Source: Arenicellales bacterium
GTDB lineage: Bacteria > Pseudomonadota > Gammaproteobacteria > Arenicellales > Poriferihabitantaceae
Assembly: GCA_963422685.1 (NCBI GenBank)
Contig: OY730442.1
Location: 1,991,847 to 2,055,846, forward strand
Direction: 5' to 3'
Length of the DNA: 64,000 bases
In this document: in pieces, positions 1 to 64,000 of the stretch
Layout: each line of letters begins with the position of its first letter
Position numbering within the stretch: position 1 is the stretch's first letter
Notes under the pieces: model-generated
What the model was told of the DNA's origin: nothing
The model's input: the letters and a program-made list of their open reading frames with translations, nothing else
Database searches by the model: none
Translations under genes and position numbers: made by a program

Positions 1-1
1 C

Positions 2-667
2 TGCCGGAGTTTTTATCGCTATCTGCTGAAACAGGGCGAAGCGGCGGTAAATCCTTTTGCTGGGATTAGCGCACCAAAGTCATCGAAAAAACTGCCGCCG
101 ACTTTAAGCGTGGACGAACTCAGTGGCTTGCTTGGGCAGCATGACGGCTCGATACTGTCCGTTCGGGATCACGCCATGTTGGAGTTGTTTTACTCTTCAG
201 GGCTGCGTTTGTTTGAACTGGCCGCGCTGCAGGCTAACTCCATTGATTTTCAACAGGCCCAGGTACGGGTTATGGGTAAAGGAAACAAGCAAAGAATCGT
301 GCCGGTGGGGCGAAAAGCCAGCGAAGCCATACAAACATGGCTGCGGATACGGCCCCGGCTCGCGCAACCGGATGAAAGCGCGTTGTTTGTAAACCGGGCC
401 GGAAACAGGCTGGGTGTTCGAGGAATCCAGTACAGACTGAATCAATGGGCGAAACGCACAGGCCTTGGCCGCAGGCTCCATCCCCACATGCTGCGTCATT
501 CATTCGCAAGCCACATGCTTGAATCCAGCGGCGACCTGCGTGCCGTGCAGGAAATGCTCGGTCATTCAGACATAGCAACAACCCAGATTTATACGCATCT
601 GGACTTCCAGCATCTGGCCAGGGTTTACGACAACGCCCACCCCAGAGCCCGAAAATCGCCTAAGTGA
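2..667 (+). CDS. xerC: Tyrosine recombinase XerC, 3' part (5' end lies outside the window)
   Basis: The frame is open from base 2 (CRSFYRYLLKQGEAAVNPF...). The C-terminus HMLRHSFASHMLESSGDLRAVQEMLGHSDIATTQIYTHLDFQHLARVYDNAHPRA carries the R..HxxR..Y catalytic-region signature. The LDFQHLA.VYD.AHPRA tail is typical of XerC. Confidence 0.85.
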   Translation, partial: CRSFYRYLLKQGEAAVNPFAGISAPKSSKKLPPTLSVDELSGLLGQHDGSILSVRDHAMLELFYSSGLRLFELAALQANSIDFQQAQVRVMGKGNKQRIVPVGRKASEAIQTWLRIRPRLAQPDESALFVNRAGNRLGVRGIQYRLNQWAKRTGLGRRLHPHMLRHSFASHMLESSGDLRAVQEMLGHSDIATTQIYTHLDFQHLARVYDNAHPRARKSPK

Positions 668-830
668 TTTGGCCGTTTCCCACCTGCCCACCGGACACCC
701 GTGAACCGGAAAGGCTGGTGTGGGGTAATTCATCCCGGGGCACATAATGTTGCTGTCATTAACCCGCGGTCCACGGTGCCGCCAGGCCGATTTGCCCGGA
801 CACAGCCGCACTTTCTTGGCTGACCGGCGA

Positions 831-859
831 TTGATATAAGTCAGCGTGGCGGATATAGT
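831..859 (+). promoter_or_regulatory. Candidate sigma70 promoter for hppA (TTGATA-N17-TATAGT)
   Basis: TTGATA lies at 831-836 and TATAGT at 854-859 with an exact 17-nt spacer, about 50 nt upstream of the hppA ATG. This is a sequence match only. Confidence 0.4.
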
Positions 860-910
860 TCGCCGTCAAATTTTTTCACAGATTAACGCTGTTACAGTGG
901 AGCAAATTCA

Positions 911-2911
911 ATGATTCAATCATTACCAATGATTTCGGGTGGAGCCGGGCTTCTCGTCGCTCTCGCGGTTTATATAATGGTATTAAAATACCCGGCCGGG
1001 GAAGGCAGGGTTGCCGACATTGCAGAGCAGATTCATCGGGGTGCCATGGTGTTTATGCGCCGGGAATACAGTTATTTGCTGGGATTCGTCGCGGTAGTGG
1101 CAATTCTGCTTTTTTTCTCGGACCTGGGCGCAAACACCGCGCTCGCCTTTTTAGTCGGCGCGGCCTGTTCGGCCATTGCCGGATATATTGGCATGTTCGC
1201 GGCCACCCGCGCTAACGTAAGAACCACCACAGCAGCACAACAAGAAGGCGCCGAAGAGGCATTGGCTGTGGCTTTTTTCGGCGGTTCGGTCATGGGTTTA
1301 TGCGTGGCTTCCATGGGCCTGCTGGGCATTGGTTTTCTGTATTTGTTGTACGGCGCAGACCCCGAAACGGCGCATGTCATCCACGGTTTTGGAATGGGCG
1401 CATCCTCTGTGGCGTTATTTTCAAGGGTCGGCGGTGGAATCTTTACCAAAAGTGCGGATGTGGGTGCCGATCTGGTTGGCAAGGTCGAAGCGGGGATTCC
1501 AGAAGACGATCCCCGTAATCCAGGCGTCATAGCCGACAACGTCGGGGACAACGTGGGCGATGTTGCCGGAATGGGATCGGATATTTTCGAATCTTACTGC
1601 GGCTCTATCATTGCCACCATCGCCATTGCCTCCACTTTGCCGGCGACGGTTTTCGCGGTATTGGGCGCGCAATCAACCTTGATGTTTTTACCGCTTGGGC
1701 TGGCTGCTGCGGGATTAGTCTGTTCAGTCCTTGGAATCGTCATAGTGAAAATGAATGCCGCCCGATCACCAGAATCAGCGCTTCGCATTGGCACCATCGG
1801 TGCCACCCTGCTGTTTATGGCAGTCGCTTATGCGGTGATCAGGTATCTCGACGTGAACGCCAGTGTTTGGGGTGCAGTGGCCGTGGGGGCTTTGGGTGGC
1901 ATTGGAATTGGATTAATTACCGAATACTACACTGGCGGCAAACCGGTTCGCGATATTGCCAAAAGTGGCGAAACCGGCCCAGCTACAGTGATGATCACCG
2001 GTCTGGCTGTCGGCATGGAATCGGTGGTGGTGCCTTTGTTGATCATCGCAGCGATTATATGGATCTCAACCGGATTAATCGGACTTTATGGAGTCGGTAT
2101 CGCGGCGGTGGGTATGCTGGCTACCGTGGGTATTACCATGGCTATCGATGCCTACGGCCCGGTGGCGGATAACGCTGGCGGTATTGCGGAAATGTCCGGC
2201 ATGGGAAAAGCGGTACGGGAAATTACCGATTCTCTGGATGAGCTCGGCAATACTACTGCGGCTATCGGCAAAGGTTTCGCCATCGGTGCGGCGGCACTCG
2301 CGGCGCTGGCCATCATCTCGGCATTTATCGAAACGGTATCCATACTGAAGCCCGGATTTTCGCTGGAATTAAGTAATCCGCAGGTATTGGCAGGCATTTT
2401 TCTCGGCGGTATTTTCCCGTTTCTGGTTTCCAGTATTACCATGAATGCGGTGGGCGCGGCAGCGTTTGAAATGATCCACGAAATCCGCAGACAATTCCGT
2501 GAGATCCCGGGATTAATGGAAGGCACCGCCGAGCCGGATTCGGATCGATGTGTGGATATTGCAACCCGTGCCGCATTGAAGCGCATGATTCTGCCTGGCG
2601 TGATTGCGGTTGCGGTACCGCCAGTGGTGGGATTTACATTAGGCGCTGAAGCGCTGGGCGGGATGCTGGGGGGGGCGCTGCTTGGCTGTGTGTTGATGGC
2701 GCTGACCATGGCCAATGCCGGTGGTGCATGGGATAACGCCAAAAAACATGTAGAGAAAGGCAATCTGGGCGGTAAAGGCTCGGACGTTCACGCCGCCACG
2801 GTGGTCGGCGACACCGTTGGCGACCCGTTCAAAGACACTTCCGGCCCATCAATGAATATCCTGATAAACGTCATGGCCATAGTGAGCCTGGTGATCGCGC
2901 CGCTGCTGTGA
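911..2911 (+). CDS. hppA: Membrane-bound proton-translocating inorganic pyrophosphatase (H+-PPase)
   Basis: This is a 666-aa polytopic protein with hallmark H+-PPase motifs ([77 protein letters not shown]). A GGAG sequence sits 7 nt upstream of the ATG. Confidence 0.95.
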
Positions 2912-3027
2912 TTGCGTTATCTGAAGGCTTGGTTTCTTTATGAGCCTGGTTTCTTGATGAAGTGTAATCCCTTAACGGTCATACTGTTTTCAAGCAGGTC
3001 CGGCAATCGCTGGGATTGTCCTGGTGT

Positions 3028-3219
3028 CTAAGTGAACCGTTGCCCCGGGACAAAATCGAATATTTGGTCCAGCCTGAATTCCGTTATCAATTGATCCACT
3101 GCCTTTTGTCCATGTTGTTTTTGTACTTCGGTCAGGATCAGCTGGGCCGAATGCCGGTTGTATGATCCGCCAAAATCGGCCTGAACTTTTATCAGTTTTC
3201 GCGCCTTGTCCAGGGTCAT
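3028..3219 (-). CDS. Small hypothetical protein (63 aa), translationally coupled to pfp
   Basis: Its ATG overlaps the pfp stop codon as ATGA (3216-3219 on the minus strand). The sequence is hydrophilic and helical-looking, and I recognise no family. Confidence 0.55.
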   Translation of the reverse strand: MTLDKARKLIKVQADFGGSYNRHSAQLILTEVQKQHGQKAVDQLITEFRLDQIFDFVPGQRFT

Positions 3220-4481
3220 AATACGAATTTGCCGTTTAACTTCTTCCTGACCGGGATATTTTTTAATCGAACATAGTCGGGCAGCCCGTTTTTATAGGGC
3301 GGGTAATCTTCACCCAGCATAAGCGGCGCCAGATAGTTTCGGCATTTTTGGGTAATACTGAAGCCGTCTTCGCTGATAAAGTCGCTGGGCATCATTTTTT
3401 CTACATTGGCGACGTGGCTGAGATCAGCTTTGCCGATTTTCCAGCGATACGGTTTGCTGCTCAGCCGGACTATGGCAGGCATCACCGAATTCTCGCCCTG
3501 CAATGCCAACTGAACGGCCGCTTCTCCCAGGGCATAGGCCTGGTCCACGTCGGTTTTCGATGCGATGTGCCGCGCAGAACGCTGCATATAATCCGCTACC
3601 GCCCAGTGAAATTTATAGGCCAGATCCTGTTTTATCATGTTGGCAATAACCGGGGCCACGCCGCCCAGCTGGGCGTGGCCGAATGCGTCCACCAAGCCCT
3701 GGTCGGAAAGGTATTTCCCCGTTCGATCGCGCACCCCTTCTGATACCACAACGGACACATATCCGTATTCGCGTACTTTGCGTTTAACCGCGGCCATGAA
3801 TTTCCTGCGGTTAAAAGTAATTTCGGGAAACAACACAATAATCGGGATCTCGGTTTTGCTGTCCGCAGCCATTGCCCCGGCTGCTGCGATCCAGCCGGCG
3901 TGACGCCCCATGACTTCAAGTACAAAAACTTTGGTTGAGGTGCTGGCCATGGACGCGACATCAAAGCTGGCTTCCCGGGTAGAGACCGCAATGTATTTGG
4001 CGACGGAACCAAATCCCGGGCAGTTGTCGGTGGCGGGCAGATCATTATCAACAGTTTTTGGAATATGGATTGCCTGTACCGGGTACCCCAGCGTGTTTGC
4101 GAGCCGGGAAATTTTCAGGCAGGTATCGGCAGAATCGCCGCCGCCGTTATAAAAAAAATAGCCGATGTTGTGCGCCGCGAATACGGCGATTAATCTTTCA
4201 TGCTCGCGCCGGTTTTCTGCGAGACTTTTCAGCTTATAACGGCAGGAACCGAACGCCCCGGCGGGGGTATGTCTGAGCCTGGCGATTGCTGTGGCCGATT
4301 CTCTGGAAGTGTCAATCAGGTCTTCGGTTAATGCGCCGATAATGCCATTTCGACCCGCGTAAACCTTGCCAATCTCGTCTTTGTTGTTCCGGGCGGTTTC
4401 TATTAGCCCGGCCGCAGAGGCATTAATCACTGCGGTGACGCCGCCGGACTGCGCATAAAAAGCATTCTTTTTTGATTTCAT
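3216..4481 (-). CDS. pfp: Pyrophosphate-dependent 6-phosphofructokinase (PPi-PFK type)
   Basis: PFK-family motifs are present (AQSGGVTAVINAS, YNGGGDSADT, MGRHAGWIA). The Lys in IPKTVDNDL, where ATP-PFKs have Gly, favours PPi use. The listed ORF runs to 4610, but the N-terminal 43 aa are Arg-rich junk, so I start at MKSKKNAFYAQSGG (ATG at 4481, AAGG upstream), giving about 421 aa. It sits next to hppA. Confidence 0.85.
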   Translation of the reverse strand: MKSKKNAFYAQSGGVTAVINASAAGLIETARNNKDEIGKVYAGRNGIIGALTEDLIDTSRESATAIARLRHTPAGAFGSCRYKLKSLAENRREHERLIAVFAAHNIGYFFYNGGGDSADTCLKISRLANTLGYPVQAIHIPKTVDNDLPATDNCPGFGSVAKYIAVSTREASFDVASMASTSTKVFVLEVMGRHAGWIAAAGAMAADSKTEIPIIVLFPEITFNRRKFMAAVKRKVREYGYVSVVVSEGVRDRTGKYLSDQGLVDAFGHAQLGGVAPVIANMIKQDLAYKFHWAVADYMQRSARHIASKTDVDQAYALGEAAVQLALQGENSVMPAIVRLSSKPYRWKIGKADLSHVANVEKMMPSDFISEDGFSITQKCRNYLAPLMLGEDYPPYKNGLPDYVRLKNIPVRKKLNGKFVL

Positions 4482-4516
4482 TTGCCTTAAGGCTTTAACT
4501 TGTTCATGTCTATATT

Positions 4517-4891
4517 TCAGGATTTTATAGTTCCACCGTTTGCCCCGGAATCGACGCCTTCGCGCTCTCGTTCGTGGTCCGACTGGGTTTGGAGTGCTGC
4601 AGCAACGCATTCAGCAAGATCGCTGTATTGGTCAATTCCTGTTCCAAACTGGTCATGCGGCGTATAGAAAAATTGCGTCCGGTAATGGAAAATCCCGACT
4701 TTGAAGACGACAAAATTTGCGCCTCTTGCGTGCCAGAATACGGTGGGACAGCGGGTGACTTCGGCAGAATTTTTATCCAGCACGAGCTCGCAGTCCGCAA
4801 GCTCAATGGTCACGTCCTTTTTATATCGCTGCATTAGCATTTCGCGGATATTATGGAGCTCGGAATCGGTAAAATCCGGGACTAATGGCAT
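4517..4891 (-). CDS. Hypothetical protein (124 aa), first gene of the pfp operon
   Basis: This is a clean ORF 35 nt upstream of pfp on the same strand. The only competing ORFs are shorter shadow ORFs. I recognise no family. Confidence 0.55.
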   Translation of the reverse strand: MPLVPDFTDSELHNIREMLMQRYKKDVTIELADCELVLDKNSAEVTRCPTVFWHARGANFVVFKVGIFHYRTQFFYTPHDQFGTGIDQYSDLAECVAAALQTQSDHEREREGVDSGANGGTIKS

Positions 4892-5151
4892 GCTGTGGCA
4901 GGAGCGAAAAATATTACTGAGAAGGGGATTTTACAATAATTCAACCTGGCTGGTCCGGCGGTATTGAGGTCCGTTTCGGCATGATTTTCACGGCAGTCGG
5001 TCGTGGGCTGCTGTGTGTGGCAAAATCCTTATCCTCCAATCATGCAGAATCAGCCTGTGCCAAATGTCCGGGGAGCGAGGGCGTGTGAAATTATTCTGGC
5101 CGGCTGGTGCGCTGAAAAACAGCGGTTTGCCGCACATTCAGGGTATTTTGC

Positions 5152-5180
5152 TTGAAATTCCGCGTCAATCGGGTTAGATT
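5152..5180 (+). promoter_or_regulatory. Candidate sigma70 promoter for rpmH-rnpA (TTGAAA-N17-TAGATT)
   Basis: TTGAAA lies at 5152-5157 and TAGATT at 5175-5180 with a 17-nt spacer, about 33 nt upstream of the rpmH ATG. Confidence 0.45.
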
Positions 5181-5212
5181 GCGCAACCCTTGAAGGTCAT
5201 CGAAATACTGCC

Positions 5213-5347
5213 ATGAAACGTACATTTCAGCCCAGTGAAATCAAACGTAAAAGAACCCACGGTTTTCGCGCGAGAATGCGCACCCGTGGCGGGCGGGCGG
5301 TGATCAACGCCCGGCGTGCCAAAGGTCGTGCTCACCTGAGTGCTTAA
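5213..5347 (+). CDS. rpmH: 50S ribosomal protein L34
   Basis: It is absent from the ORF track because it is under 60 aa. My manual translation is [44 protein letters not shown], the canonical L34 sequence, directly upstream of rnpA. Confidence 0.95.
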
Positions 5348-5372
5348 AACAGCGTCTGAGACTGGCTGACCC

Positions 5373-5738
5373 ATGCCGCCAACCGCGGCACGCACAGGAC
5401 GCCAAAACAGGCTTCTGAACAGTACCCAGTTCAGCGCGGTTTTTAATAACAGAAAGTCGGTTCACGGCAAATTCTTCAGTTTCCACGTTGCACGAAATGC
5501 TTTTGATTACCCCCGTTTGGGATTGGCCGTGTCGCGCCGAGTCAGCAAAAAAGCAGTTCAGCGCAATCGGATCAAGCGGCAGATCAGAGCCTCTTTCAGG
5601 TTGTGTCCGGTGGATTTATCACATATCGATTTCGTAGTCTTGGCCAAGGCAGGCTGCGCGGATCAAATCAACCCGGTGCTGCGTGTTGAATTGGACAAGT
5701 TGTGGAACAGAGCGAGAGAAAAATGCGAAAACTGCTGA
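5373..5738 (+). CDS. rnpA: Ribonuclease P protein component
   Basis: This 121-aa basic protein (LGLAVSRRVSKKAVQRNRIKRQIR) sits in the conserved rpmH-rnpA-yidD-yidC order. Confidence 0.9.
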   Translation: MPPTAARTGRQNRLLNSTQFSAVFNNRKSVHGKFFSFHVARNAFDYPRLGLAVSRRVSKKAVQRNRIKRQIRASFRLCPVDLSHIDFVVLAKAGCADQINPVLRVELDKLWNRAREKCENC

Positions 5739-5953
5739 TTGGATTAATAAAGACGTATAAAGTGACGCTTAGTCCGTTTCTTGGGCAGAACTGCCGGTTC
5801 CAGCCGGGATGCGCCAGCTATGCCATGGAGGCTATAGAAAAACACGGGTCAATGCGCGGAAGCTGGCTGACACTCAAACGAATCGGTCGTTGCCACCCCT
5901 GGCATGAAGGTGGCTATGACCCGGTTCCGGATTGCAAACAAATGTTGCGGTGA
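5723..5953 (+). CDS. yidD: Membrane protein insertion efficiency factor YidD
   Basis: It carries the signature CRFQPGCASYAMEAIEKHG...RIGRCHPWHEGGYDPVP. I prefer the ATG at 5723 (MRKLLIGLIKTYK) over the GTG at 5702. It overlaps the end of rnpA, as is usual. Confidence 0.85.
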   Translation: MRKLLIGLIKTYKVTLSPFLGQNCRFQPGCASYAMEAIEKHGSMRGSWLTLKRIGRCHPWHEGGYDPVPDCKQMLR

Positions 5954-6046
5954 ATATTTGTGGCAAATGGTAAAAAAGATAACATTTGCGGGTTTAATTT
6001 GTAGAATTCGTACAGAATAAAACAGCAATCGACAACCTTTAACTCT

Positions 6047-7744
6047 ATGCCCTTTCAACGAATAATGCTGCTGGTCGCGCTGGGTTTGGTGCTGGTGATG
6101 ATCTGGCAGTCCTGGGGAGAATTTCAGCACAACTACGCTCAACCCAATGCCGGCCAGGCCGGCCAAAGCCCTGCTGAAACGGATTCTGGCAATGCTGCGA
6201 GCAGCAATTTAAGTGAAGACGTGCCGGATGCGCCGGAGGTGCGCTCATCCGAAAATGACAACGCAGCGGATATTCAATCTGCAACCCGGACCGTGTCCAG
6301 CACGGGACAGATAATCAATATCTCGACCGATCTGATCAATGCACAAATAGATACTCAGGGCGGCGATCTTGTTCGCGTTGAATTAATCAGGCATCCGGTC
6401 AGCGTGGATGCGCCGCAGCAGCCGTTCGTTCTCATGCACCGCGATAATCCTGGATTATTTGTTGCCCAAAGCGGCCTGATCGGAAAGGGTCGTGACTACC
6501 CAAACCATAACGTCCTGTTTTCTGCTTCCAGGCTTGAATACCAACTGGGAGATTCTGAAAATCTCGATGTTACTTTAAGCTGGACTGCACAAGATGGGGT
6601 CGCCTACGAAAAAGTATTTCGCTTTAAGCGCGACAGCTATCGTATCGACGTGGATTTTCGCATCGTCAACCACAGCGGTCAGGACTGGGTTGGATTTGCT
6701 TACGGGCAATTAAAGCAAACCGAGATTGAGCAACCCGGGTCAATGGGGTTTCTGGGCAGGCTGCCGAGCTATAACGGCGCTGCGATTTATACACAGGAAG
6801 AAAAATACGAAAAGATTGATTATGGTGAAATCAGGGAAAGTGCCTTGAATGTGACCACCCCGGTCGGCTGGGTAGCCATGCTGCAGCATTATTTTGTGGC
6901 GGCCTGGCTGCCGACAGACTCCGATAACTATCAATTATATTCCGGCATAAGCCATAACACTGCAAAGCCGCAATATCGCATCGGATACAAAACCACCCAA
7001 CCGGTCACCATCCCAGCCGGATCAAGTGGAGAGATCCACACCGCGCTGTTTGTCGGCCCCAAGGAGCAGGTTCGGTTGGACCGGCAGAATGTGGAAGGTT
7101 TGAAGCTGACCGTTGACTATGGCTGGCTCACCCCCATTGCCAGTCCGCTGTTTTGGCTGCTGACCAAGATTCATGGGCTGGTGCAAAACTGGGGCTGGTC
7201 GATTATTCTGTTAACCGTTTTGGTCAAAGGTGTTTTTTACCCGCTGTCTGCAGCCAGCTACAAGTCCATGGCGAAGATGAAAAAGTTACAGCCCCGCATG
7301 GTTACGCTAAAGGAGCGTTATGCCGACGACAAGCCCAAATTTCAGCAGGAAATGATGAAGCTGTACAAGGCGGAAAAAGTAAACCCCGCGGGCGGTTGTT
7401 TGCCGGTTCTGGTGCAGATTCCGGTTTTTATCGCGTTGTACTGGGTGTTGTTGGAAAGTGTGGAATTACGACAGGCGGACTTTATGTTTTGGCTGAATGA
7501 TCTGTCTCTGCCCGACCCCTATTTTGTCCTGCCGGTTATTATGGGCGCATCCATGATCGCCCAGCATTTCCTCAATCCGGCGCCGGTTGATCCCCTTCAG
7601 AAGAAAATAATGATGGCATTGCCGTTTGTCTTTACCATTTTCTTCTTGTGGTTTCCCGCCGGGCTAGTGCTTTACTGGGTGGTAAATAACCTGCTTTCCA
7701 TCGCCCAGCAATACTATATCTCAAAAAAATACCAGGCCGCCTGA
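6047..7744 (+). CDS. yidC: Membrane protein insertase YidC
   Basis: The 565-aa protein has an N-terminal TM, a large periplasmic domain, and the conserved C-terminal 60-kDa-IMP core (WGWSIILLTVLVKGVFYPLS, GCLPVLVQIPVFIALYWVL). Confidence 0.95.
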   Translation: MPFQRIMLLVALGLVLVMIWQSWGEFQHNYAQPNAGQAGQSPAETDSGNAASSNLSEDVPDAPEVRSSENDNAADIQSATRTVSSTGQIINISTDLINAQIDTQGGDLVRVELIRHPVSVDAPQQPFVLMHRDNPGLFVAQSGLIGKGRDYPNHNVLFSASRLEYQLGDSENLDVTLSWTAQDGVAYEKVFRFKRDSYRIDVDFRIVNHSGQDWVGFAYGQLKQTEIEQPGSMGFLGRLPSYNGAAIYTQEEKYEKIDYGEIRESALNVTTPVGWVAMLQHYFVAAWLPTDSDNYQLYSGISHNTAKPQYRIGYKTTQPVTIPAGSSGEIHTALFVGPKEQVRLDRQNVEGLKLTVDYGWLTPIASPLFWLLTKIHGLVQNWGWSIILLTVLVKGVFYPLSAASYKSMAKMKKLQPRMVTLKERYADDKPKFQQEMMKLYKAEKVNPAGGCLPVLVQIPVFIALYWVLLESVELRQADFMFWLNDLSLPDPYFVLPVIMGASMIAQHFLNPAPVDPLQKKIMMALPFVFTIFFLWFPAGLVLYWVVNNLLSIAQQYYISKKYQAA

Positions 7745-7759
7745 GTCCATTTCTGACCA

Positions 7760-9112
7760 GTGGCAAATCCGCAAAGTCGGCGGCTCGACAATATCGTAGC
7801 GGTGGCGACGCCGCCAGGGAGGGGGGGCATCAGCATTGTCCGGCTATCCGGCCCGGATGTGCCGATGATCACGCAGGAATTTTTCGGTCAGCACCTGAAA
7901 CCAGGGTATGCGCATCATAGGGATTTCAGGGATAGCGATAATTCCATAATCGACAACGGCATAGCGCTGTTCTTTTCTGCGCCACACAGCTTCACCGGCG
8001 AACACGTTTTGGAATTACAGGGGCATGGTAGTCCAGTTGTTATGCAAATGCTGGTTCGACGCTGTTTGCAGTCAGGCGCCAGGTTGGCAAGGCCGGGCGA
8101 GTTTAGCGAGCGGGCATTTTTCAACGGGCGCCTGGACTTGACCCAGGCCGAAGCCGTAGCCGATTTAATCCAAAGCAGCACCGAATCTGCGGCACGTTCG
8201 GCAGTAAAATCTTTACAGGGTGGTTTCTCCGAAAGAGTGAACCAATTGGCCGCTGAAGTGATCCGTCTCAGAATTTTCGTTGAAGCGGCCATAGATTTCC
8301 CCGACGAAGAGATTGATTTTTTGCAGGACAGCAATGTGATTGCGCAGCTCGAAAAATTGGCCATGCGGTTTAAATCGCTCAAGGCGTTGGTGAAGCAGGG
8401 GAGGCTTTTGCGCGACGGCCTGAAAGTTGTATTGACCGGCTTACCCAACGCTGGCAAATCCAGCCTGCTCAATGCGCTTTCCGGCCAAGACCGGGCCATC
8501 GTCAGCACTGTTCCTGGAACCACTCGTGATGTGTTGGAGCAAATTATCGAAATTGATGGATTGCCCGTGGAAATTGTCGATACCGCCGGGATACGTGACA
8601 CCATCAGCGAAATTGAGGCAGAAGGCGTTCGGCGCGCCTTACAGGCGCAGCAACAGGCGGACCTCATTATCCTGGTGATTGATGATACCAGTGCCAGTGA
8701 AGATCAGATTGCGTCAATGCTGCATGATCAGGGCGGCGCCATCCCGGTGCTGCTCCTTAGAAACAAGATTGATTTGACCCATCGAACCGCAGTAAAGCGA
8801 GGAAATGAAATTTATGTTTCCGCTTTGACCGGTCAGGGATTGCCTTTAATCAGGGAAGAAATTAAGCAAATTGCCGGATTTCGACAGGTCGACGACAGCC
8901 AGTTTCTCGCCAGGGAGCGCCATGTGGATGCGTTATTGCGGGCAGAGCAATTTCTCAAAAATGGCCTGGAGCAGCAAACAAAATTCACAGCGGGAGAATT
9001 GTTGGCGGATGATTTGAGGTCTTGTCAAAACGTGCTGGGAGAAATAACCGGTGCGGTCAGTAGCGATGATTTGCTGGGGATGATATTCCGTTCATTCTGC
9101 ATTGGAAAATAG
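7760..9112 (+). CDS. mnmE: tRNA modification GTPase MnmE
   Basis: It has a GTG start, the motifs VATPPGRGGISIVRLSG and the G1 loop GLPNAGKSSLLNAL, and the C-terminal CIGK motif. Confidence 0.95.
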   Translation: MANPQSRRLDNIVAVATPPGRGGISIVRLSGPDVPMITQEFFGQHLKPGYAHHRDFRDSDNSIIDNGIALFFSAPHSFTGEHVLELQGHGSPVVMQMLVRRCLQSGARLARPGEFSERAFFNGRLDLTQAEAVADLIQSSTESAARSAVKSLQGGFSERVNQLAAEVIRLRIFVEAAIDFPDEEIDFLQDSNVIAQLEKLAMRFKSLKALVKQGRLLRDGLKVVLTGLPNAGKSSLLNALSGQDRAIVSTVPGTTRDVLEQIIEIDGLPVEIVDTAGIRDTISEIEAEGVRRALQAQQQADLIILVIDDTSASEDQIASMLHDQGGAIPVLLLRNKIDLTHRTAVKRGNEIYVSALTGQGLPLIREEIKQIAGFRQVDDSQFLARERHVDALLRAEQFLKNGLEQQTKFTAGELLADDLRSCQNVLGEITGAVSSDDLLGMIFRSFCIGK

Positions 9113-9236
9113 CAGAACCCTGTTCGTTATGTATAATTCACACGGACAATTCCACGGTATATATATCAATTGGATGCTGATAATATATGGCTTTAACAAT
9201 GAACAGGCCCGGCATTTCTCCCCTGCATAAATTGCT

Positions 9237-10292
9237 ATGACTACGACAAACCCCACCCACAACTACACCCGAAGTATCCTGCTGCAAATAATTTTGGTAA
9301 TAGCGCTGCTTGCCATTGTTACTCTCTGGCAATGGGATATCGTGCACCAGATATATGTTGCCAATCAGGTCAATACCGTTGGATGGGCAGTAAATGGTGG
9401 AATTGCGTTGCTGTTTGTCTGCGGTCTGATTCAGTTAGTAAAGCGATTTTTCGAGTATCGAAACCAGGAGCAGGCGATAAATCGATTCAAGGCCAATGTA
9501 AAAGATAACCGGGAACCCTTGCTCGGCATACGTCAGGATGACATGGTAGCGGAACGATTTCTGACCTTGAAGTCTTTGAATCGACGCCGTGCCAGTATTG
9601 ACCAAAGTGCCCTTGCCGCGACATTGCTGGCATCCGAATCAAGCAGAAATAGCTTCCTGAAATTTGTGCACAACGTTTTAATTCTCACTGGTGTATTTGG
9701 CACCATTATCTCGCTGTCTATTTCGTTGCTGGGTGCATCGGATATTCTGCAAAGCGGTGGGCAGGCCGGCAGTTTGCTGGGAGAACGGGAAGCCGCACAG
9801 GCGACCGGGCTGGGCACCATGATTTATGGGATGTCCACTGCCTTGTCTACCACGCTTACCGCAATCATCGCCTACCTGTTCTTTGGCTATTTCTACATAA
9901 AGCTGACCGACACCCAGACTTTTCTGATCAGTAAAATTGAAGAAGTGACTGCAACAACATTAATGCCGCATTTACAATTAAATCAGGATACAGTGATCAG
10001 GGATTATTCCGAAAGTATACGTGCAGCAAACGAGTTAATTCAGAAGCTGGAACAATCACAACAGAAGTATACAGATTCGGCAGGCATGCTGGAGTCAGCC
10101 ACGCAGAAACTGGCGGATAAAGTGACCTCCTGGCATGACAAACCCAATGTAAACGAGGAATTACTGGCGTTGATGAGCGAAGTTGTCGAACGGCATCAAC
10201 ACACTTCCCGGCAACATGCTGAAAGCATGGACAAGGTTGTCGGCTTGTTAAAACGAGGCTTCCGTTTGCGCAACGGAAACGACCAGACTTAA
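9237..10292 (+). CDS. MotA/ExbB/TolQ-like proton-channel family membrane protein with a roughly 125-aa helical C-terminal tail
   Basis: The 351-aa protein has four hydrophobic helices (about aa 14-31, 49-68, 143-166, 194-221). There is a roughly 75-aa loop between TM2 and TM3. The TM3/TM4 pair (LTGVFGTIISLSISLLG ... GLGTMIYGMSTALSTTLTAIIAYLFFGYF) resembles the MotA_ExbB channel core. Its stop TAA directly abuts the ATG of the MotB-like gene. Confidence 0.7.
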   Translation: MTTTNPTHNYTRSILLQIILVIALLAIVTLWQWDIVHQIYVANQVNTVGWAVNGGIALLFVCGLIQLVKRFFEYRNQEQAINRFKANVKDNREPLLGIRQDDMVAERFLTLKSLNRRRASIDQSALAATLLASESSRNSFLKFVHNVLILTGVFGTIISLSISLLGASDILQSGGQAGSLLGEREAAQATGLGTMIYGMSTALSTTLTAIIAYLFFGYFYIKLTDTQTFLISKIEEVTATTLMPHLQLNQDTVIRDYSESIRAANELIQKLEQSQQKYTDSAGMLESATQKLADKVTSWHDKPNVNEELLALMSEVVERHQHTSRQHAESMDKVVGLLKRGFRLRNGNDQT

Positions 10293-12173
10293 ATGCCGGG
10301 TTCCAACGGATTCATTGATCTTAGAGTCGGTCGCGGCGCTGGCGGCGTCGGCGATGACAGTATATGGCCGTCATTTACCGACATTATGACTGTGATCGTC
10401 ATGATTTTTCTAATGGCGCTGGTAGTAATTATGGTGCGCAATTTTGAGCTTGACCGAAAATTGTTGTCAACCATCACCGCCAAGGAAGCGACCACATTGG
10501 CAAATCAGGATCTGCTAACCCGGTTGTCAGGGGTGGAAGGTTTATTGGGGGAGACACAGCTTCAGCGGGATGCATTACAAGTTACCCTGGGCGAGGAACT
10601 GGAACGGCTGGCGGCATTGACAGCGGATCAGGAGGAGTTGCAGGGAGAGCTTGCGACCCTGGTTGCGAAGCGTCAGCAGCTGGAGCGGGACAATGCCCGG
10701 CTGCGGCAGCAGCAGCAGGATGCGTTGGCGGAGATTGGCAAGTTGACGGATAGCGAGCGTTCGTTGAATCAGCAGATTGCAGTATTGAGTGAGCAGTTGG
10801 CCACGCTGGAGATGGAATCCACCGAGACCATAGAGTCGCTCAGCACGGATAAGCGTTCGCTGAATGAAAAGCTGGATGCGGTGTTGGCCCGGTTGTCAGG
10901 GGTGGAAGGTTTATTGGGGGAGACACAGCTTCAGCGGGATGCATTACAAGTTACCCTGGGCGAGGAACTGGAACGGCTGGCGGCATTGACAGCGGATCAG
11001 GAGGAGTTGCAGGGAGAGCTTGCGACCCTGGTTGCGAAGCGTCAGCAGCTGGAGCGGGACAATGCCCGGCTGCGGCAGCAGCAGCAGGATGCGTTGGCGG
11101 AGATTGGCAAGTTGACGGATAGCGAGCGTTCGTTGAATCAGCAGATTGCAGTATTGAGTGAGCAGTTGGCCACGCTGGAGATGGAATCCACCGAGACCAT
11201 AGAGTCGCTCAGCACGGATAAGCGTTCGCTGAATGAAAAGCTGGATGCGGTGTTGGCCCGGTTGTCAGGGGTGGAAGGTTTATTGGGGGAGACACAGCTT
11301 CAGCGGGATGCATTACAAGTTACCCTGGGCGAGGAACTGGAACGGCTGGCGGCATTGACAGCGGATCAGGAGGAGTTGCAGGGAGAGCTTGCGACCCTGG
11401 TTGCGAAGCGTCAGCAGCTGGAGCGGGACAATGCCCGGCTGCGGCAGCAGCAGCAGGATGCGTTGGCGGAGATTGGCAAGTTGACGGATAGCGAGCGTTC
11501 GTTGAATCAGCAGATTGCAGTATTGAGTGAGCAGTTGGCCACGCTGGAGATGGAATCCACCGAGACCATAGAGTCGCTCAGCACGGATAAGCGTTCGCTG
11601 AATGAAAAGCTGGATGCGGTAGCAGGTCAGCTTGCGGAAGTAAAGATATTACTCCAGCAATCTCGAAGCGAAAATCAGTCGTTGACTGAGGAAGTCATTG
11701 AGTTGGGTGGATCGAAGCAGCAGGTTGAACAACGATACAGCATTGCCGGCGATGAAATTCTCGCCCTCAAGGAGCTGGTCCGGTTGCGCGAATCAGAAAA
11801 CGCTGCATTGCAGATTCAGGCACGATCGTCGGTAAATCAATACCGTTCGCTCAAGGACGAGTATGAATTGCTGGATACGAAATACCGCGAGTTAATCAGG
11901 CCGGCGAGAAGTACAGCGGGGAAGTATGTAGTCGAAGTCTGGGTGGAAAAGATCAATTCGAAAATAAGGTATAAATTGAAACAACCGGATGAAGATGTGC
12001 CGCAGGCGGTGCAAAAGTCTCAAATGGAGCAGAAATTACAGGAGTTGAAAGAACGCTTTGGAAGCAGGCTTTATACCAGAATCGTGATTCCGCAAACCAA
12101 CCAGCTATCCCACAATGAGGCCTGGAATTTTACTCAGGAGATTCTGCAGAAATACGATTATTACCACCAGTAA
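10293..12173 (+). CDS. MotB-like single-pass protein with a giant repeat-built coiled coil and a small C-terminal globular domain
   Basis: The N-terminus SIWPSFTDIMTVIVMIFLMALVVIMV matches the MotB plug/TM pattern (W..[FY].D.MT.[hydrophobic run]). The invariant-type Asp is at aa 30 (codon 10380-10382). Residues about 77-443 are three identical 123-aa Leu/Glu/Gln/Arg-rich repeats, and further coiled-coil-like sequence runs to about aa 520. The last roughly 105 aa look like a degenerate beta-alpha-beta OmpA-like fold (inference). Confidence 0.7.
   Translation: MPGSNGFIDLRVGRGAGGVGDDSIWPSFTDIMTVIVMIFLMALVVIMVRNFELDRKLLSTITAKEATTLANQDLLTRLSGVEGLLGETQLQRDALQVTLGEELERLAALTADQEELQGELATLVAKRQQLERDNARLRQQQQDALAEIGKLTDSERSLNQQIAVLSEQLATLEMESTETIESLSTDKRSLNEKLDAVLARLSGVEGLLGETQLQRDALQVTLGEELERLAALTADQEELQGELATLVAKRQQLERDNARLRQQQQDALAEIGKLTDSERSLNQQIAVLSEQLATLEMESTETIESLSTDKRSLNEKLDAVLARLSGVEGLLGETQLQRDALQVTLGEELERLAALTADQEELQGELATLVAKRQQLERDNARLRQQQQDALAEIGKLTDSERSLNQQIAVLSEQLATLEMESTETIESLSTDKRSLNEKLDAVAGQLAEVKILLQQSRSENQSLTEEVIELGGSKQQVEQRYSIAGDEILALKELVRLRESENAALQIQARSSVNQYRSLKDEYELLDTKYRELIRPARSTAGKYVVEVWVEKINSKIRYKLKQPDEDVPQAVQKSQMEQKLQELKERFGSRLYTRIVIPQTNQLSHNEAWNFTQEILQKYDYYHQ
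10519..11620. repeat. Three head-to-tail copies of a 369-bp repeat, nucleotide-identical by eye, inside the MotB-like gene
   Basis: The string cccggttgtcaggggtggaagg recurs at 10519, 10888 and 11257, a period of 369 bp or 123 codons. All lines I compared between copies are identical. Identity ends after ...gctggatgcggt at 11620. Confidence 0.95.
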
Positions 12174-12203
12174 ATTTATCGACAAATTATTGTCATTGAC
12201 CAG

Positions 12204-14084
12204 ATGAAATACTCCGATTCGTTCGATATCATCGTTATTGGCGGTGGTCATGCTGGCGTAGAAGCGGCGCTGGCCTGCGCACGGATGCAGTGTAAAACCC
12301 TGTTGGTCACCCATAATATCGAAACCATCGGTCAGATGTCCTGCAATCCGGCCATAGGCGGCATCGGCAAGGGGCACATTGTCAAAGAGATTGATGCCAT
12401 GGGCGGGGTCATGGCCTGCGCAATAGACGCTGCGGGTATCCATTTTCGGATTTTGAATGCCCGCAAAGGCGCGGCGGTTCAGGCCACCCGCGCCCAGGCT
12501 GATCGTGGGTTGTACAAAATGGCGGTCCGCAGCGCAGTGGAACACCAGCGAAACCTGGCTGTATTTCAACAATCTGTGGATGACCTGATTGTTGAGGGGG
12601 ATGTGGTCAAAGGCGTGCGCACCCAACTGGGCATTGAATTTGAATCTACGGCGGTGGTGTTGACAACCGGGACGTTTTTGAACGGAAAGATTCACGTTGG
12701 CATGGATCATTCCAAAGGAGGTCGGGCCGGGGATCCGCCTTCGCTTGCCCTGGCCGATCGATTGCGGCAGTTACCATTAAAAGTTGGCCGACTGAAAACC
12801 GGGACCCCGCCGCGTATTGATGGCAAGTCCATCGACTATACTGGTCTCGAACAGCAGCCGGGTGATGATCCGGTTCCCGTGTTTTCCTTTCTGGGGGATG
12901 CGTCCCGGCACCCAAAACAAATTCCCTGCCACATTACCCATACCAATCCCACAACCCATGAAATCATCAGCGGCGCTTTGGATCGTTCGCCGCTGTATGG
13001 CGGCGCCATTGACTCAGTGGGGCCGCGTTATTGCCCATCAATTGAAGACAAGGTGGTGCGATTCGCTGCACAAAGCAGCCATCAGATTTTTATTGAGCCG
13101 GAAGGCCTGAATACCACCGAAGTGTATCCCAATGGTATTTCAACAAGTTTACCATTTGATGTGCAACTGGATTTTCTGAGATCAATTAAAGGATTCGGGA
13201 ATGCGCTGATTACCCGACCTGGATATGCCATTGAATACGATTTTTTTGACCCGCGAGGATTAAAAAATTCATTGGAAACCAAATCTATCCAGGGATTGTT
13301 TTTCGCAGGACAAATAAATGGAACCACAGGCTATGAGGAAGCAGCCGGTCAGGGGTTAATCGCGGGTTTAAATGCGGCGTTGAAAATCCAACAGCGCGAG
13401 CCGTGGTGCCCGGCCAGAAACGAAGCCTATATAGGCGTGATGATCGATGATCTGGTTACCCATGGCACCGCAGAGCCGTATCGAATGTTCACCTCTCGCG
13501 CCGAGTATCGATTGCAGCTTCGAGAAGACAATGCCGATTTGAGATTGACCGCAAAGGGCCGCCAACTGGGTCTGGTTGGCGACCAGCGGATGGCGGTATT
13601 TGAGCGCAAACGCAGCGAGATAGAAAAGGAAAAGGCCCGATTGGAAAAAATCTGGATTCACCCGGATAAAACAGACACGGATTTGATTGAGAAAATGCTT
13701 GGTCAGGAATTGCAGCGCGAGGCCAGTTTGATGGACTTGCTGCGGCGTCCTGAAGTCACCTATCAGGATTTGGTGAAATTGGCCCAACTGGATTCCCCAC
13801 TGGAAAATCCGCAAAGTATTCGACAACTTGAAATTCAGGCCAGATACAGTGGATATATTGAACGCCAAATGGCCGAGGTCGAGCGGCAAAAGAAAAGTGA
13901 CGATGTGGTTTTGCCGGACAGCATGGACTATGGTTCGGTTCATGGTCTGTCTACAGAAGTACGGCAAAAATTCAGCCTGACACGTCCGCAAACCATAGGT
14001 CAGGCAACACGCATCCCCGGAGTGACGCCTGCGGCAATCTCGCTGCTGCTGGTTCATCTGAAGAAAATCCGGCGAGCGGCATAA
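12204..14084 (+). CDS. mnmG: tRNA uridine 5-carboxymethylaminomethyl modification enzyme MnmG (GidA)
   Basis: The 626-aa protein has the FAD motif [23 protein letters not shown] and [23 protein letters not shown], and looks like a full-length GidA-family protein. Confidence 0.95.
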
Positions 14085-14143
14085 CCATTATTTCGGGTTT
14101 GGAATAGACCGCACTGGAACTTTTGCCGGATAACGCCGCGGTT

Positions 14144-15496
14144 TCACCTCAGCGTGACCAGTTCCTCCGCAGCGGTGGGATGCACCGCCACCGTATTATC
14201 AAAATCCTGCTTGGTCGCACCCATTTTTATCGCCACTGCAAACCCCTGTATCATTTCATCAGCGCTGTCGCCAACAATGTGGCAGCCAACGATTTTTTCT
14301 GAGGCGCCGGCCGCGACCAGTTTGACCATGGTAAGTGACTTGTGCTCGCTCACGGCGTAGCGCATATTGATGAATTGGCTTTTGTAAATTTTAATCCGGG
14401 CGTCGCCGTATTGCTTCTTGGCATCGACTTCGGATAGTCCGATGGTGCCTGCTGGCGGGTGTGAAAATATCACGGTGGGGATGTTATTGTAGTCCAGTCT
14501 GGCCTCTGGTTCATGGTTGAATAATCGCCGGGAGAGTTTGCGTCCTGCCGCAATAGCAACTGGCGTGAGTTGCGCACCAGGAGTGACATCGCCCACGGCA
14601 TAAATACCACTGGCGGAAGTATTTTGAAATTCATCCGTATCAATCTGACCTCGATCGTTGGTTTTTACTCCGGTGACTTCCAGGTTCAGATGGGCAATAT
14701 TGGGGTATCGCCCGATGGCCCAGATAATACAATCGAAGCCGCCGGATTTATTACCGTCGCTGTCCGTATAGCCAAGACGGCCGTCAGAGTGCTTTAGCAG
14801 TGAATCCAGCGCGATATTTGTCATAATATTAATTCCGCTGTTTTGCATTTGCTGCATGACGAGCTCATGGATATCATGATCGAAACTTCTGAGCAGCCGG
14901 TCCTTTCTCAATAGCATGGAGACTTCGCTATTGAGCCCGTGCAACAGCCCGGCCAGTTCCGTTGCTATATAGCCGGCGCCAATAACCAGAACTCTCTTCG
15001 GTTGCGCTTTTAGCTGGAAAAACCCATTACTGGTAATGCCGAGGTTCGCACCGGCAATATCGGGAACGACTGGCTGCCCGCCGGTGGCAATGAGAATGTG
15101 ACCTGCCTGGTATGGGTCACCATTCACTTCGATGCAGTTTTTGGCGCGGAACCGGGCCACACCGCGCACCAGGGTGACGCCGGATTTTTCGAGGTTAGTC
15201 TGGTAAATTTTGTTTAAACGGGAAATATATCCATCACGTGATTGCTGGATGGTTGACCAGTTGAATCCCTGCCCTTGGATTTGCCAGCCATAGTCCTTTG
15301 CCAATGCCAGAGTTTCGTTAATTTGTGCGGTGAGCCACATCACTTTTTTTGGAACACAGCCCACATTGACGCAGGTTCCGCCGAGCGGCCCGGATTCAAC
15401 AATCAGAACCTTTGCACCATATTCTGCGGCGCGCCTGGCGGAGGCAATGCCGCCGCTTCCGCCGCCAATCACGATAAAATCGAATTTACTGATCAT
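14144..15496 (-). CDS. gor: Glutathione-disulfide reductase
   Basis: The 450-aa protein has FDFIVIGGGSGGIASARRAAEYGAKV, the redox-active GGTCVNVGCVPKK motif, and the C-terminal HPTAAEE dimer-interface His-Glu motif. Confidence 0.9.
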   Translation of the reverse strand: MISKFDFIVIGGGSGGIASARRAAEYGAKVLIVESGPLGGTCVNVGCVPKKVMWLTAQINETLALAKDYGWQIQGQGFNWSTIQQSRDGYISRLNKIYQTNLEKSGVTLVRGVARFRAKNCIEVNGDPYQAGHILIATGGQPVVPDIAGANLGITSNGFFQLKAQPKRVLVIGAGYIATELAGLLHGLNSEVSMLLRKDRLLRSFDHDIHELVMQQMQNSGINIMTNIALDSLLKHSDGRLGYTDSDGNKSGGFDCIIWAIGRYPNIAHLNLEVTGVKTNDRGQIDTDEFQNTSASGIYAVGDVTPGAQLTPVAIAAGRKLSRRLFNHEPEARLDYNNIPTVIFSHPPAGTIGLSEVDAKKQYGDARIKIYKSQFINMRYAVSEHKSLTMVKLVAAGASEKIVGCHIVGDSADEMIQGFAVAIKMGATKQDFDNTVAVHPTAAEELVTLR

Positions 15497-15944
15497 AAAA
15501 CTGTGCCCGATAATTTAGCCTGAAAACTGGAAAGTAATAACTCGTTGCCGGATTATGCGTCCGACTGGTAACAAAACAAAGATTTGTTTGACAAACTGCA
15601 ACAGTCAAAATAGCAGCGGCCGACAAGAGCAGTCAGCCGTAGTCTGGAATCGGCCGGAGAAAAATCCGGTTTCAATCCATACTGCCCGTATTGCTCCCCA
15701 ATTAGTACATGTGCGATTTGATTCGCCTGTATCTGGGAAAAGCCTCACCTCCTTTTGCGGGGAAAGATGTGCAAAACAACGCGACTGCACCGCAGGAATT
15801 ACAATCACTTGCAGCTTCGTTTTTGATTGTCGGGGGTGGAATAATCGGTGGTTACAGCAAAAGCGCGATGCCAAAGGGTTATGGAGATTAAGGATATCCA
15901 TTGGACCAGATATTGAGGGAGCGTTTAATAATTGATTGATCAAG

Positions 15945-15966
15945 GAAATTTCGCCGAAATTTCGCG
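15945..15966. promoter_or_regulatory. Tandem 11-bp direct repeat, each copy containing the palindrome GAAATTTC (candidate operator)
   Basis: The sequence gaaatttcgcc gaaatttcgcg lies about 130 bp upstream of the adhC ATG, within the 600-bp gor/adhC divergent intergenic region. No function is known. Confidence 0.3.
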
Positions 15967-16096
15967 GATAGAAAATATTGATTCGGGATGTTAAAGTTGG
16001 TTTTTTATCTGGAGATGATGATGACGATACAAACAACAAATTTACCCGGGACAAAAATCCGTATTCCACCTGGATTAAGGGACAGGGGTTAAGCGT

Positions 16097-17212
16097 ATGG
16101 ACTCAAGAGCAGCGGTGGCCTATGAAGCAGGCAAACCTTTAGAAATTGAAACGGTTCAACTTGACGGCCCCAGGGCCGGTGAAGTACTGGTTGAAATAAA
16201 AGCCACGGGAATTTGTCATACCGATGAATTCACCCGGTCCGGCGCAGACCCGGAAGGGTTGTTTCCGGCGATTCTGGGCCATGAAGGCGCGGGTATTGTG
16301 GTTGAAGTTGGAGAGGATGTCCGCAGTGTAAAAAAAGGCGACCACGTCATTCCTTTATACACACCGGAATGTCGCCAGTGCGACTACTGTATCAGCGGCA
16401 AAACCAACCTGTGCCAGGCGATTCGGGTTACCCAGGGCCAGGGCGTAATGCCCGATGGAGCCAGTCGATTTTCCTTGGGCAGGCAAAAAATTTTCCATTA
16501 CATGGGCACTTCGACTTTTTCCAATTACACCGTGCTTCCAGAAATTGCAGTGGCAAGAATCCGTGAAGACGCACCATTCGACAAGGTATGTTATATCGGT
16601 TGTGGCGTAACCACCGGAATCGGCGCGGTAATCAATACGGCAAAAGTGAGGCCTGGCGATAACGTCGTGGTATTTGGTCTCGGCGGAATTGGTTTGAACG
16701 TGATTCAGGGTGCGAGATTGGCGGGTGCAGATAAAATTGTCGGTGTAGATATCAATCCCAAACGCCAGCGGCTCGCAGAAAAATTCGGCATGACGCACTT
16801 TATCAATCCGCAGCAGATTGAAGATGATCTGGTCGCCAGTATCGTTGACATCACCGGCGGCGGCGCGGACTACAGTTTTGAATGCGTCGGCAATACCGAC
16901 TTGATGCGCCAGGCATTGGAGTGCTGCCATAAAGGCTGGGGCGAAAGCGTCATTATTGGTGTTGCCGGTGCCGGGAAAGAAATCAGCACTCGCCCATTTC
17001 AACTGGTTACTGGCCGGGTTTGGCGTGGAACCGCCTTCGGTGGGGCGAGAGGAAGAACGGATGTGCCGAAAATTGTAGATTGGTATATGGAAGGGAAAAT
17101 AAATATTGATGATTTAATTACCCATACCATGCCACTGGACAAAATTAACCAGGCATTTGATTTGATGCACTCTGGCGATTCCATCCGCAGCGTGGTTTTA
17201 TTCGACTCCTAA
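16097..17212 (+). CDS. adhC: S-(hydroxymethyl)glutathione dehydrogenase / class III alcohol dehydrogenase
   Basis: The 371-aa protein has [32 protein letters not shown] and [15 protein letters not shown], plus the Zn-ADH fold motif GLGGIGL. This is the typical class III ADH N-terminus and length. Confidence 0.9.
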
Positions 17213-17478
17213 AGCCATAAAAATAAAAGCCCAGGCCCCCGCGCTGTGAATGAGGGAAAGTAGAACGATCCGGGATGCCAGGGAATTTTCCGCTGCATTC
17301 AACCTGGCATTTCGACATGAACGAAACGACTGGGCCATCTTTTTACGCTGCAACCCGGGAATGGCCGTCATCATTGGACTTGTCGTCCACTTTCACTTGA
17401 CCTGATCACACTCTCATCCTGTTTTCAAATCCAGCCTTTTTAAGTCCGATTGATTCTGAACAGGACCAGACTATATCC

Positions 17479-17507
17479 TTGACAGTCATTGACTCCCGTC
17501 ATAGAAT
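17479..17507 (+). promoter_or_regulatory. Candidate sigma70 promoter of the str operon (TTGACA-N17-TAGAAT)
   Basis: A perfect -35 TTGACA lies at 17479-17484 and TAGAAT at 17502-17507 with a 17-nt spacer, about 110 nt upstream of the rpsL ATG. Confidence 0.55.
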
Positions 17508-17615
17508 CGCCGCCCTTGTGCGGGGCGCGACCAGAAATATTCGCTGAATTGCCTGGGTTTGAGCTGGCCCACAGGGTTCTGGAGTCAAGAATACATTAAT
17601 AGTGAAGTTAAGCGA

Positions 17616-17990
17616 ATGCCGACGTTAAACCAACTGGTTCGAAAACCACGACAAAAGCAGGTAAAGAAGACCAATGTTCCTGCATTGCAGGCTTGCCCGC
17701 AAAAACGTGGTGTTTGTACTCGCGTTTATACTACTACTCCGAAGAAACCGAATTCCGCGCTGCGTAAAGTGGCCCGAGTGCGGCTGACCAATGGTTTTGA
17801 AGTGACCACCTACATCGGCGGTGAAGGCCATAACCTTCAGGAGCACTCGGTAGTGCTGTTACGGGGTGGGCGGGTTAAAGATTTACCGGGTGTGCGTTAC
17901 CACACGGTTCGTGGTGCGCTGGACACATCAGGTGTTTCTGATAGACGCCAGGGTCGCTCGAAATACGGTGCAAAGCGACCCAGGTCCTGA
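17616..17990 (+). CDS. rpsL: 30S ribosomal protein S12
   Basis: [52 protein letters not shown] is canonical S12. I moved the start from the ORF-track 17559 to the ATG at 17616. Confidence 0.95.
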
Positions 17991-18322
17991 TGTCCGATTT
18001 TTTAGAAGAAAATTTTTTAGCACAGGATATTTAACCTGTACATGGGCTGAGTTTAAGCCCCGAGTAGTGAAACCCTGGCAATAATCAAGGGTTTTCCTGC
18101 CAAATCCTAAACTCCCGAGCCTTTGGTTATTCCTGAGGGGGTTGGTTCTTCTGAATGATCAGGAGAGCGTATTTTTATGGAATGATCAGAATTGAAAATT
18201 TGCACCTGTGCGAAAGTTTAGGCGGGATGACTCGCCTCAATTTTCCAGCAGGTTTTTAATGGTTTTATATTTATTTTTTTGATGATAGTACGCCAGTGTA
18301 TTTAGTGAAACAAGATTAAGCG

Positions 18323-18793
18323 ATGCCAAGAAGAAGAGAAGTGCCGAAGCGCAAAATTTTGCCGGATCCCAAATTCAAGGATCAAACTATTGCAAAATTC
18401 ATTAACATCATGATGCTGGATGGCAAGAAATCTGTTGCCGAAAAGATCATGTATGGAGCGCTGGATATTATCAAACAACGTGGTCAGGATGACCCTGTAG
18501 AGACTTTCAATAATGCGTTGGAAAAAGTCAGCCCCAGTGTGGAAGTAAAAAGCCGACGGGTTGGTGGTGCCACTTATCAGGTGCCGGTGGAAGTACGACC
18601 AAATCGACAAATGGCATTGGCCATGCGTTGGCTGGTGGGTGCGGCGCGTAAGCGCAGCGAAAAATCCATGACTGCCCGCCTTGCAGGTGAGTTGATGGAT
18701 GCTTCTGATGCTCGCGGAAGCGCAGTGAAAAAGCGTGAAGACACGCTGAAAATGGCCGAAGCCAATAAAGCATTTTCGCATTATCGCTTCTAG
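18323..18793 (+). CDS. rpsG: 30S ribosomal protein S7
   Basis: [18 protein letters not shown]... is 156 aa, in canonical str operon order. Confidence 0.95.
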
Positions 18794-18810
18794 CACGACT
18801 CGTTATTACA

Positions 18811-20901
18811 ATGACGCGCAAGACCCCTCTCCATCGTTATCGCAATATTGGCATCATGGCGCACATTGATGCCGGCAAAACCACGACCACCGAGCGCGTG
18901 CTGTTCTATACCGGTCTTTCCCATAAGATTGGCGAAGTCCATGACGGCAATGCGGTAATGGACTGGATGGAGCAGGAGCAGGAAAGGGGAATCACGATTA
19001 CTTCCGCTGCCACAACCTGCTTTTGGAGCGGTATGGACAAAAGTCTGGCAGCGCATCGAATTAACATTATCGACACCCCTGGTCACGTTGATTTCACTAT
19101 CGAAGTAGAGCGCTCGTTACGAATACTGGACGGCGCAGTGGCTGTTTTTTGCGCAGTGGGTGGCGTAGAGCCGCAGTCAGAAACAGTTTGGCGACAAGCG
19201 GATAAGTATCAGGTGCCGCGCATGGCATTCGTTAATAAAATGGACCGAACCGGGGCTGATTTCTTGCGGGTAGTGGACCAGGTTAAATCCCGTCTCGGCG
19301 CGAATCCGGTTGTTATGCAACTGAATATTGGCTCCGAAGAAAACTTTAAGGGTGTCGTCGATCTGGTCAGGATGAAGGCGATTTACTGGAGTGAAGATAA
19401 CCGGGGGGTTGAGTTTGCATATCTCGACATTCCTGAAGGGCTGGTTGGGTTGTGCGATGAATACCGCGCAAAACTGGTGGAAGCGGCGGCAGAAGCAGAC
19501 GACGCCACGATGGACAAATATTTCGAACAGGGTGAGCTGAGCCAGGAAGAAATTAAACAGGGCATTCGTATTCGCACCCTCAGGAATGAAATCATTCCAG
19601 TATTTTGCGGGTCGGCTTTTAAAAACAAGGGTGTGCAGACCATGCTGGATGGTGTGGTTGATTTCCTGCCGAGCCCCATAGATGTGCCGGCCATCAGTGG
19701 TATTGCCGCAGACGGTGAGACGGAAATTTTGCGAAAATCTGACGATAATGAGCCATTTTCTGCCCTGGCTTTTAAAATCATGTCCGATCCGTTCTTCGGT
19801 CAGCTCATATTCTTCCGTGTTTATTCCGGCGCAATCAAAGCCGGGGATACGGTATTGAATTCCGTCAAGGGCAAAAAAGAACGTATCGGTCGAATCCTGC
19901 AAATGCACTCCAATCACCGCAAAGATATTAAAGAAGTTCGCGCGGGTGATATTGCGGCGGCTGTGGGTCTGAAAAGTATTACCACTGGCGATACATTATG
20001 CGCCACAGATTCGGAAGTGGTGCTGGAGAGAATGGAATTTCCCAATCCGGTTATTTCCCAGGCGGTAGAGCCCAAAACCAGAACCGATCAGGAGAAGCTC
20101 GGTATTGCATTGGGCAAGTTAGCGCAGGAGGATCCTTCATTTCGAGTTCACTCTGACCCGGAATCCGGCCAGACCATTATTTCCGGTATGGGTGAGCTGC
20201 ATCTGGAAATCATCATTGATCGCTTGAAAAGAGAGTTTAGTGTGGACGCCAATATCGGCAAGCCGCAGGTGGCTTATCGAGAGACCATTACGAAAATGAT
20301 CGAAATTGAGCATAAGTACGCCAAGCAAACCGGTGGACGCGGCCAGTTCGGGCATGTGTATGTACGTTTGCAGCCACAGGAAATGGGCGCGGGTTACGAA
20401 TTTGTTGACGAAATTAAAGGCGGCGTCATTCCCAAGGCATTTATTCCGTCAGTAGATAAAGGAATACAGGACGCGATGCAATCCGGTGTAGTAGCGGGTT
20501 ACCCGGTTATTGATGTGAAAGTCACATTGTTTTACGGTTCTTATCACGAAGTCGATTCGTCCGAGCATGCGTTTAAAGCGGCAGGGTCTATGGCCTTCAG
20601 AGAAGGTGCGAAGCAAGCGCACCCACAGTTGCTTGAACCGATGATGGCAGTAGAAATTGTTACTCCAGAAGAATACATGGGCGGTGTTAACGGTGATTTG
20701 AGTTCGCGCCGCGGCATCATCCATGAAATGGAAGATTCACCCGGCGGAAAAATTGTAAAAGCAGAAGTTCCGCTGTCGGAAATGTTTGGTTATTCAACCT
20801 CGTTGCGGTCAGCTACCCAGGGTCGGGCAAACTACACCATGGAGTTTAGAAAATATGCGCCGGTTCCTGAAAACGTCAGCGCTGCAATCAGAAATTATTA
20901 G
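18811..20901 (+). CDS. fusA: Elongation factor G
   Basis: The 696-aa protein has [22 protein letters not shown] and [13 protein letters not shown]. Confidence 0.97.
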
Positions 20902-20967
20902 CCAGTAGATATTTGATTCGGAAGAAAAAATTTACACGCAAAGAATGAGACCCCCAGGAGATAAACC

Positions 20968-22161
20968 ATGGTAAAAGCGAGATTTAGTCGGAGCAAGCCG
21001 CACGTAAACGTAGGCACCATAGGTCATGTAGATCATGGCAAGACGACCTTAACAGCGGCGATGACCAAAGTATTATCGGTGAAATACGGTGGTACGGAAG
21101 TCAAGGCATTTGATGAGATTGACAATGCGCCGGAGGAGCGTGAGCGTGGGATTACCATCGCCACCGCCCATGTTGAATATGAAACTGCGGTGCGTCACTA
21201 CGCCCACGTAGATTGTCCGGGGCATGCGGATTATGTAAAGAACATGATTACAGGAGCGGCGCAGATGGACGGAGCCATTTTGGTATGTTCAGCGGCGGAT
21301 GGTCCGATGCCGCAGACCCGGGAGCACATACTGTTGGCGCGTCAGGTAGGGGTGCCGTATATCGTTGTATATTTAAACAAAGCCGACATGGTAGACGATG
21401 AGGAGTTAATGGAGTTGGTAGAGATGGAAATCAGAGAGTTACTGGACAGTTATGAGTTTCCTGGGGATGACACCCCGGTCATTATTGGTAGCGCGTTAAA
21501 GGCGTTGGAAGGGGAGCAGAGCGAGATAGGCGAAGGATCGATACTGAAGTTAGCTGAAGCGTTGGATCACTACATTCCTGAGCCGGAGCGCAAGGTAGAG
21601 GGGGATTTTCTGATGCCGGTAGAGGATGTATTTTCCATATCGGGTCGTGGCACAGTGGTGACGGGTCGTATAGAGCGAGGTGTGATCAAGGTAGGGGAAG
21701 GAGTTGCGGTGGTAGGTATCAGGGCGACCATGAGCACGGTATGCACGGGCGTAGAGATGTTTCGCAAGTTATTGGACGAAGGTCAGGCGGGAGACAATGT
21801 AGGGATACTGTTGCGGGGGACGAAGCGTGAAGAAGTAGAGCGTGGGCAGGTATTAGCGAAGCCGGGATCGATCACGCCGCATACGCGTTTTGCGGCGGAG
21901 GTATACATATTATCGAAGGAGGAGGGGGGTCGTCACACGCCATTTTTCCAGGGATATCGGCCGCAGTTTTATTTTCGCACGACGGATGTAACGGGTACGT
22001 GTGAGTTAATGGCGGGTACAGAGATGGTGATGCCTGGGGACAATGTATCGTTGCGGGTAGAGTTAGGGTCGGCGATCGCGATGGAGGAGGGTTTGCGATT
22101 TGCCATACGCGAGGGCGGTCGCACTGTGGGCGCCGGGGTGGTGACTGAAATCATCGAATAA
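20968..22161 (+). CDS. tuf: Elongation factor Tu
   Basis: The 397-aa protein has [22 protein letters not shown] and [25 protein letters not shown]. Confidence 0.97.
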
Positions 22162-22212
22162 AAGGTTCAATATATTCTTCAAATATAAAAGAATAGAGAG
22201 AAAACCCGGGTA

Positions 22213-22527
22213 ATGGTTGAAAATCAAAAAATTCGTATTAGCCTGAAAGCGTTCGACCACAAGTCAATTGATCGCTCGGCATTAGAGATCGTGGATACGG
22301 CCCGGCGTACCGGTGCGCTGGTGATGGGACCCATTCCATTACCTACCAAGATCGAAAAGTACACGCTTTTGCGCTCACCCCATGTTGATAAAAAGGCGCG
22401 AGACCAGTTTGAGATCAGAACCCATAAACGAATTCTTGACATCGTACAACCCACCGATAAAACCGTGGATGCACTGATGAAGCTGGACCTGGCAGCCGGC
22501 GTTGACGTTGAGATCAAACTGAACTGA
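22213..22527 (+). CDS. rpsJ: 30S ribosomal protein S10
   Basis: [23 protein letters not shown], 104 aa. Confidence 0.95.
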
Positions 22528-22581
22528 CGGCAACCAGGCTACGAGCTAATAACAGCAGGTCAATAACAGCAGGTCAATAAA

Positions 22582-23328
22582 ATGTCACTGGGACTGGTTG
22601 GAAAAAAAATAGGTATGACCCGGATTTTTACCGAACAGGGTAGATCTCAACCGGTAACGGTCATAGAAGTTTTGCCGAACCGGATCACACAAATCAAAAC
22701 TCGGGCAGTGGATGGATATGACGGTTTGCAGCTCACCACGGGTGAGCGGCGTGCCAGCCGGGTAACCAGGGCGATGCAGGGTCATTTTGCTAAAGCGGGT
22801 GTGGAGCCGGGACGTGGTGTTTGGGAGTTTCGACTTGACACCCCGGTTGATACCGAACCGGGTAACGAGTTAACCGTTGGCTTGTTTGAGCAAGGTCAAA
22901 CAGTGGACGTGACCGGCCAGTCAATCGGCAAGGGTTTTGCCGGTGTTATGAAGCGTCATGGTTTCGCTGGTGGTCGTGCAACCCATGGCAACTCCAAAGC
23001 CCACAGACTGGGTGGTTCAATTGGTAATGCCCAGGACCCTGGCCGAGTATTTAAGGGCAAGAAGATGGCGGGCCATATGGGTGTTGCCCGAGTGGTTCAA
23101 CAAAATCTGGTTGTAGTGCGAGTGGATTGTGAACGGAATCTTATTTTGATTGCAGGCTCTATACCGGGCGCTAAAGGTTCGGACGTGATAATTCGCCCAG
23201 CGGTTAAATCCGATGGGGTGCTTTCGATTGCAAATCCGGGATTGATTGTGGTTAAAAAGGAAAACGACCGGTCAGCGCCCAATACGAATGCGGCATCAAC
23301 TGCGCCTGAAGCCGACCAGGCCAGATAG
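22582..23328 (+). CDS. rplC: 50S ribosomal protein L3 (with an atypical roughly 38-aa C-terminal extension)
   Basis: [20 protein letters not shown] is the canonical L3 start. The usual end (...IRPAVK) is followed by [39 protein letters not shown]. Confidence 0.9.
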
Positions 23329-23352
23329 ACAGCAACCCAGGGGAAGACGCGA

Positions 23353-23976
23353 ATGACCGTGCAATTAAAAATAAACAATATCGCAGGTAGCGGGGTGGAA
23401 AACCTGGATCTGTCTGAGACCAGCTTCGGTGTGGAATATAACGAAGCACTTATACATCAAGTGGTTACAGCGTATCAAGCGGGTGGTCGCAGTGGCACCC
23501 GGGCCCAGAAAAACCGCTCAGCGGCGAGTGGCGGCGGCGCAAAGCCCTGGAGACAGAAAGGTTCGGGGCGCGCACGCGCAGGTACTATTCGCAGCCCGAT
23601 TTTCACTGGCGGCGGTCGTGCTTTTCCTGCCTCTACCCGGGACTTCTCACAAAAAGTGAACAGGAAAATGTATCGGGCCGCGATGCGCTCCATACTTTCC
23701 GAGCTGGCGCGGCAGAACAGATTGGTGGTGGTCGACGATTTCGCCATGGAAGCGCCTAAAACCAGATTGCTTCAGGATGTGCTTCTTAAACTGGGCGTGA
23801 CCCAGGCGTTGATAGTGACTGCCCGGGACAATCAAAATGCGGCGCTTTCAGCTCGAAATTTGAAATGGATTTCGGTTTGTAATAGCGGTGAAATTGATCC
23901 GGTAAGTCTGATTCGTCATGAAAAAGTGGTGATTACGGTGGACGCCGCCAAAAATATAGATGAGGCCTTCCAATGA
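23353..23976 (+). CDS. rplD: 50S ribosomal protein L4
   Basis: The 207-aa protein has GGGAKPWRQKGSGRARAGTIRSPIFTGGG. Confidence 0.95.
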   Translation: MTVQLKINNIAGSGVENLDLSETSFGVEYNEALIHQVVTAYQAGGRSGTRAQKNRSAASGGGAKPWRQKGSGRARAGTIRSPIFTGGGRAFPASTRDFSQKVNRKMYRAAMRSILSELARQNRLVVVDDFAMEAPKTRLLQDVLLKLGVTQALIVTARDNQNAALSARNLKWISVCNSGEIDPVSLIRHEKVVITVDAAKNIDEAFQ

Positions 23977-24332
23977 GGGTGCAAAAACGAAAAAGTATGC
24001 TTAAAGCCAATAAAGTGCAACCCGCTGTGCTGGATGGAGAACGGTTATATCAAATCATCCTTAAACCGGTGATTTCGGAAAAAACCACCCGTGCCGCCGA
24101 TAAAAATGGCCAGGTGGTTTTTCAGGTGACTGGCGATGCGAACAAATATGAGATTCGCCAGGCAGTGGAAAAATTATTTGAGGTAAAAGTGAAAAGCGTT
24201 CAGGTTGTGAACGTACCCGCAAAGCGCAAAAAACTCGGTCAAATCCAGGGTATGCGCAGCAGTTGGAAAAAAGCGTATGTTTGTTTGCAGGCAGGACATG
24301 ACATCGATTTTATCGGCATGACCGGGACTTGA
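23973..24332 (+). CDS. rplW: 50S ribosomal protein L23
   Basis: [24 protein letters not shown] and [16 protein letters not shown] identify L23. The start is either the ATGA overlap with the rplD stop (23973) or the internal ATG at 23997. I cannot decide between them from sequence. Confidence 0.85.
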
Positions 24333-24363
24333 CAAAATTCAAATCGGCAAACTCAGAATTGAA

Positions 24364-25188
24364 ATGGCATTAGTAAAACAAAAACCGACTACCCCGGGTC
24401 GTAGAGGTAAGGTTAAAGTTGTAACGCCGGATTTGCATAAGGGCAAGCCTTATGGGCCGTTACTCGAACCGAAGACGGCAATTAGCGGCAGAAACAACCA
24501 GGGCCGTATTACCGTGCGGCATCGTGGTGGTGGACATAAGCGTCATTATCGGGTGATCGATTTCAAGCGCAATAAAGACGGTATTGCCGCAACGGTTTTG
24601 CGTATTGAATACGACCCTAACCGAAGTGCGCATATCGCCTTACTGGTTTATGCAGATGGCGAGCATCGTTACATAATTGCCCCGCGTGGTTTGGCCGCAG
24701 GTGATACCGTGGTTTCCGGTTCTGGTGGCGGATATAATGTTGGTAACAGTATGCCGTTACGAAACATACCGGTCGGTACGGTGGTGCATTGTATTGAGTT
24801 AAAACCAGGTAAAGGCGCCCAAGTGGCCCGTTCGGCGGGTGCTGCGGTGCAATTCCTCGGCAAAGAAGGCGCTTATGCGCAATTGCGATTGCGTTCCGGC
24901 GAAATCAGAAAGGTGCATTTGGATTGTCGCGCTACCATAGGACAAGCCGGCAATTTGGAACAGGGTTTAGCCAAAATTGGTAAAGCTGGCGCAAAACGCT
25001 GGAGAGGTATTCGTCCCACGGTACGTGGTGTGGCCATGAACCCGGTGGATCACCCCCATGGTGGCGGTGAAGGTCGTACCTCGGGTGGCCGTGACCCGGT
25101 ATCGCCCTGGGGTACGCCCACAAAAGGCTATAGAACGCGATTGAACAAACGAACATCTTCCATGATTATCCGCAGAAGGAAAAAATAA
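24364..25188 (+). CDS. rplB: 50S ribosomal protein L2
   Basis: The 274-aa protein has [28 protein letters not shown] and [14 protein letters not shown]. Confidence 0.97.
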
Positions 25189-25190
25189 GC

Positions 25191-25463
25191 ATGCCACGCT
25201 CGATTAAAAAAGGTCCTTTTGTTGACCATCATTTGTGGGCAAAAGTCGAAAAAGCCAGACAAGAAAATTCGCGCAGACCGATTAAGACATGGTCACGACG
25301 TTCAATGATCATGCCTGAATTTGTGGGTATAACCATTGCTGTACACAATGGCCGCCAGCATGTGCCTGTACTGGTCAATGAAAACATGGTGGGTCATAAA
25401 CTGGGCGAGTTTGCTCCTACTCGTACTTACCGTGGACACGTCGCCAGTAAAAAAGCCAGGTAA
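25191..25463 (+). CDS. rpsS: 30S ribosomal protein S19
   Basis: [15 protein letters not shown], 90 aa. Confidence 0.95.
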
Positions 25464-25509
25464 ACCGGCTTGAGACCCTGTCAAGACAAGCGCAAAACAA
25501 GAGAATACG

Positions 25510-25896
25510 ATGCAAGTCAGATCAGTAACAAAATACGTCAGATTATCCGCGCAGAAAGGCCGCCTGGTGGCCGATCAAATCAGAACTCTTCCGGTCGAAA
25601 AGGCGTTGGAGATTCTGTCGTTCAGCCCTAAAAAAGGCGCAGTGCCGATGAAAAAAGCGCTGGATTCGGCGATAGCCAATGCAGAGCACAACGAAGGTGC
25701 TGATATTGATGATTTGTGGGTCAGTCAGGTGATGGTTGACGAAGCACCGACGATGAAACGGTTTCGGGCGCGGGCGAAAGGGCGCGGCACCCGGATTCTT
25801 AAGCGGAATTGTCACATCACACTGAGCGTGAGCGACGAGCCCGCCCGTAAAATTAACGGGCGAAAAATAATGAGCAATAAATCGAGCAGCAGGTAA
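25510..25896 (+). CDS. rplV: 50S ribosomal protein L22 (about 18-aa C-terminal extension)
   Basis: [14 protein letters not shown] and [22 protein letters not shown] identify L22. Its stop overlaps the rpsC ATG (TAATG). Confidence 0.92.
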
Positions 25897-26588
25897 TGGG
25901 TCAAAAAGTACAACCAAACGGTATTCGACTCGGCATAGTTAAAGACTTTAATGCGACGTGGTATGCAAGTAGTCATACTTATGCGGATACCCTGGCACAG
26001 GATCTGAAAATTCGTGAGTTTTTGACCAAACGCCTGAATAATGCGTCGGTGAGCAGGATTACCATAGATCGGCCAGCGCAAAATCTGAACATAACCATTT
26101 ATACGGCAAGACCCGGTATCGTCATCGGCAAAAAAGGCGAAGATATCGAGCGTCTTCGATTTGAGTTGACCAGAATCAACGGGAACCCGGTGCAAGTGGC
26201 CGTAGAAGAAATTCGTCGGCCTGAACTGGATGCAAAACTCGTAGCAGAAAATATTTGCCAGCAACTCGAAAAAAGAATCATGTTCCGGCGCGCCATGAAG
26301 CGCTCGGTTCAAAACTCCATGCGTCTGGGTGCGGAAGGCGTCAAGGTGATGTTGGCAGGGCGTTTGAATGGCGCGGAGATCGCCCGAACCGAATGGTACC
26401 GGGAAGGTCGGGTTCCGTTGCATACGTTACGTGCCGATATTGATTACGGCGTGCATGAAGCGCATACCACTTACGGGATTATTGGCGTTAAGGTCTGGAT
26501 CTTCAAGGGTGAGATTTTTGCACAGGAACGGCCAGCCGCCCGGGCCGCTGGACTGCCCGGCCCTGAATCCATTGTAAAAACTGCTTGA
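25896..26588 (+). CDS. rpsC: 30S ribosomal protein S3
   Basis: [24 protein letters not shown], 230 aa. Confidence 0.95.
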
Positions 26589-26593
26589 TTTCC

Positions 26594-27007
26594 ATGCTCC
26601 AGCCTAAAAGAACAAAATTTCGTAAAATGCACAAAGGCCGCAACCGCGGCCTGGCCAGCCGTGGGAATCGCATTAGTTTCGGCGAGTTTGGGCTTCAGGC
26701 TTCCAGCAGAGGTCGGTTAACCGCCAGACAGATCGAAGCGGCTCGTCGCGCTATTACCCGTCATGTAAAACGGGGCGGCCGTATGTGGATTCGTATATTT
26801 CCAGACAAACCGGTCTCGAAAAAGCCATTGGAAGTGCGCATGGGAAAAGGAAAGGGTAATCCGGAATTTTGGGTGGCATTGGTTCAACCAGGCACCATGC
26901 TATATGAAATTGAAGGCGTTTCCGAGGGATTGGCACGAGAAGCTTTCAGGCTGGCCAGCGCCAAATTGCCCGTACAAACAACGTTTGCGCGACGCCAGGT
27001 GGGCTGA
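26594..27007 (+). CDS. rplP: 50S ribosomal protein L16
   Basis: [21 protein letters not shown] identifies L16. I chose the ATG at 26594 over the ORF-track TTG at 26585. Confidence 0.95.
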
Positions 27008-27009
27008 TA

Positions 27010-27207
27010 ATGAAAGCGGCAGAACTCAGATTAAAAAAAGCAGAAGACCTTCGGCAAGAGCTGATCGGTCTTAGAAAAGAACAGTTCAATCTGCGAATGC
27101 AGCGCGGCGCGGGTCAACTCGCCAACCCTGCGCGTTTCGGAATTGTGCAAAAAGATATTGCGCGGATTAAAACGGTCTTAAACGAGATGGCAGATGTCAC
27201 AAAATAA
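27010..27207 (+). CDS. rpmC: 50S ribosomal protein L29
   Basis: [31 protein letters not shown], 65 aa. Confidence 0.93.
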
Positions 27208-27225
27208 TTACAGCAGAAATCAATA

Positions 27226-27513
27226 ATGACTACAGAAACTACCATAGAAACCACGAAAGCGGGACAAACGTCCACGCGACTGATTCAGGGTAGCGTCATT
27301 AGTGCGGCTGGCGACAAGAGTATTACCGTATTGGTGGAGCGCAAGGTGAAACATCCATTATATAAAAAATATATACGACGCTCCACCAGGCTCCATGCGC
27401 ATGATGAAAATAATGCGTGCAAGGCAGGGGATACGGTCCGAATTGAAGCCTGCCGACCCGTGTCGAAAACCAAATGCTGGCGTTTGGTCGAAGTGATTGG
27501 CCGGGTCACCTGA
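27226..27513 (+). CDS. rpsQ: 30S ribosomal protein S17
   Basis: [40 protein letters not shown], 95 aa. Confidence 0.93.
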
Positions 27514-27536
27514 ACGTCGCATACCGGAGAAAAATC

Positions 27537-27905
27537 ATGATTCAAATGCAGTCCATGATGTCAGTAGCCGATAATAGCGGCGCCAAAAAGGTGATGTGCA
27601 TCAAGGTGCTTGGCGGTTCAAAGCGCAGGTACGCGGGCATTGGCGATATTATTAAAATTACGGTTAAAGAAGCGCTGCCCAATAGTCGGGTAAAAAAGGG
27701 TGATGTTTATGACGCGGTGATCGTTAGAACCCGAAGCGGTGTGCGGCGCCCAGATGGGTCTTTGATTCGTTTTGATAAAAACTCGGCTGTTTTGTTGAAC
27801 GCTGCGCATCAACCTGTCGGTACGCGGATTTTCGGTCCGGTAACACGGGAGTTGCGTTCAGAGAAATTCATGCGGATTATTTCTTTGGCTCCTGAAGTTT
27901 TATAG
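27537..27905 (+). CDS. rplN: 50S ribosomal protein L14
   Basis: [28 protein letters not shown] identifies L14. I moved the start to the ATG at 27537, giving 122 aa. Confidence 0.95.
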
Positions 27906-27946
27906 TCAAAAACAAGCCGGGCCAATTGAATTTAGAGACAAAATAA

Positions 27947-28267
27947 ATGCAAAGAATTAAAAAAAATGACGATGTAATCGTGACCGCCGGACGGGACAAA
28001 GGCAAACGCGGTAACGTATTGAAAGTTACCGAAGACGGTCGTGCCCTGGTGGACAATGTGAATCTGGTCAAACGCCATACCCGGGGTAATCCGAATACGG
28101 GTGAGGTTGGAGGAATTATTGAAAAAGAAGCACCCATCCAGCTTTCTAACATTGCCCTGTATAACCCGGTGACCAAAAAAGGCGAGCGGGTCGGATTCAA
28201 GGTATTGGAAGATGGGCGCAAAGTTCGCTATTTCAAATCAAACAACGAAGTGATTGACCTTGGCTGA
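27947..28267 (+). CDS. rplX: 50S ribosomal protein L24
   Basis: MQRIKKNDDVIVTAGRDKGKRGNVLKV, 106 aa. Confidence 0.93.
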   Translation: MQRIKKNDDVIVTAGRDKGKRGNVLKVTEDGRALVDNVNLVKRHTRGNPNTGEVGGIIEKEAPIQLSNIALYNPVTKKGERVGFKVLEDGRKVRYFKSNNEVIDLG

Positions 28268-28303
28268 TTGAAACCCGGGTATAGATTGGATATTTAAAAG
28301 AAA

Positions 28304-28843
28304 ATGGCCAGATTGCACCAAAAGTATAAAACTGAAATTGCGCCGAAGCTCCAGCAAGCACTCTCCTGCAAAAGCGCAATGCAGGTTCCCCGTATCACAA
28401 AAATTACCCTGAATACGGGTTTAGGCGAAGCCGTTGCGAATAAAAACGTATTACAAAGCGCCATGGCCGACCTTGAAAAAATTACTGGTCAGAAACCCGT
28501 AGTCACCCGCGCCAGAAAATCTGAAGCGGCTTTTAAGATCCGCGAGGGCTGGCCGATTGGTGTGAAAGTAACCCTGCGCAGCAGCCGGATGTATGAATTC
28601 CTCGACCGTTTGATTTCAGTGGCGATACCCAGGGTGCGGGATTTTCGCGGGTTGTCAAACAAATCATTCGACGGGCGTGGCAACTATGCGTTTGGCTTGA
28701 AAGAACAAATTGTGTTTCCTGAGATTGATTATGACAATGTTGATGCGTTGCGGGGGATGGATATTTGTATTACCACCTCGGCAAAAACCGATGATGAGGC
28801 TCGTGCCTTGCTGGGCGCGTTTAATTTCCCGATGAAGAGCTAG
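28304..28843 (+). CDS. rplE: 50S ribosomal protein L5
   Basis: [16 protein letters not shown] and [23 protein letters not shown], 179 aa. Confidence 0.95.
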
Positions 28844-28846
28844 GTT

Positions 28847-29152
28847 ATGGCCAAAAAATCTATGATCGCCCGCGAGGTGAAGCGCAAAAAACTGGTCGCG
28901 ATTCACGCTGAAAAAAGAAAAGAGTTAGCCGGAATCATATCCAGCACCGACACCAGCGGAGCCGACCAGTTTCAGGCGATGATGGATTTGCAGAAACTGC
29001 CTCGGGACTCCAGTCCAAGCCGGAAACGAAACCGGTGTGCACTTACTGGTCGCCCAAGAGGAAATTACCGAAAATTCGGATTATGCAGACACAAACTAAG
29101 AGAAGTGATTATGCGTGGTGAAGCACCAGGTGTGGTCAAGTCCAGTTGGTAA
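28847..29152 (+). CDS. rpsN: 30S ribosomal protein S14
   Basis: [16 protein letters not shown]... and a C-terminus [27 protein letters not shown], 101 aa. Confidence 0.95.
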
Positions 29153-29208
29153 GTCAAACAAGTTTCAGGAAATTTGAGCACGAACACACTAAATAAGAGA
29201 TCGCAAAA

Positions 29209-29604
29209 ATGAGTATGTCCGATCCTATCGCAGATATGCTGACACGAATCCGTAACGGCCTGCAAGCGAACAAAATATCCGTGGCAATGCCGTCGTCAAA
29301 AAGCAAAATTGCGATTGCCGAAGTATTAAAGGATGAAGGCTATATCGCGGATTTTTCTGTGGCCGGAGACGGTGTCAAAAAGAGCCTTGCAATAGCATTG
29401 AAATACTTTCAGGGCGAGCCGGTTATTGAAGAAATCAGGAGAATCAGTATGCCTAGCTGCCGGGTTTATGCGAATAAAGACGACCTGCCTTCCATCAAAA
29501 ATGGTTTGGGCGTGGCGTTGGTCTCTACTTCTAAAGGTGTTTTGACCGATAAATCTGCCCGCCAGCAAGGCGTGGGCGGTGAAATAATCTGCACGGTTTT
29601 CTAA
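29209..29604 (+). CDS. rpsH: 30S ribosomal protein S8
   Basis: [17 protein letters not shown], 131 aa. Confidence 0.95.
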
Positions 29605-29668
29605 TCGAATATGTACCTTTGGATAACCCGCTGACAGCGGGAAAAAATTAATTATTTAGAACCGTAAA

Positions 29669-30214
29669 ATGTCACGAATTGCAAAAGCACCAATCGTTGT
29701 TCCATCTGGAGTCGAAGTAAAAATCGACAACGGTACAGTGACTGTGAAAGGCCCCAAGGGCGAAATGAGTCTGGATTTGTCCCCCGGCATTGGGCTGGTG
29801 GAGAGCGACGGCAAGCTGAATGTGCGCGTCACCGAAAGTACCCGAAAAACCAGCAGGCACCTCTCGTCCATGTCTGGCACAACCCGGGCATTGATCAATA
29901 ATCTGGTTGTCGGTGTGGCCACAGGATTTACGAGGAAACTCAGTATAGCAGGCGTTGGCTATCGTGCTCAGGCGCAGGGCAATAAACTGAATTTAAGTCT
30001 GGGTTTTTCTCACCCGGTGGTTTATGAACTTCCTCAGGGTGTCCAGGCTGAAACACCCACGCAAACCGAAATTATCCTGACTGGCGCGAATAAACAGGTT
30101 GTTGGGCAGGCCGCTGCCGAGCTCAGAGCATATCGGCCGCCTGAACCTTACAAGGGAAAAGGTGTGCGCTACGCGGATGAACATATCCTGCGAAAACAGG
30201 CCAAGAAGAAATAG
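29669..30214 (+). CDS. rplF: 50S ribosomal protein L6
   Basis: [32 protein letters not shown], 181 aa. Confidence 0.95.
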
Positions 30215-30233
30215 CCCGAACAAGAAAACGACT

Positions 30234-30590
30234 ATGGTAAACAAAAACAGCGCGAGACTGCGAAGAGCACGAAAATCGAGAGGTAAAATTGCCCGATTGG
30301 AAGCGGTGCGTTTATCGATATACCGCACCCCCCGACATTTCTATGCCCAGGTATTCGATCAAAACGGAGAGAGGGTATTGGCTTGTGCTTCCACCCTGAA
30401 TGCCGGGTTGCGCAGGAAATTGAAAAATGGCGGGAACAGTGAAGCTGCGATTGCCGTCGGCGAGATGCTGGCCAAAAATGCCATTGCAGCCGGGGTGGAA
30501 AAAGTTGCCTTTGATCGATCAGGTTATCTGTATCATGGTCGAGTCAAGGCATTTGCCGATTCGGCCCGGGCGCATGGGCTCAAATTTTAA
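30234..30590 (+). CDS. rplR: 50S ribosomal protein L18
   Basis: [19 protein letters not shown]...[15 protein letters not shown] identifies L18. I moved the start to the ATG at 30234, giving 118 aa. Confidence 0.95.
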
Positions 30591-30621
30591 TAACTACATT
30601 TTTAAAACGGCTGAATTTTAA

Positions 30622-31131
30622 ATGGCTAAAGTACGAGAACGCGATAATGTGCGCAAAGACAATTATCAGGAACAACTGATAAAGGTCAGGCGTGTTTCAA
30701 AAGTGGTCAAGGGCGGCCGAATATTTGGTTTTTCTGCATTGACCGTGGTCGGCGATGGAGAGGGCCGGGTTGGAATGGGTAGAGGCAAGGCGCGTGAAGT
30801 GCCAGTGGCTGTGCAAAAAGCCATGGATGACGCTCGCCGAAATATGTTTAAAGTAAACATCAAGGGCGATACTTTGCAATACCCGATGATCGGCCGACAT
30901 GGTTCCGCGCGGGTGGTGCTACGACCTGCTGCCGATGGTACCGGGATAATCGCTGGCGGCACCATGCGGGCCGTATTTGAGGTTTTGGGCGTACAAAACG
31001 TGCTGGCCAAGGTGATTGGCACCACTAATCCGGTCAATGTCACCCGGGCAACCATTTCTGCTTTGAAAGGGATGCGCAGCGCCAGTTTTGTTGCGGCCAA
31101 GCGCGGCAAAGAAGCGGCGGGACTCAGATAA
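30622..31131 (+). CDS. rpsE: 30S ribosomal protein S5
   Basis: [43 protein letters not shown], 169 aa. Confidence 0.95.
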
Positions 31132-31163
31132 AAATTTCTTCTGGATATTTAAAGCATAGAACC

Positions 31164-31352
31164 ATGGCTGAACAGAAAACTTTAAAAGTAACGCTCATCC
31201 GCAGTATTCATGGCCGTCTTAAAAAGCACCAGGCCTGTGTCCGTGGGTTGGGGTTGCGTCGTATGCACCACACCGTTGAGGTGCTGGATACACCAGAAAA
31301 CCGTGGCATGATCAATAAGGTCAGCTACATGCTGAAGTGTGAACAAAGCTGA
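31164..31352 (+). CDS. rpmD: 50S ribosomal protein L30
   Basis: [29 protein letters not shown], 62 aa. Confidence 0.93.
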
Positions 31353-31397
31353 ATTCAGTCAAAAAAAGCTGGTTTAGGAATCAGTATTTTAAAAATT

Positions 31398-31841
31398 ATG
31401 TCATCACTAAGACTAAATACCATTAAGCCGGCGTCTGGCTCGAAAACTGATGCCAGGCGTGTGGGGCGCGGACCCGGTTCGGGTTATGGCAAGACCGCCG
31501 GCCGCGGCTCAAAGGGGCAAAAATCCCGGTCCGGTGGATACCGCAAGGTTGGATTTGAAGGAGGACAAATGCCTTTGCAAAAACGCCTGCCGAAGCGCGG
31601 ATTTCGCGCAAAAGTGAATATTCATACTGCGGAAATACGTCTAAACGAACTGGCTAAAGTTGAAGGCGATGTGGTGGATATGCAATCCTTGCAGAAAGTC
31701 GGTGTGATTGGACTGCATATCAATCGTGCCAGGGCCATTCTTTCTGGAGAAATTGCCCGTGCCGTTACACTCAGGGGGGTCGCTGCAACCAAAGGTGCCC
31801 GAGAGGCCATCGAGCAAGCCGGTGGCGCCATAGAAGAATAG
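31398..31841 (+). CDS. rplO: 50S ribosomal protein L15
   Basis: [43 protein letters not shown], 147 aa. Confidence 0.95.
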
Positions 31842-31846
31842 ATATT

Positions 31847-33184
31847 ATGGCCAAAGCAAGATTACCTGCTCCCGGGATGTTCGGCAATTTGTCCGAGCTT
31901 AAACAGCGCATATTATTTTTAATCGGTGCGCTGTTGGTGTTCCGTTTGGGTACGCATATCCCGGTGCCTGGGGTGGACCCGGTTGCAATAGCGGCCTTGT
32001 TTGCACAAACCAAAGGCTCTATCGTTGATATTTTTAACATGTTTTCTGGTGGTGCGCTGAGCAGATTGTCCATCTTTGCTTTGGGTGTCATGCCCTATAT
32101 ATCGGCTTCAATCATCATGCAAGTGATGACCGTAGTGGTTCCAAAACTGGAGCAAATCAAAAAAGAGGGTGAGTCTGGACGAAGAAAAATCACACAATAC
32201 ACGCGATATTTCACTGTGGTGTTAGCCCTGTTCCAGGGCTTGGGCATATCGGTTGCCATCGAGAGCCAGCAGGTAAGCGGCAGCCCGGTTATTCTTATTC
32301 CCGGGCTGGGGTTTAAAATTGTCACCGCAGCGACATTATGCGCCGGCACCATGTTTTTGGTTTGGCTCGGCGATCAAATTACCGAACGCGGCATAGGAAA
32401 AGGAGTTTCGTTGATCATTTTTGCATCCATTGTCGCAGGCCTGCCTTCCGCAGTTGCCGGAACATTGGAGCTTGCCCGAACCGGCGCATTGTCTGGCGGG
32501 CTGGTTTTAGTATTATTTCTGGGCGCGATTGCGGTTACGTATTTTGTGGTATTTGTGGAGCGCGGCCAGCGTCGAATCACGGTCAATTATGCCAAGCGTC
32601 AACAAGGCCGAAAAATGATGGCGGGTCAGGCCAGTCATTTGCCGTTTAAATTGAACATGGCGGGTGTCATTCCACCCATATTTGCCTCCAGCCTGATTTT
32701 GTTTCCAGCAAGTATCGGTAGTTGGTTTGGGCAGGCAGAAGGCATGGGCTGGTTGTCAGATATTGCCACTAAACTACAACCGGGTGAGCCGGTTTACACC
32801 CTGTTTTATGGCGGTATGATCGTTTTCTTCTGCTTTTTCTACACCGCTCTGGTTTTTAATCCCAATGAGATTGCGGATAATTTAAAAAAGTCGGGCGCTT
32901 TTATACCGGGCATTCGACCAGGGGCGCAAAGTGCCAGGTATATCGATGGTGTGGTATCCAGGCTAACCATGGTGGGCGCCATTTACATAACCTTTGTATG
33001 CCTGATACCCGAATTTCTGATCGTTAAATGGAGTGTGCCTTTCTACTTTGGCGGTACTTCATTGTTGATCATTGTGGTGGTAACCATGGACCTGATTTCC
33101 CAGGTGCAATCCCACATGATGTCGCGTCAGTATGAAAGTATTATGAAAAAATCGCCGTTTGCGAAACCTCAGGGTATTCGGTAA
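31847..33184 (+). CDS. secY: Preprotein translocase subunit SecY
   Basis: This 445-aa polytopic protein has [25 protein letters not shown] and [15 protein letters not shown], in the canonical position after rplO. Confidence 0.97.
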
Positions 33185-33219
33185 ACATCAGTTGGTCAAA
33201 TTGGACTGGAGAGTTGGTA

Positions 33220-33333
33220 ATGAAAGTACGTGCATCGGTTAAAAAAATCTGCCGGAACTGCAAGATTGTTCGCCGGAATCGCACGGTTCGGGTGATTTGC
33301 AGCGACCCGAGACATAAGCAGCGCCAGGGTTAG
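33220..33333 (+). CDS. rpmJ: 50S ribosomal protein L36
   Basis: It is absent from the ORF track (37 aa). My manual translation is [37 protein letters not shown], between secY and rpsM. Confidence 0.95.
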
Positions 33334-33411
33334 GCACGCCTCAATTATTGGATAACCGCCTGAGAAAGTATCGGAAAATATCATTGGGCAAATACAAACA
33401 GAGACGAAAAT

Positions 33412-33768
33412 ATGACACGTATTGCTGGAATAAATTTACCAAATCATAAGCATATTGAGTTGGGGTTGACCGCCATTTACGGTGTCGGTCGGCATACTGC
33501 ACAGCGGATATGCGATGCGGCCGGAATAAATCGGTCCACCAGGGTGCAGGATATCGACCAGGCCCAGGCGGAGAAACTCCGTGCTGAAGTTTCCAGATAT
33601 GAAGTAGAAGGGGACCTCAGAAGGGAAGTTTCCATGAACATCAAACGTCTCATGGATCTGGGTTGTTATAGAGGTATACGGCATCGAAGAGGTTTGCCCG
33701 TAAACGGCCAGCGCACAAAAACCAATGCGCGCACCCGTAAAGGCCCGCCTCGCCCAGTTAAAAAGTAA
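33412..33768 (+). CDS. rpsM: 30S ribosomal protein S13
   Basis: [27 protein letters not shown], 118 aa. Confidence 0.95.
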
Positions 33769-33802
33769 AGCAGCAAATGCAATAGGATTATCTTGATAAA
33801 TT

Positions 33803-34201
33803 ATGGCCAAACCAAGCACAGCCCGCAGTAAAGGAAAGGCGAAAGTCAGAAAAAACGTCACCGAAGGTGTGGCGCATGTTCATGCGACGTTCAATAATAC
33901 AATTATTACCATTTCGGACCGTCATGGTGATACGTTGTGTTGGGCGTCTGCCGGCAATTCGGGATTTAAAGGATCGAGAAAAAGCACTCCGTTTGCAGCC
34001 CAGACAGCGGCTGAAACCTGTGGAAGACGTGCACAGGAAATGGGTGTCAGGCAACTCGAGGTCAGGATCAAGGGGCCGGGGCCTGGGCGGGAATCCGCAG
34101 TCCGCGCTTTAAATGCGCTGGGTTTGGAAATCCATTCCATCTCTGACATTACGCCGACCCCGCACAATGGCTGCCGTCCACCTAAACGGCGTCGTGTATA
34201 G
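33803..34201 (+). CDS. rpsK: 30S ribosomal protein S11
   Basis: [46 protein letters not shown], 132 aa. Confidence 0.95.
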
Positions 34202-34251
34202 GTCAATTTTTGCAAAACTCAATTAAAACAACAGAATTAAGGTACTGCTAA

Positions 34252-34875
34252 ATGGCAAGGTATATAGGCCCAACCTGTAAACTGGCACGACGGGAAGGTA
34301 CGGATTTGTTTTTAAAAAGCCCTACACGCACCATTGATGACAAGTGTAAGTTTGACCGCGCACCTGGTATAAAATCTGCGGGACGGCGTCCGCGCAGCAC
34401 CGTTTATGGAACACAGTTGCGAGAAAAGCAGAAGCTTCGCCGAATCTATGGCGTGCTTGAAAAACAGTTCAGCAATTACTATAAAAAGGCTGCCAAAATT
34501 CCGGGATCAACCGGGTTGAATTTATTGCAGTTGCTGGAAAGCAGGCTGGACAACGTGGTTTACCGATTGGGTTTTGGCGTTACCCGCGCCGAATCCCGCC
34601 AGCTTGTGAGCCACAAGAGCATCATGGTGAACGGCACAAAAGTGAATATCGCGTCCTACCAGGTCAAGCCTGGAGACACGATTGAGGTAGTAGAGAAAAG
34701 CAAAAAACAGTTACGCATAACTTCTGCACTGGAAATCGCTGAGCAAATCGGATTTGTCCCCTGGGTTGAAGTCGATGTGAACGGTGTCAAAGGAAGCTAT
34801 AAATCCATGCCTGAGCGCTCAGACTTGCCGCCGGATATAAATGAGGCTTTGGTGGTTGCGCTGTATTCCAAATAG
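34252..34875 (+). CDS. rpsD: 30S ribosomal protein S4
   Basis: [23 protein letters not shown], 207 aa. Confidence 0.95.
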
Positions 34876-34958
34876 TCACTTAAAGCAGGCATTTTATTCG
34901 GCAGGTTTTGCTGGCCGGTTTTATTTTTAACTTCTCCTTAAAATTACGAGGAACACAG

Positions 34959-35972
34959 ATGCAGGATCCAACTGTTGAATTTCTTAGGCCACGTCTGGTG
35001 GAAGCGAAAACCATCAATAAACAACATTCTAAAATTACCATAGAGCCATTGGAACGGGGATTTGGTCATACACTTGGCAATGCGCTGCGTAGAATAATGC
35101 TGTCTTCCATGCCTGGATGCGCGGTTACTGAGGTTCGAATTGGAGGCGTACTGCATGAATACTCTACCCTGGAAGGTGTGCAGGAAGACGTAATCGATAT
35201 TTTAATGAACTTAAAATCGCTCCCCGTTATTATGCATAACCGCAGTCAAGCCGTGGTTACCTTGCGTAAAAAAGGTGCCGGAGTGGTGACTGCGGCGGAC
35301 ATCGAATTGACCGACGACGTGGAACTGGTGAACCCTGCTCACCACATTGCTACACTTTCAAAGGATGCAGAGCTCGATATGGAATTGGTCATTCGCCGGG
35401 GCAGGGGCTATGAAACCGCCGAAAGCCGTATGAAAAATTCGGATGACTCCCGTGCGGTCGGTGTTATTCAACTGGACGCTTCATTTAGCCCGATCAGCCG
35501 GATTTCTTATTCGGTGGAAGATGCCCGGGTTGCGCAATTAACAGATTTGGATCGATTAGTAATAGAAATCGAATCGAATGGTTCGGTTGACCCGGAAGCC
35601 GCTGTACGAAGAGCGGCCACATTGTTACACGACCAAATATCGGTTTTCGTTAATCTGGAAGAATCCATGGTTCAAAACAAGGTCGAAGAACAACCGGAAA
35701 TTGATCCGGCCTTGTTGAAGCCGGTTGATGACCTTGAGCTGACCGTTCGCTCAGCAAATTGCCTGAAGGCCGAGAATATTTATTATATTGGTGATTTGGT
35801 TCAACATACCGAAACCGAATTGTTAAAAACCCCTAATCTGGGTAAAAAATCACTTACCGAGATTAAAGACGTGCTTGCACACAGAAACCTGGAATTGGGT
35901 ATAAAACTTGAAAACTGGCCGCCTGCATCATTGGTTAAGGATGATGGAAGTCGGCCCCTGGGAATGCTTTAA
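34959..35972 (+). CDS. rpoA: DNA-directed RNA polymerase subunit alpha
   Basis: [46 protein letters not shown] plus the C-terminal-domain sequence [23 protein letters not shown] identify rpoA. I moved the start to the ATG at 34959 (GAGGAA upstream), giving 337 aa. Confidence 0.96.
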
Positions 35973-35977
35973 GAAAA

Positions 35978-36361
35978 ATGAGACATAAAATTGCCGGGCG
36001 GAAACTTGGCCGCACCTCATCCCATCGAAAAGCCATGTTTGGCAATATGGCTAATTCGTTGTTTTTACACGAGCAAATCAAAACTACTTTGCCAAAAGCC
36101 AAAGAGCTGAGAAGATTTGCCGAGCCGCTTATCACGTTATCGAAAACTGCGAGCGTGGCTAATCGCCGCCTGGCGTTTGCCAGACTTCGCAACCGCGCCA
36201 CGGTAGGGAAATTGTTCGATGAACTGGGACCCCGCTTTAAACAGCGTCCGGGTGGTTACCTTAGAATATTGAAATGTGGATTTCGTGCAGGGGACAACGC
36301 ACCGATGGCCTATGTCCAATTAGTTGACCGGCCTTTGGGTGAGAAAGCCGGAGACGATTAA
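35978..36361 (+). CDS. rplQ: 50S ribosomal protein L17
   Basis: [28 protein letters not shown], 127 aa. Confidence 0.95.
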
Positions 36362-36572
36362 CCCGGCGGCTGTTGTGCGCCTTCAGCATGTTTAATCTAA
36401 GGGCACCTGTAAATACCTCGGCCAGGTAATGTTTAAGTAACGGTTAAGGGAAGCGTTCTGGCATTTTTCCTTATTATTAGTCAGGCGATACCCGTTATGC
36501 CCGGTCACGCTGCATGGCATGGGGATGACTTGGGTTTCCGCATGGTTGACTGCGATATAACCGCATAAGGTT

Positions 36573-37766
36573 ATGAAACAATATCTGGCAAAACTCAAAA
36601 CTCCTGAAATGCTGCTGATGCTGATGGCAGCCGCTGTGCCATTGTCATTTTCAACCTGGTCAGCGCTGATTAATAACTTCGCAGTGGAAAAAGCCGCACT
36701 CAATGGCGCTGAATTTGGCATGTTGCAGAGCATCAGGGAAGCCCCCGGATTCCTCGCCTTCCTGGTGGTATTTCTCCTGCTGTATTTTCGCGAACAGAAA
36801 ATCGCAGTAGTCTCCCTGCTGATGCTGGGCATCGGCACAGCGATTACCGGGTATTTCCCCACCGTGATGGGGCTGTTTTGCACCACATTGCTGATGTCTG
36901 TGGGCTATCACTACTTTGAAACCATCCAGAATTCGCTATCGCTGCAATGGATTGAGAAAGCGCGGACGCCTTACGTTTTGGGAAAATTAATTGCGGTGGG
37001 GTCGTTTACATCGCTGGTGGCCTACTTGCTTATATTTCTGGGTTTGAAAGTGTTGGGCCTTGAATATTCATCCACACTGACTTTGGCCGGGGGGCTGACA
37101 GTGATGATCGCAATCATCGCCTGGAGCGGTTATCCCCATTATCCGGGCAACACAGTTCAGAATAAAAAGCTGGTATTGAGAAAACGTTACTGGTTGTACT
37201 ATGCACTTACTTTCCTGTCCGGCGCCAGGCGACAGATTTTCGTGGTTTTTGCAGGGTTCATGATGGTTGAGAAATTTGGCTACAGCGCCGCCGCCTTAAC
37301 CCTGTTGTTTTTGGTCAACTGCGCAATCAATATCTGGTTGGCGCCACAAATCGGCAGGTTGGTAGCGAGCTGGGGCGAGCGCAATGCGCTCACTTTTGAG
37401 TACATTGGTTTGATAATCATTTTTGTCAGTTATGCCTTCGTGTGGGACCAGAATATTGCCGCAGCGTTGTATGTTCTTGACCACCTTTTTTTCGCCTTGG
37501 CTATTGCGATGAAAACCTATTTTCAGAAGATTGCCGATCAAGCCGACATTGCCTCCACAGCGGGCGTGTCCTTCACTATCAATCATATCGCAGCGGTTAT
37601 TTTGCCGGTCACACTGGGTGTTGTTTGGTTATCTTCGCCTGCGGCCGTGTTTTTATGCGGCGCAGGGTTTGCTTCTTTATCGTTGATACTGTGTTTGCTG
37701 GTTCCCGACGAGCCCGCAGCCGGCAATGAGGTCAGACTGCCATTCCAGGTCGAAACCGCGCGATAG
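36573..37766 (+). CDS. Polytopic membrane transporter, probably major facilitator superfamily
   Basis: The 397-aa protein has about 11-12 hydrophobic segments in a two-halves arrangement. I recognise no specific substrate family. Confidence 0.6.
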   Translation: MKQYLAKLKTPEMLLMLMAAAVPLSFSTWSALINNFAVEKAALNGAEFGMLQSIREAPGFLAFLVVFLLLYFREQKIAVVSLLMLGIGTAITGYFPTVMGLFCTTLLMSVGYHYFETIQNSLSLQWIEKARTPYVLGKLIAVGSFTSLVAYLLIFLGLKVLGLEYSSTLTLAGGLTVMIAIIAWSGYPHYPGNTVQNKKLVLRKRYWLYYALTFLSGARRQIFVVFAGFMMVEKFGYSAAALTLLFLVNCAINIWLAPQIGRLVASWGERNALTFEYIGLIIIFVSYAFVWDQNIAAALYVLDHLFFALAIAMKTYFQKIADQADIASTAGVSFTINHIAAVILPVTLGVVWLSSPAAVFLCGAGFASLSLILCLLVPDEPAAGNEVRLPFQVETAR

Positions 37767-37789
37767 ATTCAAGCCCTGCAAAAATCAAC

Positions 37790-38060
37790 ATGCGCACTGG
37801 TGGCCCCAGGCCAGACATCGGCGACCAGGCGGCAATTTTTGAAGCCGTGCATGGCCCAGCGCCGGATATTGGCGACAAGAGGACAGCCAGCCCATTTGCC
37901 ATGATACTGGCTGCCTCAAATGCCTGATCAACTGGATATGCCGGAAAAGGCAAAATTGATTGAAGATGGCATCAATCAAATGGTTGCCGACGGTGATCGT
38001 TTGGCCGCAGATTTAGGCGGCCACGTGACCACCCGGGAAATAACGGACGCCTTGATTTAG
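37790..38060 (+). pseudogene. Frameshifted 3' remnant of an isocitrate/isopropylmalate-dehydrogenase-family gene
   Basis: Frame 1 reads ...GGPRPDIGDQAAIFEAVHGPAPDIGDKRTASPFAMILAASNA* (compare the family motif FE..HGSAPDIAGK..ANP.A.ILS). A shifted frame from 37920 continues MPDQLDMPEKAKLIEDGINQMVADGDRLAADLGGHVTTREITDALI*, the family-typical C-terminus. No N-terminal roughly 250 aa is present upstream. Confidence 0.65.
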
Positions 38061-38229
38061 TGACTATAGATATTGCGCATAAATTATGTCTCGGACAAAC
38101 GCTTGTTTTCGGACAGACAGCCCATGGTTACCGATAGTCACAACGGGCTTTTTCGCATGTGCCAATCCTTGTTAAATATTTAATCTGCTTGTTATTCAGC
38201 TTCATGCGCCGGGTTTAACTCCATACCCC

Positions 38230-38871
38230 ATGTCCAGGAACCGTCCGAATAAAAAGGGCAAAAAGTCGAATCAGTGGGTTGTCAGACAAAATCGTGACCC
38301 GTTTGTGAAACAGGCGAAGAGTCAGGGTTTAAGGGCGCGGTCCGTATTCAAACTTGCGCAGATAGATAAAAAATTTCGACTGATCAAGCCGCAGTCGAGC
38401 ATAATTGATCTGGGCTCAACCCCGGGCAGTTGGTCACAATATGCGGCAGCCAGGGTTTCAGGAGAAAATCAGATTGTGAGCGTGGATTTACTGCCCATGC
38501 GGGCAATCGCCAAGGTCCGGTTTATACAAGGCGATTTTACGGATGCCCATATTCGACAGCAGATCATCGATTGCTGCGGATGCGGTAAAATTGACCTTGT
38601 TTTATCAGATATGGCCCCCAATATCACGGGTATACGTATCACCGATCAAGCCAAAGCGCAGGAATTACAGGATGCTATATTGGAATTTTGTCTCAACGCA
38701 CTGGATTTGCGCGGAAATTTGCTGACCAAGTTATTTGCAGGAGAGCTTGCAAACCTTGCCCGCAACCGGTTCAGTCATCATTTCGACCAAGTGCAAATGA
38801 TTAAACCCGATGCGTCACGACCTGAATCCAAAGAAATTTACCTGCTGGCGCGCGGATTTAACCTTGCTTGA
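38230..38871 (+). CDS. rlmE: 23S rRNA (uridine2552-2'-O)-methyltransferase RlmE (FtsJ)
   Basis: WVVRQNRDPFVKQAKSQGLRARSVFKL, the SAM motif IIDLGSTPGSWSQ, and DLVLSDMAPN. It sits in the conserved rlmE-ftsH pairing. Confidence 0.92.
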   Translation: MSRNRPNKKGKKSNQWVVRQNRDPFVKQAKSQGLRARSVFKLAQIDKKFRLIKPQSSIIDLGSTPGSWSQYAAARVSGENQIVSVDLLPMRAIAKVRFIQGDFTDAHIRQQIIDCCGCGKIDLVLSDMAPNITGIRITDQAKAQELQDAILEFCLNALDLRGNLLTKLFAGELANLARNRFSHHFDQVQMIKPDASRPESKEIYLLARGFNLA

Positions 38872-38958
38872 CGCCTGGCATTGCCGGGCAGGCCCTTTTT
38901 CGCTGGATACCGTATAATCAGCATTTGATTTTAATCGTTTTTACCTGGAGCATTCAAT

Positions 38959-40896
38959 TTGCCTAATTTGACAAAAAATATATTACTCTGGCTGGTTATC
39001 GCCATGGTATTGATGTCGGTGTTTAACAATTTCACTAATCCAGATGCCAGCACGGACAGCGAAATCAACTATTCTGAATTTCTGGCCCAGGTCCGACAAG
39101 GCAGCGTCTCGGCGGTCGAGATTGATGATGAGATTATTCGTGGCCGGACGCATACTGGCGGGTCGTTTATTACTTACGCCCCCGATGATCCAAAACTGGT
39201 GGATGAACTGGTTTCCAATCAGGTCGATATCAAAGCTAAAAAAGAAGAAGAGACTTCCCTTTTGGTGCATTTGTTGATCAGTTCATTCCCCATATTGTTG
39301 CTTATTGGCGTGTGGATTTTCTTTATGAAGCAGATGCAGGGCGGCGGTCGTGGTGGTGCGTTGAGTTTTGGCAAGAGCAAAGCCCGAATGCTCACCGAAG
39401 ATAAAAACCAGATTACCTTCGAAGATGTGGCCGGGGTGGATGAAGCCAAAGAAGAAGTAGAAGAGTTAGTAGAATTTTTAAAAGATCCCTCGCGCTTCAG
39501 AAAACTTGGCGGGCGTATCCCTCGCGGAGTATTGATGACAGGAAATCCGGGTACGGGTAAAACGTTACTGGCAAAAGCCATTGCGGGCGAAGCAAAAGTG
39601 CCCTTCTTTACTATTTCCGGTTCTGACTTTGTTGAAATGTTTGTCGGTGTCGGCGCATCCCGGGTTCGAGACATGTTTGATCAGGCAAAAAAACACGCGC
39701 CCTGTATCATATTTATCGATGAAATCGACGCAGTGGGCCGACAACGCGGGGCTGGCCTTGGCGGTGGGCACGATGAGCGCGAGCAAACCCTGAATCAACT
39801 GCTGGTGGAAATGGATGGATTTGATGCTGGCGAAGGGGTTATTGTCATCGCCGCGACCAACCGGCCGGATGTGCTGGACCCGGCGTTATTACGGCCGGGT
39901 CGATTTGACCGTCAAGTTACGGTGCCATTGCCCGATATCCGTGGCAGAGAGGCGATATTGAATGTACACATGAGAAAAGTACCCCTGGATGAGGACATCA
40001 ATACGGCCATAATCGCGCGCGGCACGCCGGGATTTTCCGGCGCGGACCTTGCCAATCTGATCAATGAAGCTGCCTTGTTTGCGGCCCGGCAAGGTAAAAA
40101 AGTGGTGAGTATGAAGCAGTTCGAAAAAGCCAAGGACAAGGTATTAATGGGCGTGGAACGACGTTCCATCGTCATGCCCGAAGAAGAGCGAAGAAACACG
40201 GCATATCATGAGTCCGGACATACCGTGGTGGCTAAGGTACTGTCTGAAAACACCGACCCGGTGCATAAAGTGACCATCATTCCGCGTGGAAGAGCGCTGG
40301 GAGTAACCATGCAGCTTCCGGTTGAAGATCGATACAGTCATAACCGCGAATACCTGCTGGCCAGAATCGCCGTATTAATGGGCGGGCGGATTGCGGAAGA
40401 AGTGTTCATGAATCAGATGACCACCGGGGCTTCAAACGATTTTGAGCAGGCTACGCAGTTAGCGCAAAACATGGTTTCGCGCTGGGGAATGAGTGATGCG
40501 CTGGGTACGCGGGTATACGGTGACAATCAAAGCGAAGTGTTTCTGGGGCGGGAAATGTCCACTCACCGTAATGTCAGCCCGGAAACTGCGGAAAAAGTAG
40601 AAAAAGAAGTCAGCCGGATTATCGAGCAGGAATACGCCCGTGCGCGGAAGATCATCGAGAAAAACAGCGACAAGATAAAAGTGATGGCCGCAGCATTGCT
40701 TGAATGGGAAACACTGGATTCCAGTCAGGTTGATGAAATCATGGCAGGCAGGAAGCCGACCCCGCAGCCCGAAACAAACCACAAGGACAAAAAACCAAAA
40801 GGCGGTGCGCCCACAAACCAGTCCTCATCAGACGACGCGCCCTCGCTGGATGAATCTGATCTGGATTTGCCCGACCCGACGCCCCGTTTGCACTGA
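38959..40896 (+). CDS. ftsH: ATP-dependent zinc metalloprotease FtsH
   Basis: The 645-aa protein has a TTG start with GGAG upstream, Walker [34 protein letters not shown], and the zinc motif HESGHTV. Confidence 0.96.
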
Positions 40897-40914
40897 TAAA
40901 TCCCGGTTAATCAG

Positions 40915-42264
40915 ATGCTGGATTCGCTGTTTGGTACCGACGGTGTACGGGGAAAAGTTGGCGCAGAACCGATAACGCCGCAAACCGTCCTGAAGCTTGG
41001 CTGGGCCGCCGGCCGGGTATTTTCCAAAGTGGGCCGCGGCGACAAGGTTTTAATTGGTAAGGATACCCGGATTTCAGGGTACATGCTGGAATCCGCGCTG
41101 GAGGCAGGATTTTCTTCAGCCGGGGTAAATGTTTCCTTGCTCGGCCCCATGCCTTCACCGGGCATTGCCTATCTGACCCGGACGGCCCGGGCTTGCGCGG
41201 GTATCGTGATCAGCGCTTCCCACAATCTCTACTACGATAATGGTATAAAAATCTTCTCGCCGGAAGGAACCAAGCTGGAGGATGACCTGCTGGCAGAAAT
41301 TGATGCCATGATGGAGCAGCCATTGTGCTGCGTTGCCTCGGCCGATCTGGGCCGGGCGGAAAGATTTCCTGATGCAAGCGGGCGCTATATCGAGCATTGT
41401 AAAAGCACATTTGATGAATCGAAGTCTTTAACTGATTTGAAAATCGTGGTGGACTGTGCAAATGGCGCAGCTTATGACGTTGCTCCCCGGGTTTTGACCG
41501 AACTTGGGGCAAATGCAACCATTATTGCCAATCAACCCGACGGGTTTAATATCAATGACGGCTGTGGCTCGACGGATTTAACAGTACTCAAACAGGAAGT
41601 GGTGGAATCTGGCGCCGACATCGGAATTGCTCTGGACGGCGATGCAGATCGGGTTTTTCTGGTGGACCACAAGGGAAATGAAATTAACGGCGACCAGATT
41701 CTCTATATCCTTGCAAATCACCGGCACTCGCTGGACAAGCTGCAAGGCGGTGTTGTCGGTACATTGATGACCAATCTCGGACTGGAACGGGCGTTTGAAA
41801 ATAAATCCATACCATTTCAACGGACCAAAGTAGGTGATCGCTATGTTCATGAGGCGCTAGTGGCAAACGCTTGGTGGTTGGGCGGCGAAGCATCGGGACA
41901 TATTATTTGCCGCGACAAATCCTCAACCGGGGATGGCATCGTCGCCGCCCTGGAAGTGTTGGAAGTGATGGTTCAAACCGGGAAACCCCTGGCCCAACTG
42001 ATGCACGGGCTGGAAATTTTTCCACAACACAGGATTGATGTGCCCATTGGTAATGGGCATTCAAAGGAGTTGCTAAATCACAGGCAGGTACTAAAAGAGG
42101 TTGCAGCGGCGGAACACAGCCTGGGGCGAACCGGTCGGGTTGTACTGCGACCCTCCGGCACCGAGCCGGTATTTCGGGTAATGATCGAAGGCAGCAACCC
42201 GAGTCAGGTGCAAACACTGACCCGGCAAATAGCCTCGGCGGTTAAGCTGGTCACAGCCAGTTAG
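40915..42264 (+). CDS. glmM: Phosphoglucosamine mutase
   Basis: FGTDGVRGKVG, the active-site sequence GIVISASHNLYYDNGIKIF, and GIALDGDADRV, 449 aa. Confidence 0.95.
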   Translation: MLDSLFGTDGVRGKVGAEPITPQTVLKLGWAAGRVFSKVGRGDKVLIGKDTRISGYMLESALEAGFSSAGVNVSLLGPMPSPGIAYLTRTARACAGIVISASHNLYYDNGIKIFSPEGTKLEDDLLAEIDAMMEQPLCCVASADLGRAERFPDASGRYIEHCKSTFDESKSLTDLKIVVDCANGAAYDVAPRVLTELGANATIIANQPDGFNINDGCGSTDLTVLKQEVVESGADIGIALDGDADRVFLVDHKGNEINGDQILYILANHRHSLDKLQGGVVGTLMTNLGLERAFENKSIPFQRTKVGDRYVHEALVANAWWLGGEASGHIICRDKSSTGDGIVAALEVLEVMVQTGKPLAQLMHGLEIFPQHRIDVPIGNGHSKELLNHRQVLKEVAAAEHSLGRTGRVVLRPSGTEPVFRVMIEGSNPSQVQTLTRQIASAVKLVTAS

Positions 42265-42390
42265 GCTACATTACCAGGATTTTTTCGAGGATTTTTTTGT
42301 CAGCGCTGAGGCAATCGCGCCGAAAATCGCATCCCGCAGCGGCAAAAACCAGCGACGCCGCAAGCGCGGGAAAAGACGAATAATCGAACC

Positions 42391-42855
42391 CTATAGCTTG
42401 CCCGGATTTTTGATGTTTTTAGCCGGCAGAGGTTGATTTCTGGTCAGCCGAAGTTTGGAAGATCTGCTGTCGGCCGGGATATGCGTTTCTTCCATATCCA
42501 CCGAACCTTTATACTGGCAACCATCATCCAGCGACACTCTGGGGGAGCGTATATTCCCGGCAACCCGACCAGAGGGTCTGATCGTAACCTGTTCACTGGC
42601 GCGCAACTCGCCTTTTACCTCCCCCTCAACGCTAATATTCTTGGCGGTCACATTGGCATTTACTCGACCTTTTACACCGACCACGATGCTGTTTTCCCTG
42701 AAGTTGATAGCGCCATCAATATTGCCGTTAATATGGATATCTTCTTTACCGCTGACCTCTCCCACGATTATTATGGATTCACCGATTGTTGCCATGGGGC
42801 TTTTTGTGTGAGATTCGCTTCCCGGGTTTTCGGGTTGATCTGGTTGTTCATTCAT
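42391..42855 (-). CDS. Bactofilin-family cytoskeletal protein
   Basis: The repetitive beta-helix-type core IIVGEVSGKEDIHINGNIDGAINFRENSIVVGVKGRVNANVTAKNISVEGEVKGELRASEQVTIRPSGRVAGNIRSPRVSLDDG is typical of bactofilins (DUF583). I prefer the ATG at 42855 (MNEQPDQ...) over the ORF-track 42930. Confidence 0.8.
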   Translation of the reverse strand: MNEQPDQPENPGSESHTKSPMATIGESIIIVGEVSGKEDIHINGNIDGAINFRENSIVVGVKGRVNANVTAKNISVEGEVKGELRASEQVTIRPSGRVAGNIRSPRVSLDDGCQYKGSVDMEETHIPADSRSSKLRLTRNQPLPAKNIKNPGKL

Positions 42856-43042
42856 TATGTTGTGTCCTGGCTGACTTTTTCTGGCGAATAGTCTAACGCC
42901 TCCCCGAATAATTCTCCATACATGGCGCAAACACCAGTGGTTTATATTTTAAATTAAATGGATGCTGAATATTTTCCGGTTTGATTTTCATGCGCTTGTG
43001 ACCCCTGCAGACCAGGCGCTAATGAGAGAAATTCAAACAAAA

Positions 43043-43129
43043 TGGTACCGAGGGTCGGACTCGAACCGACACTGAGTTGCCCCAACCAGATTTTGAATCT
43101 GGCGCGTCTACCAATTTCGCCACCCCGGC
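43043..43129 (-). tRNA. tRNA-Leu (anticodon CAA)
   Basis: The reverse complement folds as a class II tRNA: GCCGGGG acceptor, GCG/CGC D stem, CCAGA-TTCAAAA-TCTGG anticodon arm, long variable arm, GTCGG-TTCGAGT-CCGAC T arm, and an encoded CCA end. It is 87 nt long. Confidence 0.9.
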
Positions 43130-43276
43130 ACGCAGCCTGAAGATAAGATGTTTTTACCCGGGATGCAACCGGCCTGTTAATAATGCAACCGTCAGGGTGA
43201 TTTTTTTATAAAATCCGCATACTGGAGTTTTCGCCATGATTTTTTCCGCTTTATTTCCCTGGTTTTATTTGCTCTT

Positions 43277-45375
<2,099 letters not shown>

Positions 45376-45572
45376 CTCGATCGTCTATGAGTCAACTCCA
45401 GCCTTGAAACTGGTCGTGTCAACCGGATTGGTACGACCAGCGCACATCAATGCACCATTAATATTGAGGGAATCAATAAACTTGATGTGCAATTGGCCCC
45501 CCTCGTTCTATACAATCTGCGGGTCGAAATACCTGTGCAATTTACCGCCAAATTTTTTATCTGGAGCTCAAA

Positions 45573-46844
45573 ATGTTTAAAAAAAATGCAACTATCGCTG
45601 ACCTGGACCCGGAATTGTGGGATGCCATGGTCAAAGAGGAAGCCCGCCAGGAGGAGCATATTGAATTAATCGCTTCAGAGAATTTTACCAGCCCGCGTGT
45701 ATTGGCTGCACAGGGTTCCGTGCTGACCAACAAGTATGCAGAAGGCTACCCGGGTAAACGCTATTACGGCGGCTGCGAATTCGTTGATGTAGCCGAATCT
45801 CTCGCCATTGCGCGCGCCAAAACGCTGTTCGATGCAGCTTATGTCAATGTCCAGCCTCATTCAGGTTCTTCCGCAAACGCGGCAGTCTATATGGCATTAC
45901 TCAAACCCGGTGACACCATACTCGGCATGAGTCTGGCCCATGGTGGGCACCTGACCCATGGTGCTCCGGTCAGTTTTTCCGGGAAAATTTATAACGCCGT
46001 TCAATATGGACTGGATCAGGCCACCGGGGAAGTTGACTACCGCCAGGTTGAGGCATTGGCTGTAGCGCATCAGCCTGAGATGATTGTCGCCGGTTTTTCT
46101 GCCTATTCCAGAATAATGGATTGGCAGCGTTTCCGCCGTATTGCTGACAGAGTGGGCGCTTATCTGTTTGTGGATATGGCCCACGTCGCCGGGCTGGTGG
46201 CGACGGGTCACTATCCTAATCCGGTACCCATTGCAGACGTAACCACCACCACCACCCACAAAACACTGCGCGGTCCTCGCGGCGGAATGATTCTTGCCCG
46301 GCAAAACCGGGAAGTGACCAGGAAGCTGAGTGCCATGGTATTCCCGGGAACCCAGGGTGGCCCATTGATGCATGTCATCGCCGGCAAAGCGGTGGCTTTC
46401 AAAGAAGCGATGGAGCCGTCTTTCAAACAATACCAGCAGCAAGTAGTGGACAATGCGAAAGCCATGGTTGAAGTTTTCCAGGCCAGGAGTTATCGCATTG
46501 TATCGGCCGGCACGGATAATCATTTGTTCCTGCTGGATTTAATTGACAAAAATATTACCGGTAAAGACGCCGACGCTGCCCTGGGGCGTGCCAATATTAC
46601 AGTAAACAAAAACACAGTACCCAACGACCCGCGTTCACCGTTCGTTACCAGCGGTTTGCGGCTGGGAACCCCGGCGATCACTACCCGGGGATTTGGCGTC
46701 GCCGAAGCCAGAGAACTGACTGGCTGGATCTGTGATGTACTGGAAAACCTGGACGATGATGCAGTTATTCAGGCCATAAAGGCGAAAGTTATTGAATTGT
46801 GCAAAAGATTTCCGGTATACAAGGATGTTGAGACAATAGTGTAA
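45573..46844 (+). CDS. glyA: Serine hydroxymethyltransferase
   Basis: [38 protein letters not shown] and the PLP site [14 protein letters not shown], 423 aa. Confidence 0.96.
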
Positions 46845-46878
46845 GCACTATTACCGCTTAATCGTCAACCTTGTGTCT

Positions 46879-46910
46879 CCTGGACTTGATCGAAGTCCAG
46901 GCCCGTTTTA
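46879..46910 (+). terminator. Possible intrinsic terminator after glyA
   Basis: A 9-bp perfect stem CCTGGACTT/AAGTCCAGG with a 5-nt loop is followed by cccgTTTTa. The T-tract is short and displaced, so this call is weak. Confidence 0.35.
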
Positions 46911-46948
46911 TGCCAGCGCCTGAGCAATAAACCGTTATACTGATTGCC

Positions 46949-47527
46949 ATGCAACTGGATTTTGACACCTGTTATGACGCCATCAAGAATCGGCGACCCC
47001 GATACGACGGCGTATTTTTCACTGGCGTGAGCAGCACCGGCATTTTCTGCCGCCCGATTTGTCCGGCAATGACGCCAAGGCCCTGGAATTGTCATTTTTA
47101 TCCGTCATCCGCTGCGGCCATGGCTGCAGGATACCGACCCTGTTTACGGTGCCGCCCCGAATCTGCACCGAACAGCCCGGCCTGGAATGGGGTAAAGACA
47201 ACGGTAAAAAGAGCACTGGCCCTGATTGACCAGGGCGCGCTGGATAACCATACGGTGAGTCATCTATGCCAGCGATTAGGCGTCAGCGATCGTTATCTGA
47301 GGCGTTTGTTTTCCAGATATGTTGGCGCCAGCCCTAAAGCGGTCGCGCGCTCCCGGCGCGTATTACTGGCCAAACGATTAATATCCGACAGCGCGGATTC
47401 CATGACCACCGTGGCGCATAAAGCCGGTTTTGGCAGCATCCGGCAATTTAATCAAACTTTCCAAAAATTGTATGGTGTGCCGCCCAGCAAGCTACGAAAA
47501 TCCAGCCATTCAATATCCACAGTATAA
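46949..47527 (+). CDS. adaA: Ada N-terminal-type methylphosphotriester-DNA methyltransferase fused to an AraC-type HTH regulator
   Basis: It has the Ada Zn-binding region YDGVFFTGVSSTGIFCRPICPA...GYRPCLRCRPE and a C-terminal AraC-type HTH (VAHKAGFGSIRQFNQTFQKLYGVPPS). 192 aa. Confidence 0.8.
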   Translation: MQLDFDTCYDAIKNRRPRYDGVFFTGVSSTGIFCRPICPAMTPRPWNCHFYPSSAAAMAAGYRPCLRCRPESAPNSPAWNGVKTTVKRALALIDQGALDNHTVSHLCQRLGVSDRYLRRLFSRYVGASPKAVARSRRVLLAKRLISDSADSMTTVAHKAGFGSIRQFNQTFQKLYGVPPSKLRKSSHSISTV

Positions 47528-47531
47528 ATCC

Positions 47532-48035
47532 ATGAAACCACTCCACCGTGATATCTATTCCAGTCCCATCGGCGATATAGTGCTGCTCGCTGATGGCCAC
47601 CAACTGTGTTTTCTGGATTTTTATGACAACCACGGGCGCATGGAAAAATTGTTGAAAACAAGATACGGAAAATACCAGATTACTCCGAAAGCAAATCTGC
47701 TGGGCCTGCAAACCCGTATGGATAAATATTTTGGCGGTGACTGGAATGCGTTTGATGGCCTGGACATGAAATCTGATGGCACAGATTTTCAGCAAAGGGT
47801 CTGGGAGGCTTTAAAAACCATCGCCGTGGGCAAAACGATTTGTTACCACCAACTGGCCCGCGCCATTAACAACCCAAAAGCGGTGCGTGCCGTGGCCAGT
47901 GCAAATGCCAGAAACCCGATTGCAATCATCGTGCCCTGTCACCGGGTGATTGGCAAGGATGGCTCCATGAGAGGATACGCTGGCGGGATAGACAGGAAGG
48001 AGTGGTTGCTGAATCACGAAGGCTGCGGGGCCTGA
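47532..48035 (+). CDS. ogt: Methylated-DNA--protein-cysteine methyltransferase
   Basis: It has the active site IIVPCHRVIGKDGSMRGYAGG and FQQRVWEALKTIAVGKTICYHQLA. I moved the start to the ATG at 47532 (MKPLHRD...), 5 nt after the adaA stop. Confidence 0.88.
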   Translation: MKPLHRDIYSSPIGDIVLLADGHQLCFLDFYDNHGRMEKLLKTRYGKYQITPKANLLGLQTRMDKYFGGDWNAFDGLDMKSDGTDFQQRVWEALKTIAVGKTICYHQLARAINNPKAVRAVASANARNPIAIIVPCHRVIGKDGSMRGYAGGIDRKEWLLNHEGCGA

Positions 48036-48314
48036 AAAAGGACCAGGGATTGAGGATATTCGCCGCCTTAATAGCGCGGCGTATCGCTGCAACAGATAAA
48101 CGCCGGTGTTTTTGCTCCTCTCAATCCGGCGCAGATGCCCGCCGGGCATGGCAGGGAAACCCGGAAAAAGCCCGGGCAAGGCCAAACCCTGAATTTACCG
48201 GGAGATGCGGGAAATCCGCAAAAGCGGCGAGCTAACAGGGCAGTTTTCCCTTGACCCATTTGTTATGAGCAATCAAAACAGATGGACTCGCCCGCCGCCA
48301 TTACCCGAAAAAAA

Positions 48315-48401
48315 TGGTACCGAGGAAAGGATTTGAACCTTCACGGGCTAATGCCCACCAGCACCTGAAGCTGGCGCGTCTACCGATTCCGCCACCCCGG
48401 C
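48315..48401 (-). tRNA. tRNA-Leu (anticodon CAG)
   Basis: The reverse complement is GCCGGGGTGGCGGAATCGGTAGACGCGCCAGCTTCAGGTGCTGG...GAAGGTTCAAATCCTTTCCTCGGTACCA. It is a class II tRNA with a long variable arm, 87 nt long. Confidence 0.9.
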
Positions 48402-48569
48402 ATGAGAGTGGATGCGCACTGTACCTATTGCGCCATTCCATGTCAATTTGCGGTCCAGGCTAAAAATCACCCGATTTTGTTTCGCCCAATGGATGATTAT
48501 TCTCATGTACCAGCCTGGGTTAGCCAGGCCGCAACCGGATACAAAAACCCTGGCGTTGGCTGGCACAGG

Positions 48570-49028
48570 TCAGCCGTCGCAGGCCGATTTATACGCCTGA
48601 TCAAAAATAATCACCCAGCCACTGCCGTAGGCGCCGCGCAGCATTTCAGCCATTTCGCCAAATGCTTCCCAGTTACTCTGGGTGAGCTCGACCTGGGTGC
48701 GTTCATTCCCAAGTTTGGTAAAGCGCACTTCAACAAGGCTGGCGGACTCGCCCGCCGGCAGGCCCATGTGAAAGTCCATGCTAAACAAATCATAGGGGTG
48801 GAGTGACTTTATCGTGCCCCACAGATGTTCCGTGTCATCGTGGCCTGTCTCCACTATCTGGCTGCCCGGCTTCGGCTCCATGCGCAGCGCCCCGGCGGGC
48901 TTGCCCCCTTTGATGGACATTGAGCGTTTGTCCAGCGGCCACCAATTGCTCATCTCGTTCACAAATATCCTGAATGCCTTCTCCTGGCTGCAGGACACTT
49001 CAATCGTCTTAATAATCGGATCAAGCAT
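48570..49028 (-). CDS. SRPBCC / AHSA1-like (activator of Hsp90 ATPase homolog 1-like) domain protein
   Basis: The 152-aa protein has IEVSCSQEKAFRIFVNEMSNWWP...LTQSNWEAFGE, typical of the small SRPBCC proteins commonly paired with ArsR-family regulators. Confidence 0.65.
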   Translation of the reverse strand: MLDPIIKTIEVSCSQEKAFRIFVNEMSNWWPLDKRSMSIKGGKPAGALRMEPKPGSQIVETGHDDTEHLWGTIKSLHPYDLFSMDFHMGLPAGESASLVEVRFTKLGNERTQVELTQSNWEAFGEMAEMLRGAYGSGWVIIFDQAYKSACDG

Positions 49029-49060
49029 TGTTTACTCCTGTTTGTTTTTCATGCGGCGCC

Positions 49061-49334
49061 CTAAGCAGACGCGGCATCTGACTGGAAATTCTCCAGATAG
49101 CGCCGCAGATCATCCAACCCGTCGTGTTTGATAAAATACAGGCGGCGACTGCCCTGTGGCTCCACACCGACCAACCCCGCGGACTGCAGCACTTTCAGGT
49201 GTTGCGACACCGCAGGGCGGCTCACTGGCTGGTCGGCCGCCAACTCACCTGCGGTTGGGTCGCTGGCGCAACGCCTCGAATAGGTGTCGGCGGGTCGGGT
49301 TTGCCAATGCAGCAAATACTTTTGCGTAAGACAT
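49061..49334 (-). pseudogene. ArsR/SmtB-family transcriptional regulator, apparently disrupted by a frameshift (or affected by a sequencing indel)
   Basis: From the ATG at 49334, one frame reads MSYAKVFAALANPTRRHLFEALRQRPNRR*, the canonical ArsR N-terminus, stopping at 49247-49245. The rest of the wHTH (PTAGELAADQPVSRPAVSQHLKVLQSAGLVGVEPQGSRRLYF...) is in another frame, the one listed as ORF 49061..49387. The switch point is near the run cgacccaacc. Confidence 0.6.
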
Positions 49335-49502
49335 AACTTACCATAAGTCATGAAATATAATGTGCCAAGCTTGGTAATCTGCGACACTGGCTGAAATTGA
49401 GAATCAGGAATCCAGGAGTCACAGGCATGACTATGTTATTCAATCACAAAATTATGTATCCTCGCGAGTCCCGGAATCAGCCATTAATCCATAGTTATAG
49501 AT

Positions 49503-50601
49503 ATGTTTACGCCCAATGAATTGACAGAATCCCTATCCGGTTCCGCACGGCGCATTGCCGCGCTAAGGGGGTATCTTTGACTATGAAAACCACCGGGACC
49601 GGCTCCAGGAAGTCGAATTAATTCTGGAAAATCCGGCAGTTTGGGATGCGCCGGAAGAGGCGCGACGGCTGGGGCAGGAACGTTCGCGTCTGCGGCAGGT
49701 CGTTGACGGGTTGGATCAACTGGACCAAGACGTTAGCGACACCCAGGAATTGCTGGACCTGGCCAAATCCGAAGATGATGCGGCGGCCATGGCAGCGGTA
49801 GCGCAGGATGCCAGGGTGATTGCGACGCAACTGGACAGGCTCGAATTTCGCCGCATGTTCGGCGGTGAAGCGGATGCTTTCAATGCTTTTGTGGATATTC
49901 AATCCGGCTCGGGCGGGACCGAAGCGCAGGATTGGGCAGAAATGTTGTCGCGAATGTATACCCGTTGGGCAGAAGCCCAGGGATTTAAAACCGATCTGGT
50001 GGAGCGCTCCCCCGGGGAGGTTGCGGGCATTAAAAGTGCGACGATAAAGGTGTGCGGCGAATATGCCTACGGTTATTTGCGCACCGAAACCGGGGTTCAT
50101 CGTCTGGTGCGTAAAAGCCCGTTTGATTCCGGCAATCGACGCCATACTTCCTTCGCGTCGGTTTATGCCTATCCGCAAGTTGATGACAGTTTTGCAATAG
50201 AGATCAATCCGGCTGATTTGCGCGTGGATACCTATCGGGCAAGCGGTGCCGGTGGACAGCACGTAAACCGCACGGATTCGGCGGTTCGCATCACCCATAA
50301 TCCAACCGGAATCGTGGTACAGTGCCAGAATGATCGTTCCCAGCATCGTAACCGCGCTGAGGCGATGTCCATGTTAAAAGCCAGATTATACGAAGCAGAA
50401 TTGCAAAAACGCCGCCAGGAGCAGCAATCAGAAGAAGACAGTAAATCTGATATAGGCTGGGGCCGCCAGATTCGCTCCTATGTTCTGGACCAGTCCCGCA
50501 TCAAGGATTTGCGCACTGGCGTGGAAACCGGCAACACCCAGGCGGTGCTGGATGGAGCGCTCAACCAGTTTATACAAGCCAGTTTAAAGGCGGGTCTGTA
50601 A
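49503..50601 (+). CDS. prfB: Peptide chain release factor 2, join(49503..49577,49579..50601) via programmed +1 frameshift
   Basis: Frame 0 reads [25 protein letters not shown] then TGA at 49578-49580. The +1 frame continues [23 protein letters not shown]... into the listed ORF, which carries the SPF tripeptide (RKSPFDS) and the GGQ motif (SGAGGQHVN). Confidence 0.93.
49566..49581 (+). promoter_or_regulatory. RF2 autoregulatory +1 frameshift site (internal SD-like AGGGGG, then TAT CTT TGA C)
   Basis: The exact string AGGGGGTATCTTTGAC is present, identical to the classic E. coli prfB recoding cassette. The in-frame UGA is at codon 26. Confidence 0.9.
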
Positions 50602-50619
50602 TCTGGACTATTATTAACC

Positions 50620-52137
50620 ATGGTCAATCAAGCGGATGGCGAACAGGCATATAGCATGAACCAGGAGAGCGAGCAAAATCAGCAGCGACGAGACAAATTA
50701 ACCGCGCTGCGCAGCCGAGGAAATCCCTTCCCCAATGATTTCAGAAGAGATGCGTTTGCCGGGGATCTCATCGGGAAATACGCGCAGGACACTGATGCCG
50801 TGGAAAAGCAAACCATCCGGGTAAAAGTGGCCGGGCGGCTGATGTCACGCCGGGTTATGGGCAAGGCCAGCTTTGCTGATATTCAGGATATGAGTGGAAA
50901 ATTGCAGTTGTTCGTGCAGACGGACAATCTGCCGGATCATGTCTATAACGAAGAATTCAGGCAATATGACATCGGTGACATTATTGCCGCAGAAGGGGTG
51001 CTGTTTCACACCAGAACTGGCGAATTGAGCGTTCGCGTCGATCAAATCTGCTTGTTGACCAAGGCCCTGCGCCCGCTGCCCGAAAAATTCCATGGCCTGA
51101 CCGATGCGGAAACCCGCTACCGGCAGCGCTATGTGGATTTGATTATGAATGCGCAGACCCGCTCAGTTTTTAAAATTCGCGCTAAAGCCATTCAGTATAT
51201 TCGGGACTTCATGACCGCGCGGCTTTTTCTCGAAGTGGAAACCCCGATGATGCACCCCATCCCGGGCGGGGCCGTGGCCCGCCCGTTCAGCACCTATCAC
51301 AATGCGCTGGATATGGAGTTGTTCCTGCGCATCGCGCCAGAGCTATACCTCAAGCGTCTGGTGGTCGGTGGGTTTGAACGGGTGTTTGAAATAAATCGGA
51401 ACTTCAGGAATGAGGGTGTCAGCGCCCGCCACAATCCGGAATTCACCATGCTTGAATTCTACTGGGCTTATGCGGATTACCGCGAACTCATTGACCTGAC
51501 CGAAGAGATGATTCGCGGTGTCTGCCAGGCTGTGCTGGGCGACACAAAAGTGGTGTACCAGGGAAGGACTATCGACTTTTCAAAACCGTTCGAGCGTTTC
51601 ACCCTGCTGGAATCAATCTCGCATTTTAATCCAGATATACCACAATCCCGGCTCACCGACCTGGATGGGATCACTGCATTGGCTGAAGAATTGAAAATCG
51701 AAGTGAAGCTGAACTTCGGCGTGGGCAAACTTCAGGCCGCGATATTCGAGAAACTGGTTGAAGAGAAACTGCGCAACCCAACTTTCATAACCGCTTATCC
51801 GGTAGAGGTGTCGCCGTTGTCCAGGAGAAACGATGATCAGCATGAAATCAGTGATCGATTTGAGTTTTTTATCGATGGCAAGGAGATTGCCAACGGCTTT
51901 TCTGAATTAAACGATGCGGAGGACCAGGCCGCTAGATTCAACCAGCAGGCTAAAGAAAAAGATGCGGGAGATGACGAGGCCATGCACTTTGATGCGGACT
52001 ATATTCGGGCGCTGGAATATGCCATGCCGCCCACCGCAGGAGAAGGTATTGGCATTGACCGACTGATAATGATACTGACCGACAGCCCATCGATTCGCGA
52101 TGTGGTGTTGTTTCCGCATATGCGTCACCAGGGTTGA
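50620..52137 (+). CDS. lysS: Lysine--tRNA ligase (class II)
   Basis: The 505-aa protein has [28 protein letters not shown] and the motif 3 region [11 protein letters not shown], in the classic prfB-lysS arrangement. An alternative start is the ATG at 50656. Confidence 0.93.
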
Positions 52138-53402
52138 CCACGGAATTTGCCATAGTGATCAAGCCTTTGGAGCTAATGATTGGTCTGCGTTATACCCGGG
52201 CCAGGCGGCGTAATCATTTCATTTCGTTCATCTCCATGACTGCCATGCTGGGCATTGTGCTTGGCGTGTGGGCATTGATAACGGTGATGTCCATTATGAA
52301 TGGGTTTCATCAGGACCTGCGTGATCGAATTTTGTTCGTGGTTTCCCACGTAACCATCAGCAATCACCGCAGCTATCTGGATGACTGGCAATCGGTTTTT
52401 AACCGGATTGCCATGCACCCTCAGGTCGAAGCCCAGGCCCCCTTTGTGTTGGGGCAGGGAATGATAATCCGGGGGGGTGAAGTCTCGGGTGCATTGATTC
52501 GCGGTATTGATGCACATAGCGAACGCAAGGTTTCACAAGTGCTGGATCATATTGTCGCAGGCAATTCGGATGCCTTGCAGTCCGGGTCTTTTGGAATTAT
52601 TTTGGGAAAACATCTGGCCAGGTCCCTGGGCGCGGGGCTTGGCGACAAAGTCACACTGGTGGCACCCAAGGGCAAGGTTACCCCGGCAGGACTACTGCCC
52701 AGGCTAAAACGATTCACGGTTGTCGGTTTGTTCGAAATCAATATGTACGAATATGACAGCGGCATTGCGTTGATTCACATTGATGACGCGGCAAAGTTGT
52801 TCAGTTTGCGGGACAAGGTCAGCGGTCTGCGTTTGAAACTGGACAATGTGGAAGATGCGAGAAAGGTGGGTCGGGAACTTTCCCGGGAATTGCAAGGGCA
52901 ATTCCGGGTGCGGGACTGGACCATGGAGCATGCAAACTTTTTTAGAGCACTGGAAATCGAAAAACGAGTTGTATTTATCGTTTTATTGCTGATTATTGCG
53001 GTAGCCGCTTTCAATATTGTCTCAACCCTGGTGATGGTCGTCACCGATAAACGATCAGATGTGGCCATCCTGATGACGCTGGGCATGAGTCCGGCCAGCA
53101 TCATGCAAGTGTTTATGATTCAGGGAGCGATTATCGGCGCCATCGGGGTTTTACTGGGCGGCGTGTGTGGCGTGATTACCGCGCTCAACGTGCACACCCT
53201 CATCCCCGCGCTGGAAAATTTTTTCAATACCGAGTTGTTTCCGCTGGACGTTTATCTGATCAGCGATTTCCCGGCGCAAATGCGCTGGAGCGATGTGGTG
53301 CGGGTTATATCTGCGGCGCTGTTGATGAGCTTTGTGGCGACCATTTATCCGGCCTGGCGAGCGTCCCGGGTGCAGCCTGCCGAGGCCTTGCGGTACGAAT
53401 GA
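52134..53402 (+). CDS. lolC: Lipoprotein-releasing system transmembrane subunit (LolC/LolE family)
   Basis: [30 protein letters not shown] plus a periplasmic domain and a C-terminal FtsX-type TM bundle. The start is either the TTG at 52134, overlapping the lysS stop, or the ATG at 52176. Confidence 0.85.
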
Positions 53403-54112
53403 ATTCCAGCCCCGCCGCCCCGCACAAGCCGGTTATCGATTGTCGGAATGTCTCGAAAACATTCCACCAGGGCCCGGTTGCAGTGACCGTGTTAAAGGAT
53501 ATCGAATTTCAGGTTGAACGCGCAGAGCAGGTTGCGATTGTCGGCGCTTCGGGGTCGGGGAAAAGCACGCTGCTGCATATTCTGGGTGGTCTGGCCGAGC
53601 CGGATAACGGCAAAGTGCTGATCGACGGGCAGGATATCAGTCATTTATCGCACAAAGTCCAGGGTGAATTGCGCAATACTGCGCTGGGTTTTGTTTATCA
53701 ATTTCATCATTTGCTCCAGGAATTTACCGCCCTTGAAAATGTGGCGATGCCATTACTGATTCGCAAAACCGGTTCGGACCAGGCATTTGATACAGCGCGA
53801 GATATTTTGCGCCGAGTCGGGCTGGGAAAACGGCTTGGACATAAACCAGGCGAACTATCCGGCGGCGAACGGCAAAGAGCGGCAATTGCACGCGCGATGG
53901 TGACCAGGCCCAAATGTATCATGGCGGATGAACCCACCGGCAACCTGGATTCACATACCGCCGACGCCATCCACGAGTTATTACTGGAGCTGAATCAGGA
54001 TATTGGAACCAGCCTGATCGTGGTCACCCATGATGCAAGTCTGGCCCGCAAAACCAGACGCATTGTCCGCATTGAGGACGGCCGGCTGCACGCCGAAGAC
54101 CAAAGCCTGTAA
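53399..54112 (+). CDS. lolD: Lipoprotein-releasing system ATP-binding protein LolD
   Basis: It has Walker [18 protein letters not shown], the signature [14 protein letters not shown], and Walker [14 protein letters not shown] moved the start to the ATG at 53399 (ATGA overlap with the lolC stop), giving 237 aa. Confidence 0.9.
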
Positions 54113-54128
54113 ATGGTAAATACGGTCG

Positions 54129-54159
54129 GGTTGGCCGGGTTTTCCTTGCCCGGCCAACC
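54129..54159. other. Perfect 11-bp-stem hairpin between lolD and lon
   Basis: The sequence is GGTTGGCCGGG-ttttccttg-CCCGGCCAACC, with no adjacent T-tract on either strand. It could be a Rho-independent-like stop or RNA stabiliser, or a REP-like element. Confidence 0.4.
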
Positions 54160-54216
54160 GGCGCATTGCGCCAGGAATATGCTATCCCGAATGCCTGCCG
54201 GCAGCTCGAAACCACT

Positions 54217-54244
54217 CTTGGCAAACCTGTCCGGGCCCCCATAT
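54217..54244 (+). promoter_or_regulatory. Candidate sigma32 (heat-shock) promoter of lon
   Basis: aCTCTTGGCAA ... CCCCATAT with a 13-nt spacer compares with the consensus CTTGAAA-N13-15-CCCCATnT. It lies about 36 nt upstream of the lon ATG at 54280. Confidence 0.45.
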
Positions 54245-54279
54245 ATTGGTTCCCTGACGAATTATTGTACGCGCAATCA

Positions 54280-56643
54280 ATGAGCGACAAAATATTTGCA
54301 GCCGGTAAACAAATAGCCAGGCCGGAAGACGTCTTGCCCGGGGTTCTGCATTTATTGCCGCTGGAGAAAAAACCCTTTTTTCCGGGCCAGGTTCTGCCCC
54401 TGGTGCTTGACGTGCGCAGATGGGGCAAGACACTGAAATCCATACACAAGGCAGGTCACAGCAGCGTAGGAGTGGTTTTTACCGACGGCGTTAAATCCGG
54501 GGACGTGGAATCAAGGCATTTCAGGTCTGTGGGCACGGTATGCAAAATACACCAGATTGAGCAGCATGAAAATCAATACCACGTGGTTCTGGCGGGGTTG
54601 CAGCGCTTCGAAATTAATAGCTGGGTTTCAGAAAAGCGGCCATTCACCGCCCAGGTCAGTTACTTCCCTGAACTGAACCCCGGGAAAACCACCGAAATAA
54701 AAGCATATACCACCGCCATTGTAAACATTATCAAAGAGTTGCTGCCGCTCAATCCCATGTATGGCGAAGAGCTGAAAATGTTTCTCAATTATTTTGGTAC
54801 CGGCGAGCCATCCAGGCTAGCCGACTTTGGTGCGAGTCTGACCACGGCTGACGCAAAAGAAATGCAGGAGATACTCGAAGCGGTCGAACTGTTGCCGCGC
54901 ATGGAAAAAACCCTGGTGTTGTTGCAGAAGGAGGTGGAAGTCGCCCGGGCACAAACAGAAATCCGCGCACATATTGAAGGAGAAATAACTCGGCACCAGC
55001 GGGAAATATTTTTGCGTGAACAGTTGAAGTTTATTCAAAAAGAACTGGGGATTTCCAAAGACGATCGGGAATCCGAAGTGGAAACATTTCGGGGCCGGCT
55101 GGAAGATTGCATGGTGCCGGAGCAGGCACAGCGGCGTATCGATCAGGAGCTGGAAAAGATGTTGATGCTGGAACGGGGTTCGCCGGAATACACGGTGACA
55201 AGAAACTATCTGGACTGGTTAACCAGCATACCCTGGGGCAGGCACAGTACAGACGCGCTGGATCTGGAACAGGCGGCAACGGTGCTGGATAAGGATCATG
55301 AGGGACTGGATGAAGTAAAGCAGCGCATCCTCGAATTTATCGGAGTGGGCAAGATGAAAGGCGAAGTGGCCGGTTCGATTATGCTGCTGGTTGGGCCGCC
55401 CGGCGTCGGCAAGACCTCTCTCGGGCGCTCTGTGGCGGGCGCTCTGGGTCGGGAGTTTTACCGGTTTTCCCTGGGCGGCATGCGCGATGAGGCTGAAATA
55501 AAAGGCCATCGCCGCACCTACATCGGCGCCATGCCGGGGAAATTTGTTCAGGCATTAAGAGAGTGCAAAACCGCCAATCCGGTAATAATGCTGGATGAAA
55601 TCGACAAGATTGGCGCATCATTTCGCGGCGACCCGGCCTCTGCACTACTGGAAGTGCTCGACCCGGAACAAAACGGGGATTTTCTGGATCATTATCTTGA
55701 TGTGCGAGTGAACCTGTCCAGGGTGCTGTTTATTTGTACTGCCAATCAACTCGATACGATTCCCGGACCATTACTCGACCGCATGGAGTCCATCTGGTTG
55801 TCCGGGTATCTGGCGGCCGAAAAAGCGGCCATAGCGAGGAAGCATTTGCTGCCCAGGCAAATTAATCGGGCTGGTCTGAAACAACGCGGCCAGCTTCGAA
55901 TCGATACCGCCGCTATCCGGCAGATTGCCGAGCACTATGCCCGGGAAGCGGGGGTGCGTAGGCTGGAGAAATTGCTGGGCACAATCGCCAGAAAGGCCGT
56001 AATGAAATTGCTTAAAGGCGAAAAAGCACCAATTCACGTTACCGTCAACAATCTACCGGAATTCATAGGCAAACCGGTTTTTAATGATGAAGATCGCATT
56101 GCTGGAGTTGGTGTGGTCACCGGGTTGGCCTGGACCGCCATGGGGGGCGCCACCCTGGACGTGGAAGCGACCCGAAGCCACAGCTTCAGTCGGGGATTTA
56201 AATTGACCGGGCAGCTCGGCGCGGTAATGAAAGAGTCTGCCGAGATTGCCTACAGCTATGTACTTGGCAACGCCGAAGCGCTTGCAATTAAGCAGAAGTT
56301 TTTCGAAAACGCCATGATCCATCTCCATGTCCCGGCCGGCGCCACGCCAAAGGATGGGCCAAGTGCGGGTGTGGCGATTGCGTCTGCGCTGATTTCATTG
56401 GCCAAAGGCCAGGCCGCCAGAAAATCGTTGGCGATGACCGGGGAAATCTCGTTGACGGGTCAGATTTTGCCTGTGGGCGGCATCAAGGAAAAAGTAATCG
56501 CTGCCCGGCGGATGAAAATACGCAACCTGATCATGCCAGAAGCCAATCGCGGCGATTTCGAAGAACTGCCCGAATACATCACCAGGGGTGTTTCGGTGCA
56601 TTTTGTTACTCGCTATGCGCAAGTGGTTGCGCATTTATTTTAG
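54280..56643 (+). CDS. lon: ATP-dependent Lon protease (LonA type)
   Basis: It has the N-terminal LON domain (LHLLPLEKKPFFPGQVLPLVL), AAA+ Walker A GPPGVGKTSLGRSVA, and the catalytic Ser region PKDGPSAGVAIASAL. I moved the start to the ATG at 54280 (MSDKIF...), giving 787 aa. Confidence 0.93.
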   Translation: MSDKIFAAGKQIARPEDVLPGVLHLLPLEKKPFFPGQVLPLVLDVRRWGKTLKSIHKAGHSSVGVVFTDGVKSGDVESRHFRSVGTVCKIHQIEQHENQYHVVLAGLQRFEINSWVSEKRPFTAQVSYFPELNPGKTTEIKAYTTAIVNIIKELLPLNPMYGEELKMFLNYFGTGEPSRLADFGASLTTADAKEMQEILEAVELLPRMEKTLVLLQKEVEVARAQTEIRAHIEGEITRHQREIFLREQLKFIQKELGISKDDRESEVETFRGRLEDCMVPEQAQRRIDQELEKMLMLERGSPEYTVTRNYLDWLTSIPWGRHSTDALDLEQAATVLDKDHEGLDEVKQRILEFIGVGKMKGEVAGSIMLLVGPPGVGKTSLGRSVAGALGREFYRFSLGGMRDEAEIKGHRRTYIGAMPGKFVQALRECKTANPVIMLDEIDKIGASFRGDPASALLEVLDPEQNGDFLDHYLDVRVNLSRVLFICTANQLDTIPGPLLDRMESIWLSGYLAAEKAAIARKHLLPRQINRAGLKQRGQLRIDTAAIRQIAEHYAREAGVRRLEKLLGTIARKAVMKLLKGEKAPIHVTVNNLPEFIGKPVFNDEDRIAGVGVVTGLAWTAMGGATLDVEATRSHSFSRGFKLTGQLGAVMKESAEIAYSYVLGNAEALAIKQKFFENAMIHLHVPAGATPKDGPSAGVAIASALISLAKGQAARKSLAMTGEISLTGQILPVGGIKEKVIAARRMKIRNLIMPEANRGDFEELPEYITRGVSVHFVTRYAQVVAHLF

Positions 56644-56837
56644 AGACTGGAGCAAAGGCCGATCCGGGAAAATTATCGATGCCAAAACTGTTTCCGGCAC
56701 AGGTATGCGGCATGTGACGAGTTTGATCCTAATCCGTTTGCAGATGTTTTCCCTGATGCTGGGTGACGTTTTACAGGACAGGAAAATCAGTGGATAACGG
56801 AGTATCATAAGAATTTTACGCCAATGCAGAAGGTGCC

Positions 56838-57239
56838 ATGATGAAAGAAATTACCCGAATCAATCATGTTGGAGTAAGAGTTAAAAGCCTGGCTGTTTCC
56901 CGACCTTTCTACGAAAAGCTGGGGTTCAGATTTCTGGTCGGCCCGGTCGGGCCTGAGCCGGTTGCGATTATGGAGCATCCGAGCGGGGTGAATATTAATT
57001 TCATCCTCAACGCATCCGACCAGTCAACCACAAATATGCTGATGGATGTGCCTGAAAAATTTACCGGCTATACCCATATCGCGCTGGAGGTTACCAACCT
57101 GGATGCCGTACAACAAAAGCTGGAACAACTGCACATGCAAATCACCGAAGGGCCGATCAAATTACCGGATGGCGGGATGTTTGTTTTTATCAGGGATCCG
57201 GATTTAAATGTCATCGAGTTCCATAAACCGGCGCCATAA
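56838..57239 (+). CDS. VOC-family (glyoxalase/bleomycin-resistance/dioxygenase) protein
   Basis: The 133-aa protein has INHVGVRVKSLAVSRPFYEKLGF ... YTHIALEV ... FIRDPDLNVIEF, the typical paired beta-alpha-beta-beta-beta VOC pattern. Confidence 0.7.
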   Translation: MMKEITRINHVGVRVKSLAVSRPFYEKLGFRFLVGPVGPEPVAIMEHPSGVNINFILNASDQSTTNMLMDVPEKFTGYTHIALEVTNLDAVQQKLEQLHMQITEGPIKLPDGGMFVFIRDPDLNVIEFHKPAP

Positions 57240-57250
57240 AAATAGCTGCC

Positions 57251-57841
57251 ATGCCATTAACAGGCTGCAATTACTGGATTTTCGACATGGATGGCACCCT
57301 GACTCTGCCGGCGCATAATTTTGCCGCGATACGAAAGCAGCTCGGGCTGGAACCCGGCGAACCCATATTGGAAGCCATTGCGAAAATGCCCACAGCAGCG
57401 GCGCAGCGCGCAACCGGACTGTTGCACGATATAGAAATGGAACTGGCCTATAAGGCCCGGCCCCAGCCCGAAGCAGCTGCCCTGCTGCAGTCGCTTTTGG
57501 CCAGGGGTAAAAAACTGGGGATTCTTACCCGTAATGGTGAAGAAATTACCCATGCCACATTAAAGGCCGCCGGATTGTCCACATTTTTCGAAAAGGATTC
57601 CATCATAGGGCGGGACACCTGCGCACCCAAGCCCAGCCCGGACGGCGTACTGCATTTGTTATCGTTCTGGAATGCAGCCAGGTCGGAAACGGTTATCGTT
57701 GGCGATTACCGCTGGGATATCGAAGCCGGCTTTAATGCTGGAATTAATACCGTGCATTATGATCAATCGGGTTTGTTTCCATGGCCGGAATTTGCCCGAC
57801 ACAAGATCTCCGAGCTCAAGCAGTTGCAAACGCTTTTTTAG
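57251..57841 (+). CDS. HAD-superfamily hydrolase (phosphoglycolate-phosphatase-like subfamily IA)
   Basis: HAD motif I is WIFDMDGTLT, motif II GILTRN, and motif III/IV K...VGDYRWDIEAGFNAG. 196 aa. Confidence 0.75.
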   Translation: MPLTGCNYWIFDMDGTLTLPAHNFAAIRKQLGLEPGEPILEAIAKMPTAAAQRATGLLHDIEMELAYKARPQPEAAALLQSLLARGKKLGILTRNGEEITHATLKAAGLSTFFEKDSIIGRDTCAPKPSPDGVLHLLSFWNAARSETVIVGDYRWDIEAGFNAGINTVHYDQSGLFPWPEFARHKISELKQLQTLF

Positions 57842-57899
57842 GATTTTAGGTATGATTTTTGCCCTGCACAGAGACGCCCTGATCGCCCTGATTAATACA

Positions 57900-59789
57900 T
57901 TATCCGTTCAGGCCTTTCACCTGATCCTGCAAATCGCAGGCAAGAAATCCTCCAGACTGCCTGGCCCATAATTCGCTGTACAGGCCGCCGCCATCCAGCA
58001 GGTCGCTGTGAACGCCCTGCTCGACGATTTTTCCTTCGTCCATAATGATCAGTCGATCCATTTGGGCAATCGTTGAAAGTCGATGCGCAATAGCGATGAC
58101 CGTCTTGCCTTTCATCAATTTGTACAGGCTGTCCTGGATGGCCGCTTCCACTTCGGAATCCAGCGCACTGGTGGCTTCGTCAAGGATTAAAATCGGCGCA
58201 TTCTTCAACAGCACCCTGGCGATGGCGATACGCTGCCGCTGGCCGCCGGAAAGTTTCACGCCGCGCTCGCCTACCTGGGCCCGATACCCGGCGTTTCCCC
58301 ACGAATCTTCCAGGCCCTGAATAAAATCATGTGCTTTGGCCTGTTTTGCGGCGGCGATAACGGTTTCCGGTGTTGCCAGCTTGCTGCCATAACGAATGTT
58401 GTCGTATACCGAACGATGCAGCAGCGACGTATCCTGACTGACCATGCCGATTTGCGAGCGCAGGCTGTCCTGGGTAACCGCTCTGATATCCTGACCGTCG
58501 ATGAATATCTTTCCCTGTCCCAAATCATAAAAACGCAGCAGCACGCTCACCAAAGTAGACTTGCCTGCCCCGGAGCGCCCGACGATGCCAATTTTCTCGC
58601 CGCCGCGAATGGATAAATTCAGGCCGTCTATGACGCCGCGCCTGCCATCATCTTTGCCATAGTTGAAAGAAATATTTTGATAGTCGATGGCCCCATGGGT
58701 GACATGCAGACCGGTTGCGCCGGTTTTATCGACGATGGAAATATCATTTGAAATCGTTTCGATGCCATCCTGCACAACGCCGATATTCTCAAACACCGTG
58801 GATATCTCCCACAGAATCCATTGGGACATTCCCTGGAGTCGCAAAACCAAGGCGATGGCAAAGGCAATTTCCCCCGGTGTGACCGCTGCAAGATGCCATA
58901 ACCACAGCGAACTGCCAGCCACACCTGCCAGTAAAAGCGCATTCAGCAGGTTCAGCAAAAGCGATAATTTTGTGGCCAGCCGCATTTGCAGATATACCGG
59001 GACGAGAAAATCCTGCATGCCCTGTTTGGCATACTCATCTTCGTAGCTGGCATGTGCGAACATCTTGACCGTGGTGATGTTGGTATAGCTGTCCACCACC
59101 CGGCCGGTGACCATGGAGCGCGCTTCGGCCTGGTCCATGGCGACTTTGCGAAGTTTCGGAACATAGGAATACATGACCAGGATATAACCCGTTAACCATG
59201 CAATCATGGGGAACGTCAGCCGCACGTCGCTGGCCGCAAATAATATGACCGCGCCGGTAAAGTAGATAACCACGTACAGCACCACTTCAGTTGCCTTGAT
59301 AATGGTGTCGCGCACCCCGAGCGAGGTCTGCATCATCTTCGCCGCGATTCTTCCGGCAAAGTCGTTCTGGAAAAACTCGACGCTCTGGCGCAGCAGATAG
59401 CGATGGGATTGCCAGCGGGTACGCATGGCGAAATTGCCGAGCATGCCTTGCTGCACCGTGGCCTCGTAAAAGAATTTTAGTATCGGCAATATCACCAGGG
59501 TGATGCCTGCGATCACGATGATCCGGGTGCGGTGCAGCGCCCAAAAAGAACCGCGGTCGCTGGCCGCCAGCCAGTCGACCAGGTTGCCGACGAAGGCAAA
59601 CAGGTAGACTTCGATCAGGGCGATTGTGGTGGACAGCAGAGCGCTTAGCGCAATCAGTTTCCAGAATGGTTTGGCATAATGGGAAACAAAGCCGAGTAAT
59701 GTAGCGGGCGGCCTGGGCGGCGTCTGCCCTGGAAAAGGGTCGTTGTATTGTTCGAACCAGGTAAAAATTGCGTTAATCAAGTGCTCCAC
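57900..59789 (-). CDS. ABC exporter, fused permease/ATP-binding protein
   Basis: The 629-aa protein has a 6-TM N-terminal domain, Walker A GRSGAGKSTLVSVL, the signature LSGGQRQRIAIARVL, and Walker B ILILDEATSALD. The substrate is unknown. Confidence 0.85.
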   Translation of the reverse strand: MEHLINAIFTWFEQYNDPFPGQTPPRPPATLLGFVSHYAKPFWKLIALSALLSTTIALIEVYLFAFVGNLVDWLAASDRGSFWALHRTRIIVIAGITLVILPILKFFYEATVQQGMLGNFAMRTRWQSHRYLLRQSVEFFQNDFAGRIAAKMMQTSLGVRDTIIKATEVVLYVVIYFTGAVILFAASDVRLTFPMIAWLTGYILVMYSYVPKLRKVAMDQAEARSMVTGRVVDSYTNITTVKMFAHASYEDEYAKQGMQDFLVPVYLQMRLATKLSLLLNLLNALLLAGVAGSSLWLWHLAAVTPGEIAFAIALVLRLQGMSQWILWEISTVFENIGVVQDGIETISNDISIVDKTGATGLHVTHGAIDYQNISFNYGKDDGRRGVIDGLNLSIRGGEKIGIVGRSGAGKSTLVSVLLRFYDLGQGKIFIDGQDIRAVTQDSLRSQIGMVSQDTSLLHRSVYDNIRYGSKLATPETVIAAAKQAKAHDFIQGLEDSWGNAGYRAQVGERGVKLSGGQRQRIAIARVLLKNAPILILDEATSALDSEVEAAIQDSLYKLMKGKTVIAIAHRLSTIAQMDRLIIMDEGKIVEQGVHSDLLDGGGLYSELWARQSGGFLACDLQDQVKGLNG

Positions 59790-59951
59790 TCAGGACGGTT
59801 ATTTTTCCCAATGATACGATTATTTGGGATTCCTGGGTACGCCGCCCTGGTATAACCGTGTTTTGAAAAAATGTGACAGCCCAACGGATTTTCGATCTGA
59901 TGAACGGGCAATAAATGTGACTTTTGACTTTCAACCCTGTATAAACCGGCC

Positions 59952-60737
59952 ATGAAAATTTTGCTCAGCAACGATGATGGTTACGATGCGCCGGGTTTGC
60001 TGGCATTGCATGAGGCGCTATCAGGCATCGCCGAAGTCACCGTGGTTGCGCCCGAAAGCAATCAAAGCGGATGCAGCAGCAAATTATCTCTCAGACAGCC
60101 CATCAAGGTTCGCACCCATGAAAACGGCTTTATGTCGGTGGATGGAACCCCCGCAGATTGTGTGCATCTGGCCATTACCGGTATGCTCGATTTTCAGCCG
60201 GACCTAGTGATTTCCGGTATAAATAACGGCCCGAATATGGGCGATGATGTTATCTATTCCGGTACAGTGGCGGCCGCGATTGAAGGGCGATTTTTACCGC
60301 TTCCGGGCATAGCAATATCTTTGGCGGGATATAAACTGAACCATTACGATGCGGCGGCCCGGGTGATAGTTGAGTTGCTGGCACGAATAAATTCCAGCCA
60401 GATAGCCAATAATTCTTTGCTGAATATCAATGTCCCCGACCTGCCCTACGAGCAGATTCGCGGATTTGCGGTGACACGACTCGGGGTGCGCCATCAATCC
60501 GCACCAGTCATCAATGAGGGTCGGGTTGATGGTTTCGATATCTATCGCATCGGACCTCCCGGAGCCCGGCAGGACGCGCCAGACCCAGGGCCTGACACGA
60601 TTAGCGCTACGGATTTTCAGGCAATCGAAAACAACAAAGTGTCGATTACCCCATTGACGGTGGATATGACTGCTTATAAAAACATCACAGATATGGGTGA
60701 ATGGCTTGCTGCATCAGGAGCAAAACAATATGGCTGA
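59952..60737 (+). CDS. surE: 5'/3'-nucleotidase SurE
   Basis: MKILLSNDDGYDAPGL and GINNGPNMGDDVIYSGTVAAAIEG, 261 aa. Confidence 0.93.
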   Translation: MKILLSNDDGYDAPGLLALHEALSGIAEVTVVAPESNQSGCSSKLSLRQPIKVRTHENGFMSVDGTPADCVHLAITGMLDFQPDLVISGINNGPNMGDDVIYSGTVAAAIEGRFLPLPGIAISLAGYKLNHYDAAARVIVELLARINSSQIANNSLLNINVPDLPYEQIRGFAVTRLGVRHQSAPVINEGRVDGFDIYRIGPPGARQDAPDPGPDTISATDFQAIENNKVSITPLTVDMTAYKNITDMGEWLAASGAKQYG

Positions 60738-61407
60738 GCGGCTGTCCAGACAGCGTCAGGGCATCGGCATGACCTCCATGCGAACACGCCGCAGGCTAAT
60801 TGATCGACTGCGCGAGCAGGGCATTTCCAGCCATCGCGTATTGTCGGTCATGCTGGATACACCCAGGCATCTGTTTATTGATGAGGTGTTGTCCCATAAA
60901 GCCTATGAAGATATCGCCCTGCCCATTGGACAAAATCAAACCATATCGCAACCATTCATCGTCGGCTTGATGACCGAACTCATGCTGGACAGCGATATCG
61001 TGGTAAAAAACGTACTGGAGGTCGGAACCGGCTGTGGTTATCAAACCGCAATTCTGTCCCAACTGGTCAACTGGGTATTCACCATAGAACGCATCGCCGT
61101 ATTACAGCAGGAATCCAAACGGCGGCTGCCCGACCTGGATTATCGCAATATCAGCTATTTGAATGGCGATGGATTTCTCGGCTGGGAAAGCAATCAACCT
61201 TTCGACGGCATCATCGTTACCGCAGCACCAGAAGCGGTTCCCCAGGCATTGATGGCGCAGTTATCCCAGGGCGGCCGACTGGTTATTCCCGTGGGCGGCG
61301 AAGATCAGCGTCTACGCATAATTACCAGAAAGCCCTGGGGGTTTGATCAGCAGCAGCGCCAGGCCGTGCGATTCGTGCCCATGCTGAATGGCAAAGTAAA
61401 TTTATGA
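60730..61407 (+). CDS. pcm: Protein-L-isoaspartate O-methyltransferase
   Basis: QTISQPFIVGLMTELM and the SAM motif VLEVGTGCGYQTAILS. I moved the start to the ATG at 60730 (MAERLSRQ...), an 8-nt overlap with surE. It sits in the conserved surE-pcm-nlpD order. Confidence 0.92.
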   Translation: MAERLSRQRQGIGMTSMRTRRRLIDRLREQGISSHRVLSVMLDTPRHLFIDEVLSHKAYEDIALPIGQNQTISQPFIVGLMTELMLDSDIVVKNVLEVGTGCGYQTAILSQLVNWVFTIERIAVLQQESKRRLPDLDYRNISYLNGDGFLGWESNQPFDGIIVTAAPEAVPQALMAQLSQGGRLVIPVGGEDQRLRIITRKPWGFDQQQRQAVRFVPMLNGKVNL

Positions 61408-61985
61408 AGCTATTCAGCCCACTGTATAGTAAGGTAATGCAATGGTCCCGACATCCTCACGCCGAAAAATATCTTGGCGGGGTGAGTTTTATCGAATCCT
61501 GGTTTTTCCCCATACCCACCTCCTTGATGCTGGCGCCCATGGTGATGGCGAACAGGAGCCGAGCCTGGCGGCTCGCATCCCTGGCCACCGCGACCTCGGT
61601 ATTCGGCGGAATATTTGGCTATATGATTGGCTTTTTTCTGTTTGATCAGTTGGGACAGCCTATTCTGGAGTTCTATCATCTGGCTGGCAAATTTATAAAA
61701 ATGCAGCACTGGTTTGACCGGTACGGCATCTGGCTGGTGTTGTTAGCGGGGCTGACACCCATCCCCTACAAATTATTCACCATCACATCGGGGATGCTGG
61801 GCATGGCCTTGATACCGTTTATTATTGCTTCGGTAATCGGCCGGGCATCACAGTTTTTTCTGGTATCCGGGCTGTTGTGGTGGGGCGGGGAAAAAATCCA
61901 GCCGGTGCTGGAAAAGTGGATGGAATGGATAGGCTGGGGGGTGCTGGTCGCAGCCGCCGGTTTCCTGATTGCAAAGGCAATATGA
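61404..61985 (+). CDS. YqaA-like / DedA-superfamily inner membrane protein
   Basis: The 193-aa protein has 4-5 hydrophobic helices, FIESWFFPIPTSLMLAPM and GLTPIPYKLFTITSG. Its start overlaps the pcm stop and its stop overlaps the nlpD start. Confidence 0.65.
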   Translation: MKLFSPLYSKVMQWSRHPHAEKYLGGVSFIESWFFPIPTSLMLAPMVMANRSRAWRLASLATATSVFGGIFGYMIGFFLFDQLGQPILEFYHLAGKFIKMQHWFDRYGIWLVLLAGLTPIPYKLFTITSGMLGMALIPFIIASVIGRASQFFLVSGLLWWGGEKIQPVLEKWMEWIGWGVLVAAAGFLIAKAI

Positions 61986-62746
61986 AAAACCCGCTGATTG
62001 TCCCGATTTTCACCGTTTCGATTTTATCGGCGTTGATCAGCGCCTGCGTACCGCACACGGCGCCGGTAATCAATAAATCACCCTCCCGACATATCCCGCA
62101 AGCCTATGAGGTCAAGCCGGGGGATTCAATTTATACCATTGCCTGGAGTGTGGGGCTGGATTTTCTCGACATAGCCGAATGGAATGGTTTGAAGAAACCC
62201 TATGCCATTCGACCGAAACAGATAATTCGATTGCGCAAACCGGCGTCGAAAACCGCAGCCCCGAAGCCCGCTTCTGCCAATGTCAGGAAACCGGCCGTTG
62301 CCAAAACCCTGCCCACCACTAAACCCGCCGCAAAGCCCCGGGCTAATCTGTCCGCGGCGCCCACGGTTGGTTTTTCCAAAGTGCCGGGCCAATGGAATTG
62401 GCCGGCCGAGGGCAGGTTGATCGGAAAATATGCGCCATCGGACGGCAGCAACGGCATTCAAATTGCCGGGGCCGACGGCAGCGCGATCAAGGCCACCGCC
62501 GCAGGAGAGGTTGTGTATGTGGGTGAAGGTTTGCGCGGCTATGGCAAATTGGTCATCGTCAAGCATTCTGCTGAATATCTGAGCGCGTATGCACACAATC
62601 GGGACATTCTGGTCAAGGAAGGCCAGGCGGTCAAATCCGGCCAGCAGATTGCAAAAATGGGACGCAGCGGCACCAAAACCACCATGCTCCATTTCGAAAT
62701 CCGGGTAGACGGAAAACCTGTGGACCCGATGACTTACCTGAAGTAA
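61982..62746 (+). CDS. nlpD: Murein hydrolase activator lipoprotein NlpD (LysM + M23 peptidase domains)
   Basis: It has a signal peptide with lipobox LISAC (MKNPLIVPIFTVSILSALISAC), LysM (YEVKPGDSIYTIAWSVGLDFLDIAEWNGL), an Ala/Pro/Lys-rich linker, and M23 (GIQIAGADGSAIKATAAGEVVYVG...HFEIRVDGKPVDP). I moved the start to the ATG at 61982. Confidence 0.9.
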   Translation: MKNPLIVPIFTVSILSALISACVPHTAPVINKSPSRHIPQAYEVKPGDSIYTIAWSVGLDFLDIAEWNGLKKPYAIRPKQIIRLRKPASKTAAPKPASANVRKPAVAKTLPTTKPAAKPRANLSAAPTVGFSKVPGQWNWPAEGRLIGKYAPSDGSNGIQIAGADGSAIKATAAGEVVYVGEGLRGYGKLVIVKHSAEYLSAYAHNRDILVKEGQAVKSGQQIAKMGRSGTKTTMLHFEIRVDGKPVDPMTYLK

Positions 62747-62753
62747 TCATTTT

Positions 62754-62927
62754 ATGCAACGGCAAGATGCTGAAATGAACGAAGTCATAGTTCATCAAAT
62801 AGATATTGCTCACTACCGTTTCGTAGAACTTGCAGAACCTGCCGATCAGGCCAGGCCTTTCTACGAATGGGTTGAAAAAAAAGCGCAAAGACTCACTGGA
62901 TCGCATAAACAGTTAAATGAATCCTGA
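62754..62927 (+). CDS. Small ORF (57 aa), possibly the 5' remnant of a UPF0176/TrhO-like (rhodanese-type) gene or a leader ORF of the R-M cassette
   Basis: It is absent from the ORF track. My manual translation is MQRQDAEMNEVIVHQIDIAHYRFVELAEPADQARPFYEWVEKKAQRLTGSHKQLNES*. Its TGA overlaps the ATG of the next gene (TGATG). The segment IAHYRFVELAEP...R..Y resembles the N-terminal I.FYK[FY]..[IL].[DE]P motif of YceA/TrhO proteins, recalled from memory only. Confidence 0.3.
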   Translation: MQRQDAEMNEVIVHQIDIAHYRFVELAEPADQARPFYEWVEKKAQRLTGSHKQLNES

Positions 62928-63742
62928 TGTCAGCGAATAGAGCTGAAATCACCTCAATTATCAGTGCCCGTTATAGAGAGGTTGAAGAAAAACGCCCTTT
63001 GCTGTTTGACGGAATCGGTAGAGTTTACCCACACGCCAGGGCGTGTTTCTACTTTTTTGCGTGGATAATCAGGGATGCTCCCGAACAAAGGTTGGCACCG
63101 CTGACAGCCCGAATGAGAAAACTGGAAAACCTGGATAAAATGGCCGCTGAAACCGACACTCTGGTTGAATTGATACTTGAATACAGTTCGTGTGTCCGAA
63201 GTTTTAGTTGGCTGGCAGTGCGAGAGGTGGTCATTGACCGTCTCGAAGGTTCCCGGCGTAGTATCAAAGGGCATCATCTGGAGGCCAGAGTGCGAACAGC
63301 CTTAATTACAGCCTTTCAAAACTATTTTTCAATATACGGAAACTATGGAAAGTATAAGAAACTGGCTGTAGCGGATAAACAGATCAAGATTGGGAATCAT
63401 ACCATTGATGTTTCTGCGAAGCTGACACCTCTGAATAATGGCCCTACAGAAACACTACTCATTCCAATCAAGACAAGAGAAACAGAAGGCGGAGGACACG
63501 CACATATATTCACAAGAGATGTAATTGCTGCTGTCCGTGAACTAAAAGAAGATAAGAGCAGATACCACATGATTGCAATCATTGTAGCAATTAACTGGTC
63601 TATTTCAGAACTTGGCAATATTGGAGATCAGATTGATATGGTTTTTCATTTCAACATGAATCCAAATAAGTTCATTGGTTTTGACGACGCTTCACAAATT
63701 CAACTGAACAAGTATATCTACAGGGTTTTGGGCAATGGTTAA
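62927..63742 (+). CDS. Hypothetical protein (271 aa), candidate type II restriction endonuclease
   Basis: It overlaps the start of a DNA methyltransferase gene by 8 nt (ATGGTTAA) and is visibly AT-richer than the flanking genes. I recognise no family. A possible PD-(D/E)xK-like arrangement is IDVSAK...(about 15 aa)...LLIPIKTRE. The call rests mainly on context. Confidence 0.45.
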   Translation: MSANRAEITSIISARYREVEEKRPLLFDGIGRVYPHARACFYFFAWIIRDAPEQRLAPLTARMRKLENLDKMAAETDTLVELILEYSSCVRSFSWLAVREVVIDRLEGSRRSIKGHHLEARVRTALITAFQNYFSIYGNYGKYKKLAVADKQIKIGNHTIDVSAKLTPLNNGPTETLLIPIKTRETEGGGHAHIFTRDVIAAVRELKEDKSRYHMIAIIVAINWSISELGNIGDQIDMVFHFNMNPNKFIGFDDASQIQLNKYIYRVLGNG

Positions 63743-64000
63743 TATCAACGATTTATACAACACAGTACTGCTTGGCGATATTCGCACTGTTGCTCCGGGC
63801 ATTCCCGATAACTCCATTCAAAGTATAATAACCAGCCCGCCATATTTCGGACACAGAAATTACTCCGAAAAAGATCAATACAAATGTGAGATAGGCAGAG
63901 AAAGCCGCCTGGAGGACTATGTTGAAAATATTGCCGCATGCTTTCAAAAAATAAAACCAAAGCTCAAAGAAGACGGGTTGCTATGGCTCAACCTGGGAGA
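63735..64000 (+). CDS. DNA methyltransferase, beta-class N4-cytosine/N6-adenine type, 5' part (runs off the window)
   Basis: My manual translation is MVNINDLYNTVLLGDIRTVAPGIPDNSIQSIITSPPYFGHRNYSEKDQYKCEIGRESRLEDYVENIAACFQKIKPKLKEDGLLWLNLG... The catalytic motif IV (S-P-P-Y) near the N-terminus, followed by G.LW.N.G, is typical of beta-class amino-methyltransferases. Confidence 0.85.
   Translation, partial: MVNINDLYNTVLLGDIRTVAPGIPDNSIQSIITSPPYFGHRNYSEKDQYKCEIGRESRLEDYVENIAACFQKIKPKLKEDGLLWLNLG

Follow-up and report, generated by a model that had tools for sequence, protein, structure and literature searches.

The window analysed here, a stretch of 64,000 nucleotides of Arenicellales DNA, encodes two abutting genes, A and B, whose products probably form a self-contained ion-driven motor of A5B2 (5:2) stoichiometry, of the MotAB/ExbBD/TolQR/ZorAB type and of a distinct family nearest to ZorAB. 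An earlier note on this DNA had singled out the pair as an orphan stator-like device; its observation is confirmed, and its interpretation is partly supported. The features of the locus are summarized in Table 1.

Table 1. Features of the A-B locus, in positions of the window
Feature	Position	Strand	Description and basis
mnmE	7760..9112	+	Context only; kept upstream neighbour in the Arenicellales clade
Spacer mnmE-gene A	9113..9236	+	124 bp, AT-rich; possible promoter region (sequence reading)
Gene A	9237..10292	+	351 aa; ORF list; 4-TM, fold of MotA/ExbB/TolQ/ZorA A subunits
A TM1 (aa 9-31), short conserved periplasmic loop, TM2 (aa 44-66)	9261..9434	+	AF2 helices, invariant columns, loop charges
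A channel core: TM3, periplasmic loop, TM4	9666..9899	+	Invariant columns
A cytoplasmic tail, two long helices (aa 254-298, 305-341)	9996..10289	+	AF2 helices, invariant columns
Gene B	10293..12173	+	626 aa; MotB/ZorB-like: transpore helix, long coiled coil, C-terminal alpha/beta domain
B cytoplasmic N-terminal motif G-F-I-D-L-R (aa 6-11)	10308..10325	+	F7, D9, L10, R11 invariant
B transmembrane helix W25-PSFTD30-IMTV...V48	10365..10436	+	Asp30 codon 10380-10382
B coiled-coil stalk (aa 49 to ~534)	10437..11894	+	Predicted periplasmic; generic coiled-coil matches
Tandem repeat in B stalk	10519..11620	+	Perfect, in-frame; 369 bp x 3.0 = 123 aa x 3
B C-terminal linker (RPARS.AGK) and compact domain ending YDYYHQ	11895..12170	+	AF2, family-specific
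mnmG	12204..14084	+	Context only; start 30 bp past B stop

Both open reading frames were found on the + strand where the earlier note had placed them, between mnmE and mnmG, and the stop codon of A abuts the start codon of B (...ACT TAA ATG CCG...). The pair is no product of chance open reading frames, since full-length orthologues of both proteins, conserved and syntenic, number in the hundreds. A scan of positions 7500-14500 for promoters and terminators gave no site above the expectation from shuffled sequence; no terminator-like site was seen in the 30-bp gap between B and mnmG, and co-transcription of these two genes is therefore possible.

The other genes of the window comprise an integrase fragment, H+-PPase, PFK, rnpA/yidD/yidC, a disulfide reductase and ADH; a ribosomal block from EF-G through SecY, MFS, FtsJ, FtsH, GlmM, QueA, Tgt and GlyA; and Ada, LysS, a LolC/E-like protein, Lon, HAD, an ABC transporter and SurE. 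Among the ORFs of the window that were scanned, which were all but a few small ones and those at 60.7-63.7 kb, there was no gene for a flagellar, Ton, Tol or gliding system or for a Zorya effector, nor a second A/B copy or a TolQ/R/A paralogue.

The AF2 model of A (pLDDT 68, moderate confidence) has helices at residues 9-31, 44-89, 139-175 and 184-246, followed by the two tail helices. The loops contain 0 (TM1-TM2), 14 (TM2-TM3) and 1 (TM3-TM4) Lys plus Arg residues, and A thus fits an N-in, 4-TM, MotA-like topology. When the model was searched against the PDB with Foldseek, the top ~50 matches were almost all ExbB, TolQ, ZorA, PomA or MotA chains (probability up to 1.00, target TM 0.5-0.6); ExbB and TolQ were the best structural matches, with MotA and PomA ranking below, and the longest aligned span was that of ZorA 8qyh_A (293 columns). 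The Pfam family MotA_ExbB (PF01618) was matched by 10 of 27 A orthologues; the window's own A lies below the Pfam threshold (E=0.48). The modelled structure, with the Pfam matches of the orthologues, shows A to be a MotA/ExbB/TolQ-fold protein, as the earlier note had read it.

Invariant residues of A are W31, Q32, Y40, N43, Q44 and N46 in the region of the TM1-TM2 loop, the TM3 motif G152-V-F-G-T156 and the TM4 motif G198-M-S-T-A-L-S-T-T206. The motif GVFGT156 aligns with GLFGT145 of TolQ by hhalign and by ungapped scan, the register of the second Thr being ambiguous; hhalign matches to single sequences are weak (TolQ, E=0.004; TolR, E=0.008). The cytoplasmic tail ends in an invariant G341-F-R343, with Leu next in most orthologues, and its length varies: it is shorter in distant relatives of ~310 aa, and one family member (L076) has a ZorA-like tail of ~370 aa with repeats alongside a long B. 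The description of the architecture as inverted relative to Zorya, with the long coiled coil on B and not on A, is therefore true for the window pair but does not extend to L076.

The N-terminus of B contains WPSFTD30IMTVIVMIFLMALVVIMV, the MotB-type pattern with its Asp that had been pointed out before. Asp30 is invariant in 28 aligned orthologues and lies near the N-terminal, by homology cytoplasmic, end of the helix. A B N-terminal profile matched ZorB chains with the Asp aligned (8vvn_B, E=5.3e-5; 8vvi_A, 3.7e-3; 8qyd_F, 0.07), and the PADLOC ZorB model matched B with 6e-5 in the window and up to 6.6e-8 in relatives. The NCBIfam model PRK09039 (NF006543) matched residues 23-187 with E=3e-15 and 56.8 bits, far under its cut-off of 305 bits; the match spans the helix and the beginning of the coiled coil (positions 15-172 of the 350 in the profile), and the C-terminus of B gave no match to this model. 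These profile comparisons show the predicted B helix to be of the MotB/ZorB type, i.e. a single transpore helix with an invariant Asp. The charges flanking the helix are not decisive, so that the topology of B is taken from homology only; this applies also to the extracytoplasmic location of the long coiled coil, which agrees with the earlier prediction.

The stalk of B is free of Pro between residues 27 and 536, has a periodicity of 3.5 residues, and forms a continuous helix over residues 465-534 in the AF2 model. Tandem Repeats Finder detected one array (residues 76-444) with 100% matches and no indels. Close orthologues of B are mostly ~380 aa in length and have one copy of the unit, which argues for a recent, local and lineage-specific expansion to three copies in the window's B; two copies occur in three orthologue clusters (~75% identity). 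The ~370 repeat residues from which a span of more than 50 nm had been derived are thus present in the window's B, but the triplication is no property of the family. Repeat-number variation, for which a survey had been suggested, is indeed found: the length of B lies between 285 and 772 aa, its ends being conserved, and it is the variability of stalk length, not extreme length, that characterizes the family. Independent stalk duplications have periods that are multiples of 7 (28, 42, 49, 56, 84, 91 and 231) or of the form 7n+4 or 7n+1 (32, 39, 57 and 123); this predominance of heptad multiples would be expected if selection keeps the heptad register. For B proteins of 626-772 aa the stalk would measure 70-100 nm, too long to stand straight in an ordinary periplasm.

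The C-terminal head of B comprises ~90 aa in the order beta-beta-beta-alpha-beta-alpha (AF2, pLDDT ~90), and is conserved even in relatives of 33-41% identity. It has no PDB or Pfam sequence match and no significant Foldseek match; the best geometric match was TolR 5by4 (probability 0.77, target TM 0.53, rmsd 3.2 A), which at E=0.56 is not significant. The suggestion that the C-terminal ~105 aa are a degenerate OmpA-like anchor was rejected, in view of this confident fold and of the lack of any OmpA match by Pfam or Foldseek. On the model, the head appears to be a new family-specific alpha/beta domain, at best weakly TolR-like; a binding function is not recognisable in it.

The width of the periplasm is set by the length of Lpp, and B might similarly be a spacer or tether, anchored in the inner membrane, by which the geometry of the envelope is set or sensed, with ion conduction secondary or vestigial. 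A long, Pro-free and heptad-preserving stalk of lineage-variable length with a conserved terminal head would suit such a structural element. However, A is always kept alongside B, and conservation in both proteins is highest at the channel residues (D30, GVFGT, GMSTALSTT), which favours an active ion pathway over a relic; we consider a mainly structural role quite unlikely.

Profile searches delimit the A-B pair as a small, discrete, unnamed family: more than 1900 homologues of A were found, and 584 of 1.84 billion representatives reach E<=1e-3, 116 of them at E<=1e-30. The nearest characterised relatives by sequence are ZorA/ZorB of Zorya, and in searches with the A profile true ZorA proteins come up as the first outgroup. 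Numerous non-flagellar MotAB homologues are still uncharacterised (PMC12505986). The survey of genomes that the earlier note had proposed found A and B adjacent in all 75 loci with the B motif; A and B are the only genes common to 11 distant loci, and beside them, in ~80 related loci, there is neither a third conserved gene nor any known partner machinery, so that the reported absence of such machinery holds beyond the window. The accompanying premise, that the genes of known 5:2 motors always lie next to those of the machinery, goes too far; for tonB, for example, only infrequent co-occurrence with exbBD is reported (PMC12204202).

The gene order yidC-mnmE-A-B-mnmG is kept across Arenicellales sponge symbionts, down to 48% identity of A. 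In Zetaproteobacteria, Sedimenticolaceae and other lineages only A-B is kept, amid unrelated housekeeping genes (e.g. cysS-ppi-lpxH-like/DUF455, dnaX, uvrB). A-B is a conserved core pair of sponge symbionts and of marine Proteobacteria that oxidise sulfur or iron, and it shows the behaviour of a housekeeping module passed on vertically and not that of a mobile defence island.

A functional coupling of A-B to tRNA modification by MnmE/MnmG, for which the order mnmE-A-B-mnmG in ~45 genomes and the terminator-free gap before mnmG might be cited, is largely refuted by the distant members that keep A-B without mnmE or mnmG; mnmE is also lost as neighbour in ~8 Arenicellales loci, and it is not plausible that a membrane motor whose stalk is periplasmic takes part in the modification of tRNA in the cytoplasm. 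We regard this coupling as barely credible, and the position between mnmE and mnmG, which had been counted among the unusual features of the pair, as lineage-specific synteny.

The same loci bear on a minimal Zorya-like sensor of phage attack or envelope integrity, in which the B stalk would detect a perturbation and the A tail would signal to an effector encoded elsewhere. The kinship with ZorA and ZorB, the ZorA-like long A tail of L076, and fast, repeated changes in stalk length, which could reflect an arms race, speak for it. Yet no ZorC/D/E/F/G or other conserved neighbour was found in ~80 loci, the strict order-wide housekeeping synteny and fixed lineage-specific positions are unlike patchy defence islands, B is devoid of the ZorB peptidoglycan-binding domain, and the best ZorA model matched only two of 27 A proteins, weakly, and a second ZorA2 model only one (E=0.009). 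This sensor is an unlikely explanation.

In the self-contained motor that we favour, two B helices would be ringed by five A subunits, and ion flow via Asp30 and the Thr/Gly ring would rotate A relative to B; stoichiometry, ion conduction and rotation are all carried over by homology. In the periplasm the two B chains may run on as a parallel, dimeric coiled coil and so provide the motor's own stalk, which would make B in effect a TolR that carries a TolA-like arm of its own, or else a shaft like GldM. The head may engage an envelope target, either peptidoglycan or an outer-membrane component, and the GFR(L) motif of the A tail and the GFxDLR motif at the N-terminus of B might control the motor or provide its coupling on the cytoplasmic side. 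For transpore-helix proteins with novel periplasmic domains, a place directly within TolQ-like pentamers has been proposed (PMC12204202).

A small A ring and a B dimer with a long periplasmic extension would also be the build of a motor for surface or gliding motility, like GldLM/PorLM or AglRQS, with the B dimer as rotating periplasmic driveshaft. Against this stand the lack of any GldL/GldM sequence or fold match beyond a chance-level tail hit (E=0.69), the absence of gld, por and agl genes nearby, and hosts (sponge symbionts, chemolithotrophs) without known link to gliding; such a motor is very improbable. GldL has two TM helices, and GldM consists of globular domains in a row, not of a coiled coil. 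What A-B shares with GldLM/PorLM, the motor of type IX secretion and gliding, is the concept of a B-type, periplasm-spanning dimer that carries the motor output, whereas no homology was detected.

Among the known systems, Zorya ZorA/ZorB (types I-III; PDB 8QYD, 8VVN, 8VVI) is closest by sequence: the N-terminal helix of B and its Asp align to ZorB, the fold of A matches ZorA, and A has a helical cytoplasmic tail. This tail is ~100 aa in length versus hundreds in ZorA, in B a long coiled coil and a new head take the place of the peptidoglycan-binding domain of ZorB, and the pair occupies a conserved housekeeping position without ZorC/D/E/F/G, in contrast to a defence island. With TolQ-TolR-TolA and ExbB-ExbD-TonB the pair shares the GxxGT motif and the Asp-bearing transpore helix; the head of B superposes best on the periplasmic domain of TolR, a similarity that is not statistically significant, and B would functionally resemble a TolR fused to a TolA-like helical arm. 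Unlike TolQ and ExbB with three TM helices, A has four predicted ones; TolA/TonB, Pal and TolB are absent near A-B, and the stalk is built from the B chain itself instead of from a third protein attached at the rim of the pentamer. MotAB/PomAB are similar in the 4-TM A subunit, in the W-x-x-[FY]-x-D-x-M-T type of the B N-terminus, and in the order A then B with abutting or overlapping codons, but differ in the OmpA-like domain, which B does not have, in the flagellar genes, which the window does not have, and in the cytoplasmic TM2-TM3 domain, which in A is small (~70 aa). Finally, the PRK09039 (NF006543) 'peptidoglycan-binding protein' and the TPH-vWA proteins (PMC12204202), the latter proposed as direct occupants of TolQ-like pentamers and bearing a vWA domain that B does not share, are precedents for B-type subunits whose MotB-like Asp helix continues into a part different from the classical short linker.

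The pair consists of gene A and gene B, which were found on the + strand at exactly the positions claimed in the earlier note; the stop codon of A directly abuts the start codon of B (TAA ATG, read from the sequence), and the pair lies between mnmE and mnmG. A promoter and terminator scan of positions 7500-14500 gave no site above shuffle expectation. As had also been claimed, no flagellar, Ton, Tol, gliding or Zorya effector gene was found among the genes of the 64-kb window, and no TolQ/R/A paralogue or second A/B copy was found in the rest of it; a gliding motor, as one explanation for the pair, lacks any supporting genes.

Two further observations concern the window as a whole. An ORF at its very start matches the Phage_integrase family (E=3.6e-48) and apparently comprises the C-terminal catalytic part only. 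The cumulative GC skew climbs monotonically over positions 1-64000, and from rnpA onward almost every large gene lies on the + strand. Both features would fit a leading-strand location near the replication origin, with the origin itself outside the window; dnaA is absent beside rnpA, and PFK and H+-PPase genes are found upstream instead.

Positions of the A/B gene pair and of associated features in the window and in related loci
Sequence	Feature	Position	Strand	Remarks
Window	Phage_integrase-family ORF	110-667	+	185 aa
Window	mnmE	7760-9112		precedes A
Window	gene A	9237-10292	+	351-aa ORF
Window	gene B	10293-12173	+	626-aa ORF
Window	tandem array	10519-11620		369-bp period, 3.0 copies, 100% identity, no indels; sole array in B
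Window	mnmG	12204-14084		30 bp after B
L072 (related locus)	two Slp-family outer-membrane lipoprotein genes	10039-11108	same as A-B	directly downstream of A-B
L074/L075 (Sedimenticolaceae contigs)	OmpA-family gene; fliS/fliT	13204-13938, 16395-16933		OmpA-family gene within ffh-rpsP-rimM-trmD-rplS block
L076 (Ca. Porifericomitales MAG)	A-family protein P0418 and neighbouring B	6001-9410		P0418, 669 aa; B, 439 aa
L076	~169-bp tandem repeats	about 5200-5860		3' region of upstream dnaX-like gene

A locus scan with one genome per species yielded 69 loci, mostly in MAGs of sponge-associated Gammaproteobacteria (Ca. Spongiihabitans, Ca. Poriferihabitaceae, Arenicellales), and A and B are adjacent genes in all 75 loci in which the B motif is present. 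The order yidC-mnmE-A-B-mnmG is found in about 45 loci, down to 48% A identity, and A-B-mnmG without mnmE in about 8; A-B alone is retained in relatives of 33-41% identity (Zetaproteobacteria, Thiotrichaceae and others). A search seeded with a zetaproteobacterial A led to a large second subfamily in Mariprofundaceae, Sedimenticolaceae and Chromatiales, with A of about 310 aa, B of 290-356 aa, and overlapping stop and start codons.

Lineage-specific contexts of the pair comprise uvrB upstream and ftsEX ~1 kb downstream, past an opposite-strand gene; PLP enzymes beside A-B; and dnaX, in the Ca. Porifericomitales MAG. Elsewhere the pair is preceded by MOFRL and followed by two Slp genes, lies between DUF2007 (upstream) and PmbA/TldD (downstream), or lies between DUF455 (upstream) and CobW (downstream) as part of a cysS-ppi-lpxH-like block. 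The earlier note had suggested a search for a conserved third gene; none is common to 11 distant loci, which in an all-against-all ORF comparison share only A, B and shadow ORFs. Given these varied neighbours, and with only A and B in common, A-B is a module of two genes that is passed on vertically, in each lineage at its own position among housekeeping genes. A functional tie to mnmE/mnmG, i.e. a link of A/B to tRNA modification, was rejected, since it is contradicted by the distant loci, which keep A-B in other contexts.

Some neighbours were observed in single lineages. The Slp pair beside A-B was observed in one hydrothermal-vent lineage and not in the others. The fliS/fliT genes, about 7.5 kb from A-B, were seen in the two Sedimenticolaceae contigs only; the proximity of these genes and of the OmpA-family gene to A-B is probably coincidental, because unrelated housekeeping genes lie between.

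More than 1900 homologues of A were found, labelled mostly 'hypothetical', and the best database identities to the window proteins were 77% for A and about 60% for B, so that the searched collections do not include the source organism, a relative of Ca. Spongiihabitans. The curated Pfam, NCBIfam and PADLOC models scanned gave no match above threshold for A or B of the window, hence family profiles and structure were needed; among the orthologues, the only curated match was a weak MotA_ExbB match in a minority of A proteins. Window A matched Pfam PF01618 (MotA_ExbB) at E=0.48 and 10.6 bits (cut-off 22.9) and PADLOC ZorA at E=0.01. Ten of 27 A orthologues matched PF01618 at E<0.01 (best 1.4e-5), a precomputed PF01618 match is present in a few database A orthologues, and at E<0.01 the PADLOC models PDLC00635 and PDLC00636 were matched by 2/27 and 1/27, respectively; all PADLOC ZorA and ZorB matches are partial and confined to the TM core. 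A sequence-only profile of the whole A family searched against the PDB (HMMER) retrieved no motor protein, its sole matches being designed helical proteins aligned to the tail; sequence alone is thus insufficient for A.

The AlphaFold model of A (family-based alignment; pLDDT 68) contains the expected A-subunit fold, in which long helices extend from a core TM hairpin into the cytoplasm. In a Foldseek search of the PDB, the top ~50 matches to this model were almost all ExbB, TolQ, ZorA, PomA and MotA chains (probability up to 1.00, target-normalised TM 0.5-0.6, ~210-230 aligned columns), with modest E-values of at least 3e-3. Together with the PF01618 matches of the orthologues, the model bears out the earlier suggestion that A is a predicted member of the MotA/ExbB/TolQ fold superfamily. 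Four membrane helices are modelled, and the Lys+Arg counts per loop (0, 14 and 1) fit an N-in, MotA-like 4-TM topology; the predicted cytoplasmic parts comprise a small TM2-TM3 domain (~70 aa) and a tail of ~100 aa in two helices.

Two membrane helices are the most conserved segments in the alignment of 27 A sequences, with the invariant motifs T-G-V-F-G-T156 and G198-M-S-T-A-L-S-T-T206...F-G-Y-F-Y-I-K-L. Near the C-terminus a G-F-R motif is invariant, followed by Leu in most orthologues. In characterized motors, polar Thr rings lie opposite the B-subunit Asp (TolQ T145/T178; ExbB T148/T181); T145 of TolQ is the polar-ring residue that faces the TolR Asp, and this role is established for TolQ, ExbB and MotA. 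GVFGT156 of A aligns to GLFGT145 of TolQ both by hhalign (weak, E=0.004) and in an ungapped scan. A-L-S-T-T206 resembles A-L-I-A-T178 of TolQ, and a second polar ring at T206 is plausible from this resemblance; gapped local alignment of A TM4 with TolQ TM3 was mis-registered, and the ungapped scan used instead is ambiguous in register (scores 12 vs 13).

The N-terminal ~57 residues of B are nearly invariant across 28 orthologues, and comprise G-F-x-D-L-R (aa 6-11), D-D-S-V-W-P-S-F-T-D30-I-M-T, the membrane helix and R49-N50; Asp30 is invariant in the aligned orthologues, as are R49, N50, L53 and L57 just past the helix, where MotB has its plug helix. B thus has a single TM helix of the MotB/ExbD/TolR/ZorB type, with an Asp near the cytoplasmic end, directly downstream of A. 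The whole-B profile search of the PDB was swamped by myosin-like coiled coils, which was resolved by N- and C-terminal sub-alignments. The N-terminal profile matched solved ZorB chains (8vvn_B, E=5.3e-5; 8vvi_A, 3.7e-3; 8qyd_F, 0.07) with Asp30 aligned on the ZorB channel Asp, in agreement with the MotB-like N-terminus and Asp proposed earlier; PADLOC ZorB matched the N-terminus of window B at 6e-5, the best value among relatives being 6.6e-8, and hhalign placed TolR D23 on Asp30 (weak, E=0.008). The NCBIfam model PRK09039 (NF006543, 'peptidoglycan-binding protein') matched B aa 23-187 (3e-15; profile 15-172/350), but membership was rejected at 56.8 bits vs the curated cut-off of 305 bits, and the B C-terminus is unmatched. 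A purely structural tether is disfavoured as a reading of the pair, since in both A and B conservation is highest at the channel residues.

Behind the membrane helix, B is helical from aa 49 to about 534, with no Pro between residues 27 and 536, and this stalk has generic coiled-coil database matches only. The tandem array encodes an in-frame unit of 123 aa in three copies (B residues 76-444). Close orthologues are mostly about 380 aa long and contain one copy; in three clusters the unit is present in two copies of about 75% identity. A survey of repeat-number variation had been advised earlier. In 69 complete loci, the length of B lies between 285 and 772 aa (median 464) with both ends conserved, and many orthologues have independent internal duplications of their own. 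High-identity periods are 28, 56, 84, 91 and 231, all multiples of 7; others are 57 (7n+1) and 123 (7n+4), and weaker duplications have periods of 42, 49, 32 and 39. From coiled-coil principles we infer a heptad coiled coil that was lengthened repeatedly with its register under selection, such that only skip or stutter offsets are tolerated. The three 100%-identical copies are the result of a recent event or of homogenisation; the triple array could also be an assembly artefact. It could gain and lose copies by recombination, and thereby give rise to stalk-length variants within a population.

With ~0.15 nm counted per residue, a stalk of about 135 aa, the shortest of the family, would be ~20 nm long and could just span a periplasm. 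The stalks of B proteins of 626-772 aa, at 70-100 nm, are too long for an upright position and have to lean, curve or run along the membrane. The earlier estimate of more than 50 nm for the repeat residues applies to the window protein, and not to most close orthologues with their single copy. Elongation can affect both subunits, as seen in the Ca. Porifericomitales MAG, where P0418, a genuine member of the A family, resembles ZorA in architecture, with a helical tail of about 370 aa that contains repeats, and the neighbouring B has the same FWPSFTD...YDYYYQ ends. The repeats in the dnaX-like gene of this MAG were seen as near-identical ORFs from 5201, 5376 and 5545.

The last ~90 residues of B, ending Y-D-Y-Y-H-Q, are kept even in the relatives of 33-41% identity, and are modelled as a beta-beta-beta-alpha-beta-alpha head after the continuous helix (pLDDT about 90). 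Neither structure nor sequence searches of the PDB gave a significant match to the head, and Pfam gave none either. The degenerate OmpA-like anchor proposed earlier for the C-terminal ~105 aa was not recovered, as neither B nor any of 19 C-terminal domains matched PF00691 and no OmpA-like match came from Foldseek or the PDB profile search; an OmpA-like peptidoglycan-binding domain, as in MotB, PomB and ZorB, was thus rejected. The best superposition was with the periplasmic domain of E. coli TolR (5by4; probability 0.77, target TM 0.53, rmsd 3.2 A over 85 columns), but it is not significant (E=0.56); hhalign of the head with TolR gave E=0.28, and the sole Pfam ExbD match among B orthologues is in the N-terminal helix, not in the head. 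The head appears to be a family-specific domain that may be TolR-like.

When the A profile was searched against 1.84 billion representative proteins, 116 were matched at E<=1e-30, 231 at E<=1e-10 and 584 at E<=1e-3. With only 584 matches at the last threshold, the family is discrete, without merging into mainstream MotA/ExbB/TolQ. The weak end of the list includes true ZorA proteins (P0502 and P0505; PADLOC ZorA3 down to 3e-17) and, together with the ZorB matches, this points to ZorAB as the nearest characterised relative of A/B. The main rival reading, a Zorya-like role in defence or sensing, draws on this relationship and on the fast-changing stalk of B; however, A and B behave as core genes, are without any effector gene, and B is without a peptidoglycan-binding domain.

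The A/B pair is a real observation, and alongside the modelled A fold with its channel motif, the Asp helix of B, the obligate adjacency, the lack of a conserved partner, and the Pro-free stalk with its head, a mechanism can be sketched from the solved structures of MotAB, ExbBD, TolQR and ZorAB. By this analogy, A and B would assemble as A5B2, with B oriented N-in and C-out, and ion flow through Asp30 and the Thr/Gly ring would rotate A relative to B. The two B chains would run on into the periplasm as a parallel dimeric coiled coil; since the chains themselves would form this extension, B would carry its own arm in place of a TolA/TonB-type adaptor. The head would engage peptidoglycan or an outer-membrane component, and the conserved cytoplasmic motifs, the C-terminal GFR(L) of A and the N-terminal GFxDLR of B, might serve regulation or coupling.

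We tentatively put forward, as a composite reading that is rather unlikely to hold in full, that A/B represents an unrecognised housekeeping class of 5:2 motor and a sister of Zorya, in which the B dimer forms a long periplasmic coiled-coil shaft or arm whose length is retuned by in-frame, heptad-preserving tandem duplications, with a copy number that could vary in the population, and which would convey pmf energy to the outer envelope without a TolA/TonB-type adaptor; such a class could be the cellular ancestor of Zorya motors. Ion-driven 5:2 motors supply the energy for flagella, nutrient import, upkeep of the outer membrane, gliding and phage defence. Among their non-flagellar homologues of no known role, the A/B family is a clean two-gene, vertically inherited case with an unusual output module, i.e. 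a coiled-coil stalk within the B subunit and a new head domain. Should the pair prove to be a working motor, it would add a third way of carrying motor output across the periplasm, beside the separate TolA/TonB arm and the GldM domain chain, and the B proteins would provide a natural length series (285-772 aa) for stalk length against envelope geometry. The family could also point to the cellular origin of the Zorya motor, and may bear on the envelope biology of sponge symbionts and of marine sulfur and iron oxidisers.

A 2025 survey distinguished, among the relatives of MotAB, flagellar ion transporters from 'generic' ones, many of the latter with function unknown and with diverse appendages (PMC12505986). 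Transpore-helix proteins with novel periplasmic domains have been proposed to sit directly in TolQ-like pentamers, and further 5:2 motors are still to be found according to the authors (2025; PMC12204202); the word 'coiled' is absent from the main texts of both papers. The flagellar stators MotAB and PomAB have a flagellar gene context, for which there is no equivalent in the window, and MotA has a large torque-generating cytoplasmic domain, whereas the TM2-TM3 segment of A is only about 70 aa. The Tol-Pal and Ton systems have a 3-TM TolQ or ExbB, in contrast to the four TM helices predicted for A, and operate with TolA/TonB (SHLS helix) and with Pal/TolB or TonB-dependent receptors, none of which lies beside A-B in the related loci. 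Zorya has adjacent ZorC/ZorD, ZorE or ZorF/G genes, none of which is in the window, and across the loci A and B alone are conserved; and the cytoplasmic tail of ZorA is very long, whereas that of A is about 100 aa in the window and about 370 aa in the Ca. Porifericomitales member.
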